Source: Spizellomyces punctatus DAOM BR117 (taxonomy: Eukaryota). Taken from it: a stretch of DNA of 64,000 nt. Numbering within the stretch: the first letter of the stretch is position 1; the number at the start of each line of letters is the position of its first letter. The translations under genes and the position numbers were made by a program. The stretch lies in assembly GCA_000182565.2 (NCBI GenBank), contig KQ257452.1; one strand, written 5' to 3'. Below, piece after piece: positions 1 to 64,000 of this stretch. The notes beneath the pieces were generated by a model. The model did not search any database. It was not told the DNA's origin and saw only the letters and a program-made list of their open reading frames with translations.

Positions 1-722
1 TATACGTAGATGCAGGGCGAGCCCACCACGTTGGAGGTCATAGATGGAGACGGGAATGTACTGGGTGTAATCCTTGTTGAACACCAGAGCTCACCTCCTG
101 GCGTCGGCCGAGGGACGCCATGGCCATTGTAGTGAAAGAGGACGCGCTCCTCCTTTGTGTTGCGACGGAGGGAACAGCAGAGTTTTTTGATTTCGTCTAC
201 GGAAGGATCGAGGGAGAGTCTGTAGCGAGCACGGGGTTGCCAAACTTCATACTGAGCCTGCAAGTTTCGTCCAATGGCTTCGAGGGCTTTTCTGGGAGTC
301 TGAGAAGCAGGGTCTACCCAGCACTCTAGCCTTGCACAAGGGTTGGGTTTGACAATATCTGGAGGATCAACACTGATATTCAAGCAAAGAACGAGAGCCA
401 CCGAGACCGTTTTGAGCCGCTCTCTCATTCTCCAGTCCTCTGCGCTCTGCAGGTTGCCCACATTGTGTTGTTGCTGTTGCTGTTGTTGCTGCTGCTGCAA
501 GTGTGATACAGATGCGAGTGCGTGTTTTGTGTAATAGCCGTACATGCCCGCAGAAGAATTGGGATGCTCTGGCGGTGCTGCTGGTGGTGCTGGTGGTGGT
601 GGTGGTAGTTGTTGTGGATGATGACCATTCTCTTCCGTGTGTGAATACTTTTCGGGTGTGGAGGGAGGTGAAGGGGGCCTACTGGGAGAAAAGCCATCTC
701 CCGTTGCTGGCTGTATAGCCAT
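1..722 (-). CDS. KOG1: Raptor/KOG1 (TORC1 subunit), 5' part; gene runs off the left edge of the window
   Basis: Manual translation from ATG at 722: MAIQPATG...polyP...polyQ...DWRMRERLKTVSVALVLCLNISVDPPDIVKPNPCARLECWVDP...LQAQYEVWQPRARY...ERVLFHYNGHGVPRPT. This is the Raptor N-terminal conserved domain. It is absent from the ORF track because it has no stop in the window. Confidence 0.93.
   Translation of the reverse strand, partial: MAIQPATGDGFSPSRPPSPPSTPEKYSHTEENGHHPQQLPPPPPAPPAAPPEHPNSSAGMYGYYTKHALASVSHLQQQQQQQQQQHNVGNLQSAEDWRMRERLKTVSVALVLCLNISVDPPDIVKPNPCARLECWVDPASQTPRKALEAIGRNLQAQYEVWQPRARYRLSLDPSVDEIKKLCCSLRRNTKEERVLFHYNGHGVPRPTPGGELWCSTRITPSTFPSPSMTSNVVGSPCIYV
464..612. repeat. Trinucleotide microsatellites encoding polyQ and polyP tracts in the Raptor N-terminus
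   Basis: (TGT/TGC)n at ~464-498 and (GGT)n at ~575-612. Confidence 0.85.
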
Positions 723-1054
723 GCTTCCAAGTGTGTGGGGATGAACAATGATGATGATGATGATGAGAAAAAAAGCAAGATGTGTGATGATATGGGGGGA
801 GGATAGAGTATTTCCATATATGGATTAATGAAAAGATCATGGCCCAACACTCGTTGAATAGGCGATTTGCACTGCTATTGCACACACAAAACACTCGTAG
901 AGAATAAACACACGCAAAACACACACACATATGGACAATTGTCACTCTCAAACTGCCCATTTCACACTCTTGTTGTCTCTTCCATTTCTGCATTCAAGCA
1001 CTCTCGCATTTCCACTCCTTCACTCGCACTCATTCTACGCATTAACATTGGCAC

Positions 1055-1364
1055 NNNNNNNNNNNNNNNNNNNNNNNNNNNNNNNNNNNNNNNNNNNNNN
1101 NNNNNNNNNNNNNNNNNNNNNNNNNNNNNNNNNNNNNNNNNNNNNNNNNNNNNNNNNNNNNNNNNNNNNNNNNNNNNNNNNNNNNNNNNNNNNNNNNNNN
1201 NNNNNNNNNNNNNNNNNNNNNNNNNNNNNNNNNNNNNNNNNNNNNNNNNNNNNNNNNNNNNNNNNNNNNNNNNNNNNNNNNNNNNNNNNNNNNNNNNNNN
1301 NNNNNNNNNNNNNNNNNNNNNNNNNNNNNNNNNNNNNNNNNNNNNNNNNNNNNNNNNNNNNNNN
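1055..1364. other. Assembly gap (310 N)
   Basis: Run of N. Confidence 1.
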
Positions 1365-1571
1365 TCCGGGTTCGGGTTAGCGCTCGGGTTTAGGTTCGGG
1401 TTCGGGTCAGATTTACGGATCTTTTGATCATGCCAGCGTGGCACTCGTGTGCCTTCAGTTTACCGCATCTACCGGTACACTCGGGTTTAAGGCCGACTAT
1501 CTGGACAGCTAGGATATGCAGAACATTTATATTTTCTCAGCATCTCATCTCATACTTTTCTTGTTACCCAG

Positions 1572-1850
1572 GCAAACCTCTCGGACGACAGGGCATGGTT
1601 GAAAAGCGGCCTGCACGAGGCGGCCGTGGCGGTGGCATGCGCGGAGGTGCTCGTGGCGGTCGTGGAGGCTTTGGTGGAGGCCGTGGAAGCTTTGGTGGAG
1701 GCCGTGGAAGCTTTGGTGGAGGACGAGGTGCCCCACGAGGTGCATCAAGAGGAGGTCGTGGTCGTGGAAGAGGTGAGGCAAAATGGTTCGTGTTATTCAT
1801 GAAGAAAAAGGAAGCTAATGCTGATATACTTTTGTTTTGCTAGGATTCTA
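1572..1850 (+). CDS. RGG/GAR-box low-complexity protein (short gene, or terminal exons of a gene broken by the gap)
   Basis: MVEKRPARGGRGGGMRGGARGGRGGFGGGRGSFGGGRGSFGGGRG...RGRGR, then an intron (gtgagg...gctaat...tag) giving GF-stop; a 21-nt unit is repeated three times. Confidence 0.55.
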
Positions 1851-2186
1851 ATGGGTTGTGCGTGCGGCTTTTGTTGTTTTCTTTTTTTATTTTGTGTATA
1901 CTGCGTTTCTGTCGACATGATAAATACACTTTTGGCTGCCTCAGCCATCATTAGACTTGTTCCATTTAAGATGCACGCAGGGTGTCAGGCGCCACCTTAA
2001 CAAATGCGCACAGGCATCTAGACTCATCATGATGCATTGAGCACTGGCCACGTCGAATACCCACCAATTCAAGCAAAATATTGGTCAAAATCTCAGTTCT
2101 ATATTGTATTAAAACTATATCATGCCAAACACACACCATGGTCACATGCGTAAAAAGTGTTTTGTTAAATGCAGTTCCCTTACTCA

Positions 2187-3589
2187 TCACCACCCGGTAC
2201 TCCGACTCCAATCAATCACAACCCACCCCCCAGTCCGCTCCGAAACCTCCACAGAAGGATCCACAGCCTGCGCCTTTGTAAACGCCATAACATACGTAGC
2301 ACTCTCAATAGCATTCTCATTCCCCACAACCAATTTCCCCTTGACGTTGCGAAACATTAGAATTTCATCGGTTTGGAATGTGACGAGTATGACGGGGACT
2401 TCGTCTTCGAGGAGAGTGAGTTTACGGATATCTACTCGTCGGAGGTCCAGGAGTTTGCAGTCGGATACGAGACCTTGGGATTTTTGGGATTCGAAACCGG
2501 CCGCAAGTCGTGCATAAGCCTATGCCAAGGTTTCATTAAAAGAACCAAAACCAAAATATAATAACAAAGACGAAAAAAACTCACCCTTTCACTACACCAC
2601 TCACGCAAAATAGCCGCCTCCCCTTTTAAATACGCCTCAACAATCTCTGGGATATAATACATGGTAGCCTCCTTTAAAAACCTCTCTGTCCGAAACCCAG
2701 GATCAACAGCCTTAAGCGCGCGAACAACCTGAGCCGTCTCAGTTTCCTCAAAAGCAGCCGCATGGAAAAAATCTCGTACACGTTCCACGACGGGATGATC
2801 AGATTCATCAAACCCTCGCTTCACAGCAAACAATTTCTGCGCAATAGGTGAATCCTCTTTAAATTTCCGCCACGATGCCGCCAATTTGGAGGTTCGATGA
2901 AGTTCTATATTACTCCCTGCGTCTGGATCCGAAACGACTTTTCGATGCGGGTTGGGGACACCCGGAATCCCCAACGGAGCAGCTTGACCCTCAACATTCT
3001 CTGCTCGCGTCCGTTCACGAACCTCTCTAGGCACATACTCATGAAAATACGCAGAATCCCCACTCCCAATCACATCCTTATGCACAACTTTCAACCCCTT
3101 GCCAACGACTTTGGCTGCTTGGGTATCCAAAACGGGTTTAGCGACCTTGGAGGATACTTCTGCGACTTTTTCACCCGCTCCCACAATGGCTTGTCCAGTC
3201 TTTTTCACAACCGGGTTCTCTAATACCCCATCTACAACGTCCCCGACTTTTTCAATGACTTTGCTTGTTGATTCTGATGTAGTCTTCATGGCTTCTTTTG
3301 CCCTCTGTACCGCGTCGCTCTCGGCAAGTTCCTTTGTCGACGCTGACAACTGCTGCACATTTTGTTGTAATTCCCGATTCTCTTTAACTTGTCGTTGAAC
3401 GGATTTGTAGAATTCGGTGAAAAAGTTCTGGGATATGGGTGTCGTGTGGAGTGAGCGGATATGCGGACGAGGGGTTTGGGTCTTTTTAAGGCGTTAGTTT
3501 GGAATATGGAATTTGTAGATCACTTTGAAAAAGAAAAAACTTACCCTTATGAGCCCTGCAACCCGCCGACAAAGGAGACTCGAAACCAT
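2187..3589 (-). CDS. TIM44: Mitochondrial import inner membrane translocase subunit Tim44 (3 exons)
   Basis: Presequence MVSSLLCRRVAGLIR; N-terminal KENRELQQNVQQL; Tim44 domain ETETAQVVRALKAVDPGF...IPEIVEAYLKGEAAILREWCSE|AYARL...PVILVTFQT...GGWVVIDW. Confidence 0.92.
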
Positions 3590-3821
3590 GCTTTAAGCAA
3601 CTCGCAAGTGAGACAAGTAGTTTTCTTGTCCAAGAATAATAATAAAAACACTGGAAACCAAACAGCACTTGGAAAAAAAAAAGGTCTGTAGGAAATGCGA
3701 ACCTAGTGTTCAGGAAACTGCTCCGATCGCCCAGTTCCGTTGTTGCCAGGCAATCATCACGTGCCATGTGAGTCCACTGTCATTTCGGCCGAGAGCAAAA
3801 AGTTGAAGAAGGAGGAGGGAG

Positions 3822-3895
3822 TGGTCTCGTCCAGGTTCGAACTGGAGACCTTCAGTGTGTTAGACTGATGTGATAACCAACTACACCACGAGACC
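3822..3895 (-). tRNA. tRNA-Val(AAC)
   Basis: GGTCTCG acceptor stem pairs with CGAGACC; anticodon arm TCAGT-CTAACAC-ACTGA; T loop GTTCGAA; downstream T-run. Confidence 0.97.
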
Positions 3896-4137
3896 ATATG
3901 AATATCATCAGATGATGACTTTTGATATCAGTTTAGCAACACCAAGGAGAACTGTTCATCTGCCAACAGACCTACGCACCAATGAGTCCAAAATGAAAAC
4001 AGAAATATGCAGCAAAACCAGATACCATCGCAAAAAGAATGTCGAGTGCCAGCACCAATCTATTATTTGTTTCGTTTTTTAATAAAGAAAAAGTAGACCC
4101 TATCCAAAAAAAAAAAAAAATCCCAATATGCCGCCTG

Positions 4138-5275
4138 CTACCCTCTTCTTGCCTCCCCCCTCAACATCTCCACTTCCCTCTGTAGTGCATCCCGTTCTTG
4201 CACGATAGCGTCCCGGTCCCGTGCAACCTTTTCCAACGATTCAATATAATCTACGGCTGTAAAGCAAACACAACACATCAGATTGCAAATTCACCTACAC
4301 AACATGAGGATGCACCACGAAATTACCTTTACTCAACACCTCCCATTTGGACGCTTTACTCCCTCGAAACATATCTCCAGGCAACGCATCCTTCAACTCA
4401 TCAAAAAGCTCCTTCATCTCACTCCGGCGCTTGCGTTCCGCCAATTTATGCACCACTCTCAATTGTGGTGAGCGAGAGTATGGGTGGAGGGCATTTGTTT
4501 GGATATGATGATGCACGGAGGCCCGGCGAGGCATCTGTGGGACGGGGGATGTAGACGGGGAGGAAAGCATCGAATCGACTGAAAGACGCCGGGGCGGATC
4601 AGTATGTACGGCGAGAGAGGGTTGCGGGGATCCGTATTCTTCTTCAGTGATTTTGGGTAACGATGGAGGAGGGGGTGGAATTTGTCCCGACATGGGTACA
4701 TACGCATCTGTTGAACTGGGTGAAAGTGGCTGTAATCTCCCCCGACTTGATATCTTGTGCAAATGGGGTTCGGTAATGGATTGCCGGCGTCCGTCTCTAC
4801 CGTGATGAACAGACAACATCGAGTCGGGAGATGGTCGATCGGAACGGTTCATTGTTGCATACATGAGGGGATCCGAAAATGAGTGCCTGCGATCTGGACC
4901 AAAAAAAAAAAAACATACACATGAACCGGTTAGCCCACAAACCTAAAAATATATATATATATATATAGATATTAAATACTCACCCTCCGTCCCTCCCTCC
5001 ATTCCAAATCCCAAAACCGGCAACTGAACACTCCCCCTTCTCTCCCGCTCCAAAACCCTCAAAGGCGGTAAATCCAACATGGACTTTTCCACCTCCGTTT
5101 CGCCAAACTGGATATGAGCCCGGTACGGTGGGGACGGATAATCCTTTCTTGTTGGACTGTTGTTTGTGTTGGGAAGAGATAGTCTTGTCGGACGGTTGAT
5201 ATGGGTGGGTACGAGTACCCGTGGCATGGAGGAGGAATGATCAAGTGGTGTCAAATGTCCGTTGGAGAGTGTCAT
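4138..5275 (-). CDS. bHLH(-zipper) transcription factor (3 exons)
   Basis: [28 protein letters not shown]...[20 protein letters not shown]...LQREVEMLR-stop; TATA-like element near 5402-5414. Confidence 0.9.
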
Positions 5276-6107
5276 CTACCAACGCCCAAATAATGGAACG
5301 AATAAGAAACTCAAAATAAAGCGAGTATGTGGTTGGTGAAAGTGTGATGGAGTGATGGAGCAAGGAAAAGCGAATCGGGGCGACGGACAGGCACCCCTTC
5401 TCTATATATTTATACAAAAAAAAACGGGAACACATCTACAGCACACACACACACGAACACATCTATCCAAAAGCTGTAAACGATAAGTTGCCAGCCAAGA
5501 AAACAACCAGCCCCCTCCAAAAAATCAAAACGCTTATGGCCCAGCAAAGAAAAAAAAACACACCCATCTCTTTTTCCTTCCATTTCCCCCCCTTTTCAGC
5601 CATCCATCGTCTCACCAGTCCCGCTGTTCAATTTGTTTCTTGTTCCGCCCTTTACCCTTCCATACTTTAGACAGCCCTTGCCCAAAATCCGCTTATGAAC
5701 ACATGCAAAAAAACGATCGGGCTTTTTGTTGTGTGTTCGTGGAACATTGCTATTTGAAGGGAGTTTATTCGCCCACGCGACAACAAAGTGTGCTTAAACA
5801 CACGGAACACTCGAAGGATCTGCACACACGGGAAGGAAGCAAGACACGAGGGCTTTTGCGGGCGGACGTAATTTAACGCGATTGGGAATCCCCCCCTCCT
5901 TTAACCGCCTGCTATTGCCCAAATCAGATGAATTAGAGTTCAATCATTTAAACAAACAAAATGAGACATTTGCCCAGCTACTCAAAAAGACAAAAAAATT
6001 GGTGGGGGGGAAAATGTTTGCAACTTGCTTATAATGTTACATGTGGTTGCCATATTTCTTAGAAAACTACATCGTGCATGTGTGTGTCCTTGTTCTACTA
6101 TCTAACT

Positions 6108-7807
6108 TTACGCTTTGGGTAGTTGCACAGTGTGGGTGCCATCTGCCTCTTTGACTTGACCTACAACCTTGCTCTTTCCAAGTTCACCTTTGAGCACTGG
6201 AGGGATCTCAAGATCCGCGGGAAGGAGTGTACTGGCGCCCTGCCGCCCCAACTGCTGCAAAAGCGCACTATAAAAAGGGGGAAAGAAAAAAAGGGTAAAT
6301 TAATCACCTATAACCCATAGTAGCGAGAAAGCAAAAATGTGGAACAACAAGCCATCGGACATGCCACGTACTCCATAATGACCAGTGCTGACATGGCTTC
6401 CACGATAGGAACAGCGCGTGGTAGAACACAAGGGTCGTGTCGTCCCTTTGCGGCTAACGTGCCGCTCACGCCATCGTACGTCGCAGTCGCCTGGGCTTGG
6501 CCAATCGTTGCTGGAGGTTTAAAGGCGATTTTAAAGTAAATATTTTCACCGTTCGATATACCTCCCTAAAAAAGCTATTAATTACGGGTAGCTGAGAGCC
6601 CACTTTGCGGATGTGACACCTCACCTGCACACCCCCAGAAAAGTTTGTTTTTGTGCCTAGCTTCCCACCACGTAGAACAAATGGGTCGTTATGTACATGG
6701 CCGGGAATATCCGTCCCGGCAAAGCCACTGCCAATCTCGAATCCTTTTGTAGCTGGAATCGACATCATGGCGTGTGCAAGTTTTGCTTCCAACTTATCAA
6801 AGCAGGGCTCTCCAAGACCAGCAGGCACATTTCGGATAACGCAAACAATGGATCCACCAATAGAATCATTTGCTTCCTTGGCTGCAATGATGCGCTATGT
6901 AAAACCGTCAGTTCCGAAGCAGCCGTAAATAGACCGATAATGCAACATTTTGAAGCTTACCTCTCGCATCCGCTGCGAAATCTCTGCATCTGGACATCGC
7001 ACTTCGTTGGCGTCCACCTGCTCCCGTGAGATCGTCTTCAACGTTCCCCACCATTTTTCCCAACGCGCCAACCATTCGGCTTCCTCCTCGGGTTTCCCAT
7101 ACCCTGACATTGGTTCCATAGTTACATGGCCAATAGAAGCCACAAAAGCCACAATCTCTACATTGTGGGTGAGCTTGAGGAACTTTTCTGCGACACCGGC
7201 GGCAGCGACACGACCTGATTATGACTAGGATGAGCATAGATCGCGTCCATAACCATTGCTACAAGTAGACTACACACCAATGGTTTCTCGTGCACTTGAA
7301 CGTCCTCCACCACTACTTGCTTTTATTCCGTATTTTGCAAGGTAGGTAAAGTCGGCGTGTGAAGGACGAGGATAATAGTCCATTTCCCCGTAATCATGGG
7401 GCCGCTGATCTTGATTTGGCACCGTCATGGCAATGGGTGTACCAAGGGTGAACCCCTTCTCAGTACCCGAGAGAATTGACACCCGGTCTTTTTCGTCGCG
7501 CTGTAGTAAAAACGCATGAGCGTTGCCATCCTCTATCGCAGAGTGCGGTCTCTTGCCCAAAAAAACTAACTGGAGTCGTCAAATTGCTTTGACCAGGCCT
7601 TCTTCTACTCAGTTGTGGTTGTACGTCATCTTCCGTTAATGGCATTCCTGGTGGAACGCCGTCTACAATTACCCCCACGGCCTTGCAATGCGACTCGCCA
7701 AAGGTGGTCACTCGAAAATTGCTGTGGGTGGGATCAGGTAGATCAGCATGATGCATTCAATAGTTTAAGAACAATAAAAATCCAGTCTACCTTCCAAAAC
7801 TACTCAT
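6108..7807 (-). CDS. ARO2: Chorismate synthase
   Basis: [99 protein letters not shown]. Confidence 0.97.
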
Positions 7808-7979
7808 AATGGCGATAGGACTGATTTATCGAATTGGTAGGTATGCGAATACGTTCAAATCCCCAAGAAGCTCCCACAATTCTCGTCGTGGTCTCGTCCA
7901 TCAAAATCATCGAACGAATTGCCAAATGTAGATGAGATTAGTGAGTCCAGCCGGATAACTAGCCAATAAACCAATTTGA

Positions 7980-10841
<2,862 letters not shown>

Positions 10842-10998
10842 TTGATTTGTAGAACAGGTGGATAGAAGATGGGACGTGAGTTCATCCAAACGTTCATGTA
10901 TATATAGCATTTGTTGTGACATGTTTCCACATTTTGGACAATATTTAAAAAAACAGTTTTTTGCATCATGCTTCTAAAATGCTCTTCATGCTATAAAT

Positions 10999-11847
10999 CT
11001 AGACTACTTCCCGCTCATTCCTCATCATAATCGAAATACGCCGACCTCTGGGAATCGTGTTCCCTCTGAACTTTCTCAAAGCCGGATCATCAGGTATTTC
11101 ATGCGTGTAATCAAACCGGAGTGCATCTCGTTGGATGTAGAGGCTTCCTGGTTCGACGAGGGCGCTAAAAGATTGCGTTGGGTCTTTGACCTGCCGAAAT
11201 ATTATAACGGCTGATGAAAGAAGGGAAAGACCCGTTATAATCGTCCCCGATGCCTGATAAAAAGTTACATGTTACCAAACTACAGAGAAAAATAGTTAAT
11301 TTTCATCATCTTGAATTTTACATACCTGCACATTATCAACATGACCTCTAATCTCCCCTCCTTCCCCCAAATCCAAAATATGAGGATCCAACCATTTTCC
11401 TACCCGACCACCATCCGCTTCCACCACTTCCTCCACAACCTTTTTAATTTCATCCACAATACCCACAATTTCGGGTTCATCCCCTCCACTTCGAGACCAA
11501 GCTCCTACAGAGCATTCACGATATTTCTCAATCACACCATCAAAATGGCCTTTCCAGTACTCCCGACCGCATAGCCGCCGTAGCTTTTTGTCGGCAGATT
11601 TGGTAATGAGGGCTTGTTGGGCTGGTGAGAGGAAATTTGGAATAATTGTGAGGGAACTCGGAGGTGGTAGGTTTGATGTGTGATTGCTGAGGTCGAGAAG
11701 TGGATTGGAAGGGTGAAGTTGGCCTAAATTCCTTTTAGGAGATGGAGTGGTGACATGTGATCTCTTGCAAGCGCGGGTGGCTTGTAGGGATAAGAAAGGG
11801 AATGTTCGCAGTCGTCCTACCATGTGGCTGCAAGACATACTACCCAT
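10999..11847 (-). CDS. ALKBH7: AlkB-family dioxygenase ALKBH7-like (2 exons)
   Basis: YWKGHFDGVIEKYRE; HILDL...IRGHVDN (HxD); GSLYIQRDALRFDYTHEI; IPRGRRISIMMR. Confidence 0.88.
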
Positions 11848-12010
11848 GTATCAACATAAAACTAGTTAGTCACAGCAGTGCATTCAGCTACTTGCGTAAG
11901 GGTAGATCACCGACGAGAACCAAGGAAGTATCAATAAACAGCTTAGGTAATGAATCCGATCTAACCTGGAACGGCAGGTAGTGTTCGCAAGTCCTTTGTA
12001 TTAATTGACC

Positions 12011-13874
12011 TTACACAATGGTGTTGATATAAAACAATACAACTGGAGAATAATCCTTGTCCCCAAGCAGCAGCTGCAGATGTTCCTCAATCTGCTGGTC
12101 ATCAGCCGACGACCCTGTCGATCCTGCACCACCCAATCGCGCAAAGTGTCGGTTGACGGCATCTTTCAACTTTTGCTCCTGTTTTGGTTTTGCCTTGTAA
12201 TCATAAAAGTAGGTTAGCATCAACAAATACATGTAAATTGGTGGTATCCTCACCTTAAGGAGCATTGGTTGGAATTTGGGTGGAAGGCCGTATCGAAGAA
12301 TTGACTCCACGAACACGCGCAATGCTTTTATGTGAATGTAGCACGAGTAGACTTCTCCAAAGTTTGTCTTACACAATCTCAGTAAGGTCGTCTGTATGAA
12401 AGATTCTTTAATAAAAATATCGCGAGTATGCAAGAAGAGAACATCTGATAGACGCACCCATTGTTCGCGTTCCGTTGCCCCCATCTCTGCCAATTGTTTC
12501 TTCTCAGCCGCCATGGCTTGAGCATCCCATTTGAAATCTCGAACATGAAACCTATGGCAATCATTGAAGGTATTGAATTTAGTGCGGCCTTTTTGAGTCG
12601 CTTGCCATAACAAAGTACCCACTTGAATTCCCGCGCTTTATTCGTAAATTCATCGACAACTCGTTGGAACAAGGATACTGTGAACAATGCATATTCATCA
12701 TCCTCAGCTATTTTTCTGTGCAAAACATTTTAGGATCCCTGCCCTGAAAGTCCATTCAGGTGCCTGCTGAAGCGGAGCCAGATGCTTACTGGGAAGACCG
12801 TGGAACAACCATCTGCGTTATGGTTTCATACTTATTGATCCAATCACTTATCAGCGATCTATCCACAAAAATACTTCGTTAGACAGAATATCTTTCACAG
12901 ATTTCATCGTAGTACTTACTTTGGTACAGCCACAATCAAAGTCGTCAGATACTCTGAATCAAGAATTAGTTGATCCTTTTTCACAATGTCATTAAGACTT
13001 CGCACGGCCAGGTTTCCTCTAAACGACACGTGGGCATCAGAAAACGAATTTGAATCTAAGACTCAGATTCCCGCAAACTAACGTTTGCTTCCTCTGAATT
13101 CCTTGTAGGGCGGACTTCACGGTTGTGTATGCTGTCATCTTGGTTTTCATCAAAGTATCAATTTGATTCACTTCCTACATGTGTTAAGAAATTGTCAGTC
13201 CACGGATGTGATCCAGATTAGTGCAGGGTCCAGACATTGGGCCTGTACCTGGAGTATCATATCTGTCAGCTCCCGTAGGGATTTGTCTGTACGGTACTTC
13301 ATACTGTTCCATTGATAGCCCCGCAAAAAAGCATCAATGCTTTCTGATTTCCGTTAGCACATTCCCACCTGCGGGAGATTTGAATTTCGCAAAACTCACT
13401 TTCATTGACGGACAAGTTGCTCTTCCACTGCTCCACGTCGTTGTTCAGAAGATTCCTCATATTGTCCGCAATTTTCGTTGCAATGCCTTCCACAGTAGTG
13501 TCCGCTTTTGACAGGTCATCCGACAACACTACGAGAGAGTCCAAGGTGCCAACCTGAAACCAATTCCAGTCCGTTATTAAGCACGCGGTCAAGAGTCCCT
13601 TTCTATGCAACCACCCGTTGAAGATCCCCCGTATATTGCTACTACATACAACCCAAGTGTATCCGCCTTTCTTCTATTGAGTAGGTCCTCTTCAGGTTCG
13701 TTCCGAGACCGCCGACCAACCTACCTTAAACTCCGGTAGGGCAAATGGAAATAGCTCTGCGTGGTCATTGTGCTTTGAGGCAACCTTATCCCTCAGCTTA
13801 TTGATAGTGTCTTGCTTCGTTGGGTCATCAGGAGCGGATATGAAGACATAGGGTGACAATGCTTGGTGAGACAT
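12011..13874 (-). CDS. VMA5: V-type ATPase V1 subunit C
   Basis: [65 protein letters not shown]. Confidence 0.96.
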
Positions 13875-14161
13875 TTGCGGTGATGGCGGACGATGACCCA
13901 AACGTTGCTCGCGTTGGAAAGGGCGCCATTCCCGTCGGTGATGCATTACAATGTGGATTCCAATGACCTTTGAATGTGCTTACGAAACGCGTGAGTCTCA
14001 ATACACTCTCCCAATTCCCTTCGAGCGTATCTATGTTATTTTTTCCAAGGGTAATAGTCTCTAACGGCTAACTGGTCCAACATGTAACAGCTCCAAACCA
14101 CTAATACCACTACAAAAAGTATAAAACAAACTTGTACAAGCATGACCTGTCAATCAGAGGT

Positions 14162-14812
14162 CTATGGAAGTGTTCCACCCTCTTTGAGGATCACCCGCTT
14201 CCTCCAAAACATGGCCACTTCTTTGACCCGCTTGCATGCTCCGCCAAATTCCTTGTCAGATACCGAGAGATCGAGCGGCAGATTAGTTGAGGTAGATGAG
14301 GACGCATGCCGGTGGGCTGCGTCTGATGCCAGTTGAAGGCAGGTAACAAAGAGGAAGGGAAGAGGACGTCGCCATGCTGACCGAGAGCGGGATCGACGGA
14401 GACGGGAGAGGTAAATGAGGGCGATAACGAGTTGAGGGAGAGTCGCTCGTGTTGAGATGAGAAGATGTTTTATAGCTTTGATTCCAATAGCATCCGCACG
14501 ACTCTTTCGTGAGGCTTCCTTTTCATCTCGTAAATTCCTTGTTGCTGATTTCCCGGAGGCGCCTGCAGCCAGCCGCACCAACATCCATATAAGACCTGCT
14601 AGTTTGGGCAAAGGTGCAGGCTGACCCCGAATTCCAGAATCTAGAGATGGTAGGAAGTTTCGTCGATCTCTTTCGCTACCCCTATTCAGAGCGCTATGGT
14701 GCATGGTTGGAGCTCTGGCGGTGTTGCTAGCGTCGGTCCTGTCCAAACTCAACCGAGCTGTTCCTTCTTGACACTCGGCAATGAGCAAGTCCAGCTTGTG
14801 CGTATTTGACAT
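14162..14812 (-). CDS. Hypothetical protein with partial Pho80/PCL-type cyclin-box resemblance
   Basis: 216-aa single ORF. IKHLLISTRATLPQLVIALIYLSRL...LFVTCLQLAS resembles cyclin-box helices 2-3. Confidence 0.45.
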   Translation of the reverse strand: MSNTHKLDLLIAECQEGTARLSLDRTDASNTARAPTMHHSALNRGSERDRRNFLPSLDSGIRGQPAPLPKLAGLIWMLVRLAAGASGKSATRNLRDEKEASRKSRADAIGIKAIKHLLISTRATLPQLVIALIYLSRLRRSRSRSAWRRPLPFLFVTCLQLASDAAHRHASSSTSTNLPLDLSVSDKEFGGACKRVKEVAMFWRKRVILKEGGTLP

Positions 14813-15052
14813 TCTCCTGCTCTGTTGTGGATTGAAAGCACCGAAAAAGAAGGAAACTGCATTGCCTGGGCTTCTTATCAGTAAAAAAAGTGTTCAAGTA
14901 AAGCTGGGTGGGCCTTTCAAAAAAGTTCAAGTCTTGGCAGAGGGAAATAGGTCATTAAATGGTGATATTGCAATGTAACCTAATTTGGGTATTAATTTGG
15001 GGAGGTCTTGAGACTCAACCAGCACGTCGAAACACGCAGATGAACAAGTTCC

Positions 15053-16843
15053 ATGTTTTCCTCCATGACATTAGATTATGTTCCATCAACAAAATCCTTA
15101 GACGATACCGACGACATCGTCTTTCTTGGGCCACTATGTTCCACGCAACAGTACAAGTATCTAGCAGGAGATACCAATTTCCACAGGCGAAAAACTTTAT
15201 TGAATTATCCGCCACTGATATCGGGAGGAACAGTCCACGATAATGCAGGGAAAGCTTGGCAGGAGGCCGGGCACGATACTGAGACAAATAATAGAGCAGC
15301 AGTTCAAATTCAGCGATGTTTTCGTGGATGGTCTTGCCGTAGAGCATTTCGGAGTAAACGAAACGCAGCTATTTGCATACAGCGCGTAACGCGAGGTTGG
15401 CTATGTCGAAAGCAAGAGGATCGGCGAAGAAGAGCTGCCATAGTACTTCAGCAGCTAGTGAGATGCCATTTATGTCGAAGAGATTTCCTAATAACCCGGA
15501 AAACAACGATTCAGCTGCAAAGCTTGATTCGAAGGTCCTCTTTGCGAAGAAAGTTCTTGGCCACCCGCCGCGCCGTCATCCTGATACAATCTTATGTACG
15601 TGCATGGCTCTGTCGAAGGAGGTATGCAGAGCAAAGGCGAAAAGTACTTTTAGCTCAGAAATGGATACGAGGAAGCATCTGTAAAAGAAGATACGCCACA
15701 ACCCGACGAGCAGCTCTCACGATTCAAGCTGCTGCCCGCAATTGGCTATTGCGAAGGAAGCAGCAAACTGCGGTGCTTGAAATTCAACGAATAGTACGAG
15801 GATGGATAGCACGACGGCGATACAACGAACTAAGATCGGCAGTGCATCTCATCCAAATGCGCAGAAAGGGTGTGATAGAGCGAACGGCGTATCTACGATG
15901 TCAAGCTAGCGCCTCCACCATTCAGTCCTGGTTCCGCTCAGTGGTTGCTCGCAGGCATTTCTTGAGAAAGAGAAACGCTGCCTTATATATACAAAAATGG
16001 TGGAGACAAGTGAAAGTGACGGTAACCGAGCGTCCAGCGCGAGAAAGCGAGATCCAAAACTCGACGGAAGTGGACATTCGCGCACAGCGTCGAGCGACTA
16101 TTGCTGCAGCTTTGCAGTTGATCCGTGATAAAAAGCGAAAGTTGCAAGCTCAGATGGAGAATACTGGACAGAACCCTACCCCCGACGTCATCAAATCCCC
16201 CGACACGGCCACAAACACAACCCGCGACCCTAGCCCCAATCAAAATTCTCACTCCATCACACCAATTGACGATCCCTTCACGGACACGACACATCTATCT
16301 GCACTATCCCCGGCCACACTTGACCGCGTCACAAGAGATAATAATGTGAAAAACGCTGGTTACAAATGCCGATTATCTTTTACGGTTGTTAAGAGACCAC
16401 CACCAGTGTCCCCGACCAGCAGACTGAAGCAGCGGATAGAAGATAGACACAAGTCCGGGGAACCATGGGAGCTTAGGGGTGGTGAAGAAGATATGTGGGA
16501 CTCTTCTGAAAACAGCAAAACACGTCGACTACAGTGGCGACATAACCTTGTGTCCTTTGTGGAGTTTGATCCGAAAGAAAAAGTGGCGGCTGTTTCCGGC
16601 TCCGAGCGTCCTCCCAGTGCTCCTCAACGGCTGTCACTCAAGCCGTCGATATGCAGCGAACCTCACCCATACGAAGCAATCCCTTCTCCAGAACTAAAAA
16701 AGGTCGAAGTTATGATAGAGAGATTCGTTTCTCCAAGTCCTCCTCGTAAGCCAAAAGGAAAGACCCGCGGCGGGAGCTCGCCAGGTCGTGGGCGGGGAGG
16801 AAAAAGGCTTTCCGTTGGAAAGCCACAGAGGGTTAAAAAGTAA
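15053..16843 (+). CDS. Multi-IQ-motif calmodulin-binding protein (ASPM-like IQ array), intronless
   Basis: About 11 tandem IQxxxRGxxxR-type motifs (IQRCFRGWSCRR, IQRVTRGWLCRK, IQSYVRAWLCRR, IQRIVRGWIARR); Ser/Pro-rich basic tail. Confidence 0.85.
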   Translation: MFSSMTLDYVPSTKSLDDTDDIVFLGPLCSTQQYKYLAGDTNFHRRKTLLNYPPLISGGTVHDNAGKAWQEAGHDTETNNRAAVQIQRCFRGWSCRRAFRSKRNAAICIQRVTRGWLCRKQEDRRRRAAIVLQQLVRCHLCRRDFLITRKTTIQLQSLIRRSSLRRKFLATRRAVILIQSYVRAWLCRRRYAEQRRKVLLAQKWIRGSICKRRYATTRRAALTIQAAARNWLLRRKQQTAVLEIQRIVRGWIARRRYNELRSAVHLIQMRRKGVIERTAYLRCQASASTIQSWFRSVVARRHFLRKRNAALYIQKWWRQVKVTVTERPARESEIQNSTEVDIRAQRRATIAAALQLIRDKKRKLQAQMENTGQNPTPDVIKSPDTATNTTRDPSPNQNSHSITPIDDPFTDTTHLSALSPATLDRVTRDNNVKNAGYKCRLSFTVVKRPPPVSPTSRLKQRIEDRHKSGEPWELRGGEEDMWDSSENSKTRRLQWRHNLVSFVEFDPKEKVAAVSGSERPPSAPQRLSLKPSICSEPHPYEAIPSPELKKVEVMIERFVSPSPPRKPKGKTRGGSSPGRGRGGKRLSVGKPQRVKK

Positions 16844-16873
16844 TGTACAATATAAATTTGCTCAATCTATGCA

Positions 16874-19800
16874 CTATTCCCCGTTCATTATCTCTTCGTC
16901 TATCACCTCGTCCCCGCCGCCGCTACCTCGTTGCTCTTCTCCAGGATGTTCTAATGCTTGGACCATCCGCCCATCAATATAGTATTCGACATTGATATTT
17001 GCGACACTCCTCCGCATCCTGTCGAGAAGATTTCGGGCTTGGTCATAATACCCGTTGGCATAATGCGATTCAATCATTAGAGCAAATATATCCCCCAGAC
17101 GAACTGCGTCCTGTTTGTGCTACGGGCTTAGTCTTCGGTAAACACCAAAATATGTAGCAGAGGACAAACATACATCAATATCGGAAACATGCAACAGCTC
17201 TTCACAGATTTTGAACATTGTTACAGTATCTGTTTTTGCATATTGTCTGGCTTCCACAAACTGACTGACACAGTCGATTTTCTGTGTCAGTGACCGACTT
17301 CGGAGGATGGTATTAGGGGAGCTCTGATCTTTCAGTTTTGTCATACACTTCCATGCTTCTTTCAAAGCAGCCAAAGCCTGCGATACAACAAAATGAGGAT
17401 TGTGTGATTTCAAAATGACACTGCTCGCTATCTCACCTTCTCATAATTTTGGTATTCATCAATCTCAACCTGAGCGCAAGCTTCATAAAACGCGGCGAGC
17501 GACTCTAAAGCTTTGCCCTGAAAGCCCGGCCAACCATTATGATACCGCTAAGACATGCTACCAAATTAAACCTAAAGACCAATACCTTTGTGTAAAACGT
17601 GATAATTGCTTTCATAATTTGTGTATCATTTCTCCAGTCTAATGTTTGTAGGTAGTTAGCTGCTAGTACGAAAATGTCACGTTGCTTGGGCCCGGACACA
17701 TCTGCCGATGAAATATCAAGCGTTACCGATAGCTTTTAACAGTTACTACAGCATCGGCACTCACTGGCGAAGAATAGGATCTTCTCTGTATCACCGGACT
17801 TCAACAGTGCTTTCATAGCTTTCATCCGGTCGCCAGCCTATGTATGACAGGCAATAAGTTCAGAGCCCCAATATGATCATATTCATCGTTACGGTACGAA
17901 CCTGAGTATACTTTTTGCACGCGAGATGATATGATCCTTGCTCCATGCAACAGTCCGCTACTCTGAGCAGGGCTTCTTTCGCGGATCGGTCTTGGTCATC
18001 ATTCGCGGGGATTGGTATTGCGTCCGCCATCTCTTCAGTGACAACAATGCCATGTGTAGCACAAATATCCAAAGCCTTTGCGCACACATCAACCCACGTC
18101 CTTAGTAAGGTTTCGTGCGCAGACAATGTTCATGCGCAAGCATACCTCATCGAATTTTCGAGCCAACATTAAAAGCCGAACTGCGCGCTCGAACTGGGAA
18201 TTCTGGATAAAGAATGAAGCGCATTTTTGGAGAACAGTTGGATCGGTGTTACTATCAAAGTCTTGTTCTATGTGGGGGTCATGCAATGTGAGAGCGAAAG
18301 ACTTAGTATATCTGAACTACTTTTGAACAGGAAGACCGTACCTATATCCTCCAGCATAGCAGGTTGATTTGTTTGAAAGCACAGGTCAATTGCCCTGCCC
18401 AGATTGCCCCCGCGGTGATACAGGCTGATTGCCTTTTCCAAATGTTTGCCCGATTTCTCGAAATATCTAGTCAGCGAACGGTGTCAGTATCGGAGCACGA
18501 TGAACACTCCAATTAACACCAATACCTTGCAACATCCACCAGAGCCTGCGGAGAGGCTTGTAATGCTAGATGCATCAGCTCATTATCCAATCGGTGCTCT
18601 TTTGCGAGCCTAATGGCATGGTTGTAACATTTCGCTTTCGCGTAGAATGAGATGGCATCCGCTAGCTATTTCCCGGACGAGGTTTATTTTAGTCTCTGAA
18701 GTTCGATAAGAGAACTCCGTGGGTTCATTAGTGGTCAGGCTTACCTTGGATTCTGTCTCAAAATAATGTGCAATGTGGTATGCAGCAGCCGGACTATTCG
18801 CTTTCTCAGCGATATCAATTGCCTGAAACGTGACATATGAGCATCGCCACAGAGCAGCAGTTTAGACTCATCCAAAACATTCCACCTCACCCGCTCAATG
18901 TCTCCCGATAAACAGTGTATCCGCACTATCGATAGTGTATCGCCAGCCAGCTCGTAATATCGCAATGCAGAGTCCAAATCCCCATGGGATTCGGAAAACT
19001 GGCCCCACCATTTTTTCAGTAGCTTCCAAGGAGCAAATCATTCAAAATCTTGCAGCCTATTATGAAATTCCGTGGGACGGACCTTACCTTGTTCTCAGAA
19101 GTAGTAATATACTTTTCGAGTTCTGGAACTTCATTTTTTCCAAGTAGCATGCGAGGAATTTCAAAACTTGATCCATTCCAATTAAATATTTTAGCGTGAA
19201 GGGGCAGGCAATGCTACCAAGGTACTTGCATCATACCTATGTGTAAAAGACTTCTCGAATGCCGCCACTGCACCACTCGTATCGCCCAACTCCTCCAAGT
19301 AGCAGGCAAAATTGTAAAAGGTCGATCGAAGGTGGATGCGGTCATGGGTTGCGGCAATTTGAAGCGCCTTTTCCCATTGACAGGTTGCCTAGCCAAGCTC
19401 CATGTTAGCAAGTTATCACAAGATGATATGGTGCCACACTCACCTGATAGAATCGATTAAGGAGGTCATATCGGCCGCAAGAAAGATACAAGGACTCAAC
19501 ATCGTCGTTCATACCTGCCAGGAATTCACACTTGTTAAATATCATAACGCATGCTGTCGTGCTCATGGATACTTACCCAGATGCAATGCAACGATGGCGG
19601 CCTTCAATTCCGGTGGACCAGTTGGATCGACTTGATGCAGCGCGTGAACGGCTTTCGCATTTCCCATGTTCGATAAACACAGGGTTGCCACATCGATCCG
19701 CTTGGTCTTTACACACATCTTAGCCATGGTTTCCCAGACGTTTGTGCTTTTAATGAGTTTCAAAGCCTGTTGTATTGGCAATAAATCAGCACACACGCTA

Positions 19801-22800
19801 GAAAGACTCTTCCTTTTTGATTTCACACCTTTAAGGATTCATCCATGTTACCAACGGCGATATGAAAGCTGAAATCGATCATCGCTTTCATTGTGGCCGT
19901 ATCGGTGTTTTCCAAACCCTCAAAGTCACGCGCTACTACGCTGGACACCATATTCATGTCATCCGGTTCTTCTTGCGTACTTCCCTGCGAGAACTGAACG
20001 ATGAATATGGTACATTGCCAATTTTGTAGTATATATACCATACCTTAATGTAATAGAGAAATGGCATATATATCCCAAAGAGGGCATCGGAGTTGGGAAT
20101 AGTTGTGGTTATGTCATGTAACGTTATTCCGTAGTCAGAAGTTACGAAAAAGGAGACAATCTAGCGAATAACAGTTAATATGTGATGTCTCTTGTCACAT
20201 AAATATATCTAGGGTACCTGGGAGGTCGGGGCAGCTGTTGTCAGCGTGTCTGGTCCTGTGTCTTCTAAAATGCATATATATATATATGAAGAAATCAGAA
20301 ATTTATATCGGTTGGTTGAACGTACGGGATGGTGTTGCATATCCTTCGCTTTGACACACAAGAATCCTCGGGTCTTCCCAGTCCCAGAAATGAGACACCG
20401 GCTGTCGGCCACATGAGTATGAATATCAACCCCTAAATAGGCATGCTTCTGAAGACAACATACTAACCATTTGACCATGTTCTTTCATGTCAAACGCTAG
20501 TATGACATCTTTCTCGACATCATAGACATAGACCTTGGTGTCAAATTGCTGCAGCTGGGTCGCGCCTACTTTCAAGATAGGTGAGATAACACATCCATCA
20601 AGCTTGCAGACAAAGTCGACGCTTACCCTTGACTGGGACGCACGCTAAGAAACTGATCATTGTTCCATTGGCATTACATTTGGCCGATGCAATTGAATGT
20701 ATACCAAGGGCGCTATAGGACAGTACAATTAAAACGGGAATGGAGCACATGTTGCAACAATTCTCGACTTACTCGTCAATCCGCTTGGAGACTAGTTGCT
20801 TTGGTTCCCGGTGCGACGTGCTGAACAGTTTCAGATAGTTTCGGGAAGTCGTCTACATCACATGCATGTAGTCAGCAGTTGTTCTCCTTTAGCACAACTG
20901 GCCATCTTACAATGAGGAGGAGGGATGGAACTGTCTCGATCAAAGTGATATCGCCTTCAGATTCTGGAAGGCTGAGGACAGACTTGGTCACCCCTTGATG
21001 ATTACAAACGTCCACTCGATTAGACTTTGCAACGTAAATAAATTGGTCGTCGAGATTTATTATATTGCTCTCCGCCGCAAACGTGGCACTAGCCACAGAC
21101 ATTGGTCCACCTAAAGAGTGACGTTCATACGACAATCAAAAGGTTACTTAAAAGCGGGTACTGACCTCCAATATCCTCTCCGTCATTCCAAGAAGCGAGG
21201 AAATAATCCAGCCGGTTTCCACTTGCAGTCAGGGGAAGGTCAAGTGATTGATCACTGTTAGCTACTGAGCCCAGGTTTCGTATTGGTTGCCCGGCTGATA
21301 TACATCAATCATAATGGCTTATAGTGCGTGGACACAGTTTGCTTACCATCCGAGTATTCTTGGACCTCAATTGTCGTACCACTCCATACAGCAAAGAGAT
21401 TTCTCGAAAGGGCCAGCCCTTTGATGCGAAGATCAACTGTGCGCGCAATCGGCCTCTACAATCGGATACGTTCATAAGAGTATCTCGGCGTCTAATGTTC
21501 CAAAACTCACCTTTCCCCCAGGATAGATGATAACTTTACTTTGCTCCACCTGTACAATGGCATTTCTTCCCCAGAGCTTTTTGCGGAGTACCTGCTCCGT
21601 GAGGATTTTCAAGCCCGACCGTTTACGAGCCCCCAAAAGCCCAGATTGTGCACCTGAATAATCCACATTATCTTCAAAATGCTTCTGAATGATATATTGA
21701 TGATGGCCTTCTTACCCCAGGCAATCCCTTCCACAGCACCACCCAGATTGGTCTTACTTATTGGCTACGGATGATGTGCGATATGGTTTTGGAAACCGCA
21801 ATGGTGCGTCGGCTACTAGTTCTCCTTCTTACCTCCCATGTTTGTACACCCATGCCTTCGGCTTCAGGAACATAACGGGCCTTCCACATCATCACATGGC
21901 CAGAGTCGGTGCCGGCTGTATAAATCCAGAAGAGGCGTTATAGTGGCGCATCGCCGGTCGACATTTTCCGTCATGAGCCTACCAGCAAGCATGTTTCTAG
22001 AATTACTAAAAGCTATGCAATTGATGCGAACTTTCTCCATTCCTTTGAATCGGAGTACTTTAGCAAGTTGGAGTGTGTGGGATATACCCTCATGGCTATA
22101 CAATACCTGTCATACTCAGGACACTATTTTCCTCGTTTTCAATATCCCAAATCCAAATAGGTTGTCCGCCAACAGAAAGTGCGAGTATCGCGGGACCAGC
22201 CCAAGTAGCAATTACAGCTCTGTTGTCGGCTTTAGCGGATGTGCTCAGTTTCATCTATATCTACGTTGGTAAGAAGCTGAAAACCTTTTACAACTATGAA
22301 CGCTCACGTATACACACCTGGGACTCCTGTGTCATCTTTCCGTCACTTGCCAGACTATACTGGTGAAGTAAAAGGTCGTTGGTAATGATTACGACCATAT
22401 CTTTATGTTCCAACATTAACAACGTGGCGATTTGTGAGGTGGTTGACGCGCTTTCTGTGCAGTGACCCATATCATCGGCGTAGTGAATGGAGCCATTAGT
22501 GGTTGAGAGGAAAAATGGGGGAGAAGTGCCTGAACTATAACAACGTCTTAGCAACGCGTCAAAGGTTCCATCGGAACTGCAAATCATACCGCAAGTCCAA
22601 CTCTTGCCGATGCGAGCGAAAAATGCAATGCGTAATACTGTTGTGCAAGCGGTACTGGCACAAGATGGAGAGTCTACCCCGAGGATCCACTTTCCACACT
22701 ACCACATCACCATCCTAGGTAAACTTGATGAGCGATGAGAATATTTGGCACATCCCCACCTATGATGGCTTGCCTCGTCACCCGTTACAAGCCGGTTCCC

Positions 22801-23163
22801 TAATGGACTCCACTCAACCACAGTTATACTTGATCCGTGAACATTCCCCTCTCGCAAGACCGCTTCTGCATCGGACCATATGCCAACAGTGCCTGATTGG
22901 AATGTATCAGCCTCCACAAGTTTGAGAGTGTAAAGAAACTCAATCACACCATTTGACCAGCTAATGGCTAGGAGCTTTCGGGATGGATGCCACCTCAATA
23001 TTACACTCCCTGGCACTCGACAGATATCCGCCTGTGGACGCTTTTGACCTTCCTCATCAAATAGATCGACTCTCCCATCTTTGTTCGCGGCGGCTAGAGC
23101 GGGGAAGGCGGAGTGAACTGCCAATGCAGTATAGTCCCCATCTATTGTCTGGTCGTACCACAT
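16874..23163 (-). CDS. IFT140: Intraflagellar transport protein 140 (IFT-A), many exons
   Basis: WD40 N-terminus ([24 protein letters not shown]); RDFEGLE...[59 protein letters not shown]. Confidence 0.95.
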
Positions 23164-23330
23164 CTCTATGCAGCGGAAAGATGGACGGTGCTCTGTGCCA
23201 GCAGAAAAAGTTGAACAAGTATGGAGGACGCGTTCGCGTCTTCTCATGTAATCAATCTGGTTCAAATGTTCGTCCAGCTGCATTGGTTTGGTCGATTAAG
23301 AGCCCAAGATAGAGCAGCCTGGACAGTGAA

Positions 23331-25948
23331 ATGACGGCGAGAGCAGTGATCCATCCGGCATGTCGCCTAGTGCTCCACCGTCGCTCGAGCTCTGGCGCAG
23401 CCTGGAAGCATCTGTCGGAGATTTTGCCATCGAAACCCCCTGTGGTAGCAAAGTCCGTCGCCCAGAAAACGGAAGATCTCCGAAAGCTTGCTGCCAGCTT
23501 TCTTGAGGCCAGCAAGAGGTCAAGCCAAGGTCGGCCCCAAAACCCACAGGATACAGCGGACACTGTTATCGAATTACTCAAAGCACATAAAGGAGATACT
23601 CTGTCTGTCGGCGCTGGGCATGCGCTGCAACATACGACCGTTCCAAAAGAGGTCAGTAATTCTTAGGTCCAGCCTCACACCGATATTAGGCTGAACCATT
23701 TGTCTGTATTCCACATGGAAGGAGCCATTGAAGGTAAATCTGCCATCGAGACCACCTACGCAAAAGCCTTCAGTAGATCACACCGCGGGAGCCTGTGATA
23801 CCGCTCCCCCAACCCCGTCAGACGGCGTTGAACAGCGGAAGCCACAACAGAAGGTGAGATTCTCTAGTAATTGCGGTATTTCATCAACTGCAGAGACTTA
23901 CCTTCTCGACAGCCACGAACACCTCGCGCAAAATGGCAAACTGTGACACCATTTCCTTTCAATTACCAAGGTTGATAGTATATGAATAGCTATTAGCTTA
24001 ACTCCAGCTAACTCAGCTTAGCCGTTGAGAGAACGGACGATGCGATAACTCCAACATTAGCCCATGGATTGGACCGTGTGCTTTTCAAGTAAGCACCCAA
24101 ATTATCTGATCAATCCATTTCGGCGAACTATAACATCTCGGTGCAGCCCAGGTCCACATTTCTTGCAAGATTCCGAGACAGATATATTCAATTTTGACCC
24201 ATGGTTAAAGAATATCCTACAACCAGACGACTTCGACTATGATGCGCTGCCTCCGTACGTGATCGCATCACAAGACTCGGTGCGTTAATCATGACTGTCA
24301 GCCATTACCAGGATGCTAAAGTTGTGATTTTCCAGTCGTTATTGGCCCTTAGCAAAAAGCAGCGGAAACGTTACGTGTCTTCGACGTCTTCGATCACTGG
24401 TCTGCTGTCGCAGTTATATTTGTTGATCTCCAACCAGAAGCCAATCAATACATCGTCTTTTTCACCGTGTTTCCAAGAGGAGGTGAATTGAATGGCGCCG
24501 AAAGCGGAACATGGTTATGTGTACGGTACTTACTAACTCACCAAAGCCCGCTGACTTTACAACAACCTCTCGGGCTCCCATGTCAGTTGTGCTTCGGCAT
24601 TTTGACGGAGGATACGCCATAGATCTCGAGAAGCCTGACGACGACGACGATTGGAACGTGATGATGAGCTTGGTGTGTGCGCAACTTATCAAAGCATATA
24701 TGCGATAAGAGCTAACCCGGATCACCACCAAATAGGGCAAATCCATGGAGAAGATGTTGACGGTCCCACCTGCGGAGTTTGAGAAATATCACAAAGTCAA
24801 TTCTACACAATTTGCCGAAAAGACACCGCAGAAAGAGGCATATCATTATGCGACGGTCGGTAGGATTTTTATAGTTTTCCAAACCCTTCTGTAACACGGA
24901 TCAATGGTAGGCAGAAGGATTTCTTCTCCGAGCTCAGATTGATTGCCACGATGCGCGATTACCAAAAAAGACTTTCGATCTTAAAACAAGAGCAACTGTG
25001 GCCATTCGCATGGATCCCGTCAACTACTTGGTAAGCGCAGTGGGTCCCTGCCTCTCATTCGCGTGGTTAATCAATACCATTCCTAGAGCAATATTGATTA
25101 CAAGCTAACTTCGGTAACGGGCCGATATCAGTCTTTTGAAAGTGAACTGTTCGACATGCTACGATCGGCCTTTTTGAAGTATAGGTACATTTTACATATT
25201 CCGTAGGTCTGTTCGCAAGGCAATTAACATTTGTAAACAGCTTCCAGGCTCGCATCGGTGACATGGACGGTATCTTTGTTTGCTATCATAATACAGCTGA
25301 AGTATTCGGTTTTCAATATCTGCCTATGGGAGAAATGGATAGGCTACTGTTTGGGAACACGGCATATGCCGAGCAAGCGTTTGCGCTTTCAATAAAAGTT
25401 TTACAAGCGGTTCTAGACGTCATTACCAGCAAGTATCGCGGACAGGTAAGGGTGTGTGTTTTCAAGGTCAGTTTCAACTCATTGGTTTGATCAAACGGTA
25501 ATCATCAGGATATCCGACTTACGCTCGCACGAGAGGGCGGCGAAAATGTAAGTCTCATGCAGTAAACCGGTACTTGTTGTTCATCTTGATTGATCATACG
25601 TGTATTTAGACTTCTCTTGCATTCTTTGCTGATCCCGTAATGGATTTCGAGATCATGGAAGATGGAGGCTATGTGTCTCCTCCCGAGCTCAGCAAATTCG
25701 AATTACAATGTCGCTCAATCCTGAATGGTGCAGAAGAACCGAGTTATTTCGACATTGCTGCGGATGGGTCGGATACTTGGGAGCTGCAGTACAAGATCAA
25801 ACAGGCCAATATCTCACTGATGCAACTATATGATGAGTACGAGAGATTGAGAAACAGGTGCTCAAATCTGAAACCCTTTGTTCCAACAAAGGGGCACAAG
25901 ATTTTTGTCAATAGATTGCGCAAAAAGGCGAATTTAGATCTATATTGA
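23331..25948 (+). CDS. PET127: Mitochondrial RNA 5'-end processing exonuclease Pet127
   Basis: Presequence-like N-terminus; LAHGLDRVLF; FDYDALPPY; YVSSTSSITG; LRAQIDCHDARLP..TFDLKTRA; MDGIFVCYHNTAEVFGFQY. Confidence 0.93.
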
Positions 25949-26268
25949 TCGGATTCGTATTTCGGTGTCGATAGTCAGCGACGTTGGTAGAGTTTCAGTA
26001 TATTTTATATTATTTATCTATTACAATAGCAATTGCTTTTTTAAAGATGCAGATCTGCCCTTGCTCATTTCATCTGGAGAAATGCCGATGAAACTGAATT
26101 CAAATACCTCTAATTCTGATTCTTTGGAAACAGCAGCAGGCAGTGGTAGGACACTAAGGTTGCAATCCGATCAATGATGGATGAGTCACTGTTGCTATGA
26201 GAACAGTACATCAACTTGCATCTATCTTCTCTCAACTCCAAACCGTTACCTGCTCGATAATTGTCAAC

Positions 26269-28016
<1,748 letters not shown>

Positions 28017-28363
28017 CCGCAGTTCCTTGTGTTACATCCGAAAGTGTGCGCCTGGCACCTTGTGGTTGGACAATGAAATATGACATTTTGTAGATTCATA
28101 GCATGAAATATGAGGATGCACTCCAAAATATATGAGTACATTGCAACACCAATGATGCAACAATGAGTTTCTGAATCCATGGTGTCGAAGAAGAATGGTT
28201 GCACGTTGTATTGCCGCTAACCGAACGTCACCATATGAAAGCAAGTTTCAGAGGCGCAGAGGGAGGATTCGTTTACAGAATGTAAACTGCTTGTCCGTAC
28301 CCTCTGCTACTCCATTGTATATACCTTACAGCCGAAGAGGAACAAGCTGAGGTCCGTACAAGA

Positions 28364-28836
28364 TCATTTTTTGTATCGAAAGAGATAGATGTACAAGAAC
28401 ACAGCGAGCACGAAAAAGATGAGATACCACATCCATCGCCCGTTTTGTGTTCGTGCCATGATCTTTAGTCTTCTCATAGTCGCACCCAACAGTCCACCGC
28501 TCTTTTCAAAGTCATTTTCCATATCTCGTAATGCCCCCAATTGATATGTCACCTCCTCTCCTATTTGAAGAGATATCTAAAAATCATAAAGCTGTTAATG
28601 TGAGGATCTTCAGCAGTGCCTTCAAGCAAATCTGAAGGTTCCAAACATGCCTGTTTCAACTCTGTTATCTTATTCCCGAGTAGGTCAACGTGGTCGTCAT
28701 TTCTTTGTTCAAATGCATAGTGATGGGAATTTGTGTGCGCATCTGGTGAGGTGTTCCATGCCGTTTCACCAGAGGTATGCGGTTGTGGTTTCAGACTCCC
28801 TTGATAAGCACGGGCTGTTCTTGACCGATGTGACAT
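28364..28836 (-). CDS. BET1: Qc-SNARE, Bet1-like (2 exons)
   Basis: FEQRNDDHVDLLGNKITELKQ|ISLQIGEEV...MENDF...LGATMRRL, then a C-terminal TM helix. Confidence 0.85.
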
Positions 28837-29230
28837 TATACCAATTGTTGGTTTAGGGCTAATGGTAGAAGTGTTTTGGTTTGAAGCAAGTCAAAAGCTG
28901 GGCGGACTGGGGGATCATCGTTGCACACATAATCCACGTGATGCACTTTTGGCTTAGCTGCGTGCAAATTGCGTGTTGATTGCGTTCCTCACTGCCCAAA
29001 CGACCACCGACTAAAGCCGTCATCGCACAGACATCTTGTTGTCAAAAAGTACGTCACTTTCAGATATCAGATTGTAATAAAGACAATTGTCCTTTCTCCA
29101 TCGGACGCTGTAAAGTAGTTTCCAATCTGCGTGAACCCTCATCGTCTTTATACTTGCCCAAGAGCGTTATCATTCAGTGGCTCTCCGCATGGGGACCCAT
29201 ACAGCAGCCCACCGTTTCGCTCCATTTTTT

Positions 29231-31221
29231 ATGACGGGACGGCTTGCAGACGCATTGCTAAGAGTTGATAAAAATGATGCGGAAGGTGACATTGGGCATT
29301 ACTCCTTTTGAGAAAACTAATGGTTACTTAGTGAGCGAACTGGTGCATATCTCTAGATACGGACCCCTTTCATATTCCGGTCCATAGGATTATTCTCGCT
29401 TCGAGCAGCCCAGTTTTTGACGCCCTCTTTGAATCGCAGCCTCTCAGTTATGAGGAGCACTGGAGTGGCCGCTGTCAATCTTCGTCCTCTGCGCCAGTGG
29501 GTGTTTGGCCTTTGAAAGTCCCGAACGAACTGTCTTTGCGGCTGGTGTTGGAATGGTGTTATTTTTCCACTCTTTCAGAAGGATCCCTCACCCCACTCAA
29601 TTTTTGGGCGGTGCGGGATGTCGCAAATCGTTTAACGATTGAAGGGTTGGTGCGATACGTCGACAAATGGGCGGCTGAGGAACTTGCAAATGGCCATTTG
29701 TCCCACGCGCTGACTGAAAATGACTGGGCCAACATCATAGTCGAATGCGTGAGAACCGGGATTGAAGATCAACTTTTGGAAACTCTGGTAGTTGCGGCCG
29801 TTACAATGTCTGTCGATGACTCAAAGAAGGCCGCAACATCCAAATCAGCTTGGGAGGTGGCCAAATACCGATATCTGCGTTCTATCGTCACAAGAAAGGA
29901 TGTGACTCTTACTGCCGAAGAAATTAAACGGTTATTTACAAGCACAGTAACATTCACCAAGTTTGGAATATCAGAGCTCGTCGAAGCACACGCAGATCCC
30001 GCGCTTCCGAGGGAAATCATTGCCGAAGCTTTAATGCAAACCTTGATACAGAAGTCTCAGCTCAATGCCCCCTCATCCGTGGCCCCAGAATCAGGGAAAC
30101 CAATGCCAAACGAGATAGTGCTGATAAATGATACGTGCAGTGGTAAGGACGAGGATGTACCATTAATGGATGCAATTTCGCCTGCAGTTGAGCCGTCTGT
30201 TGGTCCCATGCAATCGACGCTGCAATTTATAAAAGATGTGAAGCCGCTCAAGGAGGACCTGCGCCATCCAGAGACGATCAGCGATGAGACACCTATTTCC
30301 GCTGTGCTCGCTAGACTTCGGCAAAGTTCGCTAGACCACATCCCGCGATCACTTCTTCTTCCAGCCAGTCAGGAGTCCCCAAATCGCTCAACCCAATCTG
30401 AGTCGACGCGCACAAGTCCGGCAAGGAATCAGTCGTGCAATGAAGCCGAGGATGACGAGGAGGACTTGGGCGAAGATACCATCACGCTGGCTAATGTACC
30501 AGATTTGACATCCCAAGTACCGATATCCCCTATTCTTGATGAAGGTCCATCGTTTTCGGATGAGGCGCCCTTAATAGCATTACAGGAATTACGAAAGCAG
30601 GTACAAACCCTAATGGCGCGAAAAAATCTGCATGCCCTACCTTCTTCTGACATGCCTGCGGGCCGACCGCGGATACCCCAAATTGACCATTTTGAACGAC
30701 CCTCTACACCGACCGTACTCGCCGAAGTCCGTCGTCGACTGGAAGACGTTGTTGAACAGAAGGATGCGGAAGATGTGGGAGATGCCCATCACCAGCCGAT
30801 TGAAAATGCGCAGCAAACGACATCAGACCAGTATACCCGACAAACGTTTCCGGCGGCATTTGCAAAAAAATCGGCGCGGCCACATATTAAGCAAATATCA
30901 TTTGCGGAGGTCCCCACATTTATAACACCATCGCCTTTACCCGGAAGATCGCCGCCGTTTTCACCTGCTACTCCCGGGCAATTGCTGGGCATTCAAGAGT
31001 CGCCTCCTGAGCCGATACAACACAACGAGTATATTCCTGTCGAATCATCGATGACGTCTGGCAGCAAAATAATTTCCAAAAGCGACTTCACTTTTTTGGA
31101 TGTCCCATTATCGACGGGCAAAAAGCAGTCATCGACATTTACAAACGGCAATACCTCGTTTAGAATGCTTGGACTTAGAAAGAAACGACGGGGTATCATT
31201 GAATTTTTCAAAAACTCTTAG
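29231..31221 (+). CDS. BTB/POZ-domain protein with long disordered C-terminus (start uncertain)
   Basis: ADALLRV...|PFHIPVHRIILASSSPVFDALF...LRLVLEWCY. Confidence 0.75.
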
Positions 31222-31630
31222 AATTGTATTGAATATATTTTATATGTATAATACAACGGCACCGCTTCTTGAAGGATTCCTTGGTGCGCAGTATTGTTAT
31301 GCTCCTTACCTAGATATCTTTGTCATGTAAAGTCGATGAGGCCAAGGCCAAGTTCTTACGGTCACAACTTCATTCGAATCGACTAAAATGTGTAATTGGT
31401 TGTATTGGCTGCGAAATTTGGCGTTGTATCGTCCGTTTGGAGACGGCCAAACTGACCAGCTGTCGAGGACGACCTGGCTTCAATGCACCTGACAAACGAT
31501 TTCCCATCCTATAACCGTAGCTGTCGTATTCCTATCCCAGTTGTTCCACGGTCAACTTGCTTTGGTTCGAGAGTAGATCTTTCGACATACGTTGTCCCTG
31601 GGGTTGTGGGTTCTCGATTGTGACCGGAAA

Positions 31631-34600
31631 ATGACGGTACGGGACGAAGAGTCAAATTCCGCTATAGGCTCCAGTACCTGTAGCCGTTGCGGCCAGCCAA
31701 TTGACGGACAGTTTGTGAGGGCTATTGGAGGACATTTTCACTTGGACTGTTTTCGGTGTCAGGTAAGGGGCAACGGCTACACCATCTGGCCCGAAGGGAC
31801 CTTGGGCTCATTTCCACAATCGCTACCTGGTTCCTCCAGGACTGCCAACAAGTTGTTGCAGAAAAGTTCTTCCCCCACACAGGGCCGGATGGACTCACCC
31901 AAGTGTTCTGCGAGAAGGACTACTTCCGACGATTAGACTTGTTGTGCGCAAAGTGTGGAGGAGCGCTTCGCGGGGCTCACATCAATGCTCTAAACCGCAA
32001 ATATCATCTTGAGCATTTTACCTGCTCAGTTTGTCCTACGGTCTTCAGGCAGCACGACTCGTACTACGAGCAAGATGGCAATGTATATTGTCAGCTTCAT
32101 TATTCGCAATTGTTCGCAGCCAAATGTGGCGGTTGTCGGACGGCTGTCCTGCGAAGTTTTGTGGAAACCAATAAAGCTGAGTGGACAGAGAAGTGGCACC
32201 CGGAGTGCTATATGATATACAAGGTGGGTGGTATATTACGGTTATACCTAAAGTCACCACCTCATCTCAACATGGTGGATCAGCTGTGGAACGTGACGTT
32301 GGTAGCAAATAAGCCTAGTACGTCAACAACACCTGCATTGTCTAATGACAAAGAGGGTAAGCAGTATCGTCGAAAGATGATGGAGGAAATATCGTTCTAA
32401 CGATCATCTGTACAGGAACAGATATTGCGGCGCAACAAGCAATTGCCGAAAAGGCGGGGCGCATATTGCACGTACTTTCCGCGTTCGAGGAGTCGTCAGC
32501 AGAATGCATCTCAGACATGCTCATTCGGTTCTCGCATGAAGAGTTTCGAGAGGGAGTTTTCCAGGCTGCGACATTCGTTAGTCACATTGCCACCCTTTTC
32601 GCAGTCATTGACGACATAGAAATGCGGCTTCTTACCTTCCGCGATGCTACAGGGCTGCATCATGCGAAGGAGCCTAAGCAGCTGACCAAGAAAATTGTGC
32701 ATTTCTTCTCGTTATTGTCATACGTTCAAGATAATGCGGATACGCGGCAGGAAGCCACAAAAGAGATGATATCTCTGGTGACTAGCCTTGCGCACACCCT
32801 GAAGATTCTCATTCGTGCTGCATTGACTGGTGCCCTAAAGCTGGTATGTTCACCTCCTATCATCTTGCTGCACCGGCGCGGTTATTGACGCAGTTACATT
32901 CAGGAAAATGCGCACAACGAGAAGACGGCAGTGGTAACTTTCCTCGACCGCCTAGCAGCATGTGAATGGCAGGATGATGCACAAGGTAAAACTCTCAGCG
33001 AATGCGGTCCGGATGCAAACCCGGATCTGTGCGTGGCTTGCGGGGAACCAGTCGAAGAGGAATGTTTGAAATATGGGTACCGAAGATGGCATAGCCGATG
33101 TTTCCGGTGTGCTGCGTGCGATTTGAACCTGCGCCCCGTGTATGAGGAGGCAACTTACGATGCCGTCACGGGAAAGTTCTATTGTGCGAATCACGCATCA
33201 CCTTCATCAAGCAGGGGGATCGAGCGAGTGACCCAGTTGGAACAATACGTTTTTCTACTACGATGCGCTCTGAAGCGCTTATGTATGCTTCTCCATATTC
33301 AAAGTGGGTATAGCCTTCGTCAATGACTCTGATTTTGTCCACACCGACTAACTCTTCGAACACGAAGTTGATTCGGGCTCTCTACAAGGACCAAATTCCC
33401 CTATCAGCAGTTCGCCAGGTAAGCAACGGTGGCTTGTTTCTCCCGGGACAAGCTAGCTCTTGACTCAACCATGTGACCATATTCACGCGAAACCTCCCGA
33501 CCAGTAGGACCAGATGGGCGCAGCATAGGAGTTTCCATGCTGAACAACGGACAACCGCCTTTTGCGAACGTCAGTAATTCCTTACCTCCCTCAGCTGGCT
33601 CTAAAAGCTTATACTTGCCCCCTGCGGGAAGGCAATCCTCCCTGCGGAATTCCGGTACATCCAGCCTCCTGGATCTATCTGGTCTGGACCATTGGGCTGT
33701 TCGACAGCTTGCTGCCCAGGCTCTGTATCCATTGATGGGCGATCAGTTTACATTAGATGAATTGATGGATGTCGCCAGTGGTCGAAAGCAGTCAATGTGG
33801 GGACGGATGGTAGAGGCGATTCGAAAGCCATCAAAATCGAAAGGTTTGTTGTTATGTCAGGTCCTTTGTTGAATGGGTAATGATTTCTGAATCGCTTGCA
33901 TGTTTTAGAGGGAACATTTGGGGTGCCTTTAGAAGTACTCGTGGACAAGTACGGTGTGGCAACTGAATTAGGACCCCGACCGGGGCAGCTTCAAATTCCA
34001 ATGTTTCTTGATGCCTGTATACGAACATTGCATATGTTGGGTATGTCGATTGTCTTCGGGTGGTGCTTTCTGGACCGTCTGCTAACTGGTTCGTTAGATC
34101 TGGGAGTGGAAGGCATCTTTCGGAAGAATGGCAATATCAGACATTTGAAGACAATATCAGATGAATTAGACAAAGACCCGAGATCCATTAACCTGGCGGG
34201 AAACCATCCAGTGCAAATTGCAGCCTTGTTGAAAAAATTCTTTCGAGACATGCCCGAGCCGCTTCTTACCTTCAAACTTCACCGATTATTCGTCGCCACT
34301 CAGAGTAAGGCGATTCTTGCAATGGTTTACTGTTGCAGATTGACTTACCTTATTTATTTTTAAACAGAGCTTCCAGATCCTGGACGGCGAAAGCAAGCAC
34401 TGCATTACGTATGCTGCCTTCTTCCAAAGCCGAACCTCGACGTTCTGTCAGTACTGGTATTCTTTCTGAGGGAGGTATCAGAGCACCGAGAATTGAACGA
34501 AGACCATGGAAATAAGATGGGACTAGACAACCTGGCTACTGTGATGACGCCGAATATTTTGTATTCAAAGTCAAAGAATGCAGTCGATGATGAGTCACCG

Positions 34601-34971
34601 CTCGCCATTGAAGCCATTCGGATGATCCTGCAGTATCAGGATGAGCTGTGGCAGGTAGGTAGCATACAAGGCTAGCCGATCCTCGCGTTTCATGGTGTAA
34701 CGATTCATTTGTGGTTGCAGATGCCTCCTGATATCAGTGAGAGGATGAAAGCTGACAATGGATCCCAGCCAATCAATATCCCCACCAGACGAGATTCGGA
34801 ATTGGGCAAGAGAACCGAATCTGTAAGTCTTATTTGAATCGAATGCACATGGTGTCCCATTTTAAATCTGACAACGATATCCAGCTATCACACACTCGAA
34901 ATGTCGTAGTGACGCCATCCAATATTGGCCATGGAGACGTTGCGCATATCGAAGATGCTCACCGACGATGA
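31631..34971 (+). CDS. LIM-domain RhoGAP (Lrg1/Rga1-type)
   Basis: Several LIM fingers (CSRC...HLDCFRC; CAKC...HLEHFTC; CVAC...WHSRCFRC); TFGVPLE; EGIFRKNGN; LLKKFFRDMPEPLL; NKMGLDNLATVMTPNI. Confidence 0.92.
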
Positions 34972-35383
34972 TAGCTGCCGTTCGCTCAACTGGAAATCGA
35001 AACTCTCCCTCACCCCCACCTTTTACTTCATCAAACGTTCCACACGCGTACAATGCCACACCTCCTTCACCCTTTGAAATCTGTTGCTACTTACAGTCTG
35101 GTTTTCGACGAACTCTTTCAACGCGGGTTTCTTTTCTTCGTTAACGTTTTACCTATGAAACTCCAGAATACTGTATAGAGGCGGAACTGGACCGCCACTT
35201 CGTTTTTGTTGTCTTCCTTTTTTTTTCTTCGGAGAACTTGCATAAATGTTGCAAACAAAGATTGTTTTACTCTTAAATATTGTTCGCCTTACTCTGTCAG
35301 TTAGTCGACAGGAAAAGATGCACAAAGTCATTGAGTAAAGTGGCACCAGAGTCACCAAAAAAACCCATCCGACCAATCGTACT

Positions 35384-35455
35384 GGGGCCTACTGGGGTTC
35401 GAACCCAGGACCTCCCGCACCCAAAGCGGGAATCGTACCACTAGACCATAGGCCC
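35384..35455 (-). tRNA. tRNA-Pro(TGG)
   Basis: GGGCCTA/TAGGCCC acceptor stem; CCCGC-TTTGGGT-GCGGG anticodon arm; GTTCGAA T loop; T7 terminator at ~35357-35363. Confidence 0.97.
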
Positions 35456-36398
35456 CGATGAAATCTATTACTCCTGCGTTCTATTATATATTTTACAAAA
35501 TGGCAGAGTGCTTTTCGTTGCCTGGTTGTTTGAACCTTGATCTCTTCCTTCTGCGGAACGCTACTTTGACTTGCACCCCGGGCGAATCTCAACGCTATGT
35601 TATGAAGCATATGGTATTTACGAATATTCGCCTCCGGCCTTCTGGTAGCAATCAACGCGGATCTAAGTTTTGTGATTGAAAGATGTGCAGCCCAGAGCGT
35701 CTTCATTAATTTTAAACGCATACGGCAAATGTCACAAAGATATCGCATGGCTCGGAGTAACTGTTTGCCAATTGGTGCCTTCATTACTATCTACAGATTT
35801 CCCGATGTATTTCAATATTGCTGAAACAAAGAGACGCCTTCAAATCGTATGATCGTTCTGGGACAGTATACTTTTTAAGACCATGTGGATCCGAGGGTGT
35901 TCCCCTTTTTAATGATTCCAACTTAACTACTCGACCAAATCAAAGGGTATTCCCCGTTCCCCGTTCCGATATCATAAATTGTTGCATCCCTCATACATTC
36001 CGATTTCTACCATTATCAGCTTAACGTCCGTATATGGACACTTTAGAAAAGATTGTACTGGTGAAGGAGGACAAGATATAAGATGTTGACCATGGCGTCG
36101 AGGCAACGAAGACCAAATGCATGACGCTTCACCCTAATTGCATCTTCAAAATTAAGGCGCTACCTTGATATCATTACTGTGAGATTAGGTGACATTAGAG
36201 AGTGTTCCCGAACTATGGGCTCCTAACAAGTAGATCACATTTGTTGTGAACTGACCGTTTGGTCAAAGGTCCCGTGTTCGATCCTGCCTGCAAGCATCCA
36301 TTTTCTCCCAGGTGGCACAGCACTTTTACTCGCAGTGGAACAGTTTGAACTTTGGTGTTCGCCTTGAGAGATCCCAAGCGGTCGGCCGGGCGAAGACC

Positions 36399-39300
36399 AT
36401 GGACGAGACCTTCAGCATAGAGGAAACAAGTCCCGAGCCCCCAGATCTGCGGCATGACGTCTCAGGTGGTTCATTGCCAGAGCCGTCAGAAATGGACCCT
36501 CCGAGGAAGCGTCGGCGAAGAAAACACAAGCGGAAGCGAGTTGTCTTGGCCCCGGGAAATTTCCTTTCTGGATTCTTTTTTACTTGGGTGTTCCGACTAG
36601 TGCAGATGACACGAAGCATGGAAGATGCAGGAAACCTGTCTCTCCATTTGAGGTCGTCTGAGAGTGCGAAAGTGACCGGTGACGACCTAGAAAAGACCTG
36701 GAGAGCGGAACTTGGCCGACAAACTGGGTAAGTGTTTTCTCAAGGCTTGTAGTCAAGAGAGTGAGGAAATACTGTGGTACTAACACAGCCCCACCGCCCT
36801 ACGTGTTCTTTTAGGACGGCGTCACTTCTCCGGGCACTTCACCGAGCGTTCGGCCTTCGATACTATGCGCTAGCTCTTTGGAAATGTTCATGGGCTGCGT
36901 TTACGTGGCTTGGCGCCTATTGGTTGCTGAAGCAACTCGTGCTTTATTGTGAGACTTCGGGCCCTGTCTGGCGAGGACATCTGTATGCCGTGGGCCTGTT
37001 CATCAGTCATGGGTTGGGATCGCTGTGCTTCCATCAACTTACAATACAATGCACTCGTATTGGAATTCAGGTATGGAAATCTAGTTGAGGGGACTATTAC
37101 TCGTTTAGAGAATAACAAATATTCCGGCCGAGATAACAGTGTCGAGCGGCCCTCATGGTTCTGATATATCGAAAATCACTGCGATTAAGTTATGTAAGGG
37201 GCGGCGTCGGTGATATCGTGAACCTGATCTCGAACGAGTGCAACCGGGTAGCTGAAGCGGCGGTGAATTGGCATTTTGCGTGGTCTGCTGGTATTGAGTG
37301 TTGCGGTATGCATATTTGTCAAATTTCGGTCGCTGGGACACATGACCTAAATATAATGTCCTTTCGCTGATCTATCCTTTTCATGTTGATACAGTCATAA
37401 TTGCTCTCGCTGCGGTGGAGGTGGGCGTAGCAGTTCTTCCGGCGATGGTACTGGTACTATTTATGCTCCTCCCACTGCAATATATCCTTGCCAAGCGGGC
37501 CTCGACGATTTCATACAAAACCACTGCCCTGTTCACAAAACGGGTTCATCTAATGTCAGAAATATTCACGGTGATCAGGCTGATAAAATCATATGCGTGG
37601 GAGAGCTTCTACGAGGAAAAGATTACTGCTGCCCGAAAGAAGGAAATTGGACAAATGCGTAAAGCTCTCACAATGAAGATCGGAAATTTCATTGTGGTCT
37701 TCATCGCCCCTGTCGTTGCTGTTTTAGCATGCATGACAACGTATCATTTCATACATGGTGCTCGCTTTGAGGCCGCAACTGTCTTCACCATACTATCATT
37801 ATTCAATACGCTTCGATATCCTCTGTTGATGTTACCGTCAGCTGTTAGGACCATATCAGGTAAGCTGCGTAGCTTTTGCACAACAGGGGTGCCGTTAGTG
37901 ACCACTCTTGTAAAGGTGCCCAAAACTCTGTCCAGCGCTTGGAAGAGTTTTTCATGCTACCGGAGATAGACGCAGCGCCAAAATTGGAACCCCATCCGTC
38001 GGATGCGGATATCTGCATGGAAATTGTATGACAACAATCCGGTGTATGTTTGGCCAGTTTTATTGATGCATGGCTCTCATCCAGAAAGGCGCCGACTTCA
38101 TGTGGGACGGTGATATAGATCACCCACATATCGAAAAACTCGATTTGGTCCTCCGACGACGCCAACTGATCGCGGTGGTAGGGGACCTTGGATCGGGAAA
38201 GTCACTACTGGCCGCTATTATGGGGCAGATTAAGCGAACAGCTGGCTCTGTATCTACCTACGGGTTAGTCTTCACCATTTCGTGTCTGAAATTACGACTA
38301 GTGAATTAAGACCACCTGCTTGTTCTAATTGCAGCACGTGTGGCTACGTGCCGTTGGAACCATGGCTACTAGACAACGCTTCGCTCCGTGATAATGTATT
38401 GTTTGGTGTTGAGTCGGACGAGGGCCGTTATCATGAAGCCGTGCGCGTCGCCGGACTTATGCAAGACTTCATTTCGCTACCAAATGGTGACTGTTGACTC
38501 GTAGTTGCATCCCTGATTTGCTCTCCTGGAAGCTGAAACGGCTTGTTGTGTTATGCTCTGCTCTAGGCGATGAAGAGTTTGTGAGCGAGCTGGAGCTGAC
38601 CAGAAGTCAACGGCAGCGAATTTCTCTCGCCCGATGTTTGTATCATCAACCGGATATCGCGCTCTTGGAGGATTGTCTTACGTATGTCTTGAGATGTCTG
38701 TGATGGGTGAAGTTGTGTGCTGAATTTGTATTTAAAGTGATTTCGACACGAAGAACGCCAAAAGAATATTTACTGACTGTGTGAAGGGGCATATGCTCAG
38801 TAAGATGGCAGTGGTGATGGTAACGCAACAGAAACAGGTACATCGAATTACTTCTGTAAGGATTTATATGACGCGTCGTTCGAATTAAGCGTGTTTTTCC
38901 TCCCAAGTTCCTTTCTGAGTGCGACATGATATTGGTGATGAAATCTGGAACAGGTAGTCTATATCTTGATGTTTAATACAAGAGAATTAGATGCTGATAA
39001 TAGATTGAACAGTTGTCGAGCAGGGGACATTTGACGAACTGAAGGCGCGGAATGTGATTTTCAATGTGTGGGCGACCGATCTCATACAGCCGGATGATGA
39101 TACAATAGTCCTCTCCGACATAAGTAAGAGATATCCAGAGATTCTACCCATGCCTGATCGCGTAGCTCAATTGTAGTCGTATGATCATCGCTTGTACTGT
39201 AGAGCCCGCTGAAAGCTTGGGGCCACACATTCCCAAACCTAAGCGCCCCCCTCCCCGAAAACGAAGCCCTCTCGCAACCGCGGAAGTCATAACGGCGGAG

Positions 39301-42300
39301 CAAACAGAGAACACACGGCCACCTGTTGATGCCTCTGGGCCCGATCTAAGCTCCGTTGATCTGACTATTCGCCGCCTGAACCAACTACGTGGAATTGAGC
39401 CGATCACAGACCACACAATATCTCAAATTATTGAGCGAAATCAGTTGTCTGTATTGACTGGAACTCCCAGCCGGCCACCTGTCAACTTTGCAAATCAAGA
39501 TGTGGTGACGCGAACAATCGAGGCCAATCAACTCACAGTGCATGCGGTGCAAACTTATGATACTGTTGGCCCCACAGCAACTTCCGGGCTGATAGATCCA
39601 TCTCCTGAGTCGCAGCATCCACTGCGTCCATACGTGCAGTATCTTCAGGAAGCTGACGGAATCCTGGCAGGAGCAATTGTCGTCGGATCGTTCTTTGTAG
39701 TCGCCACCATTCGGGTCCTTAGCGGTAGGTTTCCTCATGAAGGACGTGATGCAGGTGAATTCAGCTGACGGTGCTCTACCGCAACGTGTACAGATGTTTG
39801 GGTGGCGTGGTTCGTGGAAGGCAAATACTCCTTGTCGGAGGGACTGTATATTGGGATATATGCTTTATTTTGCTCAGCCATCGCTGTGGGCGTTTTGGTG
39901 CGCGGGTACGCATTTTCTGCCGCTGTACTGAGCCGAAGCATATCACTACATAATCGGGTGCTCCAGGTGAGACGTTCATGGCACATGAGTGACTGAACGT
40001 GTGTCTGACTGGTTATTGCCACAAGGCCGTACTTCGTGCTCCTCTGTCATTTTATGAAGTGACACCATTAGGCCAAATTCTGTCACACTTCGCTCGCTAC
40101 CTCTATATGATCGATGATTTTCTTCCGGAGGCAGCCTTGCAGGCCCTTTCTTTCGGCCCCATCGTCTTCGGAACTGTAATCCTTGTGTCGGTGGTCACCC
40201 CATGGTTTTGGGCAACCCTACCAGTATATTTCTTCCTGGTGGCGTGTTTGATTCACTTTTGTGGTGACACGGAAGCCAAGTTCAAACGTCTAGAAGGTCT
40301 TATTCTCTGAGTACTGCATAGCCATGCCTTAACTGATTTTCTCATCTATAGCCAGCAACAAGTCACCAATGTTTGCGCACTTATCAAGCACGCTGGAAGG
40401 ACTTTTTAGCATTCGCCTGTATCACGCTGAGGATCGGTTTGATACCTTCAATAGAACATTAATAGATTCCGACCACAAAGCGCTGTACTCATTGATGCTA
40501 GGTAAGGCGGGCGGCTCTTTGTGCGATGAAAACTTTCATCGCGATCCTCAACCCTACACATTTTTAGTGAAGACCCTGCTGGCTCTTTACTTGGATTTAA
40601 TAGGTTAGTGTGGCTCCCCTGAAAGTAGTGATTGTTTTTGTTCGCTAAGATAACACTACTTCTGGTCATACTAGCGTCTCTATTTGTGTATATCTGTGCA
40701 CTTTTCGTAGTGCTCTTCGATGTTGGACCCTCTCAAGCAGGCTTGGCGGTGTCCAATGCCCTCCAGTTACTCCTCTTTCTGCAATGGTTCGTTCGAATTC
40801 TGGGCGAAGTACATGGAACGATGTCAAGCGTGTCGGCCGTTGTGAACTTTGCCGAATGTTGTCCATATGAGGTACGGCAAGACCCACCGTTCCCCGATGA
40901 CCCATTTACCCTAATATTTATCCTTTATCTAGAGGGATGCACGCGGAAATCATCCTCCGCCAGAATGGCCATTGCACGGAGAGGTATGGGTCGGCGAGAA
41001 GCATAGTGATACCGTTAGTCTAAAAGCTAATTACGACTGATACTCTTTCTAGATTGAATTCAAGAATGTGGTTCTGCGATATAACCGCTATGGAGTTGCG
41101 GTTCTCAAGAATGTGACATTCCGGATTGCACCTGGAGAAAAGATTGGTGTTGTCGGACGATCTGGTAAGAGTAGGAAGTACTGTTTTCAGCGAGGTTGGA
41201 AGTATTAAAACGCGCATCACATTGGAAAGGGTCTGGGAAGACGACCTTACTAGGTAAGCATGATCCGATGGTTAAAAATGGCATATCCTTTTGCGAACTA
41301 AACCCATTTTTACGCAGTGTCACTGTTGCGAATGGTCGAGCTGTCGGAGGGCGACATTCTCATTGATGGGATTGATATCAGCAAATTGCGCCTCGCTGAT
41401 TTAAGGAGTCGTATCGCCATCATCCCGCAGGAGCCAATTCTGTTGACTGGAACAATTCGATCAAACTTGGATCCCTTCAGGACCTGTCTTGATGAGGAGC
41501 TTTGGAAAGCTCTTCAGGCAGTTCACCTCGGGCAGAAGATTGAAGAAATGCCTGCTAAGTTGGAGACACCCATCACTGGTCAGTCGTGGAACCGTTATCG
41601 TCGACGTTTTATTGACGGCAATAACATCGTATGCTTATGACAGAAAACGGGAAGGCGTTTACTCTCACTGAGAGGCAACTATTTTGCATTGCGCGAGCAA
41701 TCATCAATAAATCAAAAGTGGTTGTCCTAGATGGTTTGTATGCCGCGGTGTTATTCTGTTACCTGCATTCCCGCTCACTCCGTCTTCGAAATCATTTTGC
41801 GATATTGCTACAGAACCTGTAATGTCTATGGGTCACGAGGCAGACAACCTTATCCATTCGGTTATTGCAACAAACTTTGAAAGTTGCACCGTTATCGTCC
41901 TCGCTAGCCGGTTCCGATTCATTGTTCAAATGGACCGAATCATGGTTATGTCCCGCGGGCGGGTGGTTGAGTTTGATACTCCCATCTCACTTCTGAACGA
42001 TCCAAAAAGCAAGTTCTCGCTGATGGTGTCGCAAACAGGGGAGATGGACCCTGTGAGATTGCGAAAGATTGCAATGGCGAAGGGAAAAATGCCGCCAAGC
42101 AAGGTACTGGTCGATATGGGCAATGACTCCGGCGAAGTTTCGCAGAGAGAACCTGTTCGTCCGTTTGCACCTGCTTTACGGTTCCGACCGCCGTCTCCCG
42201 ATACGAGTCAAGACATCGACAAGAATCGCATGCCAAAGAGCCTGAAGGACCTATTTAAGATGGCTGCTCAAGACGGGACAACCCATTCACGGATGGTACC

Positions 42301-42442
42301 AAGACCGCGAGGGCAAGGTGGAATCTTCCCAGAAAGGGGTACTAGTTCAGAGTCATTGGGCGAATCAGATTCGGGAAGATCTATGGATGGAACATCTTCA
42401 ACGGAGGCTCTTCTACCTGCGCAGCACGCACGGGACTTTTAG
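36399..42442 (+). CDS. ABCC/MRP-family full-length ABC protein (TMD-NBD)x2 with degenerate NBD motifs
   Basis: GDIVNLISNE; IRLIKSYAWE; Walker A GDLGSGKS; VLRAPLSFYEVTPLGQI; Walker A GRSGSGKTT; IIPQEPILLTGTIRSNLDPF. Confidence 0.93.
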
Positions 42443-42934
42443 AAAAGAAGAGGTCCCTACATCCACGCATACCGATGCTGACCGCAGGAGCTTCATGTTA
42501 CATAATTTCAATGCTGTATCATATTGTACGTACGGATAATACCCTAATACAAGACGGATGTATTTAGGCAAAAAAGCAAGGTCGGAAGGGGTAGTGTCGT
42601 GCCCAGGACGAGGGAGGGCGAGATGGCGTGAAAGGCAGAGGTTGTGGAAATGGAATTAAGTTCCATGCATTGGCGCAGAACAACTGCCAATATATACAAT
42701 TCTTCCTGATGCGTAATAGAATATCATTCACTCTGATTGTTAAAGTGACGGTGGTTGCTTTCGCCACACAAAGAGTTCTTGTCTTAGAAGAAGTGGTCAA
42801 TCGAGTAGGATAAGAGGGCACCTTTGGCATACTGAGGAACTGTATGTTCTTCAGAGGACTCGTTTTCATGTGTAATCGGTAATGTGATTAAAACTAAGAT
42901 AAGATCTCTATGTACAAGTTATTTGGCTGTAAGG

Positions 42935-44862
42935 TTATACGGCCGACCTGTTCTCTTGGACTATGCCTTGAATGGCGATAGTGTATTCCTCGGAAAGCTG
43001 CGTCATTCTTATGTCTAAAGTTGTAACGTACTGCGAGGAAAGTTAGGTGTACGGGTCCCAATTCAACGAGAAACTGAAGTGATTCTAACCTTGTTTTGAC
43101 TAATGGCATCTAATAGCATTTTTCCTGCTACATCATCCACTCCTTCAGTTGTCTGAGTTTCCTGCGTCCCATCACTTTTTCCAGCAGCCACTCGCCCCAA
43201 CTTGTTGCAGCTGAGGTCCAAAGCGACGAGGGCTTTCCCATTGTGTTTCAGTAAATCACATAAAGAGGTCACCGTCGTCCAGCCAAGACTATTGCTACTG
43301 AGTTCCAGATTTTGAAGATTGTCGTTTTCACGCAAGTCAGAACATAGGCTGGCTCCGCCTGCATCTGTCAAGTAATTCATATTCAAGGATAAATGTTTCA
43401 ATGTCTTGTTTTGTTTCAACGCCGATCCTATGCAGCGAGCTCCGTGACGCCCGATTTTGTTATCCGAGAGGTTGAGGTACTCTAGGGCGGTTGTTGATGT
43501 GCCGAGCACCTTAGCCAGTCCGCGGGCACCTGTATCCCCAATTCGGTTGTGCGACAAATCTTCAATAAAACAAAAAACGAAGACCATGTTAGTTCTCCTA
43601 GAGTGATGGTGGGGTACGCGGGATGCGTCTTACCAAGTCGATGCAAGGTGCTATTTTGCAGTAGGGCGGAACATAGCAATCGGCATCGATCATCGTCTAT
43701 TCTGCTTGCTTGAATGGTCAAACTCGAGAGATGGGAAGCCTTGACTGCATTGGCAAGCGATATACAATCGTTCAACGTCATCCCAAAGTATTGCCAATCA
43801 AAATCGATCCCACAGTCTCGTACCCTATGGTGAATGTATCAAGATGCCTGCTTGTCAAGTCAACACATGAGGGTACCCTTACCCATAATACAGATTGAGT
43901 TCTGACACTTTGCTTAGCTTTGTTAAAATCAAGCCAATGTCTAAATGATCTGGAGACGATCCTGGCTTGGTAAACTCTTTGTCATTTTCGTCCATTGCGG
44001 ATTTTTCTGAACCCGGAACATGGCCTGATCGTTGTGTCCCGAAACGTCGAGCATCTACTCCTTTTTGATCCAGATTCATCTTGTTCTGGTAACCCACAGG
44101 TAATAGCTGCGTGATACGTATAGTTTCTACGTAGGACGCTGCCAAATCCAAGTCTGCTAAGAATGCGTCCAAATGTTCCCCATCTGGTATGTACGCCTCA
44201 ATTATTCGACGCATGTGCAATTCGAAGAACAGTCGTTTCCACACTCCCCCATGCGCGGATGGATCACATAGTTTAAACGTTGCAATCGCTTTTCTTTTCC
44301 AATATGTGTCATCAGGAATTAAGGGCGCTGTTATTACTAGGGGAAGGTCAACGGAAATAGAGGATAGCAATCGCTCTCGGTATTTAGCTGGGATGCCTGT
44401 CAAGACGGGCCGCTCTGTAACAAGCATGCTTATCCATGAGACTAAAAATTTTGAAGAAATTCATTCATACGTCATTAACGTACTTTCGAAATTCGCCACG
44501 ATGGACCGAATACATAATTCGCTCAAGTTCTCCACCGCAGCAAGGTTCCACTCTGGATCTTCGGCGATAACTCTTCGTTGACCACCTTTATCGGGTCCTC
44601 CATCGTAGGGCACGCTAATACCCCCAAGGGGCTCGTTGACTCCTTGGGACGTATCGAAGAGACCTGATGGAGGGGCAACGCTCTTCGTCTCTGCGGTGGC
44701 CACGGCAGGATTGCTATTCACCCGCTTCGGCAATTCCGACTGAGGGACCACACCGCTAGCCTGCTGCAGGTGAGATTGGTAAGTTTAAAAGATTAAAAGA
44801 CTTCATAATCTCAAAAAAACAAGTACCTCGGCATCAGGGGATGACGCAGGAACTTCGTCCAT
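42935..44862 (-). CDS. TCTE1: Dynein regulatory complex subunit 5 (TCTE1/DRC5), LRR protein
   Basis: RRVIAEDPEWNLA..LSELCIRSIVANF; DLPL..APLIPDDTYWKR; HGGVWKRLFFE; RI-type LRRs (LSHNRIGDTGARGLA). Confidence 0.9.
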
Positions 44863-45101
44863 CTTATGCCTATGCTATGAACTTCTTTTGGCCTTGCTCT
44901 CCACAACGGGTGCTCCGTCCGCTTACTCAATCCTTCAAGGTCACGTGAATCAAGTCTCAAGCGACTGGCAAATCGAGCGATACAAACGTTTTCCACCCTA
45001 CCAAGTCATGGGCGCTTCATGCCTCAAGCAGCGCTGACGAATCCGACTGACAGCGTCCATGGGTGAGTTGTAATTCTTTGTGGATGTTACAGACTTGTAG
45101 A

Positions 45102-46788
45102 ATGGAAGCCCCAATCTCCAGGACATGGTCATCAGAGGTTAATCCCATTATTTCTCTTACAGCAGCAAGAGGAGGTGGTGTTAGTCGTGCCAACGACAGT
45201 GCAGAGCTTGGCGATACCGAAGACGATGAAGTCACCCGTTGCGTGTGCGGGCGTACAGGTCAGTTTCCGCAAAGTAATTCGGAGAGAGGATCTGGCAAGG
45301 ACCATTGTTCGCTAACCATTCTGCGCTCCTCAATGGTCACAGAGTCTTTTGGTGTTATGGTTCAATGTGAGGACTGCTTCGTATGGCAGCACTGCGAATG
45401 CATGAACGTAAATCCCAGAAAATTGCCTAAACACTACTACTGTGAACGATGTCAACCAGGGCACCACCAGCATTCCACGTATGTTCCGTGTGAAATTCAT
45501 GTGGCCGAATTATGTCTCCTTACCACTCTGTTTATGCATAGCACAAGACCTACTTCACACAGAACTTCTAGGGATCGACCGGGAAGTGGCAATGGCTCCG
45601 CTGTAGGCGGCAAGCCAACTCCTAAAAAACGCAATACCATGAATAGCTTGGAGGCCGCACAACCTTATACCGAACTACTCATGTTCAAACCCGGTGACGA
45701 ACCTAATCCTGATGACTCCTCTGGAGAAGTGGGCAGCCATGAAAATGACGTCGGTAATGATGCAGTACGGCGACGATCCTCTCACGATGTAGCCAGTGTG
45801 GAGGTCGTGAAGGAATTGTTTTCCGGTGTGTTCAGTTTCGCGTCTCTCCTGCCCTGGACTCACACTCAAACATTTATATCATATGACAGAGAGTACACCG
45901 CTAGGGGACATTGCATTCATCGAAAGAAGAACGATTGAGGTCGAACAAGTTGGTGTAGATCCAGCGGGCATAGATCAAACGCAAGTAAATCTCAAGCGAA
46001 AGCGTGAACAAGTGTCTCATCCCATCCCACATACCCCTGATGAAGAAAAGGACACAAATATCAGGGTAGATGTGGGTGAAATATGCGCCGAATCAAACAA
46101 ATCGACCACTGAGCTGCGAAGCCCGCTCACCAATGGTCGCAACAGCTCTGCTGAAGAGGGATCGGAGCTCGACGCAAAGACCAAGAGAACAAAGGGCGAG
46201 AATGGACGCCGGAATGCCAGCCAGCCTAACACCCGAAATGGCAAGGTGCCCCGACCACAACGCATGCTCCACCGAAATTCAGCGAACAGAGAGGCGCAAC
46301 ATCATTCGCAACCTACACCGGCTTCTTCTGGGCATGCAGCCGAACTGGATGCAGGATTTTCAGTGAAGGTACGAATCCCTCATGCTAAGGCGACGCTGGG
46401 GGAGATGAACAAGCGCGTAAAGCAACTATCGGATTACATCACCCGCCTTCAAGTCTCTATGGCGACGGAACCAAAGTTGGAGCTCTCAGATAGCAGTCCG
46501 GAACTGGCTAATCATCCAGATGCGAAACCTCGGACTCCCCCTGCGCACATAACGTCTCCTGCCGTGGATTTTGCACCTGGACTCGTAAGATCGCCGGAAG
46601 AGGTATCATCTGGCAGCCTACCCAACGGTTCACACACGTCCAACAACGGTTCAGAAAACGTAAAGGACCCGCTGTTGCGAGAGAATGAACTGCCCACAAA
46701 GGAGGAAACAAGTTTGGAGATGCTGGATCGTCTCAATCGTGCTTTAATCAAATTTCAAGAGCGATTTGGTTCTCAAACGAGACGATGA
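45102..46788 (+). CDS. PHD-finger protein, Cti6-like (Rpd3L HDAC-associated)
   Basis: VTRCVCG..MVQCEDCFVWQHCECM..YYCERC; KKRNTMNS; TLGEMNKRVKQLSDYITRLQ; SLEMLDRLNRALIKFQERFG-end. Confidence 0.8.
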
Positions 46789-47165
46789 GCCATTTCGCTA
46801 TGGTTGGATCGGTCGTGGTAGGAAGTCTTTTTCCCTAGCTGGACTGGATGGTTCCTCAGTGCAGTCTGTTCTTATGAGTATCTTGGATTACGACGTATTT
46901 GTGACTTTTGTAAACTTTGATGTGCCCTTTGGCTTCTGTAAATACACTGCTCATGTTGTTCTAGAACAAATCTTTACTAGATTTTCCTTTTTTCAGACCA
47001 GAAGTGTTACTATCTGCCAAAACCTGTCAATTCAGACCCGGAAGAGGCTTAGCTTCTTGTACGTAATCTCCTCCATGGCAACAAAATCACAGTTCCGATT
47101 TCTCCAAAAGCAAGCAGCAAACTTCCCTCACCTTAAGTTCTTTACAAGTTTCAACACATTCCGAC

Positions 47166-47516
47166 ATGCTTGCACCAATTGTCCGCCGAACGGCTGCAAC
47201 AGCCTCCCGAACAGCTACTCCCCTCCTCCGACTTGCGCCCACCGTCCGCCCCACTCTCACATCAATCCCTTCAGCGATCCCGTCCGCCAGTTTTGCAGCA
47301 GCGTCCGTCCCTTCAAGCACCCCAGCAGGGACAGGATCCGGTTTGGTCGCAACCACACAAACCGTAAGTGATCATAAATGATCAGATCTTGTGTACCAAT
47401 GCAGTCCTCACTCTGATGCTCTTACACAGAAAACCGGATCAACACATTCGGTAGGAGCTTTTCGCGCACGGGGAATGCACACTTTCACTTCCTGGCTTGT
47501 AGAAGACGATACGTAA
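47166..47516 (+). CDS. 94-aa presequence-like microprotein ending WLVEDDT-stop (alternative spliced stop at 47854-47856)
   Basis: Exon 47166-47363, canonical 66-nt intron (gtaagt...ctgat...cag), exon 47430-47516; R/S/T/A-rich with no acidic residue until the terminal EDD. Confidence 0.7.
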
Positions 47517-48006
47517 GTGACTGGACAAAATAATGGGGGCACCTCGGTGTTCAAGTACGGTGCACAAAGTGCTTGTAATGACGTGAACAATCCCGTACCG
47601 CGGCCCCCTGGTGTCGTTTCTTCTTTTTTTTATGTATTGCTTTTTCAAGCGCCTAAAGATGCCTCCCTCCCCCTCCTCCATTTCACTTACACTCCGTGCC
47701 ATCCACATAAAAAACGGTTCGTGTTGTATTTTCCCTTTTTTTGTGGTACGGCTCCGTAGAAGGTGGGTGCGGGGGTAATATCCTTGCCACCTTCTCAAGT
47801 CTTTTTTGCATCTCAAGTTTTTTTCTTAACCATTTGTTGTGTTTGGGCTCAGATAAGCTGATTCCGGTTCCCATCAAGGTTGTGATTGGGTTTGGCGCGG
47901 GTGGTCTTTTAGAAAGTGAGAAGACGCACGGACGTTCCGAGGTTTTCAGGTTTCTGAGCATAATATATATTGTCTACTGTGTCCATCATAAACCCTGTAC
48001 AGTATT

Positions 48007-49892
48007 CTAGTTGACTGTAATGGCAGATCCGACGCTTTTGCGAAAAGCGGTTGCGAGCGCCTGAAATCTATCCAATTCCTTCCTTTGTATATCTGCACCA
48101 TCATCAATCTCGCCAATCAAGGTGCTCTCCGAATTGTCACTCGCTGGTTCTACACTATGCGCGACTTTCTCCGCCTGTTCGTCCATGGCGTACGCAAAAA
48201 TGCGCTCTTCTACTGAATACGGATCGATGGTGAAGTTTGCTACTAATATAAACAGAGACTGTTCCAGTCGAATCGATAGGGACCCCATCCACAGCTTCCA
48301 CCTGATCGACAGTCTTTGTGGACGCGATGGCTGATGCATATGAGCAAAACCAGGATAACTGAACGGCGATATCACCTTTTTTGTCTTTGGACATTCTCTA
48401 GGTTCGGCCGACATTGGCTGTCTCCCTTCACGATTGCCCTCTTTGGAAAGTAGCATTCCCAAAAACCTCTCCAGATCACCCTTTGTACACGTCCAATCAC
48501 CTCGAACAAAACTGTGTCCCAGCCCTCGACCAACGTCGTCTCCTTCCAATACAAGTGTCGTGTAGAATGCAGGTGATGTCACATGAACTTTGATCGGAGG
48601 AGACCCGGCACCACCGTGCAAAGTCGTATATGAAGGCCTGCCCTGCTCATATACAATTAGACTGGTGGAATGTCCCTCTGCCTGGATGTGGAAATGATCA
48701 AAGACTGTCCGTCGACAAAACCTAACAGAAATGGTAAGACAACAAATCTAGTATAATGGATCAAGTATGGGCCACTCACGTTTGGAAATTGTTCAATCGC
48801 TTCCATACCATGCCTCGTCCGTCTTTAGGTACCCTCATGGGACTCGGTCTTTGATAGATTTTCATTCGTTTTCGGTACGCAAGGATCCACGCTTGCCGGA
48901 GAATCCTTGGGAAGGTCAAGAATGCGGTCACAGGGTATGTGACAAGAAGATAGGCACATGTACGTGCGTCGAGAGCGTATGCATCACCCCATACTCGTGC
49001 TGTAAACCATAATGGCTTGGAAAGTCCTGCCAAAGATGCATCCGTGTAATTTTTGATGTTGAGTAGGACGTCGAGTGTCTTGTCTGGGTGCTTGAAATGG
49101 GCTTCATAATTGCCACTACGGTTATTAAAAGGAGAGACATGAAAGGATCGATCTATCGAGTGACTATAATCATATCTGCCAATGGACAGAGAATATGAGC
49201 ACATTTGATAATTAGAGGTTACGGCACCTCTTCCTTACCCAGGGGCACTCTTCACACGGTTCTTTTCACAGCAAACGTACACATGGCGTTCACCAAACGT
49301 ATTGTTCACCTCCAAGATGACTGCGTGGACATTTGACGGGGTGGTGGAGGAATAACAAAAGTAAACGCTAAGGGGATTAAATGCATAGCCCAACACACGC
49401 GGTGTTGTTACTAGTTCGATAGACCCGATATCCGAGGTTGAGATTCCCTATCAAAGGAGTTACTAAAATACTCATAAACATACTTGAGCCTTTTCTTTGA
49501 CTCACCATACTTGCCAATAACTCAAGCACACGCTGTTTCAAACCTAACCCAAACCCTTGCTTCCTGCCATCCCCACCGCCTAGATAGTCGCCTTCTCGCA
49601 CCGCAAAAAGCCCTCTCTCCCACCCAGCTAACCACCAGGGTACATTGAAATCCTCACCCAATTTGACTCGAAAGTAGAAAAGTGGGTACTTGAATGCATG
49701 CCGAACGGGATGGTATCGGACGTGATGGGTTTGTACAATGTGGATCTTGTGTTGTATGCTGGTGATAGTGTTTCTGCACAGTGGCGTTAGACGTATGTAT
49801 TGGACAGAAGCACCAATGAGAGCAAGAAGAAGAAGAATGAGCAACGAGATCTCTAGTGAGAATGACATTGTCATTGGGGGAGGATTCTTCAT
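48007..49892 (-). CDS. DUF1365-family protein with N-terminal TM segment
   Basis: HVRYHPVRHAFKYPLFYF; TTPRVLGYAFNPLSVYFCY; ILEVNNTFGERHVY; RSFHVSPFN; TFPRILRQAWIL. Confidence 0.88.
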
Positions 49893-50044
49893 GGTCCTGG
49901 GTCCTAAATAAGGACTTATATTAGTGTAGAGGTGACAGAAACTGGCACTAGCTACTACACCAGGGAATAAACCGGCGACAACCGGTTCGGAAAAGCTATC
50001 TAACCACTACTAGGCAATTATACACGCAATACGTAACGGTTGTT

Positions 50045-50395
50045 CTAACCGGATAACTGCCCACCACCACACATGGTCCCTACTAAGCCTTGATCCAGAA
50101 CTCTTGATGGCATTGAAGCCAGACTCTTGCATCCAGGAGCGAATCGACTGGGCAGCGTCACAAGCTGGTGGATTTTCAGTGACAAGGCTTGGAGACTAAA
50201 AAAAACTGCATGTCAGCGAGGTGACCCGATGACAAGAAATGCAAGAAATGCCATCGATACATACCAACCAAGCTCAACTAATGTGGCAGTATAATAGTAG
50301 GTTTTGTTATCGGATCCGATTGGTTGCTGCTGGTTCTGATCACGGTTGCTGTCGGGCGGTCGAGGTCCTCGACACCACCACATCGGCGTTCTCAT
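50045..50395 (-). CDS. Putative small 2-exon ORF (~93 aa), or a uORF in a spliced leader of the DUF1365 gene
   Basis: TATAAAA at 50496-50502 (-); ATG at 50395; clean intron 50264-50196 (gtatgt...gctgac...tttttttag) keeps the frame open to TAG. Confidence 0.4.
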
Positions 50396-50495
50396 GGTTG
50401 ACCGAGTCGCGATGAGGTTGTGTGGGTCGCAATGAGCGTTGCGCAGATGCTTCGAGTCGAGGATGGGTAAAGAGGAAAGAGGGAAAAGGCCCCCC

Positions 50496-50502
50496 TTTTA
50501 TA
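50496..50502 (-). promoter_or_regulatory. TATA box
   Basis: TATAAAA about 100 bp upstream of ATG 50395, followed by a pyrimidine-rich tract. Confidence 0.5.
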
Positions 50503-51127
50503 GACCTTTGGCATGCGCCTCACCGCAGTTTAAAAAAAAAAAACATTACAATACATGCCACACCAATCTGAGCGATAGAGGGGGGTTCTGATTATGCGAT
50601 ATGATTAACCGGATTAATCCGGATAATAATGGGTCCTAGTGCCATTTTCAATCGCCTCAACACTATGTTACACGATCTGCATAAGCAGGAATTATCTGTT
50701 AAATGTGATTTATGTTTGGGGCTTTTCCACACCGCAACACATACATTATTCGTGCATGAAGTAACGAATTCTCCCTTGATGATGCGTTGATTGTGCATAA
50801 AATTTCAAAGGTCAAAATAAAGGGTTTTGTTGGGTAAGTCTGACTCTCTCGCAAGTTACTAGTAAAGTAGACCTGGAAAGGCATCAAATGTACAGCTTGT
50901 GTATTCGAATATTAAGAAATAAAAAAGTAGAATACAGACATGAGAAACTAGCAATATGATGTAAATCCACCCCTCCTAGAATGCCATCTCTAGATATTGA
51001 ATTGGACGTGTCCAGCACGCCGATCATGCATAAAACAGATGGCCCCATCCATGAATATTGGTCGTTTAAATAGTCTAAGGCACGCACCACCCCCCTCCCT
51101 GCACCCATCACGCAGCACGAAAAGTCA

Positions 51128-52549
51128 TCAAACCCGGATTTCTTCGTGGACGACTGCGTCGTCTGCATGCTTTCTGAACATGGAAGCCAGGCTTTGACTC
51201 CTTGGCATTCGTACGGAGGGAACCAATGTCAATAGTCGCGTTAAGCTCCTACTCCGACTGCGTGGCCGGGTGTCAGGATGCGCACTGTGCGGACGGCTGG
51301 AAGAACGACCGCGACCGTCATCCTCTGGCGCGTCACCGCTGTTGGAAAGTTTTGTAAATAGCCGGGGGAGAGTTCCAGATCGGCGGGGACGGTCGCCTCT
51401 GTCTCTTTCTGGACTCGGAGGCCGAGGGGAGAGTACTTCGTCCATGGCTGCTGGTGCCTTTTCCCGAGAGTCAGCACCTGATCCGCCTCGAAGGAACGAG
51501 CTTATTTTTCGACTGAGAGAGTTGACTGGCCCATCGTCCGCAACATCATTTTTGGGTGGAATCGGTGGAGGGTATGCAACGGGGGCATGCTTGATTCCAG
51601 AGTCTGGTGCTTCCGCAAAACGGACTCCAGTACGCTTACGACCGACGAGAGAAGGTCGTTTGCTCAACTTCAATCCGCCAGTAGCTGGCACTGTCTCTTG
51701 CAGTTGGACAGTATCCTGGGGAGCTGAAGTTACATTTTCTGTTTCCTGCTCACTGTCATTTGCGTGTTCCCCTTTCAAGGAAGGAGGTACTCCTGCACTC
51801 ATGATGGAATCCACGGTGTGGCTTCTTACAGGAAAGCCAAATTTGCGAGAGCGGAAATTGTCGCCATGTCCTTTGGACTGCGAAAGGGAGCGGCTGAGAG
51901 TTGAGGTCCTACTGACTACTGGTGTGGTTGAGTTGCGTAGAGCAAAAGAGTCACGTAGAGCCGCAATCCATCTGCAATGGCACATGTTAGCAGCTGATCT
52001 TTGGTGCTTGCAGCGTAAAGGTTTCAAATCTTACATTGTGTAGTCAGTTGATGTGGAAGCAAGGAAACGATATTCCTTCTGGGATGTTGTCAACGATAAG
52101 TTGCATGCAGCACCGCATTCCCTTTCATCCAACACCTCCTCAACAGTTGAAAAATGAATGTAGGTTCGCGCTCCAGTACCGAGGATCATTAAAGGAGAGT
52201 CTACAATTTGGAGAAATAAATATCTTTTGACAATATACACAAGCTTTAAACCTCGTCCTTTTTGTTTACCTGCAACCGACGCAGCAGCCAAATGTCCTAG
52301 GGCATCCATATTATCCTTTTCTTTCGACTCCTCCTTGGAGTCTGTTCCCGTTTCAATCACATCTTGGTTCTTGCCGTTAGACTGCTCGGCTTGCTTTTTC
52401 AACAGATCCGCGACAGTGCTGATATCCTCTGTGCTAATGGGACGGCAAATGACGACATTCCTGCGAGTCTTGCCACCCAACCGTTTCTGTACAAGAGTGC
52501 CGTGGTAGAGAGGACGTCCCGAAGGCAGCGTAGCAATGTGAACGACCAT
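51128..52549 (-). CDS. PH-like domain protein with disordered Ser/Arg-rich tail (3 exons)
   Basis: LYHGTLVQKRLGGKTRRNVVI...LSLTTSQKEYRFLASTSTDYT|RWIAALRDSF (PH C-terminal helix). Confidence 0.65.
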
Positions 52550-53136
52550 TTCCGAAAGTATTCCCTAATGGCTTGTTCTGGGAATCCTCCGTCCTAGATT
52601 GCAAGCTTGCCAATGGCCCTTCTTTTGCCGTGGGAACTTTTGGAGGACAAGTTGGCCGTTTGTCCTTTTTGAACCGCACAAAAGTCGCCCCCTTTTTACA
52701 GCGCCCTTTAAAGAAGGCAAAAAATCCTGGCACGTTTTCCATGACTATAAACATACAATTTTTTGCATCCGCGCGCTTTTACAACAACACAAATTTGCAT
52801 GCAAAAAGTTTTGTGGGAAATTCTCCTTTAAAGTAAATAATTCATAAAAGCAAAACGAATGTCTTTTGGATTTTAAACTCAGAAGACGAGAAGGCGTTTG
52901 CAAAGCGTGGGGCTGTTGACTGGCTTGACTGGCAATGAAGGAGGTTTATAACGAGGACTGTCTGCACGTTGACAGCAAAAGTAACATATTTTGGCAGCAA
53001 AAACGGTCTCCGCCGTAAGTATCTCTACCTTCCTACACGTACGTATCTACAATTGTTTATGCAATCACAAAGGAAACGGGTTGTCATCGTTCGCAATGAT
53101 GAGGTGGTAGGTTGCCATCTTTGAAGACATAGGACC

Positions 53137-53931
53137 TCAGTAGATTTGGACACTGTCAAATACATGCGTACCATCAGGTTCCATTCGCCCCGTTGAGATG
53201 ATTTTACTCTGAACAAATCGTTGAAAGTCTCGAAACTCTGTCGTAAACGTTGCCTGTTCCGTTTGGGCAGATCTCCCCAGTTCGTTAAAGAGAGCACCTC
53301 TCTGCTCAAAGGCATGTGCAAATGCAGTATGACAAAACTTGTCCGCAAATTGGATATCAAACTGCGAAGCTAGCCATGCATATCGCAGCACTTCAGCCGG
53401 AACCATTGTCGAATGCGGATACAAGGGCGATGTGCAAAATATGCCGAACCATCGCCCAAGTTCCGCAAAGGATGTGGGGCCCCCTATTTGACTCCCCATC
53501 GTCAAAATCTGCAGTCGCAGAAACCACGGCATGGCATCTTTCCACACCCACACCATCGAGGCTTGAATATCATCGAAATCCTCAGAGCGAGCATCACTTT
53601 GTTGCTCAACGTTTGGGGCCTCCTCAAGGTTCTCCAGCAAGAATGTTGACAGCTCGGTGGCGGGCAGGGGAATGCAGAGGATTGCAGCAATCTTGAAGTA
53701 TGAAAGTGTGGCTGAAGCGTGCGTCTGGAACCATTTTTTACGGAATGCTGGTGTCCACAGGGCAGCCCGCGTCGAGCGAGAAACTCGAGAAAGACTAAGA
53801 AAATCTGGCAATTCTTCACAGTGCAAGGTCACCGCATGAATGAGCTCCGTAGGCAAGTTATCCAGTAGCTGGAAAGGTCCAGGGATCTGAAGGGTGGGAA
53901 CTTCCTCCATTGATTCCAGTCTCGCAAACAT
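53137..53931 (-). CDS. F-box-like protein, intronless
   Basis: LLDNLPTELIHAVTLHC..LPDFLSLSRVSR near the N-terminus of a 264-aa ORF. Confidence 0.6.
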   Translation of the reverse strand: MFARLESMEEVPTLQIPGPFQLLDNLPTELIHAVTLHCEELPDFLSLSRVSRSTRAALWTPAFRKKWFQTHASATLSYFKIAAILCIPLPATELSTFLLENLEEAPNVEQQSDARSEDFDDIQASMVWVWKDAMPWFLRLQILTMGSQIGGPTSFAELGRWFGIFCTSPLYPHSTMVPAEVLRYAWLASQFDIQFADKFCHTAFAHAFEQRGALFNELGRSAQTEQATFTTEFRDFQRFVQSKIISTGRMEPDGTHVFDSVQIY

Positions 53932-54122
53932 CTTGCCGCTCCCACCTCATCAATGTCATTCACGTGATCCGATTATTACGTAAGCTGTCCGATAGCACTA
54001 GTACCCAGCTGGCATAGATCACCTTTTCAAGTGATCATGTACCAGAGATCTAGCATTTAGTTTTCGTCATATCTTCGGCTGGCTAACTCAGTGAAGAGAA
54101 GCCAGAGGCATTACGCCAGCAA

Positions 54123-55508
54123 ATGGCAAAGCAGCATCAAGTCGACCTCTCACCCGACGGCGCTGTGCGTGTGTTCGTCCGTTGGCGGCCACTCACCAAG
54201 ATCGAGATCAGCCAGAATAGCGCAGCGGTCTCATACGAAGTCAAGGAGGAGGACGAAGCCAGTTATGTGGTGGATGTGACTGGCAAGGTGAACAACCGAT
54301 TGCGAAAGTGGAGCGGCGGGGGCTTCGCCGGAGTGCTCAGGGACAAGGACGACAACGCGTCCACGTTCGCAGCTACCGTCGAGCCCATTCTTTTGCGTGT
54401 TATGGAGGGTGGTACGGGGAGTTGTTTCTGCTACGGCCATACAGGCTCTGGAAAGACGCATACAGTCTTAGGATATGGCGAGGAGTTTGGTCTGTACTAC
54501 AGAGCCGCCACCAGGGTGGCCGAAATGCTCAAGGCTATCAATCACAAGGAAGGGACCGACTTGGCCATTAACGTACGCTTTTCGGAGCTCTACAACGGGA
54601 AAGTTTATGATCTCTTGAAACAACGAGCTGAATGTCACGTAAGGCAGGATGCTGATGGGAAGGTACACATTCGTTCGCAAACGGAAAAGTTTGCGGACGG
54701 ACGTGTCCGCGTTCGACCGCTTCATGCTGTTACCTGCAGAGATGCTGAAGAGGTTGCCAAGGCCGTCGTCATGGGCACCGGTCTGCGCACCGCTGGGGTC
54801 TCCACGCTCCACGACCAAAGCTCTCGTTCGCATGCCATTATCGAGATGGAAATTGTAACCAAAGAAGTCATGGAAGCGCGTGAGGCTGTGCTTCAAGCCG
54901 AATCAGAGTTAGTGCCCGTAGGAAAGCGGTGTACAGACATAAAGATTGAGGAACAATCCAAAATGTACGTAAATGTGGACGGCGAATGGAAAATCACAGG
55001 AGTGCAAATTGACCAGGCGCGGATCGATGCGGCAGAGGCGGAATTGAAGGTATTTGAGGAGCGTGTTAAGGCTGCGGAGGAACGCGCGGAAAGAGCTAGT
55101 AGAAATGGCGGTCATCCGTGTGTTGGGGGTACGCTCGTGTTTGTGGACCTCGCCGGTGCTGAGCACGGTGCAGACGAGGGAAAAATGCCGGGGAGGAGTC
55201 AAACTGCCCAAGAGCGTCGCGAGGGAAGGCAGATCAATACTGAGCTCCTTGCATTGAAGGAAGTAATTCGTGCTCGGGCGCAATCCCTATGCAATGGAGC
55301 ACAGGGACAACGCATACCCTTTCGGACTTGTTCCCTGACAATGGTCTTGCGACGCTACTTGATAGCAAACGACTGTGCCTGTGTCATGATCGCAAATACA
55401 TCTCCATCTGTCGAACACACGGTAAAAACAATAAATACGCTACAGTATGCGGCGCTGGTGACTGCGAGTAGCAGTAAAGCGAAGAAGAATAACGTTACCT
55501 CAGGGTGA
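54123..55508 (+). CDS. Divergent kinesin motor-domain protein, intronless
   Basis: VRVFVRWRP; P-loop YGHTGSGKTHT; ELYNGKVYDLL; switch I SSRSHA; switch II VDLAGAE; INTELLALKEVI; IPFRTCSLT; TINTLQYA. Confidence 0.93.
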   Translation: MAKQHQVDLSPDGAVRVFVRWRPLTKIEISQNSAAVSYEVKEEDEASYVVDVTGKVNNRLRKWSGGGFAGVLRDKDDNASTFAATVEPILLRVMEGGTGSCFCYGHTGSGKTHTVLGYGEEFGLYYRAATRVAEMLKAINHKEGTDLAINVRFSELYNGKVYDLLKQRAECHVRQDADGKVHIRSQTEKFADGRVRVRPLHAVTCRDAEEVAKAVVMGTGLRTAGVSTLHDQSSRSHAIIEMEIVTKEVMEAREAVLQAESELVPVGKRCTDIKIEEQSKMYVNVDGEWKITGVQIDQARIDAAEAELKVFEERVKAAEERAERASRNGGHPCVGGTLVFVDLAGAEHGADEGKMPGRSQTAQERREGRQINTELLALKEVIRARAQSLCNGAQGQRIPFRTCSLTMVLRRYLIANDCACVMIANTSPSVEHTVKTINTLQYAALVTASSSKAKKNNVTSG

Positions 55509-56393
55509 CGAGGTGATACCAATGATGACCTTAATTACACTGACAACCAGGACAAAGACCGCCTTGTTGGTATGAACTCATTCAAATGTGAATATGCCGA
55601 GGATACGACCCGTAGAGTAGAAACTGACAGGAGGGCAAGGGATCAGTATAGCAGTTATCACGATAGACATAAAGTTCAATAGTAGAAGAAGATGAAACAT
55701 GACGGCGCTTAGAGTGACTGCAGATCAGCAAGCCAACTAGATGAACATCACTGAAACTACTCAAAACACACATGTAAAGTAATATTTACCTACTGTGGAT
55801 TTTTGTCTATTCCTACTTGTATAGTTTGAGTTGGCATGTCAGATCATGACCTCGTTTCACGGCGACACAACTTGCTTTGTTTTCTGGTTATTGCATTCCA
55901 ATTATCGCCAGACAGCTTTTAATCAATTCAGTATCCATCGCTAATAGGGCATTCGGGGTCATGCCTTCAGGAGTGTGGGATTGGAGGAGTATCATGGTGG
56001 GTGCCAGTTTCAAGTAGGGTGCCCAACATGACATAAATGAGGCACTTCTGAAAGGAATTACGTTCATTTCTTGCTGTTCTGCCTGTATGACGATGCATTT
56101 ATAACAAAGGGGCAATGTAATTCATGAAGGCAGACCGACCCAATTTGCTCGGCGAACAAGCACACGGTACAAAGCAAATTGCTGGTGTAACTATCTTATT
56201 TTAGCGACGTATGCAACAATGTGTGCAACAATATACGAAACTACATTTGACCCTATGTAGAATAGAAAACTAGGTATGCAATAAAATGTTTTGTCACTGT
56301 AGCAACTCGCTAATCTTCTTGAAACCTGTAGGGACTAATAGCAAAGCTCTTGAAGTTGTGCAGTACATAGAGCGTTGTCGAGAGGCCAAAGTA

Positions 56394-59300
56394 TCAATGG
56401 TGCGCACCAACTTCCCTCAGAAAGTCGGTTGCGATTCCATTGTTTGCGATACGGGAATGGCCGTGACCTCCAACGCTTTCGTGACATTCTGGGCATTTGG
56501 ACGTTTCCATTGCCCCTCCGCACTCACCTGTACGAGTAACTACATCGGTTGACAAAATTTGCCGCTAGACGCTTATCAAATTATACACACCTATCGTGTA
56601 GACATGTCCGTTGGGACACGTAAACCAATGCCCACCATAGCTTCCAACGCCAGTGCCAACATCCGAACCCATCGCGTTGAAGATGTCCTGTTTTTCTTTG
56701 AGCGAGACAGTTTCGATAAATGTTTCTCTGCAGAGCTTTTCGGCATTTACGAGCAATTTGTGAGTGGCATCCAGTTCTGCAGCCCTTTGTTGGGTGTTCA
56801 AAGAGTCCTCCTTCGCTGAAGTCAATGCACGTATGCGCTTGCTTGCAATCTCCTTCAACTCTGCCAGAATCTCCTGCTGCTGAGTACGCAGCGCTTCCTT
56901 TATCTCGTCCAGGAGCCCAGAACATGATCTTCGGAGCCATGAGATCTCGTCTAAGTATACATACAAGGTCATCAAAAACTCTTTCAGAGCATCACCCGCA
57001 GACCGGCGACTTTTCGAGACATTACAAAGCTCATCGACAGCTTCAAACTGCGAGCGAACCTCTTTGATGCTCTGCTCTAGAGCACCAAAGGATTTTCGTA
57101 ACATGATTTTTACAGTATCTGCTTTGTCCCGCTGATTACGCGACTGTGACTTCGTGATAGCCATCACTTCCAGGGCAGCGGATTTGATGACGACCTGTCC
57201 CCATGCCAAAAAACCGATATGCGCTTTAATAGCTCCGTCGACCGCAGGTATGAATTTATATGCCTCATGAAGACGGAGTTGCTTTTTAGCCTGTTCACAT
57301 TTTGCGGCCCGTGTAGAACTTGATATAATGCGCATCAGGGCAGCTGATGATTTCTCCCAGGTTAGTTTGGCCGGATGATCTTTGCTGGCCTGATGAATCA
57401 AACGTTTGACGTCTTTGTTGACCCGTCTAACCGTCTTTCCATTACGATGCAAATCTTGAAGTGTGCTTACTGACACATTATCGACGTCGAGTTTCTTTCG
57501 CAGCTCTTCAATCCGCTTTCCGACGGTTTCCCGGTCCTGTAAGCGCATTCTGACTTGGGTTTCTATGCTCAGATTGAACTTGCGCGTTGTTTGATCTGCA
57601 AATGCGTGGTTCAACAAGCGAGCGTAGCGGCGGATCCCTGAAATTGGTGATCGACAATGAGGACACGAGGGAATCGCTTGGCAAGCGGATGGTAGTGGGA
57701 GAATATCTTGCCAAGCGCCATCATCCGATCTGCGATAGTATTTCTGTAGCTCCACAATACCATCGAGGCTTTCCGTGGTAAAGCAATGGCCGCAGTTGAG
57801 TGCCAAAAGGGGACCTTCATCCAAGTCGTAATCTTCGAGGCGTGTAAACATAATCATATCCACCACACTGGTTTTGCTTTGAGGCGAGGCGCATTTTGGA
57901 CATGCCTGGCTGGGTTTTGGACATGGCTCTCCGCACACAGATGGGCATTGACAACCGCAGGACAGAATCTTGTCACAGCGCTCGTCACATGGCAATCGAC
58001 AGCAGGGACTTCCACAGGGTAAGAGACATCTCCCTTTGTGTATGCAGGACCACGGGCACTGCATTGAACACGTGGAGCACGGCGTGCTACAATCGTTGGG
58101 ACATTTGGAATGCTGACAGCGGAAGCCACAAGGTTGACGACAAGGAGGGCACTCTTTGGCACCATGACAGACCCCGCGACATTCATGACCGCACAAAAGT
58201 TTGCGGCCACACACTTCCGTGCAGGCCCCCTGGTGTCCTCCCGATTTACGTTGGACGAACAAACATTTACCGCAGGCAGATTTGCAGGTGTGGCCGCAGT
58301 CCAGAACTTTTCCGCAATGTTTCGAGCACATGAAAATGGAGTCCGACTCAGATAGGACGTCGCACGTCTCAGTGCGTAGTGACTCAGACCGGGCATCCAA
58401 CCGAGCCGCCACATGACACCGCAGCTCCTCTTGATGCCCGCAGACGGGCATTGTTCTCTGCACCTTTTTTGGGCACGGTGGAGGGTCTCTAGCCTGATGA
58501 CATTTGATCCGGAGTGAGTGGCCGCAAGACAGTACAATATCTAGCCGCTCTTTGCAAGGTCCACATGCGTTACAGCACAGGGATTGACAGGGATGGCCAC
58601 ATTCAAGCAGACGCATACATTGCTCTTTGCAAGGAAAAGCCTTGTGATTTTCGTCGTCAGGATGGCATGACCGGGGACACATATGCCCGCATTCCAATTT
58701 AAAACCGCAGGGCTCATCACAGCCGCCGTCTGGCGCCAATTGCCGTAGTTCTTCAACGGTATGCGCACTGAGAACTTTGCTTTCGTGCCGCTCGCATTTA
58801 AGAGGTAAATAGGGACCTAGGCGATTGTTTTCATCGAAGAGGTTAAGCATTTGGGTAAAAAGTGCACCACGACAGCCACGTCGGATAGTATCTGCAGAAC
58901 CAAAAACAAACATCCCGTGTTTGGCCCGAGACATCATTACATTCACACGATTGTCAATCTGAGAAAAAAATATATAAGCGAAAAAGCCCACACAAGTGTT
59001 GAACTTCCACGTTTAAGTCCAATGAGCATACCTTCAAGAATCCTGTGCGATATGCTCGATTGCATCGTACAGTAGAAATGATCACGATTTCAGCTTCCTC
59101 GCCTTGAAAATTATCAACCGTCGACAGTCTGACGCGATCTTCAATGCGAAGGTTCTTGACCAAGCTTGCACGCCGGGATTCCTCCACTATTTGCTTCTTA
59201 TGAGTCGAGGGTTCTACCGAAGGTGGAGCTGTTTCCCGTGCTGTATCTCCATCGACAGCCGAATCGTCATCCTCGCTTTCTGGATCTCCGTTCCACATTT

Positions 59301-62300
59301 TGTGGATGTCGCCCAAAGTGCGATCGTCGACATACAGAGCCACGCGCTGTTCTTTACATTTTTCCCGTAGCTTTTGAGCCTGTCCAGCATAGGGCGTCAG
59401 AACCGCAATCTGACCACGCGCATAGCCCTGTTTGATCAAATGACCCACAAGCGCAACGACCATGCTTGCTTCGCGTTCATTGGCCTTCGACCTCGATTCT
59501 CCTTCTTTTCCACCTTCCTCAAGATAGTCATGGTCAAAGAACCAGAGATTTTGGCGCATTCCTTTTACAGCGGGATAGTTGAACACATTATCTCCATCTT
59601 CAAGGACAGGATAATATTTGGTCTTTCGCAGCAAATCAGCAATTTCTGGTCTCATTCGTCGTTGAGTAGCCAAAGACACCATAGGAACGTTACGCTGAGC
59701 TCCCTTTGGCCGATTGTTGCTCAATCGAACCAGTCTCTCAAAAAGTGACATGTCCAGATTGTAGCCCGAACGCGCATCGACCGAAAGGGCAAACTGCTCC
59801 ACCTTGGGCCTCAACTGCTGATGATCACCAATCATGATCAAATGCTGAGTTCCTTGGCTAAGAGAGGCAATGATATGGGATTCAAACACCTCCCCGGCTT
59901 CCTCACACATGACGATGGAAGGCGCCAAGTTGCGTAGCAATTTCATTTTGGAAGCTGCACCAGACGTAGTTATGCCCACGACTTTGGCATCACGCAAAAT
60001 GCGTCCCTGCGTGGCAGACGACAGGTCGTTGTACTCTTCCACGAGTTCGCTGTACTTCTCGCAGTCTCTTTTAAACTCTCCTATGCGTACCGTCATATAC
60101 TCCTCTTTCCAGTAGTTGAACAGCGTCATACGCTCCGCACGCGACATCTTCCAAACATCGGAATCATATCTAAGGTCCTCAAGATCGCGAGTTTGCTCTG
60201 GGGGTAAAGCAATGGCCGCTCCCTCATCTCCATGTTTGACCACAGGTACAAGATTAGGGTAAAGAATTCGTTCATCACCGTCGTCTTCGATGCTTAAACT
60301 CGAAAATGCATTCTGCGTGTCAAATTGGCCACTGTTAATCTCGTGCGATTGACTTCTCGCTACTTCATACGAACGGTGCTCAAGATCAAGGCCTCGAACC
60401 CATATTTGCAAGGCATCCGTGTGCTCCCCCTCGGTTCCCAAAAAGCGTCGAAAGCCATCCTCGTCCACAAGCATTGATCCCCGCCGTAGATTTTCCAACT
60501 GCTCGGGACTGTACAGTTCCAACAACGTTACGAGATTCTCGAGTCGCCATTTGTGAGGTGGCAGACCTTGTCGTTCAACAAACTGATCGATCTGTCGGCT
60601 TAAGTCTCCCGCCTCCACCTCAATGTTTTTGGACCTCTTGATCTCTTGTGCAGTTCTTGCACCATACATTAAATTGCCCAAATTGCGCTGCTCTAGCTTC
60701 ACACTTCGGCTCCGTCCTCCCACACGAATAATGTCGTCGGCGGGCACACCAGCATTCATCAAGCCCTCTAAGAACTGATCCAGGGCGTGATTTGTGTAGC
60801 AAATGCAAAGAATGGGTAGATTGGCAAAGTACGCATCCGCTCCAAGAGTGGGTGTGACACCGGCCGCTCGCTGCATGGCAGCTTGAAGGTGCAATGCCTC
60901 CGCTTGAGGGGATCTACCTGCCGATGGGATAGTCCGAGACTTTCCAATATTTGCCAAAAGAGCCTTTATAATGTGTATCCCCACGTGGGTTTTTCCACAT
61001 CCGGGCGGGCCTTGTATGAGACTGATCTCTTGCGACAGCGCGGCGGCCAGAGCTTCACTTTGCGTTGCATCGAGGTCCAAGTAGCGTTGATAGCGGTGCA
61101 GGGTGTGTCGCAGAGAATCAAAATCTGCAACATTTACGCTTTGGAGCCCCGTAACATTGTCCGTCCCAGCTTTCAGCAAGCACCGAAGATCATAGCACGT
61201 CCCTATATTCAAGTATCGAGGGTGTTTGGGTTCCAAGTTGCCCAACACAATGGTTTCCACAAAGGGCATTGTCGAGCTACTTAAGGACTGAAGGGCCTTC
61301 AGAACCGCTTCACCTGCATTGAAGAAATGGCCTCGTACTTGCAGTAGCAAGTTCTCATCCTGTGCCTCCTGGCGACCTACATGGTCGGACACTACATTTA
61401 TGAGCTGAGAAAAGTCCAACAATTGCAGTCCGATCTGCGGTCGTTTTTTTGGTTCTTTTTGAGGTTTTACCTCCAGATCTTCGTCGTTTCGCTCTGCAAC
61501 CACGGCGAAAAAGATTTTTCTCTGGGCAATCGGCTTGTTTTTATTGATATCTTGCTTTGCGCCGAGCCATAACACTATCAGCGACCCTTTCTGCACGTGC
61601 TTCTTACCCGGCCCTTTGGTCCAGTAAAGTCGATCAGATTTTGCATGGGCAGGTTGGTCAAAAGAGACTTTCAAGAGAAGTCCTCGCCTAATATTTGGTG
61701 CTAGAGATTCGATGGTTGCACGACGGAAGACCACAAGATCAACTGAATTCTTGCCGTCCACCCGATAGAAAGTGCCATTACTACCAAGGCGCTTCAGAAC
61801 TTCATTTCCATTTTGGACAAAGTATGAGATACCGGCCCGTACAGACGCCAATACATCTTCCCTGAGTAGACGAAATTGAATATCCAAGTATCGGTCCACT
61901 CCTTCCGGCAAATGGTGCTCGACGCCGGGTTTTGGTAAATAGGGACTATCTTCAGCAAAAATCTCACCGGATGTGGGAAGAATGCAAATCTTCCGGAAGT
62001 CTGAAAAATCATTGTCATGACGTGGGCCCTCTGGACGCAAATCACCAGGCCCAGGACCTGATGATCTCTGATCTCCTGCAGATGCAAGTGTTCCTCTGCT
62101 ACCCATGCCTGCTTGTCGATGTAACCAGTCAGAAGTTCCTTGTTCAGCTGTAGCTAAGTTCTCTTCAGGCTCCAGAAGGATGTTACCAATGTTCTGCAGC
62201 AAATGTGACGGAGAGAAAGCATGAATAAATAATCAAAGGGACAAGGCTCATGACGTTTTCGCAAACCAGACCTTTAGCAATTTTTTAATTTCGCTTTTCG

Positions 62301-63090
62301 CTTGGTGATACTCATCTGATGATGGTGACTTCTGTTGCCAACCATTCCAAAGATCCTTCAGCTTCCCATACCAGTCCCTGTACCGGGCGTTCACCTGAGC
62401 GTCTGTGTCCACGCAGAGGGATTTGTTGAAGACCCTGATCACAACCAGTATGGCTTCTGTCCAATGAGCTGGAATATACGTGGTCGGTATATCACGCTCT
62501 TGAATCCTTCCAATGTCCAAGTAGTGATCCGCCATCGAGCCCCTTTGCATCAGATCGTGTAGACACTGTAAGATGCGGTAGATGAAGTTGCCCCGTTCAT
62601 CCTGGAAGAGGCAAGTGTAGATGCTCCGCAAGGCTTTATGATAGATATCGGGAAAGCTGATCACCAATCCAAGAAGGGGAAGAATCACCCGTTGGAAGGA
62701 CACTGGCAACGAGCGAATGCCGGCGTCCACGGTCATCGGCCGACTTACAAGGTCCTTCAACAGCTTTACACCATTGCCTGCATCGTCCGAAAGTATAAGC
62801 AGAACCTCTTCTGGCTGCCCTGACTGAAGAGCTGACACAACGAATCGCCTCATGTCATGCTGGTGAAGAAATTCACCCTTCCGGACAAAGCAACGAAATT
62901 GGTGAAGTGCTTCTTGACTTGCATTTTTGGGCGGGGTCGACCGTTCCTTGGAGTGAAGTGTGTTTTGACCACCGTGGGAAGGGCCTCCCTGGCTGCTAGT
63001 CGGCTTGCTTCTCCAATCTTCTTTCAACTTGGGGGTGCGGTCCCTCCCATGCTCGGACTTGTACTTGAGCTTCCGTTGGGAGTTCATCAT
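56394..63090 (-). CDS. ZNFX1: ZNFX1-like protein: SF1 (UPF1-like) helicase, NF-X1 zinc fingers, RING-like region and RZ finger (4 exons)
   Basis: YLDIQFRLLRED; QGPPGCGKT; CYTNHALDQFLE; EEAGE; IGDHQQLRP; SLFERL; QRRMRPEI; TVDNFQGEE; NRVNVMMSRAKHG; repeated CGH-C; GHWFTCPNGHVYTIG|ECGGAMETSKCPEC. Confidence 0.93.
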
Positions 63091-64000
63091 GTTGCTGCTG
63101 TCACTAAGTCGGTTTTTCTTGAAGTGGGGAACACCTTCTATGGTGCTTGTGCAGCTTCAGCATGCTGTCAAGTCCCATGTGTGGCCAAAATAGGGGCTTC
63201 TGCGGAGGCCAAGGGGGTTCCGATAGCGCGTGAACATGACAAAAGAGCGAAATAGATGGACCCGCCCCCATTGACATGCAAAAGCCCTATAATAACCTAG
63301 TTTGACAGGAGTGCAACCACAATGAAAACAGTCGAAGAAGTTACCAATCCCAACGTCGTTTATGTACATTTGAATTCAAACCGCTGATATGCTTGGGCCA
63401 GGTGGATACTCGATATGAGCAGCTATGAAGCTGTTGGGCTGTCAAATGTCCACCTCAACCAAGCGTTCTCTTCGCATGACGGGAAAGCAATACCGAAAAA
63501 CCCTAACGTTTTGGGGCTGGCCAGAATTGAAAATGATAAAAGCTGAACAAAGGTCCCAGAGAAAATCCAGGTTACCTGGTTGTCTTTTGGCATATTTATA
63601 GGGCTCGGCCCTTCTTATTCTGCCCGATAGAGTCGTGCATATTCACTGCGTCGATCTGTGTTTAACCTCCTCGATAGCATCCCTTGAAATTGACACCCGA
63701 ATTGTGGATGAGATTTGATTCACGCAAGGGCATCGGCGGTGATTTTTGCTGGTAAAGAAGCATTTAAGAAAACGCCATAAGCGGCAGCTGTAGCAGACGA
63801 CAGACGACAATGATTATTGCCATTGGTCCTTGTACGGGCTACGAATGGCTCTCTTGTGGTCAAAAGAGCATGTCACTCAGAACTGGTTCTGTACAGCGTC
63901 TGAATATCCTCGGCAGACATGATTCCCCCATGATACTAGGTAGTTTTCATTTCTAGCAGACTGCCTACAAATTGCCAAAGCAAGCAAGCTTCGAGTTTCG

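Follow-up and report, generated by a model that had tools for sequence, protein, structure and literature searches.

SUR1 and SUR2 (ABCC8/9) possess a TMD0, through which they couple to their channel, and have a hydrolysis-competent site 2. As a nucleotide-sensing regulator, SUR would be the functional analogue within the ABCC family of the protein considered here (excerpts of PMC2848647), although its sequence match is lower and the protein has no TMD0. CFTR (ABCC7) is a non-pump ABCC with a long regulatory linker; it has a hydrolytic site 2, many PKA sites and a remodelled TM6, the divergent helix of its pore (PMC8640958, in part), and its non-hydrolytic mutants continue to gate (10.1101/2023.07.16.549217, in part). 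The rule for the ABCC family, as given in the excerpted text of PMC7756269, is an intact consensus site. Mutation of the H-loop abolished ATPase activity and transport in HisP, MalK and HlyB, whilst Pdr5 H1068A retained hydrolysis (PMC9867378, in part), and CFTR G551S responded to ATP like the wild type (abridged text of PMC4178940). In TAP, an ABCB heterodimer, the engineered D-loop change D674A, which faces the active site, removed hydrolysis at the one active site of the complex and produced a passive nucleotide-gated facilitator (PMC4242082, in part).

The window, a 64,000-nucleotide stretch of Spizellomyces punctatus DAOM BR117 contig KQ257452.1, contains an ABCC gene with the following layout.

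36399..42442, + strand: ABCC gene SPPG_01856, 23 exons, 1514 aa
36726..37974, + strand: TMD1 (TM1-6) with no TMD0 ahead (Pfam ABC_membrane; ABCC4 alignment from residue 51)
38017..39059, + strand: NBD1 (Pfam ABC_tran)
39631..40938, + strand: TMD2 (TM7-12), from the domain search
40981..42037, + strand: NBD2, from the domain search
42443..42736, + strand: putative 3' UTR, with a poly(A) site at its end

The 23-exon model is a letter-for-letter match to the database protein; all of its introns are GT-AG and 55-89 nt long, there are no internal stops, and each of eight alternative splice junctions tried gave stops or a broken frame. The signature change of NBD1 and the His-to-Ser change of NBD2 both lie wholly within exons, and the codon of the catalytic Glu1306 is interrupted by an intron. 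A sequence-only reading had described an intact frame over about 20 exons and a span of 38160..41990; the frame was borne out, but the gene extends well outside that span. All motifs quoted in that reading were found where it had placed them, and correct splicing did not restore canonical versions. An untemplated A at 42736 was present in nine reads, with a read depth of 55 immediately upstream, and only 4 of the next 20 genomic bases are A. Across the gene body, where depth was low, no spliced reads were listed, and the contigs X1, X3 and X6 were unspliced. The gene is intact and expressed.

SPPG_01856 is a short-type ABCC, with TMD1-NBD1-TMD2-NBD2 in a single chain, ABCC proteins as its nearest relatives and only some 50 hydrophilic residues before the ABCC4-aligned part. 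The best match amongst solved structures was ABCC4 (E 2.7e-195), and the fold matched MRP5, ABCC2 and ABCC4; in sequence, CFTR ranked below ABCC4, 2, 5, 1, 3, Ycf1 and SUR. The pumps ABCC4/MRP4 and ABCC5 share the same domain order and likewise lack TMD0, but ABCC4 retains LSGGQ, has neither of the NBD1 deletions described below and has no counterpart of the linker module. The subfamily is catalogued as fungal ABC-C group VII (Yor1-like) in the part of the supplement of PMC2848647 that concerns it, whilst in our tree it formed a clade apart with support of 100, a lone Yor1-labelled sequence serving as the outgroup. An AlphaFold model of one orthologue (P0025) comes without TMD1 and the mini-exon of the second Walker A, and its linker pLDDT is 45-57.

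The orthologue group of chytrids comprised 43 entries from 34 named taxa, against which the motifs of both nucleotide-binding domains were compared. Those of NBD1 were as follows.

38181..38225, + strand: Walker A followed by a one-residue deletion (41/41; gap relative to ABCC4)
38345..38365, + strand: Q-loop, Gln-to-Leu (Leu 3, Gln 38 and Glu 1 of 42)
38486..38613, + strand: X-loop with a two-residue deletion, and degenerate signature LTRSQ; an intron lies inside
38659..38747, + strand: Walker B (Asp-to-Glu) and remodelled D-loop, with new Asp592 and Phe593 and with Asp594 kept
38820..38837, + strand: H-loop TQQK (Gln 41/42), with a new near-invariant Lys623 (41/42)

Those of NBD2 were as follows.

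41155..41246, + strand: canonical Walker A, completed by a 24-nt mini-exon at 41230-41253 (Lys 35/35)
41658..41678, + strand: signature FTLTE, belonging to site 1 (final Glu 35/35; Gly retained in 4/35)
41718..41833, + strand: Walker B with Asp-Glu retained (Glu 35/36; D-loop Asp 33/36)
41900..41914, + strand: H-switch LASRF, His replaced (Ser 30, Thr 6 and His 0 of 36)

Two hallmarks of a canonical pump were absent throughout the group, namely the LSGGQ of NBD1 (0/41) and the switch His of NBD2 (0/36); amongst the 34 entries that span both motifs neither was found even once, so that their loss is not due to chance. In the sister clade the His was present in 86/87 entries and both signature glycines of NBD1 in 99/101, and the His was present in 26/27 other ABCCs. 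All eight other ABCC loci checked in the S. punctatus genome were canonical at both motifs, and so was the sister paralogue SPPG_07067. In the chytrid group the first signature Gly was gone in 40/41 entries, with the second position occupied by Ser in 31, Ala in 7 and Gly in 3. The two-residue deletion of the X-loop, overlooked by the sequence-only reading, occurred in 40/41 entries, the single-residue deletion of NBD1 follows the GKS of Walker A, and the D-loop Asp594 was retained in 37/41. Newly conserved residues were D592, F593, A598, R600 and K623 in the D-loop, D-helix and H-loop of NBD1, and F1339, S1371 and M1376 in NBD2.

Not all of the degeneracy that had been attributed to the two sites is of equal weight. 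The loss of the NBD2 His and of the NBD1 signature stood, whereas several of the other listed changes are either local or generic to site 1. Q509L, present in SPPG_01856, occurs in just 3/42 orthologue entries, and loss of the NBD2 D-loop Asp in 3/36; both are ruled out as family traits. The changes in the NBD1 Q-loop, Walker B and H-loop and in the NBD2 signature concern site 1, which is degenerate throughout the ABCC family. In the chytrid group this site has Asp at the catalytic position of NBD1 (39/41) and an altered NBD2 signature. The case rests on the loss of the NBD2 His together with the remodelling of the NBD1 signature, X-loop and D-loop. Of the two Walker A motifs that had been called intact, that of NBD2 is so, but that of NBD1 carries the clade-wide deletion as well as Lys-to-Arg (9/41) and Gly-to-Ala/Cys (5/41) substitutions. 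NBD2 retained its A-loop Tyr (37/37), Walker A Lys (35/35), Q-loop Gln (35/36), Walker B Asp (34/34) and catalytic Glu (35/36, the sole exception being a damaged gene model), and this near-invariance suggests that ATP binding is under selection. In the mainly open-access literature searched, no account was found of this degeneracy or of any naturally occurring ABCC in which both sites are dead.

The chytrid group and its sister clade, which includes chytrids, aphelids, Blastocladiomycota, Olpidium, Rozella, Conidiobolus and Mortierellaceae, constitute one well-supported subfamily. The canonical sister SPPG_07067 is 43% identical to SPPG_01856; the sister clade has a near-identical TM6 and a weaker form of the linker repeats, but its site 2 is fully canonical and it has no deletions. 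Conservation of the TMDs and NBDs in the chytrid group was near that of the pump clade, with identities mostly 0-17 points lower in matched pairs. A further Mortierellaceae group is the probable orthologue of the chytrid copy, though support for joining the two was mixed (SH-aLRT 92.4, FastTree 0.485). It shares the linker module and C-tail motif with the chytrid copies but differs from them in retaining the His (13/13) and in having no deletions; its NBD1 signature, LS[QHV]GQ, has lost only the first Gly, and its site 2 is otherwise canonical save for small changes in the NBD1 D-loop. From these motifs the Mortierellaceae group looks like an intermediate. A fragment from Entrophospora (P0150) is similar to this group.

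Outside the ATPase sites, three further features were conserved.

39256..39276, + strand: basic-Ser-Pro-Leu linker site, a possible phosphosite (34/43 chytrid entries)
39361..39546, + strand: linker module of three helices, in which the repeat NQL[ST]V occurs twice (profile comparison)
42230..42256, + strand: short C-tail motif MP[KR]SLxx[LIV]F, conserved in the chytrid and Mortierellaceae groups

None of 85 other ABCCs reached a score of at least 15 bits with the linker-module profile. Linker positions conserved at 85% or above numbered 40 in the chytrid group versus 10 in the sister clade, and linker identity exceeded that of the sister's linker in 8/9 matched species pairs. The C-tail motif was present in 24/39 chytrid and 11/13 Mortierellaceae entries, 0/103 of the sister clade and 0/85 others. 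Because both elements already occur in the near-canonical Mortierellaceae group, their origin was not tied to the loss of the His. A model of the linker searched against 48,161 chains gave no fold match at Z of 5 or above, a result that does not establish a new fold, and an ESM Atlas search with the linker returned just unnamed short clusters (0.87-0.90). Matches to several linker repeats in P0137, P0147 and P0149 proved to be bacterial Ig-like repeats and were attributed to chance. Complex prediction with the linker, both NBDs and ATP, run without alignments, scored 0.00, from which no verdict follows. Co-occurrence of the chytrid copy with the sister pump looked patchy among the matches listed, which makes it doubtful that the two are obligately paired.

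The reading that we favour, at a probability of roughly 0.5, is that this chytrid-wide ABCC may be a hydrolysis-poor, ATP-gated conformational switch and not a pump. NBD2 would bind Mg-ATP, and the NBDs could still close, since the second signature Gly is replaced just by Ser or Ala and new conserved interface residues have become fixed. With no switch His, turnover would be nil or very slow, such that closure would track the occupancy of nucleotide and ligand and would deliver no directional power stroke. A ligand resembling that of the sister pump may bind in the conserved cavity. The state of the protein could be relayed to a partner via the linker helices and C-tail motif, or the ligand could flow downhill. 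As to the output, a SUR-like sensor or regulator is a tentative suggestion, and a gated passive facilitator a fainter one; unlike TAP D674A, SPPG_01856 keeps the D-loop Asp of NBD1, Asp594. That the protein binds nucleotide but hydrolyses poorly, as had been proposed, fits the pattern of conservation, although the loss of hydrolysis can only be inferred given the retained Glu, the hydrolysis by Pdr5 H1068A and the ATP response of CFTR G551S. Counting against a switch are the conservation of the catalytic Glu and of Asp594, where drift might be expected at a dead site, the Pdr5 precedent (PMC9867378, in part), the missing TMD0, and the presence of the linker and tail motif in the Mortierellaceae group, which retains the His.

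A serious competitor, though one to which we give less than even odds, is that the protein does pump, if slowly, through an active site rewired to work without the His, in which Glu1306 would act as the base and Asp592, Arg600 or Lys623 would take over the role of His. The head of NBD2 is canonical save for the His, the TMDs and NBDs are conserved nearly as in the pump clade, precedents exist in Pdr5 H1068A and CFTR G551S (PMC9867378 and PMC4178940, both in part), and the Mortierellaceae tolerate loss of the first signature Gly at an otherwise near-canonical site 2. Against this, four departures coincide at the sole consensus site (the His, both glycines, the X-loop deletion and the D-loop change), a combination that no pump in the comparison sets displays.

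It is improbable that the protein is an ion channel gated by ATP in the manner of CFTR, in which the linker would serve as R domain. The long NBD1-TMD2 linker with its conserved basic-Ser-Pro site speaks for it, and non-hydrolytic CFTR mutants do gate (10.1101/2023.07.16.549217, in part), but the TM6 consensus of the chytrid group is nearly that of the pump sister and has no new basic residues, unlike CFTR (PMC8640958, in part). Moreover, a single dibasic site was found in the 200 residues after NBD1 of SPPG_01856, the only protein so scored, and CFTR ranks low in sequence. With a TM6 that matches the pumping sister's, the earlier candidacy as a channel finds no sequence support.

Less probable still is a nucleotide-independent membrane scaffold that retains its NBDs for folding only; the eroding Walker A of NBD1 and the conserved cytosolic motifs would suit it, but the invariant A-loop Tyr, Walker A Lys and Walker B Asp of NBD2 would not. 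Pseudogenisation, relaxation after duplication or an error of splicing, for which only the lack of listed spliced reads at low depth might speak, is already largely refuted by the 1514-codon open frame across 23 exons, the identical changes in 34 named taxa with differing gene models and the poly(A) end, as the sequence-only reading had anticipated from the frame.

It has long been asked how an ABC pump is converted into a channel or regulator, and whether the binding of ATP is enough to drive the cycle; both questions have been studied mostly in engineered mutants and in CFTR and SUR, in which one site is still hydrolytic. If the switch reading is correct, for which the chances are about even, this would be a natural ABCC without a working ATPase site, conserved in the sampled chytrids, and the third independent exit from pumping after CFTR and SUR, as well as the first in fungi. 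The pumping sister and half-degenerate Mortierellaceae orthologue would then represent living stages of the change. The canonical sister, the half-degenerate Mortierellaceae copy and the fully remodelled chytrid copy form a natural three-step series, two members of which share the S. punctatus genome. Either outcome would be informative: the protein would turn out to be a genuine pseudo-ATPase of the ABCC family, or else its active site would be one that functions although both the switch His and LSGGQ are missing.

The gene SPPG_01856, of which the sequence-only reading had described only the middle, runs on the + strand from an ATG at 36399 to a stop at 42442 in 23 exons separated by 22 GT-AG introns of 55-89 nt. 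Its predicted product of 1514 amino acids, with no internal stops, was identical to P0001 (SPPG_01856 of Spizellomyces punctatus in the source's naming), catalogued as SpunABCC2 of group VII (PMC2848647, supplement). Eight alternative splice junctions were tried and all failed. The protein carried two ABC_membrane and two ABC_tran Pfam domains, and its best solved relative was ABCC4 (E 2.7e-195); as that alignment starts at residue 51, there is no TMD0. The N-terminal tail includes a strongly basic run (window 36500-36540).

Features of the SPPG_01856 locus
about 33000-35080, + strand, RhoGAP-domain gene, upstream
35383-35456, - strand, tRNA-Pro gene, upstream
41230-41253, + strand, 24-nt mini-exon completing the NBD2 Walker A
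43063-44784, - strand, leucine-rich-repeat gene, convergent with SPPG_01856

In the RNA run X7, 467 reads aligned at SPPG_01856, mostly at its 3' end, and no splice joints of the gene were listed among them. Nine X7 reads bore untemplated A at 42736, where only four of the next 20 genomic bases are A, and by position and strand this poly(A) end would belong to SPPG_01856. Loose poly(T) read ends at 42863, about 130 nt away, probably mark the 3' end of the convergent gene. The annotated orthologues P0025 and P0012 have no stretch matching the mini-exon, probably through annotation skips.

Three homologue searches and one profile-library search returned at least 276 proteins; 244 of at least 700 amino acids were aligned and 240 entered the tree. 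One subfamily (support 1.0 / 100) made up 155 of the tree entries, in three clades whose sizes are those among the matches listed and whose entries are clusters, not independent species: clade A, 39 chytrid entries (34 named taxa once four further, partial entries joined for motif counts are included); clade B, 13 Mortierellaceae entries; and clade C, 103 entries, including SPPG_07067, a paralogue in the same genome with 43% identity to SPPG_01856. Clade A spans the Spizellomycetales, Rhizophlyctidales, Rhizophydiales, Chytridiales, Cladochytriales and other orders. Although tree support for A+B was mixed (SH-aLRT 92.4 with 52 taxa, FastTree 0.485 with 240 taxa) and both sit on long branches, common linker and C-tail motifs support their orthology. 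Among the matches listed, core Chytridiales occurred only in A, while clade C alone was represented in several Spizellomycetales genera, and in Powellomyces, Geranomyces and Gaertneriomyces among others; co-occurrence of the degenerate copy with its sister looks patchy among these matches, which is not proof of loss.

SPPG_07067 (P0157; G000:C14, L001) is canonical and intron-poor, one 1341-codon open frame against the 22 introns of SPPG_01856, and has Asn as its NBD1 H-loop residue, as do 39/102 clade C entries. A rotifer protein, the Brachionus ABCC P0258, falls together with Rozella within fungal clade C; an ancient subfamily, transfer or contamination are candidate readings of this placement. 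A related copy occurs in Mortierellaceae (P0044, clade B) and as a Glomeromycota fragment (P0150); the Mortierellaceae entries combine an LS[QHV]GQ signature with an NBD1 Q-loop His, and this copy is possibly an intermediate.

Since site 1 is already degenerate in ABCCs, it is at site 2, the consensus ATPase site, that changes are informative; in SPPG_01856 these concern the switch His of NBD2 and, in NBD1, the signature, X-loop and D-loop. Counts refer to entries covering each position, with 30 of the 85 other ABCCs as outgroup. All motifs quoted in the sequence-only reading were found in SPPG_01856, and its core claim of degenerate ATPase sites stands: the degeneracy is real and conserved. 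Neither LSGGQ nor the NBD2 His occurred in any of the 34 clade A entries spanning both, and all eight other ABCC loci checked in the same genome, and likewise SPPG_07067, carry the two. The switch residue in clade A is Ser (30) or Thr (6), never His (n=36); His is present in 13/13 entries of B, 86/87 of C (the exception being a truncated model) and 26/27 other ABCCs. The first Gly of the NBD1 signature is absent in 40/41 clade A entries, the second is Ser in 31, Ala in 7 and Gly in 3, and no entry has both. Clade C keeps the first in 101/101 and the second in 99/101, other ABCCs keep the signature Gly in 30/30, and loss in B is limited to the first (13/13).

The belief that both Walker A motifs were intact proved wrong for NBD1, where a one-residue deletion follows the motif in 41/41 clade A entries; this and a two-residue X-loop deletion (40/41) are absent from B, C and the outgroup. 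Glu replaces the Walker B Asp of NBD1 in 36/41. Two further reported losses, NBD1 Q-loop Gln to Leu and the NBD2 D-loop Asp, are present in SPPG_01856 but are local, because clade A mostly keeps these residues (38/42 and 33/36, respectively). Also kept are, in NBD2, the A-loop Tyr (37/37), Walker A Lys (35/35), Q-loop Gln (35/36), Walker B Asp (34/34) and catalytic Glu (35/36), and in NBD1 the A-loop Trp (41/42) and D-loop Asp (37/41). Judged by sequence, the SPPG_01856 type fails the test for a canonical ABCC pump.

As reported, HisP, MalK and HlyB lose both ATPase activity and transport when the H-loop is substituted, but Pdr5 H1068A retains hydrolysis (PMC9867378); CFTR G551S, the same change as in the second signature Gly of SPPG_01856, shows a wild-type response to ATP (PMC4178940); and TAP without hydrolysis at its single active site becomes a nucleotide-gated passive facilitator (PMC4242082). 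Site 2 of SPPG_01856 would bind ATP and probably close on it, with little or no turnover, and the protein would then be a switch dependent on ligand and nucleotide. This is the favoured reading, at about even odds overall, and such a switch may let substrate move downhill, an output rated somewhat below signalling to a partner.

Positions conserved at 85% or more, clade A / clade C (C covers more phyla, which favours A)
TMD1: 105 / 100
NBD1: 103 / 93
linker: 40 / 10
TMD2: 88 / 102
NBD2: 118 / 125

Identity in the four domains, compared over 10 matched species pairs, was mostly 0-17 points lower for the A copy than for the C copy (in B. dendrobatidis, A/C, 71/71 for NBD2 and 55/65 for TMD2). 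This near-normal domain conservation and the retained catalytic Glu speak for the main rival, a slow pump whose active site does without the His, which we rate as a serious contender at somewhat below even odds. A channel seems improbable: TM6, the divergent pore helix of CFTR (PMC8640958, available part), is unlike CFTR in clade A and nearly identical across A, B and C. Fixed differences that set A apart from C are concentrated near the NBD2 switch and, within NBD1, in the D-loop, D-helix and H-loop; D592 (40/41), F593 (41/41), R600 (35/41) and K623 (41/42) are fixed in NBD1 of clade A, and F1339 and M1376 (36/36 each) in NBD2. The pattern suggests an NBD interface rebuilt under purifying selection, not decaying; a scaffold is very improbable, and a pseudogene or artefact scarcely credible.

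Signalling by the nucleotide-dependent switch to a partner, to which we give a probability of roughly 0.3, would run through linker and tail. The linker module of about 60 residues bears two NQL[ST]V repeats, and its motif was better conserved in the A than the C copy in 8/9 scorable species pairs. A linker profile built from A and B, which match by construction, reached at least 15 bits in 25/103 C entries and 0/85 other ABCCs. The module is predicted to form three helices with no confident tertiary fold (pTM 0.30), and a basic-Ser-Pro-Leu site occurs in 34/43 clade A entries. The C-tail motif MP[KR]SLxx[LIV]F was found in 24/39 entries of A (several of those without it being truncated), 11/13 of B, 0/103 of C and 0/85 others. 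Linker and tail are older than the His loss and are therefore not themselves evidence for it. The model of P0025 predicts normal NBD and TMD2 folds, mostly at pLDDT 80-95, that match ABCC structures.

Further literature was drawn on in part (PMC7756269, PMC8124828, PMC6980524, PMC8778642, PMC8887899, 10.1101/2023.07.16.549217, PMC2606936), and no account of this degeneracy was found in the titles and abstract beginnings covered, subscription papers being mostly beyond reach. With its function inferred only, the SPPG_01856 type is neither a CFTR nor a SUR, and would be, relative to the accessible parts of the literature searched, a previously undescribed chytrid ABCC with a degenerate site 2.

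Follow-up and report, generated by a model that had tools for sequence, protein, structure and literature searches.

The locus considered here raises the question of whether a gene can carry an exon of only three bases immediately before its stop codon, and, if so, what such an exon does. The gene lies in a 64,000-nucleotide stretch of contig KQ257452.1 from the chytrid Spizellomyces punctatus DAOM BR117 (the window). Its last codon, ACG (47511-13), and its stop, TAA (47514-16), overlap a splice donor, GTAAGT (47513-18), and if the intron is retained the protein ends in EDDT-stop. Downstream are CTTAAC (47825-30) and an acceptor CAG with its last base at 47852, directly before A TAA (47853-56). 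Direct splicing to this acceptor would read ACA TAA, which also gives EDDT-stop. Between donor and acceptor lie a pyrimidine run (47729-42) and then CCGTAG (47754-59), AAG (47760-62) and GTGGGT (47763-68). Inclusion of the AAG changes ACG TAA to ACA AGA TAA, and the tail becomes EDDTR-stop. An initial annotation, made from the letters alone, had pointed out the overlap of stop and donor and had spelled out these three tails, and its positions and readings are correct throughout.

The presence of a stop over a donor is unremarkable in itself, because phase-2 introns that begin with GTAA always yield an in-frame TAA on retention. The AAG site is also only mildly unusual when considered as sequence. 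It is the sole AG-NNN-GT within the 340 nt of the intron, but among 20000 composition-matched shuffles of the intron interior AGNNNGT is found in 62%, and YAG-NNN-GTRNGY in 2.7%. The 9-mer at the donor at 47513, CGTAAGTGA, is identical to the 9-mer at the verified donor of the first intron of the gene. The length of the intron had been described as several times the local norm, and it is about four to five times that norm: the verified neighbour is 66 nt long and candidate introns in the window are mostly 47-90 nt, where the norm is taken from the shortest candidates that join open reading frames and is thus inferred from reading frames, not from RNA. A GTGGGT donor is found elsewhere in the window in one such candidate (59380-59448, minus strand, 69 nt), by reading frame only.

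The features of the locus are as follows.

47166..47363, + strand: coding exon 1, 66 codons, from translation, homology and RNA
47364..47429, + strand: intron 1, 66 nt, GT..AG, phase 0, seen in RNA joints
47430..47512, + strand: coding exon 2, KTGSTHSVGAFRARGMHTFTSWLVEDD plus AC; the tail is ...GAFRARGMHTFTSWLVEDD, and AC opens the Thr codon
47513..47759, + strand: upstream intron of the microexon route, 247 nt, donor GTAAGT, acceptor CCGTAG
47760..47762, + strand: 3-nt exon AAG, from RNA junction reads; adds Arg after Thr
47763..47852, + strand: downstream intron, 90 nt, donor GTGGGT, acceptor CAG; starts with the G-rich GTGGGTGCGGGGG
47853..47992, + strand: terminal exon, with the stop TAA at 47854-56 and the 3' UTR; poly(A) site near 47992
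AG at 47856-57, exon from 47858, + strand: second acceptor; ACC TGA, giving EDDT-stop
about 47646..47762, + strand: internal expressed stretch, ending at donor 47717 (ACG/GTTCGT) or 47763; 5' end possibly at the candidate acceptor TTTTTCAAG/C (47649/50) or at a transcription start within the intron

The gene is small, starts at the ATG at 47166 on the + strand and has a product of 95 residues. It is real and conserved, on the evidence of RNA reads and of the proteins of two relatives. RNA depth on the sense strand has its onset in the bin 47136-47169, at the start of the gene. Intron 1 is represented by 14 joint reads (47363>47430) with seven start places, and the depth inside it is 0. Exon 2 has a depth of 62-95 and the terminal exon one of 110-136, and 27 reads with loose A-tails behind 47992 mark the poly(A) site.

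A HMMER search of 1.84 billion representative sequences, with an uninterrupted frame of 44 residues around exon 2 as query and a cut-off of E 0.001, gave four proteins at E <=0.001. Two of these, P0005 from Fimicolochytrium jonesii (XP_052921211, 184 aa) and P0006 from Powellomyces hirtus (KAI8919254, 268 aa), match exactly the 28 residues of exon 2 and were kept. They are 79% and 71% identical, respectively, over all 28 residues; the F. jonesii model ends in ...FTSWLVEDDT, and the P. hirtus protein reads ...FTSWLMEDDT. The other two, P0003 and P0004 (888 aa with 6 matched stretches and 1665 aa with 7, respectively), are internally repetitive and match by way of a S/T-rich stretch, and were dropped. 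In tblastn, the two kept proteins match the window across both exons at E about 1e-16, and exon 1 shares 52% identity with the N-terminal region of the P. hirtus protein. The tail ...HTFTSWL(V/M)EDDT has its last four residues invariant in the three species compared, which belong to three genera. The invariant EDDT in three species could equally mean that this end matters.

In the P. hirtus model, 164 unrelated residues follow ...EDDT, as if the predictor had spliced at the same spot; the comparison suggests that gene models of the relatives are wrong at the tail position, this extension being one case. The tail of the P. hirtus model also gives weak tblastn matches in the window; they do not follow one another in the right order and were taken as chance.

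The nearest relatives of the gene, judged by sequence, belong to the Spizellomycetales, and the family appears so far to be restricted to this order. In the protein collections searched there was neither a protein model of the species itself nor a further family member. Word-indexed protein searches gave three candidates for exon 1 (lengths 36-116 aa), none significant, one candidate for the 44-aa exon-2 frame among longer proteins, which was not significant, and 23 for residues 140-184 of the F. jonesii protein, the significant one being that protein itself. No Pfam family was assigned to either coding exon, to the open frame in the last exon or to the two relatives' proteins; the best match, Mucin-like, has an E of 0.096 and fails the cut-off. 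The ESM Atlas gave no usable match. A metagenome scan gave nine pattern matches, and the one that passed tblastn is a subunit of the bacterial NuoL/ND5 type (by Pfam), which shares the 9-mer GVHTFTSWL and was judged a chance match.

The splicing of the tail was followed in the sole RNA run used (X5), which carries the same species label and consists of raw stranded reads of at most 60 letters. The sample comprised 26.4 million records, about 6% of the run; 697 reads fall on 47000-48000, and 582 of these are at least 99% alike. Sense reads are first mates on the + strand, in agreement with the A-tails behind 47992. Joints were listed at a threshold of three reads. Shares of isoforms can be given only roughly from these data, since 653 of the 697 reads fit only partly and there are 77 classes of loose ends besides those listed.

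At least 24 reads exit exon 2 exactly at 47512, and donor 47513 is thus used. The predicted junction, AC-AAG-ATAA, is also present in the RNA. A joint 47512>47851 with one extra A is seen in three reads with three different start places and at least 21 letters on the shorter side; as bases 47851-52 are AG, this joint spells AC-AAG-ATAAG. A further 18 loose ends behind 47512 have the consensus AAGATAAGCTGATCC, of which the first 13 letters are those of the microexon form. Agreement with the consensus is 0.64, and rival products would match it at about 0.2-0.27 by our own letter count, which indicates that roughly half of the 18 overhang reads are of the microexon form. On this basis we infer that the AAG form accounts for about half of the messages spliced from donor 47513 and is the commonest single product in the RNA seen. 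The AAG has a canonical AG directly upstream and a GT directly downstream, and the AAG in the reads points to use of the acceptor at 47759.

Several other routes are found beside this one. Messages that end in EDDT-stop are made in the same run as those for EDDTR-stop, since the joint 47512>47858 (GT..AG, three reads) leads to ACC TGA, so that the acceptor at 47857 is in use. Neither an unspliced donor nor a single invariant isoform, either of which the initial annotation would have accepted as evidence against its proposal, is observed. The splice to 47852 that it described is only partly seen: the acceptor is used, but the direct joint 47512>47853 is absent among the joints listed, i.e. has fewer than three reads in X5. 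The joint 47762>47853 (listed as 47760>47851, with the cut moved by +2; GT..AG) has three reads with three start places and up to 25 contiguous letters upstream, and it shows that the donor GTGGGT at 47763 and the acceptor at 47852 are both used. Joints 47716>47853 and 47716>47858, with three reads each, leave from a donor, ACG/GTTCGT, that had not been predicted. The AAG junction is thus found as predicted, while the use of donors 47717 and 47763 from longer upstream pieces, and of the acceptor at 47857, was unforeseen. Each of the alternative classes of joint has exactly three reads, which equals the listing threshold.

The last exon is entered at 47851 by 24 reads with a mixed consensus. 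This is read as the exon-2/AAG form together with a contiguous form, ...CCGTAGAAG/ATAAG (...GGTACGGCTCCGTAGAAG), that is at least as common, and the AAG form is therefore not an overwhelming majority. There are also 15 reads with loose ends before 47857 and 11 with loose ends before 47878; these ends spell no recognisable upstream exon and were not counted as evidence for acceptors; an acceptor at 47878 (EDDTL-stop) is left unsupported. Behind donor 47513 the depth is 9.7, 5.3, 2.2 and 0.4 in four successive bins (5.3 to 0.4 over 47544-47645), compared with 62-95 in exon 2. Full retention looks rare by depth alone, a dip of this kind being weak evidence.

The reading that fits best, and which is probably correct, is that splicing takes out the long terminal intron in two parts, of 247 and 90 nt, with the 3-nt exon between them, and that the extra Arg is near-neutral. 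With 47513-47759 and 47763-47852 spliced out, the message would read ...EDD-Thr-Arg-stop, and the stop would begin one base into the last exon. The AG/AAG/GT site would let an intron of 340 nt leave in two shorter steps, in a window where introns are normally about 50-90 nt. Removal would have to be sequential, as two splice sites three bases apart are not engaged simultaneously. By a minor route the AAG would be skipped through the acceptor at 47857, and this, like the rare retention, would give Thr-stop. EDDT-stop looks like the ancestral tail.

As to which step comes first, splicing of the downstream intron (47763-47852) alone is seen in the three reads mentioned above, and that of the upstream one (47513-47759) only within the double junction; the joint 47512>47760, which would represent removal of the upstream intron alone, is absent among the joints listed in X5. 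The joints listed thus include reads that lack the downstream intron alone, and no reads that lack the upstream intron alone. The contiguous-upstream reads may stem from a transcript that starts inside the intron and not from splicing intermediates.

The layout of the stop codons accords with a tolerated residue. Among the acceptors tried, all but 47658, 47759, 47762 and three that are never seen in use bring a stop after 0-2 codons. Those in use from donor 47513 (47852 by way of the AAG, and 47857) lead to an immediate stop, the candidates 47649 and 47878 would allow one more codon, and use of 47658, 47759 or 47762 would lengthen the tail by 4-16 residues. Since ACN always encodes Thr, every way of splicing leaves the conserved protein intact. 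With the protein preserved, the extra Arg is most likely a tolerated by-product rather than a designed switch, its neutrality being assumed.

Two other readings give the AAG or the region around it a function. The initial annotation proposed that splicing here is regulated and switches a motif next to the stop; inclusion of the AAG would then be controlled, perhaps by a hairpin, and would toggle a C-terminal recognition or stability signal between EDDT and EDDTR. The coexistence of both types of message in one sample fits such a regulated one-residue switch, as does the fact that the tail closes with EDDT in all three genera. Acidic residues occur in the 95-residue product only as the E-D-D of the tail, and a terminal Arg would therefore change the one charged patch of the protein. 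In addition, the two acceptors at the end of the intron are 5 nt apart and each is followed by one base and a stop, which looks like selection for an exact tail when the AAG is skipped. A perfect 9-bp inverted repeat, AGAAGGTGG and CCACCTTCT (47758-66 with 47787-95, + strand, loop of 20 nt), sits exactly on the microexon and could hold in its stem the acceptor AG, the AAG and the GTGG with which the donor begins; the stem is a candidate governor of AAG inclusion. The hairpin is statistically weak, however: the local fold of 47740-47815 has a z-score of -2.0, and 9 of 200 shuffles fold as well. Folding of the whole intron (z -1.33, 12 of 100 shuffles as good) indicates no global structure. Moreover, there are at least six junction types at similar low counts, which is more like noisy splicing, all the evidence comes from one RNA run, and neither tail fits a known motif. 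Peroxisomal PTS1 signals have the pattern (S/A/C)(K/R/H)(L/M), and by inspection none of -DDT, -DTR, -DTA and -DTL fits it; no stop-adjacent motif of the kind envisaged in the initial annotation was found in -DDT or -DDTR. A regulated switch of the last residue is for these reasons improbable. Its specific version, in which the stem 47758-66/47787-95 masks the microexon and its donor and so sets AAG inclusion, and in which the Arg would alter the fate of the protein (e.g. stability or a C-terminal interaction), is a shade less probable again; if true, it would be a protein switch the size of one codon, gated by RNA structure, in an early-diverging fungus. A different role would be control at the level of RNA. 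The region would then be a splicing module of the 3' UTR in which a longer internal exon (about 47650 to 47716 or 47762) leads to putative nonsense-mediated decay; mRNA abundance would depend on the route taken, and the change of residue would be incidental. The classic setting for nonsense-mediated decay is a stop that precedes the last exon junction by more than about 50 nt. Exon 2 joined at 47650 would give EDDTA-stop, with the stop TAA at 47653-55, 60 or 106 nt before the last junction, and the productive routes have their stop just after that junction. The internal stretch has a depth of 16-34 over 47646-47747, compared with 0.4 just before it, which is about a quarter to a third of the depth of exon 2 and of the last exon, and it is spliced to the last exon; the candidate acceptor at 47649 is a good one, preceded by a long pyrimidine tract. 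Against this, no joint into the 5' side of the 47646-47762 stretch, including 47512>47650 and 47512>47659, is found among the joints listed, and the depth of the last exon (128-136) is about that of exon 2 (95) plus that of the stretch (34). The stretch may be an alternative exon from the acceptor at 47649/50 or a separate transcript that starts inside the intron. The absence of a listed joint from exon 2 and the sum of depths slightly favour a separate transcript, which fits the data at least as well, with the 3' bias of the library as a confounding factor. No snoRNA or other known RNA accounts for the stretch, as Rfam (47000-48100, E up to 10) gives one meaningless match (14.9 bits against a gathering score of 55). 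Control of the mRNA level by this route is unlikely.

It could also be argued that there is no microexon, and that the AAG reads come from misalignment, a paralogous locus or a strain difference, the true mRNA being 47512>47853 or 47858. The junction does rest on three fully placed reads of at most 60 letters, and the check for paralogues covers the 64-kb window alone. But the three reads differ in their start places and have at least 21 letters on the shorter side, the overhangs independently spell the same 13 letters, and the AAG lies between a canonical AG and a GT that is separately seen in use. A cut at 47850/51 would require a TC acceptor and an untemplated A. The joined 27-mer is found nowhere in the window at up to four mismatches, and the flanking 25-mers are unique there. 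Furthermore, the DNA-like contigs of three sets (X1-X3) show 0 differences from the window over 47000-48000 and have no insertion at the acceptor, so that genomic variation in that sample does not explain the additional letters. An artefact is therefore very improbable. Removal of the intron in two steps, with a tolerated Arg, is the reading followed below.

Exons of three bases are already known in fungi, plants and animals. In Coprinopsis cinerea, 27 exons of 3 nt in 26 genes are reported, with 89 gene models that have an exon of <=3 nt, and fungal microexons are described in the same source as barely studied and missed by annotation (PMC12230235). The present case resembles those of C. cinerea in that a 3-nt exon lies between two canonical introns, and it too is absent from gene models, here those in the collections searched. 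As far as the C. cinerea exons are described there, it differs in being found in a chytrid, in being the penultimate exon, in encoding the last residue alone, and in being alternative: skipping keeps the frame, and the exon is not needed for an intact protein. It is this position (penultimate, last residue only, harmless skipping, a chytrid) that is particular. A full-text literature search, judged by title and abstract, found no reports of microexons in chytrids.

For plant microexons, consecutive removal of the introns has been proposed, usually with the downstream intron first, and U-rich and G-rich intronic motifs are described as enriched nearby (PMC8831610). The likeness is that the exon is too short for the flanking introns to be engaged simultaneously; here also there is a U-rich tract before the acceptor and a G-rich run after the donor. 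Exons of 1 nt are reported in Arabidopsis APC11 (PMC4674806) and in Fusarium CYP621A (PMC12940212). The plant, APC11 and CYP621A microexons are, in the accounts cited, mostly conserved and essential to the frame, whereas the coding effect here is one added residue.

Recursive splicing through RS-exons is comparable in that a long intron is removed stepwise by way of an internal AG...GT. As described, the intermediate exon is usually removed or of zero length and the introns are tens of kilobases long (PMC6224609), while here three bases are kept in the mRNA and the intron is 340 nt. The site is not a zero-length AG/GT ratchet site: three bases separate AG and GT, and they are found in mRNA.

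A parallel for a change at the extreme C-terminus is offered by MDH2 of Yarrowia lipolytica, where alternative 3' splice sites are reported to give an alternative tail that is a peroxisomal targeting signal, with localisation shown (PMC3372373). In both cases alternative splicing of the last intron changes the extreme C-terminus only, and here two mRNA isoforms with different tails are seen. The difference is that the S. punctatus gene uses a 3-nt exon, not a shifted acceptor, that neither of its tails matches a known signal, and that it is known from mRNA alone. In Trichoderma virens Xlr2, an alternative microexon is reported to change the presence of a DNA-binding domain and to respond to glucose (PMC11121469). 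That is likewise an alternative fungal microexon with two protein forms; here the forms differ by one residue, at the level of the message.

A chytrid thus really uses a three-base exon that had been predicted from nothing but the bare sequence, and a small conserved gene is added that has no representative for the species in the protein collections searched. If the species can be transformed, the gene would offer a compact test locus, with one donor, two acceptors, one 3-nt exon and a candidate hairpin, for the way in which an intron-defining spliceosome deals with sites three bases apart. The two protein forms, ...SWLVEDDT and ...SWLVEDDTR, would be distinguishable by mass spectrometry.

A minor observation concerns the other end of the protein. 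The first 40 residues include five R/K and no D/E, and exon 1, basic and free of acidic residues, looks like a mitochondrial presequence.

The long terminal intron of this small gene (47513–47852) contains a stretch of expressed sequence. The features concerned lie within the gene or close to its ends:

47067–47090: partly palindromic stretch around CCATGGCAAC, about 80–100 nt 5′ of the ATG and beyond the sense RNA coverage
47626–47635 and 47705–47714: perfect 10-nt inverted repeat, TTTTTTATGT / ACATAAAAAA
47646–47762, + strand: island of sense RNA inside the long intron, depth 16–34
47852–47861: two acceptors 5 nt apart, CAG/A TAA and AAG/C TGA
47918–48000, − strand: antisense RNA, with first mates mapping to the − strand and a maximum depth of 16.6

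RNA joints connect the island to the last exon from two donors, at 47717 and 47763, and its 5′ side has no incoming joint among those listed from the one RNA run. Either an alternative exon beginning at acceptor 47649/50 or a transcript with a start inside the intron may account for the island. A search of Rfam returned nothing that matches it. The candidate internal exon, 47650–47716, is bracketed by the 10-nt inverted repeat as if for looping out; the repeat is AU-rich and may be a chance product.

Each of the paired acceptors at the last exon is followed by one base and then a stop, and thus both give an identical protein end. The chance of a base plus stop after two given acceptors is about (3/64) squared, a figure computed after the fact.

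The gene model of the Powellomyces hirtus homologue (KAI8919254) continues for 164 further residues (105–268) beyond the conserved …EDDT end, and these show no resemblance to any sequence in the window. This tail is probably an annotation artefact, produced by an intron in the corresponding position. The Fimicolochytrium jonesii model has a 51-residue N-terminal extension ahead of the Met that aligns with the start of the S. punctatus gene. The stretch at 47067–47090 matches this extension in both orientations (PWQQN vs PWQRN; VILLPWRR vs VLLLPWQR), which suggests that what is conserved here is a DNA element rather than a coding region. The stretch looks like a putative RFX X-box half-site.

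A pattern scan also matched a metagenome contig, where positions 1501–1545 belong to a bacterial NuoL/ND5-type subunit (Pfam PF00361, PF00662) that has the 9-mer GVHTFTSWL, the same letters as in the conserved tail motif of the chytrid protein. The match is taken as a chance product of the scan. The coincidence is noted since the chytrid protein bears a mitochondrial-type presequence.

At the 3′ end of the gene, the antisense reads cover the last ~75 nt of the 3′ UTR; therefore the transcript of the convergent neighbour and this 3′ UTR overlap tail to tail.

Follow-up and report, generated by a model that had tools for sequence, protein, structure and literature searches.

The window analysed here, a stretch of 64,000 nucleotides from contig KQ257452.1 of Spizellomyces punctatus DAOM BR117 (assembly GCA_000182565.2), is intron-rich fungal DNA. 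Its plus strand carries a gene for a microprotein, with a start codon at 47166 and a poly(A) site at 47992, flanked by a PHD-finger gene on the same strand and a convergent gene on the minus strand. The PHD-finger gene (45084–46990) lies directly upstream, and its read coverage stops about 200 nt before the microprotein ATG. The convergent gene corresponds to an open frame at 48007–48747 without Pfam family; its reads extend into the bin with the microprotein poly(A) site (47901–48300), so that the 3' ends probably overlap. Further features are a DUF1365 gene of at least two exons (48776–49892, minus strand), two minus-strand tRNA genes, tRNA-Val(AAC) at 3821–3895 and tRNA-Pro(TGG) at 35383–35456, and, at 1055–1410, a run of about 310 N that marks a gap in the assembly, after which come a small number of degenerate GGGTT-type repeats, possibly telomere-like. 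One of ten open reading frames looked up (14165–14812) was identical to a database protein that shares its 90% cluster with a protein of Spizellomyces sp. 'palustris'. The microprotein gene is real, and since its product is absent from the protein collection that contains this other gene of the window, it is probably unannotated.

Exons, introns and splice forms

The preliminary description had presented 47166–47516 as one open frame encoding a microprotein with an EDDT-stop tail. The N- and C-terminal residues that it quoted were found where it placed them, but the single frame did not survive: an in-frame TGA (47379–47381) interrupts it and lies inside a spliced intron. The RNA evidence comes from one run (X5; raw reads, of which about 6% were read, 3'-biased) compared with the region 45401–48400. 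Three other runs of unknown kind gave unspliced contigs and are uninformative on splicing. Plus-strand RNA covers the gene. Coding exon 1 (47166–47363) comprises 66 codons and has a plus-strand depth of 13–28. Intron 1 (47364–47429) is a GT..AG intron of 66 nt in phase 0, skipped by 14 reads with seven different starts at the joint 47363>47430. Coding exon 2 (47430–47512; depth about 49 in bin 47401–47500) adds 27 codons and 2 nt, including a candidate MPP/Icp55 site after Arg80 and the tail WLVEDDT. The last exon (47853–47992) follows tandem acceptors at 47852 and 47857, contains the stops TAA (47854–47856) and TGA (47859–47861) and a 3' UTR without AUG, and ends in a loose poly(A) end seen in 30 reads. 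A perfect 10-nt inverted repeat (47335–47344 and 47431–47440) is present in the exons flanking intron 1 and could bring the splice sites together.

The intron-2 region (47513–47852) is alternatively spliced. The donor at 47513, in phase 2, has sequence in common with the genomic TAA (47514–47516), and more donors are used at 47717 and 47763. Joints leaving from 47512, 47716 and 47762 were each found in three reads, while a depth of 13–20 is left over within the region. The joint 47512>47858 was detected in three reads, and donor 47717 was spliced to both acceptors (three reads each). A microexon of only 3 nt (AAG, 47760–47762) was recognized from three reads that join 47512 to 47851 through one additional letter and so carry AAG between exon 2 and 47853; AAG is also the consensus of the 18 loose ends at 47512 (agreement 0.64). 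Use of its donor was seen separately in the joint 47762>47853, in three other reads. Upstream of the microexon lie a pyrimidine tract and TAG, and downstream of it GTGGGT. The direct joint 47512>47853, which would also encode EDDT-stop, was absent among the listed joints. These read counts give no isoform shares, and the loose ends considered are those listed, out of a set larger by 122.

Inclusion of the microexon adds a C-terminal Arg and yields EDDTR-stop; use of the acceptor before 47858, or retention, yields EDDT-stop. Every resolved splice form thus keeps the acidic EDDT at most one residue from the C-terminus. The acidic tail next to the stop therefore stood as described, with the correction that the TAA at 47514–47516 falls within the second intron, for which splicing from the donor at 47513 was observed, and that the exact ending depends on the isoform. 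Splicing into a longer downstream coding sequence, named beforehand as an outcome that would speak against the microprotein, was not found: the resolved forms add zero or one residue and the RNA is polyadenylated at 47992. Each of the tandem acceptors places a stop straight after the Thr codon, for which the chance is 0.044 each and, as a product, about 0.002 together. In the forms spliced from 47717 or 47763 that retain the upstream part, the stop lies 200–246 nt before the junction, and these forms may for this reason undergo nonsense-mediated decay.

The microexon is predicted to be part of an RNA hairpin at 47758–47795 (-19.9 kcal/mol). Microexon, acceptor AG and donor GU are all located in the 5' arm, and nine perfect pairs are followed by an inner stem. 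An equally good hairpin was obtained in 2 of 1000 shuffles and the 9-nt complement in 13 of 5000; in an untuned scan of the 31,279 42-mers of the plus strand it was the fifth-best non-overlapping peak. Pairing was predicted at 0.76–1.0 in local folds and at 0.44–0.5 in the fold of the whole pre-mRNA, and the stability of the entire intron does not stand out from that of shuffled sequences (z -1.28). A role as RNA thermometer was rejected, with a predicted pairing of at least 0.83 up to 60 °C. Rfam models gave no match at E<=5 in 46900–48100, that is, no known structured RNA or riboswitch in this interval. The most stable 42-nt hairpin of the plus strand (-23.8 kcal/mol) was located elsewhere, at 54665–54706 within a kinesin open frame.

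A second candidate element, at 47683–47690, is an 8-nt perfect complement of the donors of both introns, a weak case for donor masking: it occurred in 30 of 5000 shuffles, and 7 of 189 control donor-like sites have an equally long complement. Both introns open in the same 9-nt context (47363–47371 and 47512–47520), so that this complement could pair with either donor. Very small microexons have been described in PMC8831610, and as far as the available parts of that paper go the chytrid one resembles them as a tiny in-frame exon of the type missed by annotation. Unlike them, it sits at the last codon, alters the C-terminal residue only and would, by prediction, be hidden in a hairpin together with its two splice sites.

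Reading frame and properties of the encoded protein

The coding potential of the region was assessed from its composition. Triplet periodicity is strong (chi2 36.2), being matched by none of 2000 shuffles and by 5 of 1275 windows. The codon-usage score is +8.3 bits for the frame starting at 47166 and -8.5 bits for a rival open sense frame; this score is weak evidence, as a stop-containing frame (+14.9) and an open antisense frame (+15.2) are both higher. The rival sense frame of 128 codons starts from the ATG at 47075, the sole upstream ATG from 46990 on, which is out of frame with the microprotein and lies in a bin with zero plus-strand depth. Like the microprotein frame, it is open across intron 1 and acid-poor. 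Translation of this frame instead, or an RNA that is non-coding, or an open reading frame that is young or functionless, would agree with the missing homologues (see below), with the absence of the product from the collection holding another gene of the window and with the messy splicing at the 3' end; it would also be compatible with a library that is 3'-biased and a 5' end of the mRNA that is unmapped. Against these readings stand the strong periodicity of the region and the fact that both acceptors yield stops right after the tail. The rival frame in particular has an odd composition (23 Cys, His, Asn or Trp in 93 residues; real ORFs have 9.4%) and scores negatively on codon usage; its ATG is outside the region with coverage, and with the 47858 acceptor the frame meets no stop before the poly(A) site, giving a non-stop isoform. 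Taken together they are given only a small chance.

The spliced product has 94 residues, or 95 with the terminal Arg, and its first acidic residue is residue 91. The claim that the first 90 residues are acid-free was thus confirmed for the spliced protein, in which they comprise eight basic and zero acidic residues; Ser, Thr, Ala and Pro make up 55% of the 94-residue protein, which contains a single Lys. With 11.9% Asp and Glu in the long open reading frames of the window, 90 residues without acid have by simple arithmetic a probability near 1e-5. Acid-free runs are nevertheless not unique here: among 2470 ATGs, the one at 47166 has the third-longest run when left unspliced (68 residues), and a run of 67 occurs in the overlapping rival frame.

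Residues 1–28 contain five Arg and show the highest hydrophobic moments (up to 0.67). According to crude measures of composition and moment, the N-terminus is Arg-rich, acid-free and amphipathic as expected for a presequence, the traits of which are an excess of Arg and missing acids, although presequence-like peptides readily arise by chance (both points from the part of PMC4585086 at hand). A hydrophobic segment resembling a signal peptide is absent from the N-terminus, the best 11-mer (mean hydropathy 1.34) being at 38–48. The remainder of exon 1 encodes a linker of Ser, Thr, Ala, Pro and Gly (residues 29–66) without basic residue and with moments of 0.0–0.37, and residues 67–80 contribute one Lys and two Arg. 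To call the protein essentially all presequence was an overstatement in view of this uncharged linker, while the presequence-like character holds for residues 1–28. Arg80 is in a possible R-2/R-3 cleavage context (rule as given in the section of PMC7723863 available); it was chosen by eye and is far downstream, and Arg7 and Arg8 fit too. No folded domain had been expected, and indeed exon 1, exon 2 and the exon-2 frame were without Pfam family at E<=1. As judged from sequence, a presequence-like microprotein with an acidic tail beside the stop is supported.

Searches for homologues were without result. The exon-1 frame gave five candidates of near length with none at E<=1, and no usable match in the Atlas; the exon-2 frame gave one candidate of longer length with none at E<=10. 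Among 1.84 billion representatives, phmmer returned two matches, neither of them genuine: one was rejected as a repeat protein, the other as a JGI hypothetical protein from a single contig whose alignment passes through intron-derived letters. Pattern matches in metagenome contigs (601) and in viral contigs (244) included no confirmed case. These blanks are a gap and do not imply orphan status, since the collections searched contain few sequences from chytrids and lack eukaryotic genomes, and the queries were other than the spliced protein.

Comparison with plant NFD6/NOXY2 proteins

The preliminary description had suggested a resemblance to small plant proteins of the NFD6/NOXY2 type. NOXY2 is At5g11630 (PMC11979336, seen in part), and the noxy2 mutant shows mitochondrial aggregates and antimycin resistance (PMC8358658, likewise in part). 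For comparison, a preset motif retrieved 67 plant loci (23 distinct), one of which is At4g39300, in a cluster named NFD6-like. A profile search returned 1888 proteins; in the best 120 of these 1888, where the name NUCLEAR FUSION DEFECTIVE 6 occurs, the matches are plant wherever named, and the three Atlas clusters listed are Streptophyta. The core profile was built from land plants only and seeded with the preset motif. A full-length HMM was made from the 80 of the 120 proteins with a Met start and a length of 85–105 aa, and a tail HMM from 71 of these 80.

The layout of the two kinds of protein is alike. Both are about 95 aa long with a presequence-like, acid-poor first exon (Arg/Ser/Ala-rich in plants, where the median first acidic residue is at 52), both have a Trp and then an acidic residue near the end, and in both, alternative splicing close to the stop determines the last residues, so that tails are acidic or end in Arg. 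In 22 of the 23 distinct plant loci the donor of the last coding intron is located just after W-x-x-[ED], the remaining one being a spliced transcript. Endings in TR or PR were counted in 22 of the 80 full-length plant proteins, and DD followed by a small or aliphatic residue in 17. For 4 of the 23 distinct loci, the predicted acceptors yield tails of both types, in agreement with the annotated isoform ends. Two candidate last exons each, one with a basic and one with an acidic DD tail, were noted for the NFD6-like loci L003, L019, L022 and L039, and no report on an Arg/acidic tail switch of plant NFD6-like loci was found in the literature searched.

In contrast, the sequence tests failed. A conserved core, roughly 40 residues long and containing P-x-H-[ST]-A-x-A-S-A, characterizes NFD6/NOXY2 proteins and is absent from the chytrid protein. 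The core HMM scored it at -6.7 bits, a value equalled or exceeded by 1863 of 2000 shuffles, whereas held-out members reached 47.8–92 bits (leave-one-out). With the full-length HMM it obtained 2.1 bits, and 956 of 2000 shuffles scored as high, arguing against similarity over the whole length; hhalign against the NFD6/NOXY2-like family gave 0.5%. On these three profile tests membership was rejected, and of the earlier resemblance only the layout remains. The tail HMM gave 0.8 bits, and out of 2000 shuffles 96 scored as high as the Arg form and 125 as high as the Thr form, a profile likeness that is suggestive at most.

Differences in detail were also evident. The chytrid protein is without acid before residue 91, while plants have a median of three acidic residues before the last ten; the distance from Trp to the end is 7–8 residues compared with mostly 10 in plants; the intron is in phase 2 inside a Thr codon instead of phase 1 after a Gly codon; and a 3-nt microexon takes the place of alternative last exons. 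No convincing 3-nt microexon was detected in the 18 plant loci scanned, and six Arabidopsis locus identifiers did not occur in six supplementary files, possibly an incomplete set, of PMC8831610.

It is possible, if unlikely, that the gene is nonetheless a true and highly diverged fungal member of the family, in which the core helix was lost or remodelled and only presequence, W-x-x-E tail and splicing at the end persisted. The size, the presequence-like first exon, the position of the last coding intron and the TR/PR or DD endings of the plant tails, along with the score of the Arg form in the tail HMM, would fit such an origin, to which the three failed profile tests, the different intron phase and the confinement of named matches among the best 120 to plants and of the listed Atlas clusters to Streptophyta are opposed. 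In the literature consulted, including the accessible parts of PMC12903786, PMC11979336 and PMC13351739, neither fungal members of NFD6/NOXY2 nor a molecular mechanism was found. What can be said is that the chytrid gene is laid out like NFD6/NOXY2 although membership failed, and that its splice switch at the last codon is unusual.

Possible roles of the C-terminal tail

The tail had been likened at first to SecM/MifM-type arrest peptides. According to this view (nascent-chain arrest of the SecM, MifM or fungal AAP type), a ribosome stalled at the stop codon would resume only once import had drawn out the chain. A targeting signal, a spacer able to span the exit tunnel and a motif at the stop are consistent with it, and some known arrest peptides act at termination (PMC11665472, in the portion available). 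The same portion covers SecM, MifM, Neurospora AAP, XBP1u and the AdoMetDC uORF, with which the chytrid protein, known here from sequence and RNA reads, has in common a targeting-like N-terminus and a short motif ending a small ORF; its mRNA differs by having no downstream gene, its last residue is variable and no motif is shared, the termination-arrest motifs given there being PP-stop and GIG-stop and not acidic. The mRNA ends at 47992 and no AUG is present in 47853–47992. As there is no downstream ORF to control, and as isoforms differ in their last residue and stop codon and thus in the position of the tail relative to the stop, arrest is very improbable.

The second early idea, a C-terminal degron that senses import, would gain a handle in the switchable terminal Arg. 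Arg-ending degrons are read by FEM1 proteins. The microprotein would normally be imported and destroyed; on import failure it would stay in the cytosol, where its free C-terminus, with or without Arg, would be read by a ubiquitin ligase or a signalling protein. Such an import-stress sensor or decoy would suit a protein with almost no mature domain in which the sole coding effect of the microexon is a terminal Arg. In human cells C-degron pathways clear mitochondrial proteins left in the cytosol (PMC8013793), and presequences serve as degrons for SIFI (PMC12286842), both sources being available in part. With these C-degrons and with the import sensor DELE1 (PMC8986780, also in part) the chytrid protein shares the combination of a presequence with a free C-terminus that may carry a recognition motif; it is short, whereas DELE1 is large, and the C-degron cases in the available text are human, Gly-ending, unlike the chytrid tail, and on folded proteins. 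The single Lys of the protein also argues against this role, and a sensor or decoy is considered improbable.

The explanation favoured, tentatively and as short of probable, is that this nuclear gene is translated into a microprotein targeted to mitochondria, in which the short C-terminal peptide (the last dozen residues) does the work and is tuned by splicing. A polyadenylated, spliced mRNA and a variable tail, including the terminal Arg from a 3-nt microexon, were observed, for the splice forms in one genome and one RNA run with three reads per intron-2 joint. Beyond this we infer translation, import, cleavage, a partner and control of the microexon by the hairpin. Residues 1–28 would direct the chain to the TOM/TIM23 route, and the acid-free linker would follow the presequence in. 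MPP and then Icp55 would cut after the candidate Arg80, releasing a peptide of 12–14 residues that ends in WLVEDDT or WLVEDDTR. With its free end, this peptide may bind a mitochondrial partner as a short ligand and act in morphology or stress signalling, both of which are disturbed in noxy2 mutant plants. The hairpin over both splice sites would gate inclusion of the microexon and thus switch the terminal residue, while removal by nonsense-mediated decay of the forms retaining the 5' part of intron 2 would let splicing tune the amount. A diverged NFD6 origin concerns ancestry and is compatible with this released-peptide explanation.

A broader and decidedly unlikely extension is that plants and zoosporic fungi have an overlooked class of mitochondrial microproteins that consist of little besides a presequence and a C-terminal signal peptide, with splicing at the stop codon deciding whether the last residue is Arg. 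The chytrid switch would be the hairpin-gated 3-nt microexon, and the peptide would report import status or dock on a matrix partner. Plant NFD6/NOXY2 mutants have fertility and mitochondrial phenotypes, for which a molecular mechanism was not found in the literature searched, as far as its available parts go. If such a class exists, it would provide a testable mechanism for NFD6/NOXY2 in the tail rather than in the core. With a fungal gene that has the tail switch and is without the core, it becomes directly testable whether the free C-terminus does the work. If translated, the gene would encode a mitochondrial microprotein that had been missed, with a splicing switch close to the minimum in size, in which three bases change one terminal residue.
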